A stretch of DNA of 64,000 nucleotides from Pavona decussata (Eukaryota): positions 248,001-312,000 of the forward strand of contig CDRNST010000263.1 in NCBI GenBank assembly GCA_977016875.1, read 5' to 3'. Position 1 is the first letter of the stretch. The number at the start of each line of letters is the position of its first letter. The translations under genes were made by a program, and so were the position numbers. This document shows, piece by piece, positions 1 to 64,000 of this stretch. The notes beneath the pieces are model-generated. The model saw nothing but the letters and a program-made list of their open reading frames with translations. It did no database searches and was not told the DNA's origin.

Positions 1-372
1 ACGAAAAATCTCTTCACCTGCAGAAGAAACACGCTGCTTGTGTTACCGCTCTGTCAAACTGCTATAATATTAGATGCAACTGATGTTTTGTCCTCAAAAG
101 AATGATGGTCAATACAGGTTAGTTGGAAATCCGTCACTCACAGTCAGTAAGTCAATCCATCCAAGCCCTACAGTCAATTAGTCAATTAGCCAGCCAATTA
201 GACGGTCAGTTAATTAACCATCTCTCTGTCAACTAGCCAGTCAGTCAGTCAGTCAGTCAGTCACTACTGAGTCAGTCAGTTAGTTAGCTAGCTGGCTAGT
301 TTATTTGTTGTCGTGATTGTTCGTAAATTTATCTAACCAAGAACATCTGCCAAATGTCTAACCTCCTAGCAT

Positions 373-658
373 CTACAGTTCGTAATTTTGTAAGTTTGCT
401 TGTTCCGACCAAGCCGAGTATTGTGCTCCATCCATCTCAGGAGCCAACTCATTGCCCTCTTCTAGTTTGTGTCTATCTCCACCAATTGCAGCCTTGCATT
501 CGGGACACGTGCCTCTCTGCATTGCACCACCGCACTCACCAATGGCGTAGATGTGTCCCTGGGGACATTTGTACCAATGACCTTTGGTCAGACCAACCGC
601 TGACACGATCTGCTTCTTTTCTTGTGGTGTTAACGGATTGAGATCAGGGAAAGCCCTC
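373..658 (-). CDS. ZNFX1: ZNFX1 last coding exon (RZ-type zinc finger)
   Basis: GHWYKCPQGHIYAIGECGGAMQRGTCPECKAAIGG...LAPEMDGA..AWS is the ZNFX1/RNF213 RZ finger. Acceptor tag|G at 658. Five exons sum to 5508 nt (1835 aa plus stop). Confidence 0.95.
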
Positions 659-666
659 CTACATTA

Positions 667-669
667 AAA

Positions 670-712
<43 letters not shown>

Positions 713-735
713 AGAAGTAAGTAAATAAAGAAATA
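667..735. repeat. (TAAA)n microsatellite next to the last ZNFX1 acceptor; other microsatellites at 238-262 (CAGT), 6197-6227 (TAT), 41659-41694 (TAAA), 55357-55386 (AAAAC)
   Basis: Direct inspection. Confidence 0.95.
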
Positions 736-995
736 AAGAAATTAGCTTGAAAAATTTAAGAACTGATGACTTTCCAACTTGATGAAGTTTTGCCATGAGA
801 AATTATGATTGTGGTTTTCCGGCCGGTCAAACAAAATCTTTAGCAGACTGCTTTTGTCAAGTTAACACTCGCACAAATAATAATAATAATTATAATAATA
901 GTCTTTATTCAATCAAAGGATAAAAACACATATCCTAAGTTACAGTGAAAAAGTAAAAATACACGATAAAATACAACAATAATACAGGATAGAAA

Positions 996-1026
<31 letters not shown>

Positions 1027-1799
1027 TCTATTTATAAAGTTTGCGGTTGAGCTTTTGTGGGTAAAAATTTCACAATATTCCATGATACCTAAACACAAAA
1101 AGCTGAGAAACACGTAAAAATGTAGTTTTTTTCGCCAAAAAACCAGCTTACGATCACCAAAGGCAAACCTCTATCAGCTAAGATGGCTAAGTGTGGAGGG
1201 CGTTTATTTACTACCCGACGACGTCTCTAAGGGGAACTAAGGTGAACACTAAGCCGGAACGATCGGACTTTCCGGACAAAATCGGAATGCATTTTTGGGC
1301 ACTTAGAATTCTACCGGACTTTCGGTGTCTCCAAGCTGGTTCAACCTCGTTACCCTTAATTTATGAGAGAAACGCCCTGGGAACGAGGTTGAAACTGGTC
1401 CGAAATCATATCGGGTAACTTATTCAGAAACTGAACTGCCTAAACAGAAAACCGGCATAACTGGTAACCATGGCTCAATTGGATCAGACACTGGCGTTAC
1501 TTAAATAGCCGCGCAAGGTTAGTTAAATATCAGTTTTTGAAGGTTATATGAGTTTTTGTTAATCTGAAAATGGTTTGAACCCAGGCTGATCAAGTCATAA
1601 GTACGTAAATTACGATCGTCGGGATGAATGTCTATTTATTATACTTTAGTTTTCATGCTGTAATGCGCCTTTGACCATTCTATGTTCAAAGGCGTACCAT
1701 ATAAGTTATTTTAGAAGAATGTCACCTCATACAGTCCTTCTCAGGACTACACTCACCAAGACGATCACAAGTTATATACTTACAACAATCAATCATCAC

Positions 1800-2073
1800 C
1801 TTATAGCCGCAATATTTTTCATCAATTCGTCAAGCTTCTCATCTTCTATGCGTTGGCCACTGTTCAGTTTTTCGCGCACTGTAGTCATCATTTGGTAGTG
1901 AGGCTCGTCTAGCTGTAATTTCAGGTCCTCGACGTCGTGGCTCAGTAAGCATAGCTCAAGTTGGAGATTAAGTCTGGAGAATTCTGTGTTGATATCTTGC
2001 AATTCTCTTTGTGTTACTCCACTTGAGATAAAACGTTTTCGAAGGAAGGACAGCCCATTTGCAACTTGAAGGC
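1800..2073 (-). CDS. ZNFX1: ZNFX1 coding exon 4
   Basis: Open frame GLQVANGL...QRELQDINTEFSRL...AAIR. Acceptor ttaaag|GC (phase 1), donor ATAAG|gtgatg (phase 2). Both phases match. Confidence 0.85.
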
Positions 2074-2308
2074 CTTTAATTTGCAAAAAAAAACAAATCA
2101 CGGTAAATCTAGAGTGATTTGTTCATGTCACTGATGTCATTGTTGGCATGGCTGTCCATTTCTTTAAGTCCATTACTTTAATTTATTGTTTGTTTCTCTA
2201 TAACGTTTCTCCAGATCTGCTATCTGTGAGTGACTATTCGGTCAGGTATCAATCTTGTGATTACGGGATTTGTCAATAATACAAAATGTTGTTTGTCCTT
2301 TGACTTAC

Positions 2309-2739
2309 CATTCAAGTTAGTTTCCTTGCAGACGTCCAATGTTAGGCTGCTTGCATTTACTTTAATCTTTTCCCTCATCACGCAGAAACGTTCCATCAGC
2401 ATCACCTTGTTTTCAAGTAATGTTGCCATCAGATCATTCTTCAATTTATGGACCCCACGTACCAGTACCATCCAGTCAAGATGATAAGTCTCTCCACTGA
2501 ACTCTGCTGACAATTTGGTTAAACGATTCAGCAGACGCGTCATCTTCTCGGTAAGGCCATGGCTGGTTCTTTTTTGCATTTCTGCCTTTACCTTTTCTAT
2601 GTCTTGAAGCTGCTGCTTGATGACGTTACCGTACCGTAGACTCAGACGAATCGTCGTACTACAAAGAGGACACCTTTTCATTTGAATCACGTGACTCTCC
2701 GTTGTGCCATCAGTCGTGTCATCTAGCATATCCATGTAC
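2309..2739 (-). CDS. ZNFX1: ZNFX1 coding exon 3 (second half of RING-like domain, helical region)
   Basis: YMDM...IQMKRCPLCSTTIRLSLRYGNVIK. Acceptor tttccag|G, donor AATG|gtaagt. Phases fit both neighbouring exons. Confidence 0.9.
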
Positions 2740-3315
2740 CTGGAAACAAGATTTTGTCGCATCGCTTAGCAATGTAGTTTATAACTGTTTCAATCTGGAC
2801 AAATTTCCATAGTCAGCACAATCCAAGTGTTCCAACCAAGATCAAATTAACAAGTGCCTCATTTATAAAAAATGAAGTTTTAAGTTCCGTTAATTGTTCC
2901 AATACTCATCTTCTAAATTTCAAAATGAGAGCTTCTTCATTTTGCTTTTAAGTCGTGTCAAATGTTATTTCAGTCGCTCAGAAATTGGCCAAAATAGCAG
3001 CAAATCAGCTTAAGAACTAAAAAAAGAAACCAAATGGCACATAGAAGTGAAGGGTCTCAGGCTTAAAAGGAGGAGAAAATGAAAACTGAAATGCTGATGA
3101 GAGATGTAGTAAGAAAAATGTAGTGAGAACCTCAAAAATGATATGTACAGAATTGGAATCGATTCATAGATTCTTCAGTTTTAGCCCTCCTAGCTGGCTC
3201 CAGAGGATGTCCCAAGGAGCTCCCAGAAGTCCTCTTTAACCGTTCTGCTGAATAAGGGTGACGCGGGATGCGAGAACGAAATCAGGAACGCTTTTGCACG
3301 AGAGATGATAACTAC

Positions 3316-5911
3316 CTGTCAAGATCGGCCACTGCAAAGACGTGCCCGCAATCTCGAAGCCTGATAAACCGTGCACCCTCGTCGTCCTCTCCACCCAAGA
3401 AAATTTTCGTAATTGGTTCACTTTCGTCATTTTTTGTGCATAAGGCACAAATGCACTCCTTCTCGCACATCAAACCACGACAAACATGGTAGCACTTCAA
3501 AATTTTATCACAGGGTACGTTGCAACGCGGTCTGTCACACGGTTCGTGGCATCGCTTGAAACATTTATGATGTCGACATTCCCACGAACAAAATTCCATA
3601 CAGGGATTGCATTGTTCTCCACACTTTTTGCCGCATCTACTGTGAAAGCAACGGTTTTCACAATGTCTGGAACAAGATGGGCATGGCGTGGTGCAGGCCT
3701 CTTTACACAAGTGAGAACAAACCAACATGCGCCCACACCTAAATTTACATCGCTTGTGCACTCGACCCATTCGACACTCGCCGCACGTCCCAGAGCACAG
3801 GTGACCACATTCCAAAGTGGCCCGACAAGGCATTGGGCAATTTGTTTGTGTGGCAGAGCAGGCAATGGTGACCTTGTGCCCACATGGCCAATCACTTCTC
3901 TTCACCAGCTCTTGGCACTCAGTTGTACATGGCTTTTTACAATGGTTCTGGCAGATATGGCCACACGATAGTATCTTGGCACATCGTTCTGTACAAGGAA
4001 CACTTTCGAGGTCCACCCCGCATTTCACCATCGCCATATGACCGCAGCCCGGCAACGCTTTCTCGACTTGCTCTTCACATTTCTCCAGGCAAGGTTCACT
4101 ACAACGCTTGGTACACGGATGAGCACAGTCTTTAATTTTTCTCGCACAAGGCTCCCCGCAGACGTACTCTTTATGTCGTGTGTCATAAGGATGGCAAAAT
4201 AGCTTGCACGCATGGCCGCACTCCAAGCGCACCTCGCATCTTAGCAGACATCCCCCGTCAGGAACTTTCTCGCTGAAATCTTCTGCTGTCTCGGCTGCTA
4301 CTTCCTCTCCATGGATTTGACAAACAAGGGGGACTGCGTTTCCGATGCTACTACTTTCTTTCAAATCTGCCACAATTTTGCTCCAGATGTCACTGTGTTT
4401 GGAGAGAAGGTCAAAGTTTCCGATGCAGTAAAAACCTTTTTTGGCACGAGAGAGAGCCACGCATGCACGGTTGATTGTCTTGATGAAGCCCACCTTCTCG
4501 TCCTTGTTGCTGCGCACCAGCGACAAAAGGATGATGTCGTTTTCTTCGCCCTGGAAGTTGTCAACGGTCGTCAAGCGAACACTTTCAAGGTTTTCGTTTT
4601 TGAGGCAGTCTCTCATGGCAAACATCTGTCCCGTGTAGGTTGTCAGAAGTGTTATCTGCTCAGCCTTGTAGCCTTGTTGAAGTAAGTACCGACACAGAGC
4701 AACTAGGAACGTAGCTTCGTGGTCGTTGGTATGACTGTGCGATTCATCATTTTGGTTCTCTAAGTGAAAGTGGTTGATAAAGAACATGCTCTTCTTCACT
4801 CCTTTGATGTCTTCATACTTTTCCACAGATTCGTGATTCTCAAGATCTTCGTAGATGTGTTTCATCAGGGCGGCAATTTCAGGCCTCATTCGATGTTGTA
4901 CAGACAGCTTCTCGCATTGAATTCCAACATTCACCATTCTCTCGAAGAGTGACACATCCAGTTTGTACTTCTTGGCCAATTCATAGACTGAAGGGTTTGG
5001 TCTAAGTTGCTGATGATCTCCAATCAAAATCAAGTGTTGACAACCCTTTGTCAATGATGTAATAATATGAGCCTCAAGCACCTCAGCCGCTTCTTCCACC
5101 AAGACGATTTTGGGGCAAATCTGCTGGAGAATATGGCGGTACTTGGCGGCGCCCGTGGTTGTCATGCCAATGACACGTGCTCTTCGAAGAACATCATACT
5201 CCTCCATCTTGTCTAGTTCCTTGTCACGTGACACTGCTTCTTCGAACTCTGCTTGGGTCTTTTGCAGTTGTTCCTGCAGGGAATTTTGTAACCTTTGACG
5301 CCACAACCTGTATAACTTCCAGCGGTCTTGTCTGCGTAAGTCATTAACATGGCGAACAGCATCCTCCTCCTCTTCGGTCATCACTTCTTTGCTTACTAAA
5401 TTCCTTTTCAAGTAACCTGGATTTTTCGCCTCGTTTAGAGAGACAACAGCTATTTCCCGTAGCGTAGCATTGGCGTCTCTGTCGAATCCCTCTTCGTTGT
5501 TAAAACAGTAACCTGGTGTCGCTACCTCCTTAAGAATATCATCTCTTTGATAATCACTTCGACTGTTTATTGATCCGTCACAGATGTCAACGTCAAGCCA
5601 CCTCAATAGCACCCCATTGATTGATCTTTTTGAAGCCATTCTCAAAAACTGAGCATAGTGCTTCCCTTTTATGCACGTTTGTCCTTTAACAGGTGCTTTA
5701 AAAACATCGAGAGAGATCATGCTCGATCTTGTAGCTTTTAACGTGAGGGAAGAGCGCTGGTAAGAACGCTTTTGTGATTTGATCTCGTATCTTGTTGTTC
5801 TTCTGGCAGGACCAACAGTACTTTGTGCTATCATCTTTAGTTTCTTCAGATTGTACTGCTCCAGCTTCGGACTCTTGCTTCGGCCACCAACCCGAACGAT
5901 ACCTGGAAACC
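3316..5911 (-). CDS. ZNFX1: ZNFX1 coding exon 2 (helicase core, NF-X1 Cys/His zinc-finger array, start of RING-like domain)
   Basis: IVRVGGRSK, GMTTTGAAKY, VEEAAEVLEAH, LIGDHQQLRP, QHRMRPEIA, TVDNFQGEE, NRACVALSRAK, many CGHxC repeats, DCGHVF. Acceptor at 5911 (or in-frame 5902). Donor GACAG|gtagtt at 3316. Confidence 0.95.
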
Positions 5912-6193
5912 CTGGAAACAGATAGACAGTACTTACAGTCATGCCGAGCTATTACAATGTCGTACTTAGATACCATGTTACTAACGGCCCGGAAACAGAT
6001 GGCTGATTAACAATGAGGTGCTTGATAAAAGCAGTCAAGAGCCGAAATAATGAGGGCCACCTTTTAAGTTAAGCTGCATCTTAAGCGATTTCTAAAAAAA
6101 AATAATACAGAACATCGGATAAATCCTATCCTAACATACAGTGTAACTTCATGAATCCGATTTCAGATTGTGTTGTTGTTTTTATTGTTCTTG

Positions 6194-6228
<35 letters not shown>

Positions 6229-6272
6229 GTTGTTATTGAAAATAAATATATGAAACAGATATTTGACTTGTT

Positions 6273-6620
6273 GGCACCAGCATCGCAGAGGTCATGGATT
6301 CGAATCCCGTTGAAACTTGCATTTTTGGAGGCTTTCTTTTCACGACTACTCAAGTTGCGTAAATAACTGCGGTGGTGCAGTTTCGTCTATTCAATCTTTC
6401 ACCTACCATTCAGATATATTTCATATATTCATTTATTCATCCTTCACGGGAATATTACGAACTAACAATATAACGAGCTTCCATTTTGCTTGATAGCTCA
6501 GTTGGTAGAGCACTGCACCGGTGCCAATCGCAGAGTGTTCGAATCCCTGAATTTTTTCAGGCTTTTCTTCGCAACTACTTAAGTTGCGTAAATAACTGCG
6601 AGGGTCTTTCGTCTATTTAA
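6273..6620 (+). repeat. tRNA-derived SINE-like repeat (about 1.5 tandem units) in a ZNFX1 intron
   Basis: TAGCTCAGTTGGTAGAGC A box, TTCGAATCCC B-box-like motif twice, duplicated AAGTTGCGTAAATAACTGCG. Confidence 0.7.
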
Positions 6621-6992
6621 TATTATTGTTGTAGATGTCATTATGGAAGGCAGCCCAATGTACTAACGACGTCTGTAGCTGTGTTGACGACTTTGGTCCA
6701 AATTTTCACTGATACAAGGTTTGAAGTCTTTTCTATCACACTACCTGCCCCTGAATTTTGACTTGGAAAACACAAAAGAGCAGCTAGCGCTTTGTGTTTC
6801 TCTTTAGGATGCATTTCCAGGCGAGTATTGTGAATTCGGTATCCATTATGTAAATGGGAAGCCCGCAAGAAAACCAGACAGTCAGTTAGTTAGTGGCATA
6901 GTGTAAACAGTCAGTCAGTCTGATGGCTATAGGAAGTAGTTAAAATGATTTAGTTAGGTCGGGAAGGTAGGTAAGTAACTAAGACAGTATAC

Positions 6993-8913
6993 CTTTCATG
7001 GGTAGAAGGCCTTCCAGGAATTGATCCAGGGCGTGATTTGTAAAGGACACCATTAAAATTGGCGATGTCGTCTTCTCGTCTTTCCAAAGAAAGGCGTTAT
7101 CCAAAAGAGCTCGAGCGATTTTCAAACCAACATACGTCTTTCCAGTGCCTGGTGGTCCTTGAATCACCGCCAATTGCTTGGTCAGCGCCAGTTTAAACGC
7201 ACCCATTTGAGATTTGTTTAAGCCCAGGATTTCTTTTTCAGGCCATTCGAAGATCACGTGAGACATCTCGTTGTCCATGGCATTGTCCAGGCTGTTCAAA
7301 GAGTCTGAGTTATCTTGCTGCGGGCTGAAATCATGTGCATGCGCAATGGATGCCTCTGACTTCTCAGGAGAAGCCAACTGAAAAGCTTGGGTTGCGCTTT
7401 CAGTGGTCTTGAGGCTGAGCTCATTTCCCACTTCTAGGTGAGAATACGGGCCTACACGCTGGTCGCTATCAGACGTTTTTGACGTTTTTTCCTTTGATAA
7501 TACACCACTGAAGTCAAACAAGATCGCATCTTTTTCTTCTCCTGCTTTGTTAAGTTGCAAGTGATATTCAGGAGGTCCAACATCCTGACAGCATTCCACA
7601 ATATGCCGCTGAAAGGGGAATTCTTCTGCTTTGATCTCCTTCAATGCTTCCAGCACGTGTCTGTAGGCTTCGAAGTACGCAGGCGACTCTAACATCACAA
7701 ACTTCTCCTCTCTTTGAATAAACTCATTTACTTGCGCCGATTCTACGTTTTCAAATCTTACTTCTAACTCACCCACACTCAGCCCATCGGGATCGCGATT
7801 TTCCACAGTTGCGAAAACCAGTGAGGCGAATTCATCTGGAGAGAGGCAGAGCAGCGAGCCAAATTTGAGTCGTTTAGATCTTCCCCACTTTACGTGCTTC
7901 ACTCTGGGATGAGAATGGTCAAATCTGATTCTGTAAAGCCTACCTTTCTTGCCGTATACAGGAGACAGAACTGTGACATTATAGTACGCAGAGACGTTTT
8001 CGGCGCGTCTGGCGTTCTTCGAAGAACTCGGTTCCAAAGAATGGTTATCTTTCGTTAGTTCTTTGATACCGTCACGAAGAGGCATTACAAAGTCTTCTCT
8101 TAGCAGACGAAACTGTACATCAAGGTAGTGATCCAAGTCTTTAAACTTTCTGTCCGTGATATTTTCACGAAGAAAAGGCCTGGAACAAAGCAGATCTGCT
8201 GCGTCAGGGATGACGCTGAGGTCTCTGAAATTCTGCGGAGGTTCGGTTTGGGAATCTTGAGCACTCGCAGTCATGGCTACACGAATCACCTCATCCTTTA
8301 AGTTTTTGACATTCTGTAGTTTCTCTTCAAGGCCGTCACCGTCTTCGATGAGATTTTTTTCATTCAGCGCGGCCAACGAGGCGCTGAGCTGCGGAAGAGG
8401 AAGGCCATGCACTATGCTTTCACCGAATCTCTGTATCATAGCATTGAAAACGACTGTAAGGCCATTAATCACAGTGCCAAATTTAGTATCGCTTGAGTAC
8501 GCCATCTCGTTTATGAAACGTGAAAGGACTGGTCCGGTGATAAACTTCTTCGCTTTGGGAGAGCGCAGTATTTTCTCTGCGTTTGCTGTTACCATGCTGT
8601 TTGACGAGCATAACAGCACAAATGAAGAAATAACCAGCTTCATTAAGTCGGGCCTAATCTCCTCCAAGCACAACAGCGCTTCGAACCGTCCGGCTTTGCT
8701 AGCTAGTTGTAAAATAGCATTTTCTGAGGATTCGTCTCTACAAATCTGTTCCAGCGCTTTGAACCCAATAGGTTTCGACACATCTTCTCTTCCTTGTTTA
8801 GCATCTCCGTCCGTCCGCTGACGTTTCGGTTCTACGGGACCCCTCGTAGGACTTCCGAATCCGCGTTTGCGACCACGTACCGGAGTGCCAATCCTTCTGT
8901 CGTTATGTGACAT
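6993..8913 (-). CDS. ZNFX1: NFX1-type zinc finger-containing protein 1, coding exon 1 (N-terminal region and start of the SF1/Upf1-like helicase)
   Basis: ORF has HYLDVQFRLLREDF, W-x-x-SKRLKFGSLLCLS, ESPAYFEAYRHVL, Walker A IQGPPGTGKTYVG and FTNHALDQFLEG, all typical of ZNFX1. The ATG directly follows an acceptor (tttcttag|ATG). Donor AAAG|gtatac at 6993, phase 1. Confidence 0.95.
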
Positions 8914-9141
8914 CTAAGAAATACTACAAAGTCAGCATGATGTTAATGTAAACATGATTCAAATCACCCTTGATCGATACTGTATCTGTACTCTACCCTG
9001 TTTTAGCATCTGAACTTACAATTTCTGAATCATAACATATTTCTCATCAAGATTTTCGTCGACAACAAAAAAGTCTCAGAATTAACTGGTGCTTATGACA
9101 ACAACCTGCAACAGTCTAACGCGTGATACCTACTTTTTTTG

Positions 9142-10077
9142 CACCAATCAATTCGAAACTTCAACCTCCCTTCCCGGGCACATTTTTTGGAAATTTGACC
9201 GTGTACCGTGCCCGGGGAGTGGGGAATTTTATTGGGGTGGAAAATTGAAACCGGAGTATCGTTTAGATGGCCTAGCGGAACTCCCACGTGAGTATTTGGG
9301 CGTTGAGGAGTTTTTCAAGGACGCGATCTCACCATTATTAGTGCCATGCTTAGCGAATGGCTCACTTCAAACGGTCTTTAAAACAGCTTTTGAAGGTTTC
9401 GTTAATATATCGCTGTGCACAAAACATGACCATTAAGTGGTTGATTGATTGATTGACATGACTGACTTATTGATTGATTTCAATCAATTCCAGCAGTGCC
9501 CATTCTCCCTCGGGCATTATCCAGGCATTTTTCAACATTGTCTGCCCCTTGGGTTGTGCATTAGCCTCAGTATCACGGGGCATTTGACCGCCTCATAATT
9601 CTCACCTCACAATACCGTCGCATCGTTACAATGATATGTTCACCAGCAAAGACAATAAATTCTTGATAAACTACGTCTGAGAAGGACATAATTAGGATGG
9701 TACATCCACGGAATGAAAGGTCATTGCCACTATTTAACTGAGAAATAGGACTTATCCGAGACTAAGTTTAGCGTGAATAATGATAAGCATAGAAGCGAAG
9801 AAATCAACATCTTTTTGAACTGGACCGTGGGGCATTTGACCAGCTCGTCTGTCCCGGCCGTGGGGCATTTGCCAGTTTATTTTCAAAAAATGCTAAAGTT
9901 CGGGGGTCATCCGGGAGTGGTGCCACTGTTGAAATTGACTAATGCATTAGGGTTGGGCATTTGAACGGTTTTTTTGATCCCGAGAGGTGAGAATTTGAAC
10001 AAGCCAATCTTCAAAAGTTCAAATATCCGGGGTTTGCCCAGCGGGGACATTGAAGTTTCGAATTGATCGGCGCATTA
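9142..10077. mobile_element. Nested MITEs in the ZNFX1 5' intron
   Basis: Outer inverted ends ATCAATTCGAAACTTCAAC and TTGAAGTTTCGAATTGAT; inner ATCAATTCCAGCAGTG (9484) and CACTGTTGAAATTGAC (about 9924); repeated GGGGCATTTG. Confidence 0.6.
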
Positions 10078-11246
10078 TGTTAAAATGTTCAATAAACTTG
10101 CAGCACAACTGGCGTACGCACTTCTGGTAGTTTTTAAGTCAAAATCAATTCACCGATTTCCCTTTTTTTTTTTACCGCCATGGACGCTAAGGAATTATGA
10201 CACTGATCTCCTTCAGATATTGTAACGTTTACAAACTAGACTATTGTTCTCTTTTTTTTTTTTTAATTTGTTGATCGCTCTCAAATTAAATTGCTTTTAA
10301 TTCGCCGTTTATTTACCCAATTGCGAGCTTGAGGCTCGCAAGTTCCAAAAAAATGGTGACAAAAATCGCGTGTAAAGGTTCGTTTACACATGCGATTTTT
10401 GACGCGACGTTTGTCGCACTCCACTGAAATTTCCTAGCGCTAGTCTTCGACTTCAAATCGCTCTTCGTTTTTCGAGAAATCCTACTTAATTTGCGTCTAG
10501 TTTCAAACCCGTGCAATGTTGCGGAGATAAATCGCGCTGAAATCGCTAAAATGTTACTTATTATCCTACAAATATACATAACCTTGTATTTGTTATCTTT
10601 TACTGCGAATGGGTTGGATGGAAGTGGATTACAACTTGAAAAAATTGGCCAATTTTTCAAGTTCTTCCTGGGTATTTTGGAGAAATTGCTTAAAACTGAT
10701 TTATAGTTTGTTCTTCATTGGACAAATCAGTTAATATTTTCCTCCCGGTACCCTAAGAAATATTCATGTTAAAGAAATGGTTCTATGTTAAATATTGGAA
10801 TAGCTTTGATCAAAACGCAGTAAAATCTCCGTGACAGTGCCTTTTTAATTTCGTGTGTCGGGGAGAAAAAAAGGCAAAATAGAGATCGTCTCCAGCTGAA
10901 ACAAAACTGTGCTTTGTTATCAATGTGTTGAATAATAAAACTGCTTTGCAGAATACCCCCTGATTTTAGCCAACTTGGCCGTAGGTATCAGGTGATATTC
11001 CGCGCGATTTCGAAGGATAATTTGCTAAATATGCACTGAATATAAAAAGTTCTCCAAGCGACTTTCAATTATAGCTGCACCGATGCGTTAATTTTTAAAT
11101 CAATCTCAGTTACGTAAGATGACTACCTAATCGACGACCTCTTTTTGTCGCCTTCTTGTAACAAGTTCACTCTCATACGATATTGATCGGTTGGGGTAGG
11201 CATTCGAAGGCAGATGAGAATTGGAAGTACCGTGCCGTTCTTTATG

Positions 11247-11883
11247 CAGGGCGTAACATGTCGATAATTTCTAAAGTCGATAGACATCGATCGAATTCGA
11301 TACTAATCAGTCGATAAAAATTGATCACAAGATTTCTTGTGATTATCAATTTTTATCGATTTTCAATGCTAAAATTCCATTTGATCGATTTTAATCGACA
11401 AGTATCTGAATACGAGAAAGACGTATGGCAGAAGATATAAAGACCGCAGTCCGAAAGCGGAATAACCAAACGGGAGCCAATCGGCCATAGCAAGGCTTCA
11501 TTAAACCCGGATTCAGTACACTGTATTAGAAGCTCAAGCAAAAATGAGGAGCAGCAAAATAACTCTATTCACATCAAATCTCCAAAAAACTCTTGAACGT
11601 TTGTTGCTTTTAGATAAACGTGGCTCAGGGAACATCAGTTCAGGTTATATTACAGGGAACGAAATCGGGCACGATCGAACGATGTAGCACGGCTGAACAA
11701 AATAATGTTAACTATTTCTCAAAGTATAAATCCCGGCTATTCTACATTTAATAACAACAGCATTTATAACAAACCACTTGGTTGCTCTGTTTTTATCGCC
11801 AATTATCGACAGATATCGAGTACTATCGACTTATCGACTACGTTCACGGCGATGATCGAATTCGATCGACAAGTTACGCCCTG
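11247..11883. mobile_element. MITE (hAT/P-like) in the ZNFX1 5' intron
   Basis: TIRs CAGGGCGTAACATGTCGAT and ATCGACAAGTTACGCCCTG; many ATCGAT subrepeats; flanks ctttatg and ctgtatg. Confidence 0.75.
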
Positions 11884-11934
11884 CTGTATGTAAGTGACGA
11901 AATAGCACAAACGAGAAGCTGTAATCAGACTTAC

Positions 11935-12000
11935 CTCCAAGACTGATTTCTCAGTGCATTTACATTATAAAATTGAAAAACTTAACCCCGCGAAATTTAT
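11935..12000 (-). other. ZNFX1: Probable non-coding first exon of ZNFX1 (upper boundary approximate)
   Basis: Perfect donor AG|GTAAGT (plus-strand acttacct, 11929-11936). The ZNFX1 ATG follows an acceptor, so an upstream UTR exon is expected. A GAS cluster lies immediately upstream. Confidence 0.5.
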
Positions 12001-12050
12001 GGAAGAACTCAAGCTGCCTGCCAGCTAAGACAAGACTAAAGTCTCATGAT

Positions 12051-12229
12051 TTCCCTGAAAAACGTATGTTCACCGGCAAATTCTTAGAACTCCAATGTGA
12101 CAAGTTGCCATTGGTTTTGATTGATGCACAATCCACAACATTCGATAGTTATTGGCCGTTATTCTTAGGCTGATGAATTCTCAGAAACAGCGGACAAGGT
12201 ATTTACCTCTTCCGGTTAATTTCCAAGAA
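12051..12229. promoter_or_regulatory. Cluster of four STAT-type GAS palindromes (TTCN3GAA) at the putative ZNFX1 promoter
   Basis: TTCCCTGAA 12051-12059, TTCTTAGAA 12081-12089, TTCTCAGAA 12178-12186, TTCCAAGAA 12221-12229, plus near-match TTTATGGAA at 11996. Confidence 0.65.
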
Positions 12230-24411: not shown

Positions 24412-26574
24412 ACTTGCACCAAACAGTCTTCCGGTTTCACGCGAGTCTACACGAGAAGCACCTTAACTTGAGGAGGAATGTCGCCGTTTCAAGCTATATT
24501 AACTGCTTTCACGTTATGGACTGAGAGGAAAGAACAATCTGGACTATTCTTCTTGTAAATTTCTTTCTTTAAAACGTGATATGACAGAAATATTCAGCCC
24601 CAATCCAATCATTTCCGCAAAACTCGTACGGTCAAACATTTACATTTTCCCCCATGTAAACATGATCGCACAACAATCCGACAGTTGTCAAGAGTCACGC
24701 AAACTAAATCACGGTTCCCCTTACTTCCCCCTCAATAATTTCTATCTAGAATACCTTTGTAGTCTCAAATGTATCCTTTTAAACTGAATTTGAACGTTTT
24801 GTTGGATACTGAGTGTACCTAAGCCTCGGCGCATTCGCCGCTCCCAGCTTCGGATACTGTCATTTTCGTCACCACCCACGCGGGGACGACGCTTCGCAAT
24901 AATTTATGCACAAGCACTTCGCATATATTTTAGAGTTAAATCCAGGAAATATGATTTTTGTTTGAGTTTTTCAGGTCTTCTTATGCTCCAGAATAATGTT
25001 GTTGGTAAAGTCAAAAAGTCTAAGGATAAAAATTCTCAACAAACAGTATTTAGAAACATAACTTCTTTTCATCAAATGAAAATATGAACAAACCAGCCTA
25101 ACAGATCACGTAGACGAATAAATTACCGTCGAACGAGTGAACATTACCTGTATTACAAATCCTTCTAGAATCGACTACAAGCGGAAGAGAGAGAGGCCCT
25201 TGGGAATCACTTACCAATCTGGAAACAATGCGATTTGAGGCACTGAGAAATAGAAATAGCGACTGGAACTGAAAAAAAGTGTCTAAAAATTACATTTTGG
25301 AGCAATAGAGTTTTAGAGATTGAATGTTGAAGAATCGTTGGTCTATGAAATGGGCCTTGTTTATAGCTAATTCCTCATTCAAGACCAGCGATCCGTACTC
25401 GAAGGTTGTTTGTTTTCTTCTCTTATTCGATGGCTATTTGCAGGCTTCACGCTCGACCTCGTTCGGCCTGGTGTTCTAAAATTAGCCATTTTTCTAAAAA
25501 TGATCCGCGTGTATCGCTTGAGAGGTGCATGCAACACTGCATGTCTCTGAGATATGCAGGGAACCGCAAAACAAATATGGCGTGGCATTCTTCCTGATTT
25601 GCGGGTCTTGGCAGGGATCTGCCAATTGCTAAGACTAGTATCACTTTGCTTATGCGGAAACCGAATACATTCAATATTTCTTCATTTTTTTCAAAGTTTC
25701 ATTCACTTAAGGATATTGCTAAGTTTATATTTTGATAAATAAGTTTACATTCGAAAGCGTGTTGCTCATTAGTTCTCGGTGCTTTACCTGGCTAGCCGCT
25801 TTTCTAAGCATGACATATTCGGAATCCAAAAAAAGCGAAAAGATCCGTCATAGAAGCGGGTTTCCACCTTCGACGGCCACTTTTAACTGACCACTAAGCA
25901 GATCACACGAATACAACCGAAATTTTAATTCCTGTATGCATTCATCTCCGGCTCTAAGAGTTACATAACCCTTTCTAACTCCGAGAGGAACTGGGGCGAG
26001 TGATGAACATTTTCTCGTCAACCTCGTTCCCAGAATCCTCTCTCTTCCTCTTTGCTTGTCTAGTTTCTCGACTATGGCACGTAAAATTTGTGCGATTTAC
26101 TGTGTCAGGAAAGGATTCGACAATTTAGCTTTGAAAATTTCCTCTCACCCCACCATAAGATTCCGAATTTAAACTCCTCCGAATAAAGCACGTCCAAAAT
26201 TATAAGCCGCCCAAATGTGATACGCAAACGAGTCTGAAAACGAAATACAAACATTCACAAAATAATAAATTTAATCGGCTCCGTCCCTAAAATGCCCTCT
26301 GAACAAAAATAAGTCTAGTGCTTATATTATTGGCAATTTTATAATATCTTCAAAATCACTTAAAAAGCTAAGTTGTTTCGGTTTCTGCATACTTGAAGCC
26401 TTAACATAAGCGAAGGAACAACCGCAATTCAGTGTCCGATCGCGGTCGTCACTAACTTGAGCATTTTTTCGACAGGCCAGATAGAACGTCTTTCGTGTTA
26501 TTGCACTGATTTGTGAAGGGTTTGGCTTAGTCTCAGTTGTTAGAGTTAAAATGTGTTCCTGAGTCCAAATAAAC

Positions 26575-27475
26575 AAACGTTTGTCACACAGTTTTCTCGC
26601 GATGAAATCCTAACGAACTCGTAGTGCAATTCATAATGATGGCAAAGTAACCGTGCACTGAATTGACAAAACAGCGATTCACCTGCTTACTTCACGCTCT
26701 TTTAAATAATAAAGTGATGGGGAATTTGGTTATTTCACGTAGTTGTTTGTAAGGCAGACCTTAGATCTGATAGAAAGAAATTGTTGTTTGCTCCTAGCGG
26801 TCAACGTTTGCCACACCGAGTTGTTCAAGTCATCGTGAAATCAAACCGAAACTCGAAGTCTGCAATTCATAATGATTGCAAAGTAACAGAAAGCTAGTTC
26901 GATTCATTAGCTTACTTCTCGCTCTTTTAAATAAAAAAGTGATGGAGAATTTGGTCATTTCACGTAGTTGTTTTTAAGGCAGACCCGTTATATAATACTG
27001 AGAAAGAAATTGTTGTTTGCTCCTAGCGGTCAACGTCTGCCACACAGTTGTTCAGTTGAAGTCTTCGTCGTGAAATCAGATTAAAACTCGAAGTCTGGCA
27101 ATTCCGACTGATTGCAAAGTAACAGAAAGCTAATTCGATTCATTAGCTTACTTCAAGTTCTTTTTAATAACATAGTGATCGAGAATTTGGACAATTACGT
27201 AGTTGTTTGAAAGGTATAGACCTTACTGAGATAGTAGAAAGAAATTGTTGTTTCTTTGCTCATGACACTGAAACGTTTGCACACAGCTGTTTCCTCGATC
27301 GTCGTGAAATCAGAACGAAACTCGTAGTCTGGCAATTCATACTGATTGCAAAGTAACAGAAAGTTTATTCGATTCTTTAGCTTACTTCACGCTCTTTTAA
27401 ATAATAAAGTGACGGAGAATTTGGTCACTTCACGTAGGCGTTATAAAGGCAGCCCTTCGCAGATAGCAGAAAAAA
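26575..27475 (+). repeat. Four-unit tandem repeat (about 225-240 bp) upstream of EGLN1
   Basis: Recurring GCAATTCATAATGATTGCAAAGTAAC...GCTTACTTC...GAATTTGGT..TTCACGT..AGAAAGAAATTGTTG. Confidence 0.9.
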
Positions 27476-30400
27476 CTATTTCTTCAGTTGTTCCTTAGTC
27501 TTCGTCCTCATGTAGCAGTGCACAGCGAACCTAATTTTAGAGGCCATGAAGAATTAATAGTTTGGTTTTAACACACCTTTCTATTGCACCCAGACAGAGG
27601 CCATGGGTATTCCACGCGGAGCCGGCCAAAACTAAGAGGTGGAAGTTTCAGTTTTCCCAACATCGTCAGTTTTACTTTGAGCTCCATGATTAAAAAAAAA
27701 ATTCTAGCATTGCTGATTCAGACCAAGGCTATCAAGAAGAAAGAATACTGTGTTATGCGATTCTAATTCGCTTAAATCTGTAGATGAGCTCCCAAAATTT
27801 GACCATCCAAAACGCTACTGTTTTAAAAGCAGTGTTTTTCTGTACCAGCTGTTGTTTAGATGCTTCAGTGTGGCGTTTGAGTCTGTGGATGAAATCTGAA
27901 CGTCTCCAAAGTGTAGCCCAAATGAAAGCTGTCATTGCATCAAGGGTGTTGTTCATTGTGCTGTTCTAGGACTTCTTAACTTCTTGTGTCTGTGGGTGAA
28001 ATCCTAAAGTTTGACCCTGATTCAAATGAACTGAGAAGCATACAGACTGGGTGGAAACCTGATAAATTCAAGAGACTACAAGGTGAGGCTTTCTTGGGCC
28101 ATGCACTATATCAGAAATCGACTCCGAAACCCAAGACATTTGGCAAAACGTTTTGCAGGAAGTATAGTTTTTGAAAGATCATTTAGAAAAGAAGTTTCCT
28201 TTAGTACTGCTGAGCTTTTCTTAATCTTAAAACTCTGAGAATAAACCTCTAGTAAAAGGTATTCAGTAGAGTAATAACAGTACCAGAATTAGACTGCGTA
28301 TATGACGGCTGGCGGATGAAATAGTCTGGTGACTTCTTTCACTGTACTCAAAGCTGTTCGCTTTTTACTATACGGGCTTGTTATTTTTTAGCAGCTCCTT
28401 CTTATGGTGCTGCTAAATTGATTTTCAAAATCTTACAGCAAGAACTATTTGGCTTTTTCATTTCTGGATTATGTAACAGATGCAGCAAAGCATTCTTAGC
28501 ATTCGAACTAAGAGACGGAGATATGTCTCAGCCACAAACAGCTCTAAAAAAGTGTTGATTGCACGAAAAGTTAACCACGTGCTGGTTTCTTTATATCTTA
28601 GTTTGCAACGATGTTAGAGTGGAACCCAAGTCTACTTCGCTCCGATATCCCATACACAAGACGTTCACGAATTTACCTTGTAAACATCGTACGCATAGTG
28701 TCGGCGTAGCTGACCATTGTTTCTCACTAATCTAACCCTCCTCTCCCAGCAAGTTCCTTGCACTGTTCGTCTTTTTTTCTCTCCATCTTTGAATTCTTTT
28801 CGCTTGTCTATTGTACACTGCAAGATGCACCATCATAACTGTCTTTAAATATACGCCTGTCGAGTTCTTGTTTTGCTAAGTTTGATCACAGCTGCTCAAC
28901 CGACGTTCGCCATCTTATTATTTTAGTTGCTCTCTCCTGATTTGTCAGTTTCTGTCACGTGGTGAGCTTAAAGGTCGCTACTGATAGCTATATATCGCAA
29001 CACTGGCCAACGCCTTCGTACTCTCTGGAAATCGCGTTACAAGAGCTAATTGAACTTCAATTCTCAAGGAATCAAGCGAAGAGATAGGATATACCTCATG
29101 TCTTAACCAGAATAAAATTTTGATATTTTTTTGTTTGGCGAAGCTAGTAAATGTTTATGTTCAGTCATTGTAATAATCGGCGACTAGTCGCGAACAAACA
29201 TAAACACCAAACCGAGACTAATTTGCGATCAACCAACGCGCACTGAATTATTTGCGTTTATTTGCGACATTGTTACCTGAAAAGACAGACTTAAGCTGAT
29301 TATCTCCGTTATTCTCCGCACTTGATTGTGGACGCTGTATTTGATATCTTAAGGAGAAAGTAAAGTTTCATCAATGATCAGTTCCCGGAGAGTCGAAGTT
29401 TTTTGACGAAAAAGCCTGGAAATTACGAAAGAATACTTAAAAGATTTAACCTCAACTTGTGGGTAGGGATTTTTTTCTCTTTTTTCCTGCAAAGCGATGT
29501 TCCGCTTGCTTTTACGCACATTTGCTTTTCTAGTGTAAAGATAAATATTGACTTAGCGCAACTTGCTGTAACTTTTCGGTTTCGAGTAAACTGCGACTAT
29601 TAAATAGAAAGCATTCAAAAAGCACTTTCATGAGATTGATTTTTCCAGTTAACTAGTATTTCATGCAATGAAATGTGGAGTTTGTAGTTTGTTTTTGTGG
29701 TTTCTTTGAAATGTTACAGTAAAAATGTGCTTGGATCGCTTTTCCGCGTTGTGTCTTTCAAGTGTTAGCTGAAATTCGTGAGAAGGGGCACGTCCAACTA
29801 AAGAATGAATTCGGGCATGACTTATCGAAATGAAAATTTAAAAATTCGTGGATAGATGGAAGATTTCAGGTGTTCAGATCTTTAGACCAGTAAACACATA
29901 TACTGAAACTATTAAGATGAAGTCATACTGTTCCGTACAATCGTGCGCTCTCTCATGTAGAAGTGAGAGCGCATAGCTTGCTCACGCACCCACACAAAAA
30001 CGTGACATTTTTTTTTACTCAACATTGTTTACAGTGATTTAACTTTGTCGTTGATGTCGCAAAAAGTTTCCTTCTTTTGCCAAAGGCCTCAGATCTTTTT
30101 CGATTCCAATCGTTCGGGTTTTTTTTTTCCTTTTTTCAGTTTTGTCACAAGAAACAAAGTCACGATTCACAAGCAAATACCTTGAACTAACTCAATTAGT
30201 AGAACAAAAACTATTAATGCTTAGCAGATTTTGAGCTCCAAATAGTATCAGCGGAAAATATAACGAAAGTTTTCTAGCATTTAATTTAGGTCCACTAAAG
30301 TTTTGCTCCATTCGAAGCTACAATTGAGGAATGTTAAGATTCTCAGTGAATTTTCATCCATCTTCGTCCCAAAACAGTCGACTATAACTAAACCGTTTTT

Positions 30401-30896
30401 CAGACTGTTTCAACCAAACAACCCACAATTCAGCTCATAAAAATCAGTCAAAACAGTTTTGTTGACAATTTGGTAGTGGTAACATTCAAAAACGTAAACA
30501 AAAACATTCAACAAGTAGACCTACCAGAGTTTATCCTTGATTGAAGAAAAAGTTGCGTCAAATACTGGCTTCGGCTAAAAATTCGTGGTGCTCCTAAAGT
30601 AATTCTTGAGTTATGAAGGCCCACGCTTGGCCTTCCCATGTTGTTCCTTTTAAATAATACTTTGGCATACATATGTTACTGTGAAAGAACTAAATCGGCC
30701 TTGCGATCGGTTCAGTTGTTTGTGACATGAAAAACGTCCATGAATTCACGACCTTAAGTAACACCGCGCGAGGGACTAGGAACTAGGCACGAACGTGACG
30801 TGACGGTGCGCACGAATCACCTCGTGGAAACTCAACGAACGTGAACTTTTCAAAACAAGTTGTAAATTAGCGGCCTTTTCATTTCCTTAAGCTCTC

Positions 30897-31253
30897 TTTT
30901 CATCGCACGGAATTGAGTAATAGCTTTGTATTAAAAAGTATTTGTAAAACGAGCATCCATTTAAGAAAACAGGCCATGAAAATACGTTTTTAGTTCATTT
31001 TCTAGTCATGTTTGGTTGTAATTGGAGTATATACACTAAGTTATCGTAGCTCTCGTTGTAAACATCATCGCAATTTCATTTTCATCGCACGGAATTGGAA
31101 AAAAGCTTTATTTTAAAAAGTATTTGAGTAAAATGGGCATCCGTTTAAGAAAACAGTTACGAAAATATGTTTTTAGTTCATTTTCTAGTCACATTTGGTG
31201 GCAAATGGAATATATGTATATAGTTATTGTACATGTACTTATCGTTGTAAACA
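30897..31253 (+). repeat. Two-unit direct repeat (period about 182 bp)
   Basis: TTTTCATCGCACGGAATTG...TTTAGTTCATTTTCTAGTCA...TCGTTGTAAACA twice. Confidence 0.85.
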
Positions 31254-32414
31254 ACTGATAATATTAAACTTCAAATTTAAATTGAGAGGAGTCAAAGGTC
31301 GAAGGCAAGATAGTTCAATTATAAAGTTGTTGTTGATTTTAATTTAAGCTTGTAATTGCAGTTTATGTGAATAAATTGAGACAATTCCGGCTAAAAAACG
31401 CCGGAACTTTAGCGTATATATTGTATAAGATACGATTTTAATATTCATTACTGAGTCGAAAAACTTCGTTTGGTTGATAGATCTGACGGTTCGAAGCCGG
31501 TCAAAATTGTGTTTGATGTAAAACTGCATGGAATTACAGATGTAAATCTACTTTTCAAGAAGGCGCAAAGCTTTTACAACATGGAAAACGGAATCTACAG
31601 ATGGCAATCCAGTGGACGTGTTACAAATACAGAACAGCGTGGTATAAACTTTAATACGCCCAAGTCGATAAGATGCCGTGAGCTAGACTAAAGCGAGTTG
31701 TTTTGACGCATGCCAAAAATCACGCTCGCTAAACTGATAGAGATCGTTTAGCTCCCTCGAGGGCATCGTTCTGAATTAACTGACAAATTATCAATATAAT
31801 CTGAAGCAGTTAATGGTGGGTAAATATGCTTTGGTGGCACTGATGAAACTAAAAATTCATCGCAGAATTCGCCGATAAAGAAAAAGTTTAATTAAAAGAA
31901 GCAATTTTTAGCCGCTTCATGAACCCATGAACATGCTTACAAAAAAAGTATTGGTATAGTTGGTATATTTATTTAATGAGAAAAAGAAATTTTTGAGCCT
32001 GCAAATCTAAATCATGTAAATCTATTCCATTCTTTTTAATAAACCTCTTTGTTTTTCTTAAGGCCTGTTCATGCGTGCGATTTTTGTCCAATTTTTGTCA
32101 CGCGCTAGTCGCGTCAAGTTGGAAACTGTCGCGTGTGTAAACAAGTTAGAGCGATTTCAGCGCATGTTTTTGTCGCGATTAAGCGCAGGTGTTTCGAACA
32201 TGTTTGAAACTTGACGCAAACTAATAGAGTTTCCCAGTAAACGTACAGAGATATTGCACAGAAATCGCCCTTGTAATCGGGCCATTAGAATTATGTAATC
32301 ATTGTAATCCAAGGTTGCGTTTCATTGGGACATACTCGACCTGATGTTACTAAACCTTCGGCCATTTTGATATGTTACGTTACCAGGCAAGAGAAACAAC
32401 TTAGATTTTCAGTG

Positions 32415-32911
32415 TACAGTCGAACCCGTAAGCGTCACTGTAACAAGCGGTCACCTTCTGTTAAGCTGTCAGCGGCCAAAGAAGTTCCGAAAATTTCCCC
32501 CCTAAATTACTTAACTTACCAAGTCCCAACGAACTGTTTCTATTCTTTTGAACTGTTTTAAAAGGTAACTTTGTAAAAGGAAACCAGTCAAATATAGTAA
32601 CAAATAGCGTGCCAGGCAATTGAATTTCTAACGACCGACTGAATACTGACTGTACGATCTTGGCGTTAATGTTTTATCAGTCCGTTTCTTTACCATGTTC
32701 TCCTTTGTCATACCATTTTATCGCTGCAGTTTCTTAACCAAGTGAGTGATTTTGTGAGCGCTTTTGTACATAAACTGCACACTAAGTTATCAAATGTTAT
32801 ATGAAATGTCGTTTTTATTGCGTTTGACGTGTATTCTTTGCAACCTGTACTAAGCGGTCGCTTAGCTTAGCCATTCCCCGAGGGTGACCACTTAATACAG
32901 GTTCGACTGTA
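32415..32911. mobile_element. Tc1/pogo-type MITE (TA flanks); relatives at 15418-15612 and 20854-21130
   Basis: TACAGTCGAACCCGTA and TACAGGTTCGACTGTA inverted ends. Confidence 0.7.
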
Positions 32912-35900
32912 TTTCTTTTTCGTCTTTTTCAGAATACACAAAATTTGTCCCAAAATAGCGCACCCTAAAGATAAGATAACAATCAAAGTTGAATCAAAAC
33001 GTTCGACTTTCAAGTCAGCGTCGGCAGTGCGAACGGTTTTTTTTTTTGCGTTGAAAATCTCCAAAGTCGCCGGTGTAAAAAACATAAGGTCGTGTGGAGT
33101 TTTTTCCTTCTTCCTTCTCCGTTTTACTCTCTTCCATCTCATTCTGAACTGACCATATCGGGGTACAAAAACAAACAACTGAAACCGTGTTTCCGTCGGT
33201 GTCATTTCACGAAAAGTGCTCAGGTTTAATCGCGCGCATGCTTATAATGGCCTGACCACCAGTGTCGCATAATTAAGCCCCTGGCTCCTGGACATCTTAT
33301 TGTAATCGCTAGTCTGTGCTACATCAAAGAGTTTACCAGTATTAAAGGTGGCTCAAACTTTTCAACATACCATACCCGCTAAGCCAATCAAATGCCTGGA
33401 GTTGCATTACTCGCACAATGTTCCAGTTTTTAATAATTGCTGAATAACCTCCCAGCATTGTTCTGAATTTCTTGCGCGAGTTTTTTTTTTTTTCGCCAAT
33501 TTGACGGAAATAAGGGGCGCTTTTTATTCGGCTAAACGTTCCAGGTGGAAGTTTTGTTAAATTTAGGTGCCGAATGGAACGGTATTTTCCTTTTAACCGG
33601 GCAACCGACTTGAAAACAAACCTGTGAACGAAACCGAAATAACACGTTTAAATTATATTTGAAGACTACTGGGCCCGAGTAAGAATTAATGGCTGAATGG
33701 AACGGGATTTTCTGGTTGTTCCGATGATCCAGAATGTTAGGACGTGACCTCACAAGGTAAACCCAAAATTTCGATATTTTGTTCCGGAAAATTTCTGTTT
33801 CAATGGACTTCCCACTCGGAATTTCCAGAATTTTTTTGTATTGGTGAATGTTTACCTTGGTAAATACCTACTAATCATTCGCCTCCACTTATACTAACCT
33901 CGGCAAGTGCATGTATTTGTGCCGCGTTCAAATGATTCAAGCCGATTTTGGAAAGTACTTTCATTTGGCGTTGTTAAATTCTTAGGGTTTTGTAGATTAA
34001 TTCTGTTTCAGATTTATAGCTGTTGCTGTGTTTTGGCCAATTTGAACTGAAAGCAAAACAAACAATCAGTTTCACATATATCACTGATATCACGCTCGGC
34101 TCGGTGGAGTTTTAAAACAACCATAATGGCTTTCGAGTCTAATCTTTGATGGCTAATCTTACTCCACCCTTATGCCGGAAACAATTCGATTAATCGGCAT
34201 TGCGCGGCTAGCGGAAATTGAGGCTATATCTACACTATACCGGTACAGCTCTTGTGCTGGCACCAAAAACATATCGGATAGGGCTTTTGTTCACACACAA
34301 AACGCCGATTTCGGATCGATTTCTGCGCCGGAGCGATGCTGCGCTGCTTCGGCCTTGAAGTGAATCGTCGCATATCGGATAGGTTTTCATGGCACTTTCT
34401 TGAGTAGTGTAAACAGAGAATCGAACCGAAACGGAAGTCAACAACGAGGAGCAAGGATTGGATTCTAGTGGAAAGATGACGGCAGTTTTGGGCCACTTCT
34501 GTTCACACCAGGCCGGAGTATTTTTCACCACGGCATAAAATGCTATCCAGCATAGTGTAGACATAGCCTGAACTGCTGACGGCGCAATTTTCGGAGCTTC
34601 TGAAGTTTTTAGAAGGAGTTTGCCGCAGTTGCCTAATACAACCTCATTATGAGTTGCAGTGTTCAAGAAAGCCCCCATGTTTATCGGGACAGAAAAAAAA
34701 AAAAACCTGCCTAAGAAGTATAAACCTCTCAGGTATACCCCCACAAAAGCCACAAAACGTTGTAATTTATCTACAACTAAAACCACTTCTAATAAGTACC
34801 GCATACCATAATTCAAGCCAACTCTCCAGGGGAACAACAAGCGGTGATTTATAAAATTCAATGAGAGTAGTTATGCTCTCCGGCACGCCTTGTTTGGCGG
34901 GTTTATCATATTCTGTTGAATTAGAGAAGATTTTTACAGCGGCAGCTGGCTTTTAAAACACAAACCTGGCCTCGATTGGTCAGTAAAACAATGTAAACTT
35001 TCAATGGACTTTATAGAGCTTGAGGCTTGTGTTTAATTAGCCAGTTTGTTTCACGGGAGGGGTTTAGAAGAACAATTTCCATCACGTTTTTTTCTATGGA
35101 ACGGAACCGCAGAGATTCTGTGTTTTCACGTGTTGTGTTCGTGTTGTTCGAGTGGTGCGTGCGTACTGTGTTAAAAACCCGACTTATATTGGGCTTTTCC
35201 GTGCAAGTTCCCACGCCCAACAATAAACTCTTTCCGAAGTGACATCCTCAAAGTTTTGAAGTTGGACGCCAAATTGGCGCGATATAAAATAATAAGAGTT
35301 TACTGAAACAATCCGACTTCATGCAATTTACTGAATTTTTGCTGTTTTCTGACAACCTTCATGATGGTTTGAAAATAACGTGAGATATCTGTATGAGTGA
35401 AGAATAAATATCAAAAGATTAGTTGTCATTGTGATTTGTAAAGAGGGGGTTTCATACTTGGAAGCGATTTGGTCACGTTTTGAATTTTCTATACGGTTGT
35501 AAGCAAAGTCTTGAAGGTTGTCATTCAATCCAGTAACAAAGAACAAGTGTGAAATGGTTTTTCTTATTCGTAACGTCTACAAATCAAAGTGCAAACTGGA
35601 AAAACATTTTTGCTGTGACAAGGTGAAGCGGGACGACAAATTAGGGAGATTTAACCGCCAATTTTTCAGGAAGTACAATTTCGGACTATGGAAAAACAAC
35701 GCTCAAATTTCATTTCGCGTGAAAACAATAACAAAAAGCACCTAATAGGAAAGCGCTGTTCAGTAGCTTTCATTTGAATGGTCACGTTTTAATTTGAATG
35801 TCATCCACAGACTCAAAAGCTGGAACCACGTTGTACAGCATAATAAGCAGTACCACAGGAAAGTACTGCTCAGAAGCATAAGACTAAGACAGGAGCCCTA

Positions 35901-38868
35901 GTCATTAGCTCCTGACTAAAATCGATAAAACATGTTGGCGGTAAAATTTATAGCAGAATTTAAAGTGTAAAGTTCGAGATGATAAGCCGACTATATCAGT
36001 TGAGAAGTTCTAATTATCAGCAACTGCTTGACTTAACGCCTGTTCCGAAAGTGAAATTTTAAAATTTTAAATATTGTCCTTTTTGATATTCTTTATACGT
36101 GAACGTATACACTGAAAGAATTGCTCTTATCAGCTTAAAAAACCCCTGAAACGTTGCATTCATATATTGTATAAAATGAATTTAAAGCCATGTTCAATAG
36201 ATGGGACGCGGGACGTATTAAAGGTGTGTATTTCGCGATAAGCTAGTTGTCACGAAGGTCCGGCCAAATTTTCCGGGTATCTTTAGTGAAAACAACTCAA
36301 TTTAACTCAGTACATTGTAAAATTTAGTCTTGAAATCGTGCACGCCGAAAGAAAAAAAAATGATTAATTGGATTTTAATTCTTGTCGGTTGTTAAATATT
36401 ATAAGAACACAAGCGTACAAACCGGTGAGTTAAAATTGATACTGTGAAAATTTGTAATTACCTGGCCGAAGTGATGTCTTCAAAACTATGGTGAAGTTCC
36501 CTTCACATTTGACTCTCTAAAACGTATTTAAATTAAAACAGATTTTGAACGTACCATAAGGAAACTTGGCTTGAAGAAGGAGTTGGGTTAAGTGTTGTCT
36601 TCGCTTGAAAATTCGCTCCTCGAATGATAACGGAAGTGGGCGAAGAACTAAACTACGTCCTCTGGAATCAAAAACCCAGGGATTTTGCTTGACCATGTTG
36701 TTCCTTCTCAGCAATACCTTGGCATACATGCTGGTGTTTTGGTGAACTTTGTACTTTTGTGAGGATTGATCTCGGCTGTTTCTTCGGCTGACTGAACGAT
36801 CGGCCATAATTTCACAGTTTATATCACTGATAGCCTGGGCTAGTTGCGGAGAGACTGGTAACGAGGTTAAACGGGACATGAGAAACTGCACGCCTGCTAG
36901 CGCGGGAAGCGCAACCAACCAGGCTGATAGAGTGTGAAACAAGGTCTCCTATTGTTATTATTGCTATTATTATTCGTGACTGTCAGTCATTCTACGCCCA
37001 CGAAAAGCTCTATTATATTCCTGAGTCACCTTTATTAAATTCACAGAGAAGGAAATTGGTTTATACAACGCGTGACATTTTAATGCGGTCTACGAGAATG
37101 TTTCGTGGCAACTGACAACCTTGAATATATTCAGACGTTTTCTCTCTGATGTATTAATAGATTTGTCAGAACGCATCACCATGCATCCAGAGATATTGAA
37201 TTCAAATTTAACGTGAACAATGAATGTAATTTATACGAAATTTTCACGTTTCTTTCTTGCTGTCTTTTAGCGGAGGATAAAGCGGGCTACAGAGCATGAT
37301 TTGGGGAGGAAAGAGCTTCAACATTCAGAAGAACCTCACAAAACAAATCGAAACCGACAAATGTGAAACAGTGAATGTTTTGCTCTAGGTCAAATCGGGG
37401 TCGAAAAATAATCAAAACGTTTTTTTAAAAAAAAATCTTTAAATCTCCTAAGGCAATTCAGTGCGCCAAAGCCAAGAGTACAGAAACACTATCTTCTAGA
37501 GGATTCTCAAATCTATTCACTAAAACGATTAAGAACGTGTTAGCACTTTATCGAGTTACCGCACTCTTCGCAGAATCAAGCGAGAAGCATGTGAAGCTGC
37601 ACGTTCTCAACGGTTGCACCGTATGTTGTTTTTCAAGTGACTTGACAATTTAATGGCCGGGTACCATGTGTTTGAAATAATACACAGAAAATCTTAAACT
37701 GTTTCTAAACAAAAATAGCTTTGCACCTGTTTTGTAAATTGGAAGAAAAATACCATAGAGTTGAGACCAAAGAACTGCATGACTTATCTATCATTCCCGG
37801 GGGGAGGCTTCTCGGAATTATGGATGGAGTGTTTGCCGCTCTGTGCTCTAAACCTTGATCCTATTTTACGACCAAATGGTAATTTTTCGATACCTTTTTT
37901 ACACCTGGTCTCTAAAATGCATACCTAACTTGCAGACTTTCAGACCTAACGGCTAAAATTCAAGTCAAACCGGCTTAGATTTATACCCTTGAGGGTGGTA
38001 GCTTGGTAAGAAACTAGCTCCTCGTCTCCACCCCACCCCCCCCCCCCCTTCCTTCCTCCAGGAGTCGTGAGCTATCAATATCACTTATTACTCTGCTGTA
38101 CGCGTTTCATATCAGGGAAAAAAAGCCATACGCATCTATCCAAAGTACAAAGTACATTTCTACCTTAAATTTAAGAAACGGTGTGAATTGAAGCGAGGTT
38201 GCGGTAAGCAGACATAATGCGTATGGTAAACACAGCGATCAGAGAAAGCTACCGCAAGGTTAAGTTTGTTTACTAAGGGAACAAAACTCATTTGGAAATT
38301 TGGCAAAGGGGAAAATGTGCCCAAAAGCCCCGAGGGGAGGGCCGGAGAATCGCCTTATATAAGCTATATGGGTATGCACTGCTTCAGAAGTAAGGGTGTC
38401 GGTCTGAAGTCTGAAAGCTGGTATAGATTTTAATGGCTGGTTTCTTACAAGTATCGAAAAACTAAATAAGTAAAATTAAATATTTTAGCTTGAAACAGGA
38501 TCAGGGTTTGGTGGAGCGGGTGGCACAGCCCCAATGAAAACTCTGAGAAGGACTCTCCCCACCCCCCACCCCCCCTGCTCGCCTAGACTCTCCCTCCAAC
38601 CCAAAAGCAGGAAGTTTCAGTTGTGCAGCAATTTAGAAAACTAATGTCGACAATAACAATAATTCTTTCTGTTTAGCCAAAGGCAGTTTACATCTGCTAC
38701 CAAAATGCGTCCGGGCGTTTTTAAAAGTTTGACAATCGGTTAAAAAGGAGGCATTTACGATACGTTTTTGGATGCGGCGAGAATCTAATTGAGAATAATT
38801 GTAATGTACATATTTAATATTCAGTGATTCGACACAGGCATCGTCTCGGAACAAAGAAAAAATGATTT

Positions 38869-39272
38869 CTTCTATCAGGAGTCGAACCTAAGAACTTCCA
38901 ATATTATTAGTTCGGATGCTCTACCACTGAGCTACAGGAGACTCGTAGGAGCTAAGGCCATTAAAGTAGATTCATGTGACAAACGTCCTGCATACTGGGG
39001 GTAAGGTTTGAATGTCAATGTGTTGCGTATCGGCGCAATGGAATAAATCTGATGGTATATTTTAAGCCTGGTGAATGAATGAGAATGATGTATTTTTCAG
39101 TAAGTGACACAGGCATACTCGGAAAAAGAAAATCCGAGTGCTTCTATCAGGAGTCGAACCTAAGACCGTCCGAATACTACTTCGGATGCTCTACCACTGA
39201 GCTACAAGAGACTCGTGGGAGCTAAGGTCATTAAACTAGGTTCATGGGGACAAACATCCTGCATACTGCTAG
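38869..39272 (-). repeat. Tandem pair of tRNA-derived SINE-like units (period about 270 bp)
   Basis: Reverse complement shows A box TAGCTCAGTGGTAGAGC and B box GGTTCGACTCC twice; no complete cloverleaf seen. Confidence 0.75.
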
Positions 39273-40473
39273 GATTTGAATCTAATTGTTTTGTTGAATG
39301 CTTACCGTGCGTTTCAGTGCTACTGAGCTTTCTTCCGCCGATCAAAATGCTTTCGCAGGATTTGGAAGAACTGTAATTTATGCAACTTGCAGTGGTGGTA
39401 AACAAGACATTCGTTGACATGCGCAGTGAAGCTCACCGTCGATTTACTAGAGCGAGGTATGGCAAGCATTTTATTGACAAAAACAAGGAATAGTTTATCA
39501 CGAAGCTACAAGATATTTACTTGGTGAGGAGTTTCTGTCAGACCTCAGGAAAAGACGTTGAGACGGCTGAAGGAAGGAAACAAGCTGTTAACAATGTTGG
39601 GCTGCGGTTAATATTGTCAGCAATCAATTCAACAATTTCTGATTTTTGAAGGTCGTGCACTAGCTCACGGAAACCGGGATCAATAGCCTTTCTTTAGCCT
39701 GCTTAATATTCAAAACCAAAGAGGCGAAGAGCTTATTGAGAAAAGTGGCTGTAAACTACCACTAGAAACTCAGGGAAGCTGATATTTGAAGTCCTTGATT
39801 GGCTTTAAGATAACAAAGTTGAAGTCTTTTATGAATGTTTGCTCTAATATCAACGCAGGTGCAGAGCGCAAATAGGCACCAACAAATTGCGGATATTAAT
39901 AAAGTGCGACTCAATGTCTTAGTCCACTGGTTCTTTTGTGGCCGACGCCGCAGTATGCCCTATTACAATTCATGTGGACTAACCCTTTTGTTTTAGCGTT
40001 GTACTTTGTTCTATATTTTCATGGAAATTGCACCACCATAGACTTCGCTAATGCACGGTGTATTTATTTCTCAGGGAACGGGTGGTTCCGTGCAGGCTAG
40101 GCTGCGGTAGAACCGCAGTTATTAATTTGTAGGAGAAACTTCAAACATTTCGTACAGATGATGATTTTAGCAATTAAAAGAAAAGCCGCATAAAAAAATA
40201 TAACATCATAAGGCGAAACAAGTCCAGTTGAAATGAAAAGGAAAGGGTCCATCATAGCTGAATTTATAAAATTTGGAGGTGTCGAGCGTACCCTTGTAAG
40301 TGCTATAATCCCGATCGGGTGAGGGGGAGGGGGGGGGGGGAGCGTAACGCCTCAGAATTTTTCGTGAGGTGTGCGGTTCGGTTCTCTTAACCCTGACGCT
40401 ATTTCAGACCACAAATTGTAATTTTTCAGTACCCTCCTTCAGACCCTCTTCTAACCCATTTTCAGCCCTAGGC

Positions 40474-40752
40474 CTACAATCAACGACAAAATGTTTTGGG
40501 AAGGTTACTCAACAAGGCAACAGAAAGTGGGTATGAAATAAAGACATCGGCACATTTATTACTTTCGAATGTTAAGGCCTTTGTTTGTCGGTTCCCCTTC
40601 CCCCTGCCCCCCTGTTCAATGTTGGATTCCCCACAATTCATATACGCGTAAAGATTCACTTTTGAAGCTCAACATTAAAACAGGGGAGGGGAGGAAGGTC
40701 GAATCGAAGTAGAACTTTGGGATCTTCCCAAGATTTTTTTCGACGATTGTAG
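40474..40752. mobile_element. MITE with CTACAATC TIRs, related to the 44443 element
   Basis: CTACAATCAACGACAAAAT...GGGAAG and CTTCCCAAGATTTTTTCGACGATTGTAG. Confidence 0.6.
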
Positions 40753-41660
40753 TTGTTCAAAGCTCGATTAATTAAGCTAATCCTGGGTTAACGTGAACTT
40801 TGATTCGAGTTTAATTCCTAGTCAATGAAGGCTCTTCAAAAAGATTTTGTTCCTCAGCTTTCACTTGTACTTTTCTGTCAACCTTCCTTGTTTATTACAC
40901 TGAAGAGACTTTGGAGCCTGAGACCATTCTGAAATCCTAAACTGTGACCATTGTATTGAAATCTCTGTATGAAGGAGAACATTCTCCCGGGATGGTGGGT
41001 ATTTCGATTCATATAGTCACGGGTTACCCCTGGGAGGCTCCGGCCATGAAGGATGTCTTTTTCAAGCTTGTAGTATCCAGACGGATAACGACCCAGTAAC
41101 ACAAGTTATTACGTTTACACAGAATTATACAGGCATGATTGTTTGATTGTTTGATTGATTGATTGATTAATTGATTGATTGACAACATCAGATGACAGAG
41201 TCCGCTGTCCTAAAACGAAATTACCAATTTTGTCATAGCAAACTTCTCTTCTCTGAGTAACACACGTTATTAACTTTTGTTTGCGTTCTTATCATGATAT
41301 CCTTAGAACATTCGTAATATAGTTGTTAATTTGTGGTGGTTCGCTGTACATGGGACTCTTTTAGACATTTGACATTTTTTTAATTTATCTTACTGTTACC
41401 GTTAATACTGGAGGTATTAAAAAAACAGACTAACACGCAGCTCAAAAATACAATTCATGTAGGGGAGAGGACAGTAGAGGGGCACCTCTAGTAAAACTAA
41501 TACTGAGCCCCTTTAAAGGAAGTAAATTGATAAGAAAAGTAACTAAGTAGAGTAGAAAAAAATGAGAATGATATAGCAGAAGGAAAAAAAAACAAAGAGA
41601 AACGAAAACAATCTCCAATACCCTGTTTTTTTTTCTTTGTTTATGTGTCATAAACTGTAA

Positions 41661-41695
<35 letters not shown>

Positions 41696-43524
41696 GAAAT
41701 ATATTCCGCTATATACAAGCCTCGTCAGTCGTTCGTCACGATTAAACTTCAATATGGCGGCCACTGAAAACCATGCTCGTACAGCGAACTGTCGTTTCGG
41801 TATATTCAAGTTTTACAGTGTATTTTTAACGTGACCAAAGATTATAAAAGACGCGATGTCTTATTCTTTTTTTTATTTTTTCTGAAAACTTTCCTCCCGC
41901 TTTGACGACGTAAACTCTTAAAAAAACACGCTGGTTTTAAACAGAGATTCAAAATTTCTCTGAGCTTTGAAAAGTCCTCGGAGAGGCAATGGTAGTTGGC
42001 TCCGCGAACCCTTTCGTCATGACTGGCCTTGTTGTTTCGCGTTGTTGTTGTTGTTGTTTTCATTGAGAGTGTTTCAGTGGCTTTTTGTTTTACTAGCGAC
42101 GCACGGGACAGACGCAAGAACAAGCGCAAGCATAAGAATGCTTACTTCACCGTGAAACAAGCATAAGCACAAGCACAAGGATCAAATTCCCGTACAAAGA
42201 TTGTTAAAAACGAGTAGGAACTGGAACTAGTCAAATTGCAAGGGACTTTTTGTAATGTGGTTTTTGTGATTTGGAGAGTGGCTCTCAAGCCAGACATTTT
42301 GGAAATTCTCCGGAACATAAATTCTAAATGTAGCAGAAATTTATCGTGCCATAGTGAGTAGCGGATCGGAATTCTTTCACCAAGAATATCATCATGCAAA
42401 TTTCGAGTTCATCTGCCTGTTAAAGAATTTGTTCAATTCAACAAAGACTGCATTTCGCGCCTGTATTGGCTCCAGTTCAAAATGGCAGCCAATTTGCGTA
42501 AAAGGGCTTATGGATTTGACCGGCTACTTACCTGGTAATTCTTCGGCGTATATTGACCTTTGTTTTTTCGGTTATACGACTGTGGAGAGCTATAACGAAC
42601 AAAATTAACACAGACAAGAATGCAGGATTTCGTCCGACCCTTTTCAGCATGTAAGCTTAAGTTTCATTTCAGGAAATGTAATCTGAAAGTCAGGCTGTCA
42701 ACTCGTGATTACGTTTTTGCGGGTGTGAAGTCAGTCCACGTGGCAACGAGTAATGAGGAAATTGTTTTACCACCGCGTGTTCCATATTTTAGTTTCTGTT
42801 TACTATTGAAGGAAATGATCCAATTCCGAACGACATATTTTTGGCTTTGTTTCTCCTGTTTTCATAGATGCTGTCACCGTCAATTAGTCAATTAGTTCTA
42901 ACTGGCTGTCAAGTTCCGATCTCACTGAAGCCAAGCAGCTCTTTGGATATCCTGTGCAAATTGTCACTTGCTTATGTTGTCATGTAAGTTGGGCATGTGT
43001 TTGCGTATTATTAACTACTTTTAAATAACCGAGAGTGAGGTCGTTACAGGAAAATCTCACACTGAGGCCTTACCGTACTTATTGACCTAGCGAAAGCGAG
43101 GCCGAGGTTTGAAATTTTTCCCATAACTGACGATCGAACGGTCGAGGTTATTAAGTTTTTTATTATATGGCTTTCTTTTTAAGAAAAAAAAAAAAAAAGC
43201 ATTTCAATTCAAGCCTAACCGCATAATCCGTAATCAGCCCGTGGGCATTACGGGTGCGCAATGGCTCTGATCTCGCTCCTAGCCAATCAGAGAACGGGGT
43301 TATATCGGCCACTAACCTTAGCCATATAATAATTTGCTACAACCTCACTTTGCTGCAGCAAATTAATTTTCTTTCTTTTGTTGTTTCTTTCTTTCGTTTT
43401 TGTTGGTTTTGTTGTTCAGAGTAGCTTCATTTTCGACAAAATAGAAGCACTGTGGTTAACCCTAGCAGCGCAGCAGTATCTAGTACCAGTTAGTTGTCCT
43501 TTGTAAATCTTTAATGGTACTCCT

Positions 43525-44046
43525 ACCGTGTAGCATGGAAATTTTGCGGGTTTTAATTTTTGCGGATTTTGCGGATTGACCTCGATCTGCAAAAATTCGT
43601 TCCCGTAGAAAAAAAAGCCCGCAGAATAAAACGCCGCAAAAATTAACTTCGGCTTCAGTCAATTGGACTTGAACAAGAACATTAAGATGATTTTCCATTG
43701 GAAAAAGAAACCACGGAGCTTAGATACATTTGGTAGTCTGTATTATTAAACCGTATTGATGAAGCAGTGTTCAGTTGTGCATGGTAGGGGTAGGCTTTTT
43801 GTTTTGTTTTGTTGTTGTTCAGTAAGTAGAGTGAACTGTGACTTAACACACCGTACAAAAAAAGTTGAAAATATTAAGGTTTCTTCCACTTAAATGTTCT
43901 GCTGCTTGAACAGAGCGTCGCAAAAAATTAGTTCCAAGCAGAAATTTCAGACATCTAGAACTGCAAAACTGACTTGTTCCCGCAAACCACAAAAAATCGC
44001 CAATCTGCAAAATAAAACTCTCGCAAAAGTTTCGTGCTACACGGTA
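43525..44046. mobile_element. MITE with TACCGTGTAGCA TIRs
   Basis: TACCGTGTAGCATGGAAATTTTGCG and CGCAAAAGTTTCGTGCTACACGGTA; internal CCGCAAAA-type subrepeats. Confidence 0.75.
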
Positions 44047-44442
44047 ATTCTTTGACAGTTTTCCTGTGATTTTGCAAATTAACCCTCTCTCTACCGGAGA
44101 GGGGTGGATTCTGCCTTCGCGAAGTTTGGACGTTTGTAACAATTTTAATATGTGACTAAGCGCCACCAAACCTTGTGAATCACCCAGAAAATTATTCGGG
44201 AACAATTAGATGGAGTAAGTCAATGTTCTTTTAATTTGATGTTACTATGGCAACAAAATTTTGACATCATTTCAGATCATTGGAATATTCCTGTTTTCAA
44301 TAGGCAAATATTAACTTTCTTACGACAACTTTCTTATTTTTAGATCATTTTAGTGTTCTATGGGTCATTTTGAGCAGTTTTAAGTCCATTTTGGTCAATA
44401 TCTACAGTTTGTGAAAAAAAAAAAAAAAAACAGAGATCCAAG

Positions 44443-45775
44443 CTACAATCGTGGACAAACTGTCAAGAACTGACGTACCCTGCCAAGCGTTTTTACTAGT
44501 ATACAATCAAACAACCATATTTCCCCCGACTCAATGTTGTTTTGTGGTTCACGAACAGTTGCCCAATCAGCACTTCCCAAATCAACTTTGTATAGGGTGA
44601 GGGAGTGGGGGGGGGGGGGGGGGGGAAGGAGAAGTAAATGTTGTAGAATTCCGAGGGGAGGAATTATAGTAAATAAGTTGCGGTTACACTACAGCTCTTA
44701 CCCAAAGCTCCCCTCGGGTAAATAGCTTGGGTTGGGTTTACTCTGGGTTTTGATCGATTTCATGCTTGCGGTTACACGCTGATAAATTGCCCGAGGGGAA
44801 CAGTAAAGCTTTTTCCCGATTTAGCAGGAAACATTGATAAATGCAAACATGGATGACACGAACCGTGAAATGTTTTCGGTAATTCTGCTGCTTTTATTAC
44901 AACTTCCACTTCGAATAGATTAAGTAGTTCAGCAAATTATTTTAAGAAGAGAACGTCGACGCCAACAACAAATACTCTTTTTCCAGAGATTGTACTTTTT
45001 ACTTTTTTATTTAAGAAGACGTCAAATCGTCGTTAGCCAACGTAGACGAGCTTAGGCGTTTCCGCGACCACAAAATTGGTTTCAGCGACTTTTGAACGAA
45101 AGGAATCTGGACCACTGGTGGAAAGAGAACTTTCGCGTGTCTCGAGGCACTTTTGAATTTATCTCAACGTCAAAACACCAGGATGCGAGAGGCTTTTCCC
45201 GTCGACAAGCGAGTAGCTGTTAGTTTATGGCGTTTAGTAAAAGGTAAATGCTTGCCTACCGATCTTGTGGATTAATGATGGGACTAGCGAAACCTACAGC
45301 AATTAAATGCTGCCATGAATTTGTACAAGAAATCTGTAGCTTTCAAAACGAGTTTATAAAGCTCCCTTCTACATTTGAAACACATTTAAACGTATAAAAA
45401 TTACTTACAGAAACGCTCTGAAAACCAACCGCAGTAGCGGGTAGGATTTGGCGCACAGCACGTAAACATCACGTGATTTCTAGTGTTTCGTACATTTCAC
45501 TTTCTCGTGATTGGTTGAGCCGCTTTGGGTTCTCCATAACACATGGACCTTACCTCTGGAACTGTCATGGGAAATTATTTTGTTCTTTTTGACGTATCCA
45601 TGGAAATTTCCCCAAGGCAATTTCACTCTGGGAATGTCGGTTACACACAAAAAGTTGTTTCCCGTGGGCAAGAGCGATTTACCCAAGGGTAAAATGGCCA
45701 GTGTAACCGCACCTATAATAATTGTTTTTTGTTGGCCGCGTTCCGTTTTCTTACGAGTTTTGTCCACAATTGTAG
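44443..45775. mobile_element. MITE with CTACAAT-type TIRs, interrupted by the Harbinger element
   Basis: CTACAATCGTGGACAAA at 44443 and TTTGTCCACAATTGTAG ending at 45775. Confidence 0.7.
44676..45714 (+). mobile_element. PIF/Harbinger transposon remnant
   Basis: TIRs AGTTGCGGTTACACT and AGTGTAACCGCACCT, ATA on both flanks. Broken transposase WWKENFRVSRGTFEFI, MREAFPVDKRVAVSLWRL, GLAKPTAIKCCHEFVQEIC at about 45080-45370. Confidence 0.8.
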
Positions 45776-46251
45776 ATATAACAGATCAAACTGATTGCGA
45801 CCATTTCGAAATCGTAATGTAATGCTGTCGTCATGTGACGTCATTACTCCCCCAGCTAGAAGACCAAAGAAGCCCGGTCTAGCTAGAGTTTTCTAATCCC
45901 TGTTCTTTGCATTAATGTTGTAAATTGGTTTGTGGAAATAAAGAAACTCGAATGATTAAGTTACTTTTTTTATTGTTCTTAGCCGAGTACGGTCGGACGA
46001 GGTAAATGAAGGAAACAATGGGGATGGCAACTCGACAATATAAGCTTTCTTTCATAATGAGATTCTCACTGAGCAACTCGGAAATGGACAAGTCAGCATT
46101 TTGACTTGAAAAAATTTGCGACTTCATCCGGCCTAGACTTAAGTTTTGTACAGTCAACGAAGGCTAATTTCACCTGAAAAGATGTCATTACGTAATCATT
46201 CAAGTCTAGGTGTTAATGAAATCTGAAGGCCTCTCCGTTGTTTGTCAAAGT

Positions 46252-46292
46252 TTCCCAGAATTCCCGGAAGAGTTTAATCGGCCTTCCCAGAA
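46252..46292. promoter_or_regulatory. Triple GAS (STAT) motif upstream of BTB copy 1
   Basis: TTCCCAGAA 46252-46260, TTCCCGGAA 46261-46269, TTCCCAGAA 46284-46292. Confidence 0.7.
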
Positions 46293-46368
46293 ACGAATGC
46301 AAATCACACCCAGCCGAAGAATCCTATCTTTGATCTTCTCTTCTTGTGCGTGTTAACCAGCCTAAGGT

Positions 46369-47265
46369 ATGGCCAACGAACAAGAGCCCACCAAAAAAGC
46401 ATCAACGAGTAATTTGCTCGTCTTTTCCAAGCCATGGGATCTCAGTGATTGTGTCCTGTTAGTTGAGAGTTCCACCTTCCACGTTCATCGCAATATCCTA
46501 ATGATGTGGTCCGATGTATTCAGACGAATGTTTACTGCAGAATTCAGAGAGAAGGCCTCTAAGGAAGTCGAACTACCAGGGAAGAAAGCTAACGAAATCC
46601 AAGAAATGTTGTTGATGATTTACCCTACTTCCTCGAAGCAAATCGACCAAAGCAACTTCTTGTTCTTGCTGAGCCTTGGTAGAGAGTACATGATGGCGAA
46701 GCTCACTGAGAAGTGTGAGGACTACTTAATACGCTGCCTTGAAAATCCCGAGCCGAATATTTCCTTTAATTTTCCAACTTATTCTTGCTATTTGTGTTTA
46801 GAGTTCCTTGACATCGCACAGGAATATGGGCTGGAGAGGTTGCAAGTTGTGTGCACAGAAAAGATACAAAACATTAGCTTCTACGAGCTAAGAAATCACG
46901 AGACGTACGAGAAAATCAGCCTTCCCAACTATCGAAAAATATTCGAGGGTAAGATTAAAAAGATGGAAGAACAGTTGAATGGCAAGGTACAGGAGCTGAA
47001 TGCCAAGAAGAATGAAGTATTGAGAGGTGAACAAGCACACAAGAATAAAATACAAGACCTAGAGTCCGCAAATAAAAGACTCAAATCTTATGCTTCCAGT
47101 GCCCTCAGGAAGTTTGAGAATGTTATACAAATTCTGGAATTTATCACTCCAGGCAAGTCTCCCCCAGTTCAGCGGGTTCCCGTTTATAGCAGTTATACGG
47201 ATCCCCTACATGAGAAATTAGTCAGAATTAAAACATTCAGATGGGTAGTTAAAGAAACTCTATGA
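46369..47265 (+). CDS. Intronless BTB/POZ-domain protein with C-terminal coiled coil (copy 1; last about 25 aa lost by frameshift)
   Basis: FSKPWDLSDCVLLVESSTFHVHRNILMMWSDVFRRMFTAEFREK...LPGKK...LLMIYP...EYMMAKLTEKCEDYL is a BTB domain; charged heptad-like region follows. Confidence 0.9.
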   Translation: MANEQEPTKKASTSNLLVFSKPWDLSDCVLLVESSTFHVHRNILMMWSDVFRRMFTAEFREKASKEVELPGKKANEIQEMLLMIYPTSSKQIDQSNFLFLLSLGREYMMAKLTEKCEDYLIRCLENPEPNISFNFPTYSCYLCLEFLDIAQEYGLERLQVVCTEKIQNISFYELRNHETYEKISLPNYRKIFEGKIKKMEEQLNGKVQELNAKKNEVLRGEQAHKNKIQDLESANKRLKSYASSALRKFENVIQILEFITPGKSPPVQRVPVYSSYTDPLHEKLVRIKTFRWVVKETL

Positions 47266-49257
47266 TCCACTGTCAGCTCTCTATACCGAACTGAAACGCC
47301 TACAGTCATCTTGACTTGGGACATTTATTTCAGCGCCAGTCAATTCTTATTTCTTTTATGCCTGATTTACAAAACACAACACAACATAAGCGAAGGAGAG
47401 TTTGGAATGCAAGATAGCTTTTATTAATTATATAACTACATTTATCTACAGCTTTCAAAATTAGCAGCTGCACATCAAAAGAACTACTTAACAAACTAAG
47501 ACTAAGCGATTGTCTCAGTAAATATCACTAACAACAAAAGCAAAACCTTCCAGGGCAGGTACATAAAACATGTAGGCTTTAAGCAATTTCTTTTTTATTT
47601 TGTCTAATGGTGATGGCAAAAATCGGCAAAGTCATGGGTTGTTTTCGGCTTTATTCATTTGTTCCAAAGAGAAGACTGTGTCGACTGAGGTAGCTGAGTG
47701 CTCAAATCAGGAGCAAGTTGTGATCTTTTAGGATCATAACAATCACTGTTTCCTTTCCGGTGGTTGTAAGAGGTCTATCAGACATGCAGCAACAGACGCT
47801 GAATATAATGGTACTAGTTTTACAAGAGTTACATGCAATGCTAGGTACAATTTGCCAAATAAAGAAGCAACAAGAAGCAGCAGTTGTCGTGCAAAATGTT
47901 GTAAAATTGTCACAGATTTGCTTCGCTTATGCATTTGCTAAGATTTCAAACTCATTTGCCCTTAAAAAACTCGTACAGCATCCTTTAATCAGGTAGCTCG
48001 ATACGTATTTCAAAGTTTCAATTAGATCCTCAGTATAAGTAGCTATTGTGCACTGAGGTAACTGCGTATGAACTCAAAGAATGCGGTTAAAGGAACTCAG
48101 TGAACTATACTTGGAGGCATTCTGTAGTCTATATTAATGCAATACTCCGTGTATTCATAATTTTATTATTATAAATTTATAGCCTTTATACCAGCGTAAA
48201 AGTTTCAAAACAGTCTGGAGCATTTATCGCGTTTATACAATCGCAAATTCTCTCTTAGGACTGCGTTGGCCTCGCTCAGGTAGTTTACAATGGAGACAGC
48301 AAGTTATTCGGCATACTGATGATTCATTATTCGGAATAAAGTTTTTTTGCTAGGACTGAATAAAGGTCTTTCTCTCATTACTCTGTTGTTAATCACCCGG
48401 GTACAAGCAGGTGGTGAAAAGCATCGGCGCTAATATTACCTGTCGGATCCCCTCAAGAAAACGTATAGAAAGGTATCTGTATGTCATCGTTGACAATTGC
48501 GTTCACACGTGACTTTGCGGAAGTGAACTATAGGCGTTTGCTTGCAGCCTATATACGCTATTCCCAGGATTTTTACATTGGCGAATTTTAGATCCTTCCG
48601 GTCTCACTGGCTGTGTTTCATAACGTTCAAACCAGTGTTTGGCTTATTAAATCCCTTGGTTTGTTTTGACGTACTGTAAGCTGTAGTCGTCGTAGCTGCT
48701 AAGGAGATTGTTAAACAGTGTAAATGTAATTCATTTACCCACGAAGCACCAAAGAGCTCTCGGAGCTCGTTCAAAGGTGTCCGTGCGTTCCAGGTCGAAT
48801 TGGAATTTGGAAATGTTGGGTGATGACTTAAACAACAGCTATTTAATTAAGAGAATATGGATTTAATAATAGTAACAGTTAGCCAAAAAATGATAGTCAA
48901 CACCATCGGAAACATTCGGAAGTCTTTCGATATCTTCATGTTCGTAACTATCTGACAATTTTTGTTAATCTGCATCTCTTTCCATTGGGTCTACTAGACA
49001 TATTCAGTGAAAGTCCCTTTTAAAGACCTAAATGACAACCTCCCTACCTTTATCCATGCTTTAACTTCATCGTGAAATCCTTACCCTTTTATACTGACCT
49101 CTAGCCCACCCTGGAAAAGGTACCATTTCTCGGGCGGAGCCTAGAGTACTCCCTATACGGGAACCCCATCTGGACTGGTTTTCAGTTATGTACAGCATGT
49201 AGGCTGATTTTATGTGAACGGAAGTCCTTTACGTCCACCGGTCCGTAAAGGTTCCAG

Positions 49258-49386
49258 TTCAGAGAAGAGCAAAGAATTTGAGACAAAGCCTATTGGCTGC
49301 CTCATGATCAGTTAATAAACAGAACTTGTTTGTCAAAAGTTTCCGAGAAATCCCGGAAGAGTTTACTGACTTCCGAGAAGTCAGTA
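49258..49386. promoter_or_regulatory. GAS (STAT) motif cluster upstream of BTB copy 2
   Basis: TTCAGAGAA 49258, TTCCGAGAA 49341, ATCCCGGAA 49350 (one mismatch), TTCCGAGAA 49371. The last three are positionally homologous to the copy-1 sites. Confidence 0.7.
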
Positions 49387-49448
49387 CAATACACACCCAC
49401 CAGAAGAATGCATCTTTGATCTTCTTGTTTTGTACGTATTAAGAAAAG

Positions 49449-50402
49449 ATGTCTCAAATAATGGCCAAACAAGCTGCAGCCAAAAATCTTATTGACTTCT
49501 CTAGGCCTTGGGAATTCAGCGATGTTGTTCTTCTTGTGGAAGGAAACAGGTTTTATGTCCATCGCAGTATCCTTGGAATATGGTCGCCTGTGTTCTCACG
49601 AATGTTTACTGCAGACTTCAGAGAGAAAACCGCCAGACAAGTCCCTCTTCCAGGGAAGAAAGCAAGCGAGATAAAAGAGCTGCTGCTTGTGATTTATCCA
49701 AGTTCCTCAAAACAGATAGATGAAAACAACTGCTTGTTCCTGCTAGATCTCGCCAGAGAATACATGATGAAGAAACTCACTGAGAAATGTGAGGACTATC
49801 TGATTGACTCCCTTGAAAAGCCCGGACAGCCGCAACCCGACGTTTACTACTCTGGACCTCGACAACTAAATCCCTGGAGACGCTGTTGCCTGAACCTCCT
49901 TGAGATCGCACAGTACTATGGATTGGAGACTCTTGAAACGGCCTGCATCAACAAGGCACAAAGCGTCAGCTTCACTGACCTGAAAAATCACGATATATAC
50001 AAGAAAATCAACCTTACCAACTATCGTAGGATAGTCGAGGGAAAGATTAAAAAGATGGAACAGGAGCTGAGTGCCAGAGAAAGGGATGTGCAAGAGTTAG
50101 AGTCCGCATTCAAGAGGAAAGTAGGAGAGCTAGATGGGGCATCTCAAGAGGTCAAATCTCGTGCTTCAAATGCGGTGAAAAAGTTTGAGAATGTTGTAAC
50201 TATTCTTGAATTTTTTGTTACCAAGTCTCGTCATAGTTCATTCTACTCCTATTATTCCGATTCCACTGATGACAAATTAGAATGCATTAGTGAATCAGGT
50301 GGTTATTTGGAGAGGCTTTATAATCCTCTGTCAGAACTGTACACTGATCTGCAAGCCATTATGCGTCATGCAAATGACATGAATTCGGCAGTACAGCGTT
50401 AA
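49449..50402 (+). CDS. Intronless BTB/POZ-domain protein with coiled coil (copy 2, apparently intact)
   Basis: DFSRPWEFSDVVLLVEGNRFYVHRSILGIWSPVFSRMFTADFREK; paralogous to 46369-47265 throughout. Start may be the ATG at 49461. Confidence 0.92.
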   Translation: MSQIMAKQAAAKNLIDFSRPWEFSDVVLLVEGNRFYVHRSILGIWSPVFSRMFTADFREKTARQVPLPGKKASEIKELLLVIYPSSSKQIDENNCLFLLDLAREYMMKKLTEKCEDYLIDSLEKPGQPQPDVYYSGPRQLNPWRRCCLNLLEIAQYYGLETLETACINKAQSVSFTDLKNHDIYKKINLTNYRRIVEGKIKKMEQELSARERDVQELESAFKRKVGELDGASQEVKSRASNAVKKFENVVTILEFFVTKSRHSSFYSYYSDSTDDKLECISESGGYLERLYNPLSELYTDLQAIMRHANDMNSAVQR

Positions 50403-51914
50403 ACTTTTGTTTCAGTTCTCAAATTGTACTTATTGTCAGTAGTCTGTTTAATTTTAGTTTCCCGAGAATTTTGCAAGCTGACCATGATAATTTAGAATTC
50501 AGAATAATATATCATGTATAGATGACTTGAGTCAATTATAGCTCGATGGTTATCTGACATTTTTACCGAGGAATGACGTCTAAACAATTTTGTGTTTCAT
50601 GTATCTATCTTGAGCATTTTTATCACATTATGAACTTTCATGTGTATTAAATAGTTGCATACGATACTGTAAGACCTTGTTTATATACAACGAACTGAGT
50701 TAAAGTGCTAGAAACAGAAGGACAGGACTCATAAGTTATTAGACTGATTTATTCGGATACACTCAGCAGGTAGCCGGCAGAACAGCGCCCATAGCTTTTC
50801 ATTACAGTTTTTTAAATCGAGTTTTCTTTGTTTATGCCATGACCTTAATGGGTCAGTTATTAAAAGACAGTTAAGACTAAGCCATTTTCAATTTTTCCAA
50901 CAGTCATATTTGAACATTGTCTGCTGCCGACAGAAACAAGAAGGCTTGCATCCCAGACTAGAAAACTATTTATCTACTAAAAAAAAAAACCACTTATATT
51001 AAAAACAGATTTGAAGGCCCACTGATAATCTTAAGCCGCGATCTAAGTTAGACTCTGAGTTTATAACAGTATTGTAATCAGTTGTAAGTAATAAAGTCTA
51101 CCTTTATTAAATACGGGCACTAGAACCCTTACACGATCGATGTACCGTGAATTAGTTTGTGTCACTTTCATGCTTGCTGATCCTTGAGAGCATGACGGAG
51201 TCATGAAAAGCATCCCTTAGAAGCGGTGGGTCTAGGGGAGGGGCCCAGGAGCTTGTTTTTTTTTTTAAACCAAAACCAAAGCCCTCAGAGATATATCACA
51301 AAAATGAGCAAATCGAGCGTTTAAGAGAGGGCCCACATCTTACCTGAAGCTCTCATGACAGATACCGTGTGTTATTTACCGACTGTAGGCTCGTATCTGG
51401 AAAAACTGGGCCCGAGGTGTTGGGTACGGTCGTATTCAAGACAGAGGACATAGCTTTTCCCAATACAGACCGATCTACGCCGGTGAATGACATATTTTTC
51501 CCGCCAAAAAGCAAGGCCCCGGTCTTGCAAAAGATCCGCCTGTATTCGCGGTCAAGACTGAAAAATTCCGCCAACCAGAACTAATCAGACTGGTTGTGTG
51601 CATAGGTTTGGTACAGCTTTAGATAACCTGACAGTTTTTACAATATATTTCAGCTACGCGAGTGTTTTTTTATACTGTACTTCCTCAAGCTTTCTTCTCT
51701 CACAGGCTACTTCAGTTCAGTCCTCGTTTTTCGAAGGGGAACCCCACCCCCCCCCCCCCCCAGCGGGGTTAACACACTTTTCCATATCTCAAATTGACTT
51801 TGGACACTTAATGAGGTTTACACAATGTAGCAGGAGCAATGTAGTATTTATTAGGCAGACAACGGAGTGAAGAGAGCTCCAGGTAAGGCAAGAAACATCA
51901 CTGGGGCTTAGTGA

Positions 51915-52571
51915 GGCCTTTATGGATTGTGCTAGTAAAAGTCGCATATTATGCTACTAGCAGTGCCCGATTTTTTTTCCCAAATAATGATCAAAATTAT
52001 GTTCGTTTTTGAAATTTAAGCTACTTTTCTTACCACAAAACAAATGCAAACTTATCTACTTGTTGTTAAAAAACATGATATTTTCTTCATTTTGAGTTAC
52101 ACACTTGCTCTGATGAACTCAACCAAGAGAGGATGCCTTCATGTTAGTATCACATTTCATATATTCCGATCTTTAGCAATTTGAGCAGGTTCTGGTCTAT
52201 CAGGCGCTGTTCTTCTTCTCGTCACTGTAAGGTGCTCGACGCCATTTTGTTGCCCGTTAAAGCGGGAACTGGGACCGACGAAATCCGGTGTGCTCAGTCC
52301 TCTAGACGACGAATGACAGTATTAATTGCGGTAACCTTCTTCCCCGTCCCCAAGACAAATGAAAATGAACTGAACCATGGACAGAACTTGAAAATAATCA
52401 ATATTAGAGACCAAGTATGTCATGACTCCCGTAATGATACCTTAAAAAAAAAAACTAAAAATATGCCGATTATGATAGCAGTGCTACTTTAAACTTAAAA
52501 AAAGTGCAAAAATTATGCTCGGTTTTACAAATTATGCCAAAAATTATACTAGCACAATCGATAAGGACCTA
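51915..52571. mobile_element. MITE
   Basis: TTATGGATTGTGCTAG and CTAGCACAATCGATAA inverted ends; AAATTATGC subrepeats. Confidence 0.6.
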
Positions 52572-55510
52572 GGTTTAGTACAGATCGACAGTATTTAGGG
52601 TTAAGCAGTGATTCAAAAACGGTTAGTTTTCGTTTATTGTGATGAGCAACTCTTTATAAATATATTAAAAATTACAATCCTCGGCACTTTCGCGGGTTCT
52701 TAAATTAGCGATTTTAAAAAAATTCGCGAACTTAAAGACCCGCGAAAAATAAAGACCGCGAACTTTGATCTCGCGAAATTTAATCGACATAGAAAAATCA
52801 TGTATTTGTGTTTTCAAGGGTCCTGAACAATTTTTAACACAAGGTGTTAGTTCAAGGAGCTATCATCTATCAACTTTAGATATTAATCAGTGTGAAGATT
52901 CGCCTCAAGTTCTTCTTCGCGGCATCTGAGTCATCATCTTTGCACAGTTCCTCCAATACATCCTTTGTACAGTCGTCAAATTGACAATCCTGTACCGGCT
53001 CCTTGTAGTGTCTAGTTACGAGTGTCTTGTATCTTTCCATTATTGCCCTGTTCCTTACGGTATCGTCCATTTCAAATATCACCTCTGTCAACAGGAATTT
53101 CCAGACCTCCCTGAATCAATAGGGATCGACGATAGTTTTCATCAGTAACGATACTCGATAATGACTCGCTCGGAAGAACAAGAAGACTTTTTTCATTACT
53201 GTAAGACTGACTTTTAGAGGAATACAGCTGCCGCTAAGGGACAACATATTGGTTTTGTTTCGCTTGTTGATTAACGTACAATTTTTGTAAAAAAGAAAAA
53301 ATAAAGTAACTTAATCGCCAATTAAGCGGTTTTAAATTCCCTACAAACACAATTTTTCTCCGCGATCGCGAAATCATAGAGACTCGCGAAATGTGCCGAG
53401 AAAATTTTCGCGAAATTTAAGTCCCGCGAAAATAAAGGAGACTAAGCTAGTCTTCATCAGGTGTAGCGGTAATGATTAGACTGAAATGAAGCAAGCGTTT
53501 CGGGTTCGAGGCTTTCACTATTCTGTTCTTTCCCTTCTTTACCTCGATCAGAGTTAATTTTGAAATAAGTCTCACTACATGTTATTTTAAGTGAAGGTCC
53601 AAGATCAGTTTGAATGATCGAAACGAATGCGTACCTGTTTTTTAAAAAGATGCTATACGAGAACGGGGGGAGGGGAGGGCTGGGGATGGTCACGCTTGGA
53701 ATTGACCGAGCCATTATCTTCCGGGTTTTATTCAGCTTCCGCGTATAGACATTCAAAAGACAGGTTGTTTGGGGCTTTTACTGGAAAATAATCATCTTTT
53801 TTGTTGTTGTTTAACTTACTCCGGTTTAGAAATAGCCAAAAATGTATCCCATTTTGCTCCCGATAACGAAAAACGAAAAACGAAAACCTAAAACGAAAAC
53901 GGAAACGAAAAACGTGCGCTTCTCCGTCACAAATCGCAATAGAAAAGACTGAGTTATTTTAAGAAATAAGTTCTTAATTATTTGGTTTTCTAGATTTGAT
54001 ACTGACATCACGTTGGTGTATTGTGTTAAATCTCAAGCCAGGACTTGAACGAATATTTAAAATTATAGTATCCAAAATAGTCCCAAAATTGCACGTCCTC
54101 AGAGAATACGGCCTCATAATAGCATGACTTTGCAGATATCTTGTTTCAAAGCGATAATTAAACATCAATTAGAAATTTTCGGTGGTTTTCAGACGTGCTG
54201 TAGGCAAGACGATCCTGAGAGCAGATCACGTACTTTGCTCATGTAAATGAGTGCGAAACTCCATCAGTCATAATATTTATCTTTGTTTTGAAGACGGCGA
54301 TAAAAAATATTAGCATATTAACATTCACTTCATGGAGCTGAGCCGGAAAGAGTGAACTGAAGTTGGTGAGAACAGACCTTTGTATTTTCCCCTCTCTCCT
54401 TAGTTATAATATAATTACAACTGTGATCATCGCCTCGCCGTTGTAAGCTTCTGTCGAAGGTCTCAGAGTACTGTGTAGAGAATCGAATATACGAAAAACG
54501 TGACCGAGTGTCCGGCCCATAACAACAGGACATACTGACCTTTTAGGCCGATCCGCAAAGTATTTATTAGTGGTTCAGATATCACTGAAATTTGGGATAA
54601 ATTGTTACCTGGCTGTCTGGATTTCCCGTCTCCACTCATCCATGCTGTCGAATCTTTCTTAAAATCGCGGGGAAATTAAACACCGGTTTATTTTAGAATA
54701 ACAAATGGATAAGGGGTTTTGTTTCTGAAGAAACTGTGGTGCTGCGTCGGTGGGGAGTAGAAACAAATGTTTGTTTTTATAAACAGAGTTGATAACTAAA
54801 GGTAAATTGGCCACCGTAAAGAGATTCGGGTGCCGACGATTGCAACGTTAACTAACCCTACGCTGCCGAAGGGTTTATGCTCGAAACGACATCAGCACCC
54901 GAATCCCGTTACAGTGGCCAAATTAATTTCTCCACTCTGTTGATAAAACCAACCATTTATTTTTAAAAATTATTACTTCTGATACAGTCAAGCCGTAACT
55001 AAGCATGGTCACCAATACCGAACAGGTGCACTGCTGGTTTGTCGCGCATTTCGGCTGAGTACGCCATTTTCATCAGTTAAGTTGACCAGTGAAATTCGTT
55101 TTGCTCTTAGATATTTGTAAATGATTATTGGAGTTTAATTAAGTCTTCACTGATTTGGGAGTTGGTCTTACAGCCCAGTGAATTTCTACCATAAATAATC
55201 GATATCAACGACAGAATCAGGAAAAGGCAAGAATCACTGTTCTGTACCTCATCTCCTTAATTAGGAAGGGTGTAAAGAAGAAAGCTTCATCGAAAGCGGG
55301 ATGAAATATTTAATTCTTTAGACCAACGAGATAAGTTTTCACTTTCAAGAGAGCCGAAAACAAAACAAAACAAAACAAAACAAAACGCCCCTTTATAAGA
55401 AAAGCTGGTGTTAAGAAACGCCTCTCCGGGATTTATTCAAGAAAGTACAGGCCGCGTTTTTCACCAGCAAGCGTGATTTCACACGATATTTCAGCGTTTT
55501 TGCTCCATGT

Positions 55511-55906
55511 AAGGCTTGTTCCAAACGTCGCGCTACTGCCGTGCCGAACTTAATTCAAGAATTTAATTCGACTTAAACACGGCAGTAGCACGACGTTTGA
55601 AACCATTTAGTTCGGCAGTCTGAATTAAGTTCGACACGACTATCAGCACGGCAATAACACGGCAGGCCTTATCGTGCCGCACGGCAGTAGCCGGCGACTT
55701 GGTTTCAAACAGCGTGCTATTGCCGTGCCGAACTAAATTCATAAATTATTTTAATGTGTTTTGGGTTAATTTTGTCGTTTTCTATATTTTCTGTATTTTA
55801 GAATTTGGCGCGACTGTATTAAATTCGAGGTTTGAAGTCACTGCCGGGTCAAACTAATTTTAAGTTCGGCACGGCAGTATAGTGCACGACGTTTGGAACA
55901 GGCCTT
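55511..55906. mobile_element. Highly palindromic Harbinger-type MITE
   Basis: AAGGCTTGTTCCAAACGTCG and CGACGTTTGGAACAGGCCTT ends; repeated TGCCGTGCCGAACT motifs in both orientations. Confidence 0.75.
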
Positions 55907-58900
55907 AACACACCCTCTCCCCGACAAAAACAAAGCCCTTCGTTAAATTCGTTTCTCCTTCATTTCCGAGAAACTGTGTCGTTAGTTCATGTAGTAATGT
56001 GGTTCTGTTCTACTCAGTTTTGAGTCAGTCTGTAGGTAATATCAAATACTAAAGTAGTAAGTTCAATCTATCTTTTGAGTCTGTGGATGAAATCCTGAAT
56101 GATCGATTGCGTGTGAACCGAGCAGTACTTTAATTTCCTGTGGTGCCGTTTATTATGTTTCACAAGGTTATTCTATAAGTTTTGAGTCTAAGGATAAAAT
56201 CCTAAAGTTGAAACCTACGGAGCTGCAATTTTCTGCGGTGCTGTTTGGTTCTGGAAATGTTGCAAAAAATAAAAAAATAAATAAATAAATAAAATGGAAT
56301 ATTGTTCTATTATTAAACGGCCGATCAGTATGTCTTAGACGTGATCACGTGACTGGGGATAATCGAGTATGCAACGCACGTACGTCGGTGATTTGAAATA
56401 AATTTGTCTGAACTGCGCGTCTCCCTAATGATGGCTTTTGTTCTAGAAAGTCTTATTAGCATATTAACACACGTCTCCACAAAGCGCTCAAGTACCGGTT
56501 ATGCTTTGAAAGAGAAATCGGAGAGCTAACCGATGTAAGGTAAGAAATTGGTCAATTTTCATCTTTACTGCTAGTTACATCAGTTTGAAAAAAGACACTC
56601 TGCCGGCAGTATCGACTTTATGGATTTATGTAGTCCATCGATATTTAAATACACAAGGTTAATTATAAATATAACGTATAAAGCTCCATTGTTTTTTCTG
56701 ATATATCCAGTCTGCAGTCTGCACTTTATTCAACTTATTTGTTAACGATACTAAAAACCTCGTGCGAGCGTAGTATTTTGCGGACTAAATTGTTTTGGAA
56801 TACGTCCACGCTAGCATGGCTACACTCACTATGCATCGCTCAGTGTAACTGAAATATTCCCATGTCCTACTGAAGAAAATCGATTTTTTTTTTCCGCGAC
56901 TGTACAAATGATTAAGCAGAGTTGTATTTAACAGCAATAATACCAAGGATGGCCTTAACGGTTGTGAAAAAAAGCTGAGGATTAAATCGTGTTTTCTCTG
57001 AGTATAGATAGTATAAAGCTCAACTTCATTATTTTATATCCCGTTCAGACGTGCTCAGCCATCGTCTTTCAATTCTCTTTTAAAGTATCATCAACGCAAG
57101 CTTCTCAGATATATAAATATCGAGTTTAACAGTCGAATATTGCTTTGTTTGTAACAGATTCAGCTGCCTAATGATGATTCTAACAGCGCCTGTTTTTCTT
57201 TTTTAATTTTCCTGCTTCGGATCGAAATGTGAAATCTCCCCACGTAATGTCATACATTGTGTTATAACATCATGAGAATTTAACACTATGAGTCACGCGT
57301 TTCAGTTTATCCAGTGACCTCTGTGCTGGCAATGTATTGATACTGAAATTCGATCGTATGATTTAAAGTTGCAATATAGTATAAATTTTGTATACCAATT
57401 AAAACTACATATTCATTGATATTCTCCTGAAAATTGTCAGCGACGCCTTATTTTTCCTGATTTCCTGACATAATTCTTTTTCAATTTTTACAACTACAGT
57501 CTATGTACACAACACTTGAGCGCTCAGTTGGCAAGAATCGAGAGAGCAACGATGAAGTGCCAATTTGACCACAAGTACGTGGCAGACCCATGAAGTACGT
57601 GTTATTTTTAGCCGGACCTGTAAACAATGCGCTGAAATAAGGAAGTCGGTTTGAAACTTCGGCGGCGCGACAGGAAAGAACTGTTTCGTCAGACATTTGG
57701 AAACCAACTTGAACGTGATTAAATATGAACTACACTTTGGCAGGCATTTTTGCATAATGTGATAATACTTAATCTCTTTTTTCGCTTCTTTTTTTGTACT
57801 CAGACACATTAGAATTTCTTTGGCATGTCGTGGGTATAAACTGACGTTTATTTCCGCTGTTATGATTTGGATGAACAGGTGGTGACTATTCTGAGCCAAA
57901 ACTTCATCGGAGCATGACGCAGAAAACACTTCGCCATGGAACGACCGACAGCGCTATGAAGCCAACGCTGGATCAAAAACGAAACAGTTACTCAAGTAAG
58001 CAATGTTTTTATTATTTGATAATCCTAGCAACTCCTAAACTGATTCAGTCCTTCTTGCATGTTGTGGGGGTGTTCTCCAAGCTCAAAGACGAAACATCCA
58101 ATTTTAATAAGTTATACAATTAGACTTTGGAACACGTTCACAAACATGGCGGTAGGCAGCTCAGTAGAACGTGAAATTGTCTCGATCTGTAGAAAATTTG
58201 AAAAATTGCCGGCACGTTCTATCCGTCGCTAACTTGTCTTTCCTTCAAAAACCAATGGTTAATACTCTTTTTTTTAATATACACTGTATCATAAGTCTCA
58301 AGTACTGAGTAATTCGTAGCCAAACAGCGGAAAAATTACAGAGCCAATGCATTCACTCACCATTTAAAAAGAGTCGAAGAGGGTCATAACACTGAAATGT
58401 TTGAGTGGAAATACAACCGTGATAACCGGCTTTTTCCAATGAACGGACGAAACGTTTTCCATTTCTTTAATGAACTGTTTGCTGTGTTTCCATAGAGTTA
58501 TGGAAACAATTCTGTCAACCATTCAGAGTGCAGGCTTGGCAGCAGGTCGTTTTATAAACAACAAAAAACATCTCTTGATGACACAGGGAAGAGTTTTTAC
58601 ATTACTAGTAAGGCATATGATTTAACCGCTAAGAAAGGAGAATGGGTCTGGTTTGAATTGAACATCGTTTTGAAATACACCGCTTGTTCTGAAATGAGGT
58701 TACTTTCGAGTTAAGGTCGCAGACCACTAAAGAAAATTCTGGGGAGAAAATTTGAATGATCATAAACCAAGTGGATAAATGTGATAAGTGGTTGTGCAGC
58801 ATCGATACCAAATACTCGATATCATGAAAAATAAAAAACGATACACCATATCGGTTGTTTCGATATCGATTTGAATCTACGCTAGTCACGTGACCACTGA

Positions 58901-59063
58901 GAACATCATCGCTTCTGCGTGCATTGCGCGATAGGCATGTGGCTTGTTTTTGTAAACATTTTGTTATCTGCTATCAGTAAAGCGAGAAAGGTGAGGGTTT
59001 GTTTGATGTATATTATAAACAGCTACCAAATCACCCGAATGATCGCAAAATCTCTGCAAAGTC

Positions 59064-60657
59064 CAGGGGCGTAGCCAGGGGAGGGTTCCAGGGGTTCCGG
59101 AACCCCCCCTCTCCTATTTTTACAGCGATTTTATCCCAGCAAGAGTGTAATGGACTCGCGATTCCTGAAATTCTTCGTTTTGTTCTATCCTTACAACTAG
59201 TAATAGTTTTCACTGCTGGCCCCGCTTTTGAAGATCTGTTTAACACCTGTATATGGTTTTTACTGGATATAAATACTGTGCGTACGAATGTTAAAAAAGA
59301 AACGATTGAATATTTATTGAAGTTAACATCCATGTAACTGGTTAGCATATTTCTCTGTAAATTTCACATTGAAATCTATTACAGTCATACAGTTTTGTTT
59401 TGTGAAACAACAACGTATTGTATGTATAATTATGTGATTTGAAAGACTGCTGAAGATGCAGAAGATGGCGAAACGTGACTTCGTGGTTGCAAGACCTTGA
59501 CAGTCACTCTGCTAGAAGATGGAAAAACGCAAACTCGTGGTTGAAATGCAGCTAAATGATGGCGAAATGCGAACTCGAGGTTGCAGGACCTTGAAACACT
59601 GCTAAAAAGACCTCGAAATGCTGCTAGAAGAAGACGAAACGCAAACTCTTGCTCGCAAGCCCGTCAAACGCTGCTCAAAGACCTCGTGGTTGCAGAATGG
59701 CAGCTACCCGACAGCACCTTGCCCGCTTGCTGAAATATTACCCGAGACCACCGTGCGCACCTAATTTGATCAAATCGAGATTTTTTTCGCATTCTAACAA
59801 ATTTACTTACAGTACTTACTTTCTTACATTTTTAAATTCCTTATATGTATAAACGCGGGGAATCCTAGGGTGCCTCCTCGGGTTTTAGTCCAGAAGCGGG
59901 GGCAGTAAGTACAGTGAACGTCATTGTGGTATCTATTTGCGTTTCACTTGCATTTTCGGAGACATGAGCAGAGCTGGGATTACTGTGTAACAAGATGCAC
60001 GTGTGTGCATAGCAGAAATGCCCGCGAAATAAGTAGACGATCCATTGGTGTTGTTCGAGCTGGTGGTTTTCCTACTAATGGTGCTGTCTTGTGAAGCCTC
60101 TTTAATCTTCTTCCTTAGCTGGTAGCCGTCGGAGACAGAAATCCTGACATTGAAGTAGCGCTGGAGTTTTATGAGAACGACCTTCTTTCTCCTCATGTGG
60201 TTGATGTTGAGCTCCTGCGATGGAAGAGAAAGTGGTGCAGCACTGAGGATGCCGACCTTCCCACCAGTGCAGTTCAGACACTCGCAGCATGCGATCGAGA
60301 GTTCTTTCCTAACATCCACACCTGATCCGCATTTTGTGCACGTTGCCGATAACGTCAGCTGAATGTGAGCGCTCATTCAGTACACTAAGAAGGTTAAAAA
60401 CATACCTGAGGTCGACCATGTCAAGCGAGCGAGAGTCTGAGCTGGCGTTGATGAACATCAATTACCACCGCGACATAAATATCGAGGAAGTGATAAACAC
60501 GATCGCTCAACGGCAACCAAGGCGTCTTCTTTTTGCGTAGCGTAAACGCCAAAGTCTTGTACGTACGTAATGTAAGGATTTTAGACCAACCGTTTTCGTT
60601 GGAACCAATTTGGAACCCCCCCCCCCCCCCCTCCTAGAAATCCTGGCTACGCCCCTG
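59064..60657 (+). mobile_element. Internally deleted hAT DNA transposon with C-terminal dimerisation-domain remnant
   Basis: Perfect 16-bp TIRs CAGGGGCGTAGCCAGG (59064) and CCTGGCTACGCCCCTG (ends 60657). ELLRWKRKW...FFPNIHT / ILCTLPITSAECERSFSTLRRLKTYLRSTM...LALMNI at about 60150-60540, with a frameshift near 60322. Confidence 0.9.
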
Positions 60658-60854
60658 AAACTCGGATGGTTATCTGCATGAACACAAAAAAATTTAAACT
60701 ATTTTTAATGAATACACGTCATATGCTTACTTAAAAAAAATAAGGAGCAAGGATGTTTTTCAGGTAGATTTTAATCAGTAATTGTAACCGTTGCAGTCTT
60801 TCACTCCAGTACTGATAGTCAGCACATAGTCCCGGTGTCGGACATATTGCGGAC

Positions 60855-60936
60855 TAATCTTGTACCCAGATTTCCCACGGTCTGGCGGCACAGTTTCACA
60901 TTTCCAAACCTGCTGTGAGATCTGAGTACAAGATTA
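60855..60936. mobile_element. Hairpin mini-transposon with 9-bp TSD (second copy at about 63673-63753)
   Basis: ATTGCGGAC | TAATCTTGTACCCAGAT ... ATCTGAGTACAAGATTA | ATTGCGGAC. Confidence 0.8.
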
Positions 60937-61374
60937 ATTGCGGACGTTTCAAGGGTGCCACTAAGGCTGCCTAGCAACCTCTCTGTGATGATGAACTGAC
61001 AGTTTAATATTACTTACGGACATAAAAAATATGTAAAAGGGTTCCCTTTTCTGTCAAAAATGGTATATAAAAGGTTAAGGGTTTGGACCTCCGAGCAGAG
61101 CCTGCCCGTATAAAACTTTCTTGAGTACCCCCCCCCCCCCCACCCCCCCAAACCCAACGATCAACGCTGCATCGCGTTAAAGCCATGACCACGTTGTTAC
61201 TAACAACAAAGGATTTCTGTCAATTAAATATTGATAACCTACGTAGAAATCGCGGAAGCATTTAGAAGTTTTCTTGAAAGTCTCTGGTTTCATTTTCCTC
61301 TTTCTTACCGAGTTGTAATTCTATTAGTTCAACTCCGCCAGTAACATTTTTACCAGTATTTGGTGCTTTTTAAA

Positions 61375-62164
61375 ATGCAGAAAGCGAATCAGTCAGGTAA
61401 CGAGCTCGATCAAGACTTCTCAAAGCCATGGGATCAGAGCGATGTAATTCTCCTTGTAGAAGAACAGCAACTTCATGTTCATCGTCTCATCCTTTCGATG
61501 AGCTCACCCGTCTTCTCCTGGATGTTCGCCTCAGATTTTAAAGAAAAGAATGCTGAAGAAATTCCTCTACCGCGAACGAAAGCAAATGAAATAAGGGAGA
61601 TGCTTTTGGTGATCTATCCGACAAGAATACCAAATGACGAAACTCACTCAAAAGTGTGAAGATTATCTTCTAGAAACTGTGACAAAGAAGCAAGGAGTTC
61701 ATGCAATGGAGACGTTGATTGTCGCTCAGAGCTACAGCTTGGAGAAGGTACTTGCTGAGTGCATCAACAAAACGCAAAGATTGAGTCTTACAGAGGTCAA
61801 ACGCCACGAAATGTACGAACAAATCGAGCCCTTCTCCCAGCGAAAAATGATTGAATTGCAGATGCAGAAAGTCGAGGAGGAGGTTGAAAGGATGAGAGGT
61901 TTGGCTAACGAAGCATTGCGACATTGGGAGTCTGTTGTTTCTTCCCTTGCAAAACATATTCGTTCGGCCAATAAAGCTAGCAACAACCGCCCCGGTGAAG
62001 TTTTGCCACCACGAGTCATGCGCGGAGTGCTTCATGATATGCACTCTATTGAATGCGACAACCAGAATGATCGTGCCATTTGCTGTTCGTTGGCCGAAAC
62101 TTCCAACCCACTTAAAAACCTCCAAAGTAATCTGAAGGAAATTGCGGCTCGAAAACAACTATGA
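61375..62164 (+). pseudogene. BTB/POZ paralogue copy 3, frameshifted by an internal deletion near 61623
   Basis: DFSKPWDQSDVILLVEEQQLHVHRLILSMSSPVF...LLVIYPT, then QEYQMTKLTQKCEDYL in another frame. The roughly 17 codons between these motifs in copies 1 and 2 are missing. Confidence 0.8.
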
Positions 62165-62849
62165 ATATGGTAACTGAGATAGCATATCTTTGGGATAGCA
62201 TGAACACTGAAACATATCGGAAATACTTCTCTTTACACGCTAGTCTGTATGGTAGGAGCATGCAGAAGCGGAATTTATAATATCTATTCGAGAACTAGGC
62301 GCAAGGCTGGTGTAATGTAGTAGATAATGCTTTGTTAAGTTACATTTTTTTGCGTAATAAAATAGAACCAGATGGAGTAACTGCAATTGTACTGATGTTT
62401 CTTTTGTGCAGCTCACGCACCCAAAGATTCCGCGCGCAGGAGTGGTGGAGGAGGGGGGGGGGGGGGGGGGTGGGGAGGGTTGGGGAGGCCGGCAGAGTCT
62501 AGTCCAGGCATTTAAACCCGAGATTTTCTGTTCAAATGTCCCACTGCAGGGCATTTGTGGATGGTCAAACGAGGAACTTTATGTCGTTGAAAATTTGTTA
62601 GAAGTCTACTAAAAGTGATCAACAGACCAGATATGTTGGTGTCAAGATCCTCTGCCAGGCACTCCTCCTCCCTCCACTCACCCCTGTGGCTTCTCATGAT
62701 GGGTGTATTACCCTTAATTTATAGGAAGGGATAATTTCAGGTACACCAAACCTGATGAGTGTTTATTGATCTTCAGCGTAGGTACTAGCCATAAATTTTG
62801 AAAAAAAAATTGTCTTCTCCAAGATTTTACCTTACAAATGGCACCCACA

Positions 62850-63430
62850 ACACGCACCGTTCTACCCTGCCAACAATTACGATGGCGAAAACGACACCAT
62901 CTACGAGCTCCAGGGCTAATTTTGGTACAGATGCCCCAAGTGCATGTTTTCCAAACCATACAAAAGACCACAGGTGAAACCTCAGGGCCTACTTGCACAA
63001 AGTGTACAAATAACAAACGAACCCAAAATAAGATGACTGTTCTCCGAGCCAACACGCAACGCTTCCTGGAAGACAGCGCGCAAATCTTCGACAAGGACGT
63101 GCGTGAGGATAACTGCGGGGGTGCACTTATCCCGCCAAACTGTGCCATCTGTGAAAATCAAGCACGTCGATTTCACTCCTCTCTACTTTATATATAAAAG
63201 CCAAGACCAAACCCTGTGCTAAGGGGCGTCCCGTCATCATCACTAAACCAACACCACCAACCTTTGCGACTACTTTGGGTTGGTCAGCTGTCGTGTCGTC
63301 CCAGCCTATAAGCTCTATTAATTACCTGCTGCCAAGTGCCTACCCACATGAAAAGCAATTGACCTTCCGCGTACACAGTACTTGTGTTGAGAAGGGGACG
63401 GACCAGCCTATGCTTGAGGGGTGGTCCACG
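62850..63430 (+). mobile_element. Decayed Maverick/Polinton (adintovirus-like) protein-primed DNA polymerase B fragment
   Basis: Collinear motifs across frames: NYDGENDTIYELQG*FWYRCPKC (cf. GYD...TVYEFHGCFWHGCPKC), REDNCGG/TYPAKLCH (cf. RDAFFGGRTNAVKLYH), KIKHVDFTPLY (cf. IxYxDFTSLYP), GRPVIITKP, DYFGLVSCRVVP, QLTFRVHSTCVE (cf. KLTFPLCRTCVE). Confidence 0.75.
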
Positions 63431-63633
63431 TGGCTTGGTCCGTATTCGACGCACCAGGGAATTAAAGATGTACGCCTGAATGAAATTTTAAGTTAACCGA
63501 AGGTTTAAACATTCTTGCTCTTTGAAAGTGATTTTCTGCTGCTATTCGGGGCCAACCTCCTTCACCAAGTACAACTCCCCCCCCCTCCCTGCTGCTGCTG
63601 ATCTTGGCCAACCCACTTCACCAAGTACCCCTC

Positions 63634-64000
63634 TAGTCAGCACGTATTCCCGGTGACGAACATATTGCGGACTAATCTTGTACCCAGATCTCTCACGATC
63701 CGGCGGCCATTTTCACATTTCCAAACCTACAATGAGATCTGGGTAAGAAATTAATTGCGGACGTTTTAAGGGTGCCACTAGCAACCTCTTAGCAACCTCT
63801 CTGTGATGATGAGCTGACAGTATAATATTACTTACAAATATAAAAGTATATAAAAGGGTTACCTTTCCTGTCAAAAATGGTATATAAAAGCTTTAAGGTT
63901 AAGGGTTTGGACCACAGGAAAAAACTGTTCCGACAGACATTTGGAAACAAACTTGAACGTGATTAAATATGAATTACACTTTGCCAGGCTTTTTTTGCAT
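63634..64000 (+). repeat. Local duplication: copy of 60816-61089 joined to a copy of 57670-57755
   Basis: Both blocks match by direct inspection; junction at 63913/63914. Confidence 0.85.

What the first reader, a model, noticed from the sequence alone, without database searches (positions are those of the whole stretch)
11929..12229. Hidden ZNFX1 first exon and a four-GAS promoter 3 kb upstream of the ATG
The ZNFX1 start codon abuts a splice acceptor, so transcription likely starts further up. A perfect AG|GTAAGT donor lies at 11935, and four perfect GAS sites follow within 300 bp in apparently unique sequence. An ETS-like CCGGAAG sits near 12334. The intervening intron is largely MITE-filled. 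This would place STAT control of ZNFX1 earlier in evolution than interferons (inference).
Basis: partly seen in the sequence, partly recalled or inferred. Interest (0 to 1): 0.7.

Follow-up and report, generated by a model that had tools for sequence, protein, structure and literature searches.

The report
Conserved four-GAS promoter of coral ZNFX1
About 3 kb upstream of the start codon of a coral ZNFX1 antiviral helicase gene lies a promoter and short non-coding first exon conserved across coral species, carrying four STAT-type (TTCNNNGAA) sites; the same site arrangement recurs at a SOCS gene and a cGAS-like gene, and denser GAS clusters also sit at SOCS and at the STAT gene itself, pointing to STAT-driven antiviral gene control in an animal without interferon, though no RNA or binding data confirm it yet.

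Summary
On the minus strand a consensus donor AG|GTAAGT ends a putative exon at 11935. Four perfect TTCNNNGAA sites lie at 12051-12229, with a fifth at 12302. The sequence is single-copy in the 602-Mb genome. Five sites in 260 bp never arose in 1000 simulated windows.

Comparative evidence backs most of the interpretation. In six other coral contigs (87-57% protein identity) the intron runs from 0.8 to 8.3 kb and is mostly unalignable. The module is nonetheless kept: 3-4 GAS sites with invariant half-sites and drifting spacers, CCAAT boxes, and a donor at a fixed distance. An AG|ATG acceptor abuts the start codon in every species. Two ZNFX1 paralogues nearby carry a CCAAT-GAS-GAS-exon-donor core.

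A composite GAS-CCGGAAG-GAS occurs 18 times genome-wide against 0 for the control. It marks ZNFX1, two BTB genes in this window, a cGAS-like gene and a SOCS gene. The STAT gene has seven GAS sites upstream.

Weak points remain. Four RNA-type runs gave no contig on 11934-12327, and one low-depth contig reads colinearly through the acceptor. STAT binding is inferred.

The scan had already noted GAS-type promoters elsewhere in this genome.

The parts
12221..12229 (-). GAS1, TTCTTGGAA
   Evidence: Kept as TTCNNNGAA in L002, L003, L004, L005 and L051 with spacers TTG/TTG/TGG/TCG/TAA/CAG, 282-327 nt before the donor. Absent in L006.
12208..12217 (-). ETS-like AACCGGAAGA between GAS1 and GAS2
   Evidence: Invariant in the window, L002, L003 and L004; degenerate in L005, L006 and L051. 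It is part of the genome-wide composite GAS-(2-6)-CCGGAAG-(5-35)-GAS, 18 hits against 0 for the control.
12178..12186 (-). GAS2, TTCTGAGAA
   Evidence: Half-sites invariant in all six aligned species. L051 has TTCAAGGAA at the same distance from the donor.
12149..12158 (-). CCAAT box 1 (CGGCCAATAA; CCAAT = 12155-12151)
   Evidence: CCAAT is invariant in six species, 211-245 nt before the donor (166 nt in L006).
12110..12114 (-). CCAAT box 2
   Evidence: Present in the window, L003, L004 and L005. The paralogues carry CCAAT about 161 nt before their donor.
12081..12089 (-). GAS3, TTCTAAGAA
   Evidence: Half-sites invariant in six species. It lies 148-162 nt before the donor in six species.
12051..12059 (-). 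GAS4, TTCAGGGAA
   Evidence: Kept as TTCNNNGAA in all seven species (spacers AGG/CGG/CGG/GCG/TCA/TCG/CGC), 121-130 nt before the donor (90 nt in L006).
12302..12310 (-). Fifth TTCNNNGAA, not conserved
   Evidence: L002 has TTTTATTTA at this place.
12334..12340 (+).
   Evidence: It lies in a 13-nt stretch absent from L002 and L003.
11935..12045 (-). Putative non-coding exon 1; the 5' end is not mapped and is placed just downstream of GAS4
   Evidence: The 3' end of the exon and the donor are conserved in seven species, and the GAS4-to-donor distance is constant. It has no in-frame ATG leading into exon 2. No RNA contig covers it in four runs.
11951..11959 (-). Two-codon upstream ORF ATG-CAC-TGA in exon 1
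   Evidence: An ATG-NNN-stop at the same place occurs in L002, L004, L006 (both modules) and L051. It is lost in L003 and L005.
11929..11934 (-). Splice donor GTAAGT, after exon-final AG at 11936-11935
   Evidence: AGGTAAG is invariant in six species. L051 has GAG|GTAGGT.
8914..11934 (-). Intron 1 (3021 nt), about half of it TIR-bounded elements
   Evidence: TIR pairs at 11246-11265/11865-11884 and 9140-9170/10044-10074. The 11.2-11.9 kb element is absent from L002. Orthologous introns measure 833-8320 nt. Six ATGs lie in the 186 nt before the start codon, which argues against this stretch being a 5'UTR.
8914..8935 (-). Splice acceptor: CTGAC branch motif, pyrimidine tract, and AG abutting the ATG
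   Evidence: AG|ATGTC is present in the other loci read at that place: L006, L007, L051, L052 and both L053 genes.
6979..8913 (-). First coding exon of ZNFX1 (644 aa open frame)
   Evidence: Pfam ZNFX1 domain 4e-28 and AAA_11 2e-10. More than 100 homologous open frames of about 640 aa were found in coral-type contigs.
373..606 (-). RZ-type zinc-finger exon, the C-terminal end of the gene
   Evidence: Pfam ZnF_RZ-type 8e-25.

Best explanation
Window 12045-12230 (minus strand) is the TATA-less core promoter of the coral ZNFX1 gene, and about 11935-12045 is its short non-coding first exon. The exon is spliced across a 3-kb transposon-laden intron to an acceptor that abuts the start codon. The promoter consists of two pairs of STAT-type dyads (TTCNNNGAA, mostly TTCYNRGAA), an ETS-type site between the distal pair, and two CCAAT boxes. 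The likely mechanism is as follows. The coral's STAT, a gene found on another contig, binds the paired dyads as dimers, possibly cooperating in pairs. An ETS factor and NF-Y act alongside it to switch ZNFX1 on together with other defence genes that carry the same composite: a cGAS-like receptor, two BTB genes and ZNFX1 paralogues. A SOCS gene and the STAT gene itself carry dense GAS clusters, which would supply feedback. What is shown: the motifs, their rarity, their conservation, their fixed position relative to a conserved donor, and the recurrence of the composite. What is inferred: the transcription start, the splice, the identity of the binding factors, and inducibility.
For: Cluster statistics. 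Single-copy status. Orthologous modules: L002, L003, L004, L005, L006 and L051 (87, 81, 68, 69, 60 and 57% protein identity). In L004 the only alignable upstream piece is the module. GAS half-sites and CCAAT are invariant while the spacers vary. GAS3 and GAS4 lie 148-162 and 121-130 nt before the donor in six species, although the intron ranges from 833 to 8320 nt. L006 shares an EGLN-type upstream neighbour with the window, which shows orthology. The own-genome paralogues at C263:211374 and C263:230555 have CCAAT-GAS-GAS, then about 120-140 nt, then a donor. The composite GAS-(2-6)-CCGGAAG-(5-35)-GAS gives 18 genome hits against 0 for the reversed control, about 12 independent families. The stricter form gives 7 against 2, and 3 of the 7 lie in this window. 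Composite neighbours are a Mab-21 nucleotidyltransferase open frame and an SH2+SOCS-box open frame. The SOCS locus has 12 GAS sites in 3 kb, with GAS-ETS-GAS-GAS just before a TATA box. The STAT gene is shown by colinear STAT_int, STAT_alpha, STAT_bind (twice) and SH2 exon hits, with 7 GAS sites in the 1 kb before its ATG. STATs recognise TTCN3-4GAA (PMC3670263).
Against: Contigs of four RNA-type runs give zero depth over 11934-12327. The one contig that covers the start codon (X1, 411 nt, depth 4.6) is colinear with the genome from 8690 to 9099, so it is not spliced at 8914. No 11935-to-8913 joint was listed. These runs have low depth on the gene (3-16), three of them are only guessed to be RNA, and a second run shows other intronic contigs, so pre-mRNA or DNA carry-over can explain this. 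No binding, accessibility or induction data exist for this species. In Nematostella, STAT knock-down did not measurably reduce 2'3'-cGAMP-induced genes (PMC8713801). Only one of at least 70 Mab-21 genes carries the composite, and no composite hit lies on the same stretch as any of the five IRF genes found, so any regulon is selective. Most composite neighbours could not be identified.
Confidence: 0.6

Rival explanations
1. The module is real and conserved, but it is an inducible alternative promoter or enhancer. In unstimulated tissue ZNFX1 would be transcribed from a start inside or downstream of the transposon-rich 'intron', so that exon 1 is rarely used.
For: The X1 contig is colinear across the acceptor up to 9099. 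X2 has low-depth colinear contigs at 9048-10884 but none beyond about 10.9 kb. Repeats at 10555-11145 are very highly represented in RNA contigs. L006 carries two tandem modules, which shows that alternative first exons exist in this gene family.
Against: Six ATGs lie in the 186 nt upstream of the start codon, and a textbook branch site, pyrimidine tract and AG abut the ATG in every species. This fits an intron, not a 5'UTR. The intron sequence is not conserved beyond close relatives. The contigs are of very low depth, and for three runs their RNA nature is a guess.
Confidence: 0.17
2. The promoter and exon are real, but the TTCNNNGAA dyads are read by another dimeric factor rather than STAT, so the link to STAT signalling is false.
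For: No binding data exist for any cnidarian STAT in the papers searched. Nematostella STAT knock-down had no measurable effect on cGAMP-induced genes. Cnidarians lack a canonical JAK according to PMC3670263.
Against: The dyad has exactly the N3 spacing and mostly the TTCYNRGAA form of STAT sites, with no N2 or N4 variants. The densest clusters found sit at a SOCS gene and at the STAT gene itself, the classic feedback and autoregulatory targets of STATs (the target status is from general knowledge).
Confidence: 0.18
3. The motifs are a chance cluster in neutrally conserved DNA and have no regulatory role.
For: The motif was chosen after looking. The window-wide count equals expectation. The closest relatives (L002, L003) are alignable over much of the upstream region, so conservation there is uninformative.
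Against: 0 of 1000 simulations reach the cluster. The module is the only alignable upstream piece in L004 and is recognisable in L005, L006 and L051. Half-sites are invariant while spacers change. Paralogues at about 50% identity keep GAS pairs. The composite count is 18 against 0.
Confidence: 0.03

Closest known systems
Mammalian CISH (CIS) promoter with four STAT5 sites in two tandem pairs
   Same: Four TTCNNNGAA dyads arranged as two pairs just upstream of the transcription start, mostly of the TTCYNRGAA form. Pairing is compatible with cooperative (tetramer) binding. This comparison rests on my own recollection of the literature and was not checked here.
   Different: Here the gene is an antiviral helicase of a cnidarian. 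Spacing within pairs is 21-34 nt between sites. An ETS-type site sits inside the distal pair and CCAAT boxes between the pairs. The promoter is followed by a non-coding exon and a 3-kb intron. No cytokine, receptor or canonical JAK is known upstream.
Interferon-gamma-activated-site (GAS) promoters of vertebrate interferon-stimulated genes; ZNFX1 itself is interferon-induced in mammals
   Same: The same dyad motif and the same class of target gene, an antiviral nucleic-acid sensor of the ZNFX1 family.
   Different: Cnidarians have no interferon (PMC8713801). The canonical JAK with a pseudokinase domain is described as confined to Bilateria (PMC3670263). The activating signal is unknown.
Drosophila Socs36E / STAT92E feedback target with clustered STAT sites
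   Same: Clusters of TTCNNNGAA sit at a SOCS gene (12 in 3 kb at G000:C28) and at the STAT gene. This is the logic of a STAT feedback loop. The Drosophila facts are from general knowledge.
   Different: Here this occurs in a non-bilaterian. PMC3670263 places recruitment of SOCS promoters by STAT sites with the assembly of the canonical pathway, which it puts at the emergence of Bilateria.
GAS-type motif upstream of the JAB/E1 gene cluster of the same genome
   Same: The same kind of 9-mer, usually in pairs, just upstream of defence-like genes, and reported as conserved in other cnidarians.
   Different: Different genes on another contig. I did not re-test that note. The ETS-containing composite and the non-coding exon architecture are described here.

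Membership tests
ZNFX1 (NFX1-type zinc-finger-containing 1) helicase gene | ZNFX1-specific domain (Pfam PF25396) | tested here: met
   E 4.4e-28, residues 303-410 of the 6979-8913 open frame.
ZNFX1 (NFX1-type zinc-finger-containing 1) helicase gene | UPF1-like SF1 helicase core (AAA_11 + AAA_12) | tested here: met
   AAA_11 at the end of exon 6979-8913. AAA_11 1.8e-14 and AAA_12 7.4e-41 in 3312-5942.
ZNFX1 (NFX1-type zinc-finger-containing 1) helicase gene | C-terminal RZ-type zinc finger | tested here: met
   PF20173, E 8.2e-25, in 373-606 (-). The same domain appears downstream in orthologous loci.
ZNFX1 (NFX1-type zinc-finger-containing 1) helicase gene | NFX1-type zinc fingers between helicase and RZ finger | not tested
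   The middle exons were not analysed.
STAT-responsive (GAS) promoter | Palindromic TTCN3GAA dyads near the transcription start | tested here: met
   Four conserved sites at 12051-12229, with N3 spacing only.
STAT-responsive (GAS) promoter | Sites under selection: half-sites kept and spacer free across species | tested here: met
   Alignments A1 and A2 and the distance table for seven species and two paralogues.
STAT-responsive (GAS) promoter | A STAT with a DNA-binding domain and SH2 encoded in the genome | tested here: met
   G000:C8, about 3609765-3623500: colinear STAT_int, STAT_alpha, STAT_bind (twice) and SH2 exon hits. STAT_int, STAT_alpha and both STAT_bind hits are below Pfam's whole-protein cut-off; only the SH2 hit (24.1 bits against 21) is above it.
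STAT-responsive (GAS) promoter | Physical binding of STAT and STAT-dependent transcription | not testable with these tools
   Needs EMSA, DAP-seq or ChIP, and knock-down. The only related experiment found is negative for Nematostella STAT knock-down after cGAMP (PMC8713801).
STAT-responsive (GAS) promoter | An upstream activating tyrosine kinase or cytokine pathway | not tested
   The canonical JAK is reported as unique to Bilateria (PMC3670263). No kinase was searched for in this genome.
Non-coding first exon with U2-type intron | Consensus donor and acceptor in the gene's orientation, conserved across species | tested here: met
   AG|GTAAGT is invariant in six species. AG|ATG with a pyrimidine tract occurs in all loci.
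Non-coding first exon with U2-type intron | Transcripts that start upstream and join exon 1 to exon 2 | tested here: not met
   No contig lies on 11934-12327 and no such joint was listed in four runs. One contig is colinear across 8914. Power is low: depth 3-16, contigs only, and the RNA status is guessed for three runs.
ETS-binding site | Core (A)CCGGAAG(T), conserved | tested here: met
   AACCGGAAGA is invariant in four species. 13 of the 18 composite hits read CCGGAAGT. The factor itself is untested.
CCAAT / NF-Y box | A conserved CCAAT pentamer at a fixed distance from the start region | tested here: met
   CCAAT is invariant in six species, 166-245 nt before the donor. NF-Y binding is untested.
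MITE content of the intron | Short elements bounded by terminal inverted repeats, present or absent between relatives | tested here: met
   TIR pairs at 95% and 87%. The 11.2-11.9 kb element is missing in L002. Copy number in the genome was not counted.

The most novel reading that the evidence does not exclude
Stony corals run an interferon-free, JAK-free STAT regulon. A composite STAT-ETS-STAT element would drive a selected set of antiviral sensors and adaptors: the ZNFX1 family, a cGAS-like receptor and BTB genes, perhaps also the JAB/E1 cluster noted elsewhere in the scan. STAT would autoregulate through its own GAS cluster and be restrained by a GAS-rich SOCS gene. The STAT-to-SOCS feedback loop and STAT control of ISG-like genes would then predate Bilateria and interferon.
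Probability: 0.45. Interest if true: 0.85.

Novelty: new variant of a known kind. Interest (0 to 1): 0.72.

Why it matters
Cnidarians induce many homologues of interferon-stimulated genes on viral mimics, but the transcription factors responsible are unknown. In Nematostella, knock-downs of STAT and of single IRFs gave no measurable effect (PMC8713801). A deeply conserved, precisely positioned set of STAT-type sites in the ZNFX1 promoter gives concrete sequences to test by EMSA, DAP-seq, reporters and knock-outs. So do the same composite at a SOCS gene and a cGAS-like gene, and the GAS cluster at the STAT gene itself. If confirmed, STAT control of antiviral genes and the STAT-SOCS feedback loop would be older than interferons and the canonical JAK, against the published view that the pathway was assembled in Bilateria (PMC3670263). 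In practical terms, gene models of coral ZNFX1 that start at the ATG probably miss a first exon 0.8-8 kb upstream, along with the true promoter.

Tried and rejected
RNA support.
- Read laying on 7600-13500 with four runs gave no coverage of the proposed exon and no exon1-exon2 joint.
- A search with the first 150 residues, aimed at short transcript-derived fragments, returned six proteins. The best one (L007, JGI) is an unspliced, DNA-type contig.
- A scan of metagenome contigs with the 3' end of exon 1 alone found nothing.
- I did not search with a joined exon1-exon2 sequence.

Identifying further composite neighbours.
- Ten open frames from the 3-kb loci gave no Pfam family.
- The five IRF genes found do not lie next to composite hits.

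Other checks.
- Rfam found nothing in 8900-13600.
- The Pfam STAT_bind search at the default threshold was blank. Only relaxed thresholds and colinearity revealed the gene.
- L052 (56% identity) shows no clear module. A Polinton-like insertion lies upstream, so I left it out of the counts.
- P0040 gave no DNA.
- Six of the seven literature searches ran (one search was rejected for a mis-typed term). They found no paper on cnidarian STAT target sites or ZNFX1 promoters.

Readings considered and rejected.
- Heat-shock elements need 2-nt spacing, and there are none in the module.
- An ETS-IRF composite has the wrong spacing.
- A coding exon 1 is excluded, because its frame is closed by TAA 11 codons before the donor.

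Full report
**What is there.** The gene lies on the minus strand. The 644-aa open frame 6979-8913 carries the Pfam ZNFX1 domain and the start of a UPF1-like helicase. Open frame 3312-5942 carries AAA_11/AAA_12, and 373-606 an RZ-type zinc finger. The window therefore holds a complete ZNFX1-type gene.
- The ATG (8913-8911) follows directly on AG, which is preceded by a pyrimidine tract and a CTGAC branch-type motif. An in-frame TAG overlaps that AG.
- Three kilobases upstream, AG|GTAAGT ends a possible exon at 11935.
- TTCNNNGAA occurs at 12051, 12081, 12178 and 12221, and a fifth time at 12302.

**Is it more than chance?** The window as a whole has the expected number of sites (30 against 30.5). 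The cluster itself is rare.
- Five sites in 260 bp were reached in none of 1000 Markov simulations, and four sites in 5 of 1000.
- Of the 64 possible triplet-N3-complement dyads, only this one occurs in 12040-12235. There are no N2 or N4 variants.
- The stretch is single-copy in the 602-Mb assembly.

**Comparative evidence.** The 644-aa exon has more than 100 homologues as open frames of similar length in coral-type contigs. I fetched seven loci with flanks.
- In the two closest (87% and 81% protein identity), much of the upstream region still aligns.
- In L004 (68%), the only alignable upstream piece is window 12140-12217.
- A profile of the module finds it again in L005 (69%, E 1e-29), L006 (60%) and L051 (57%).
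- L006 shares the upstream EGLN-type neighbour with the window, so it is an orthologue.
- The alignments show invariant TTC and GAA half-sites with drifting spacers, an invariant CCAAT, an AACCGGAAGA block identical in four species, and an invariant AGGTAAG donor.
- The geometry is fixed. GAS3 lies 148-162 nt and GAS4 121-130 nt before the donor in six species, GAS1 and GAS2 lie 240-327 nt before it, and CCAAT 166-245 nt. The intron meanwhile ranges from 833 to 8320 nt.
- The other loci read at that place (L006, L007, L051, L052 and both L053 genes) have AG|ATGTC at the start codon.
- L006 has a second, shorter module (CCAAT, two GAS sites, donor) 0.85 kb further up.
- A TARA metagenome scaffold with tandem ZNFX1 genes has four GAS sites and two CCAAT boxes 1.2 kb before the second gene.
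- Two paralogues of the same genome, 17-37 kb left of the window (51% and 49% identity), carry ATTGG-CCAAT-GAS-GAS, followed at about 120-140 nt by a donor.

This is the footprint of a functional promoter with a short first exon.
- The exon cannot be coding, because TAA closes the frame 11 codons before the donor.
- It holds a two-codon upstream ORF that recurs in most species.
- The 186 nt just upstream of the ATG contain six ATGs, which fits an intron better than a 5'UTR.

**RNA evidence.** This is the weak point. Contigs of four runs were laid on 7600-13500. One run is a declared coral metatranscriptome; the other three are only guessed to be RNA.
- The coding exon is covered at depth 3-16.
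- Nothing lies on 11934-12327 in any run, and no 11935-to-8913 joint is listed.
- The only contig over the start codon (X1, 411 nt, depth 4.6) is colinear with the genome from 8690 to 9099.
- X2 has further low-depth colinear contigs inside the intron. These libraries therefore carry pre-mRNA or DNA, and the colinear contig is not decisive.
- Other routes to transcript contigs failed.
- As required, I did not search with a joined exon1-exon2 sequence. The spliced form is untested by that route.

**Why STAT.** The distal GAS pair encloses an ETS-type site, and the two BTB genes of this window (46252-46292, 49341-49379) have the same arrangement.
- Genome-wide, TTCNNNGAA-(2-6)-CCGGAAGAG occurs 7 times against 2 for the control. 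Three of the seven are in this window.
- The looser composite with a second GAS occurs 18 times against 0, in about 12 independent families, and 13 of the 18 read CCGGAAGT.
- One hit ends 12 nt before the ATG of a Mab-21 nucleotidyltransferase, that is, a cGAS-like gene. Another lies about 5.8 kb upstream of a ZNFX1-like paralogue on C143.
- One hit sits just before the TATA box of an SH2+SOCS-box gene, whose 3-kb locus holds 12 GAS sites where about 1.4 are expected.
- The genome encodes a STAT (colinear STAT_int, STAT_alpha, STAT_bind and SH2 exons on C8) with seven GAS sites in the kilobase before its ATG.
- SOCS and STAT genes are the classic direct targets of STATs (general knowledge), and STATs read TTCN3-4GAA (PMC3670263).

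Together this makes STAT the most likely reader of the dyads, but no binding or functional data exist. Nematostella STAT knock-down had no measurable effect on cGAMP-induced genes, and the authors list incomplete knock-down among the possible reasons (PMC8713801).

- The CCGGAAG at 12334 lies in a 13-nt lineage-specific stretch. The conserved ETS-type site is at 12208-12217.
- There are five perfect sites, of which four are conserved.
- The intron is about half TIR-bounded elements, and one of them is absent from the closest relative.

**Comparison with known systems and novelty.** The architecture resembles GAS promoters such as CISH (recollection, not checked). The feedback logic resembles Drosophila Socs36E/STAT92E. 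The setting is new: a cnidarian without interferon, and without a canonical JAK according to PMC3670263, which places the assembly of the pathway and the recruitment of SOCS promoters in Bilateria. I found no paper describing cnidarian STAT target sites or ZNFX1 promoters. Earlier notes of this scan had flagged GAS-type promoters in this window and at a JAB/E1 cluster of the same genome. I re-examined the BTB promoters but not the JAB cluster.

**Verdict.**
- The promoter and first exon are very likely real (about 0.8).
- A wider interferon-free STAT regulon is possible (about 0.45).

Noticed in passing
L035 = G000:C28:391719-394779: An SH2+SOCS-box gene (open frame L035:1821-2402) has 12 TTCNNNGAA sites in 3 kb. 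The order GAS, reversed ETS, GAS, GAS lies directly before a TATAAATA box and a CCAAT. This suggests a STAT-to-SOCS feedback loop in a non-bilaterian.
   Followed up: partly
L022/L025 = G000:C8:3608000-3624499: The STAT gene is shown by colinear STAT_int, STAT_alpha, STAT_bind (twice) and SH2 exons. Seven TTCNNNGAA sites lie in the 1 kb upstream of its ATG (L022:1766), so autoregulation is possible.
   Followed up: partly
L042 = G000:C156:620740-623779: The GAS-CCGGAAGAG-GAS composite ends 12 nt before the ATG of a Mab-21 nucleotidyltransferase (cGAS-like) open frame. A second Mab-21 gene lies 2.4 kb upstream. Only this one of at least 70 Mab-21 hits in the genome carries the composite.
   Followed up: partly
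window 46252-46292 and 49341-49379 (+): Two paralogous intronless BTB genes (open frames 46369-47265 and 49449-50402) have GAS-CCGGAAGAG-GAS about 80-100 nt before their ATG. Three of the seven genome-wide hits of the strict composite lie within 37 kb of each other in this window.
   Followed up: partly
G000:C263:211374 and 230555 (L023:6460-6650, L024:4895-5085): Two further ZNFX1-type genes lie on the opposite strand, 17-37 kb left of the window. Each has a homologous ATTGG-CCAAT-GAS-GAS module followed by a donor, 1.2 and 3.0 kb before its ATG. More ZNFX1-like copies cluster on C51 and C143.
   Followed up: partly
window 11951-11959 (-): A two-codon upstream ORF (ATG-CAC-TGA) sits about 25 nt before the donor. 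It recurs as ATG-NNN-stop in L002, L004, L006 (both modules) and L051, so it may control translation.
   Followed up: no
window 12159-12170 (-): A conserved block GCCTAAGAATAA lies directly before CCAAT box 1 (CCTNANAATAA in six species). I can name no factor for it.
   Followed up: no
window 10555-11145, 12430-12471 and 12919-13312: Repeats with very high depth in RNA-type contigs, up to about 10,000 in the coral metatranscriptome run. They look like abundantly transcribed repeat families. There is no Rfam match.
   Followed up: partly
L006:8119-8319 and 8928-9174: In the 60%-identity orthologue the promoter and first-exon module is duplicated in tandem, giving two alternative first exons. 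The intron there is only 833 nt.
   Followed up: partly
L052:480-5421: A Polinton/Maverick-like element (integrase and family-B DNA polymerase genes) is inserted upstream of ZNFX1 in one relative. No clear GAS module was found there.
   Followed up: no
window 23678-24289 (-): An open frame with a MYND zinc finger sits upstream of ZNFX1 in the same orientation, probably an EGLN/PHD-type prolyl hydroxylase. A 2OG-oxygenase exon sits at the matching place in L006, so synteny is conserved.
   Followed up: partly
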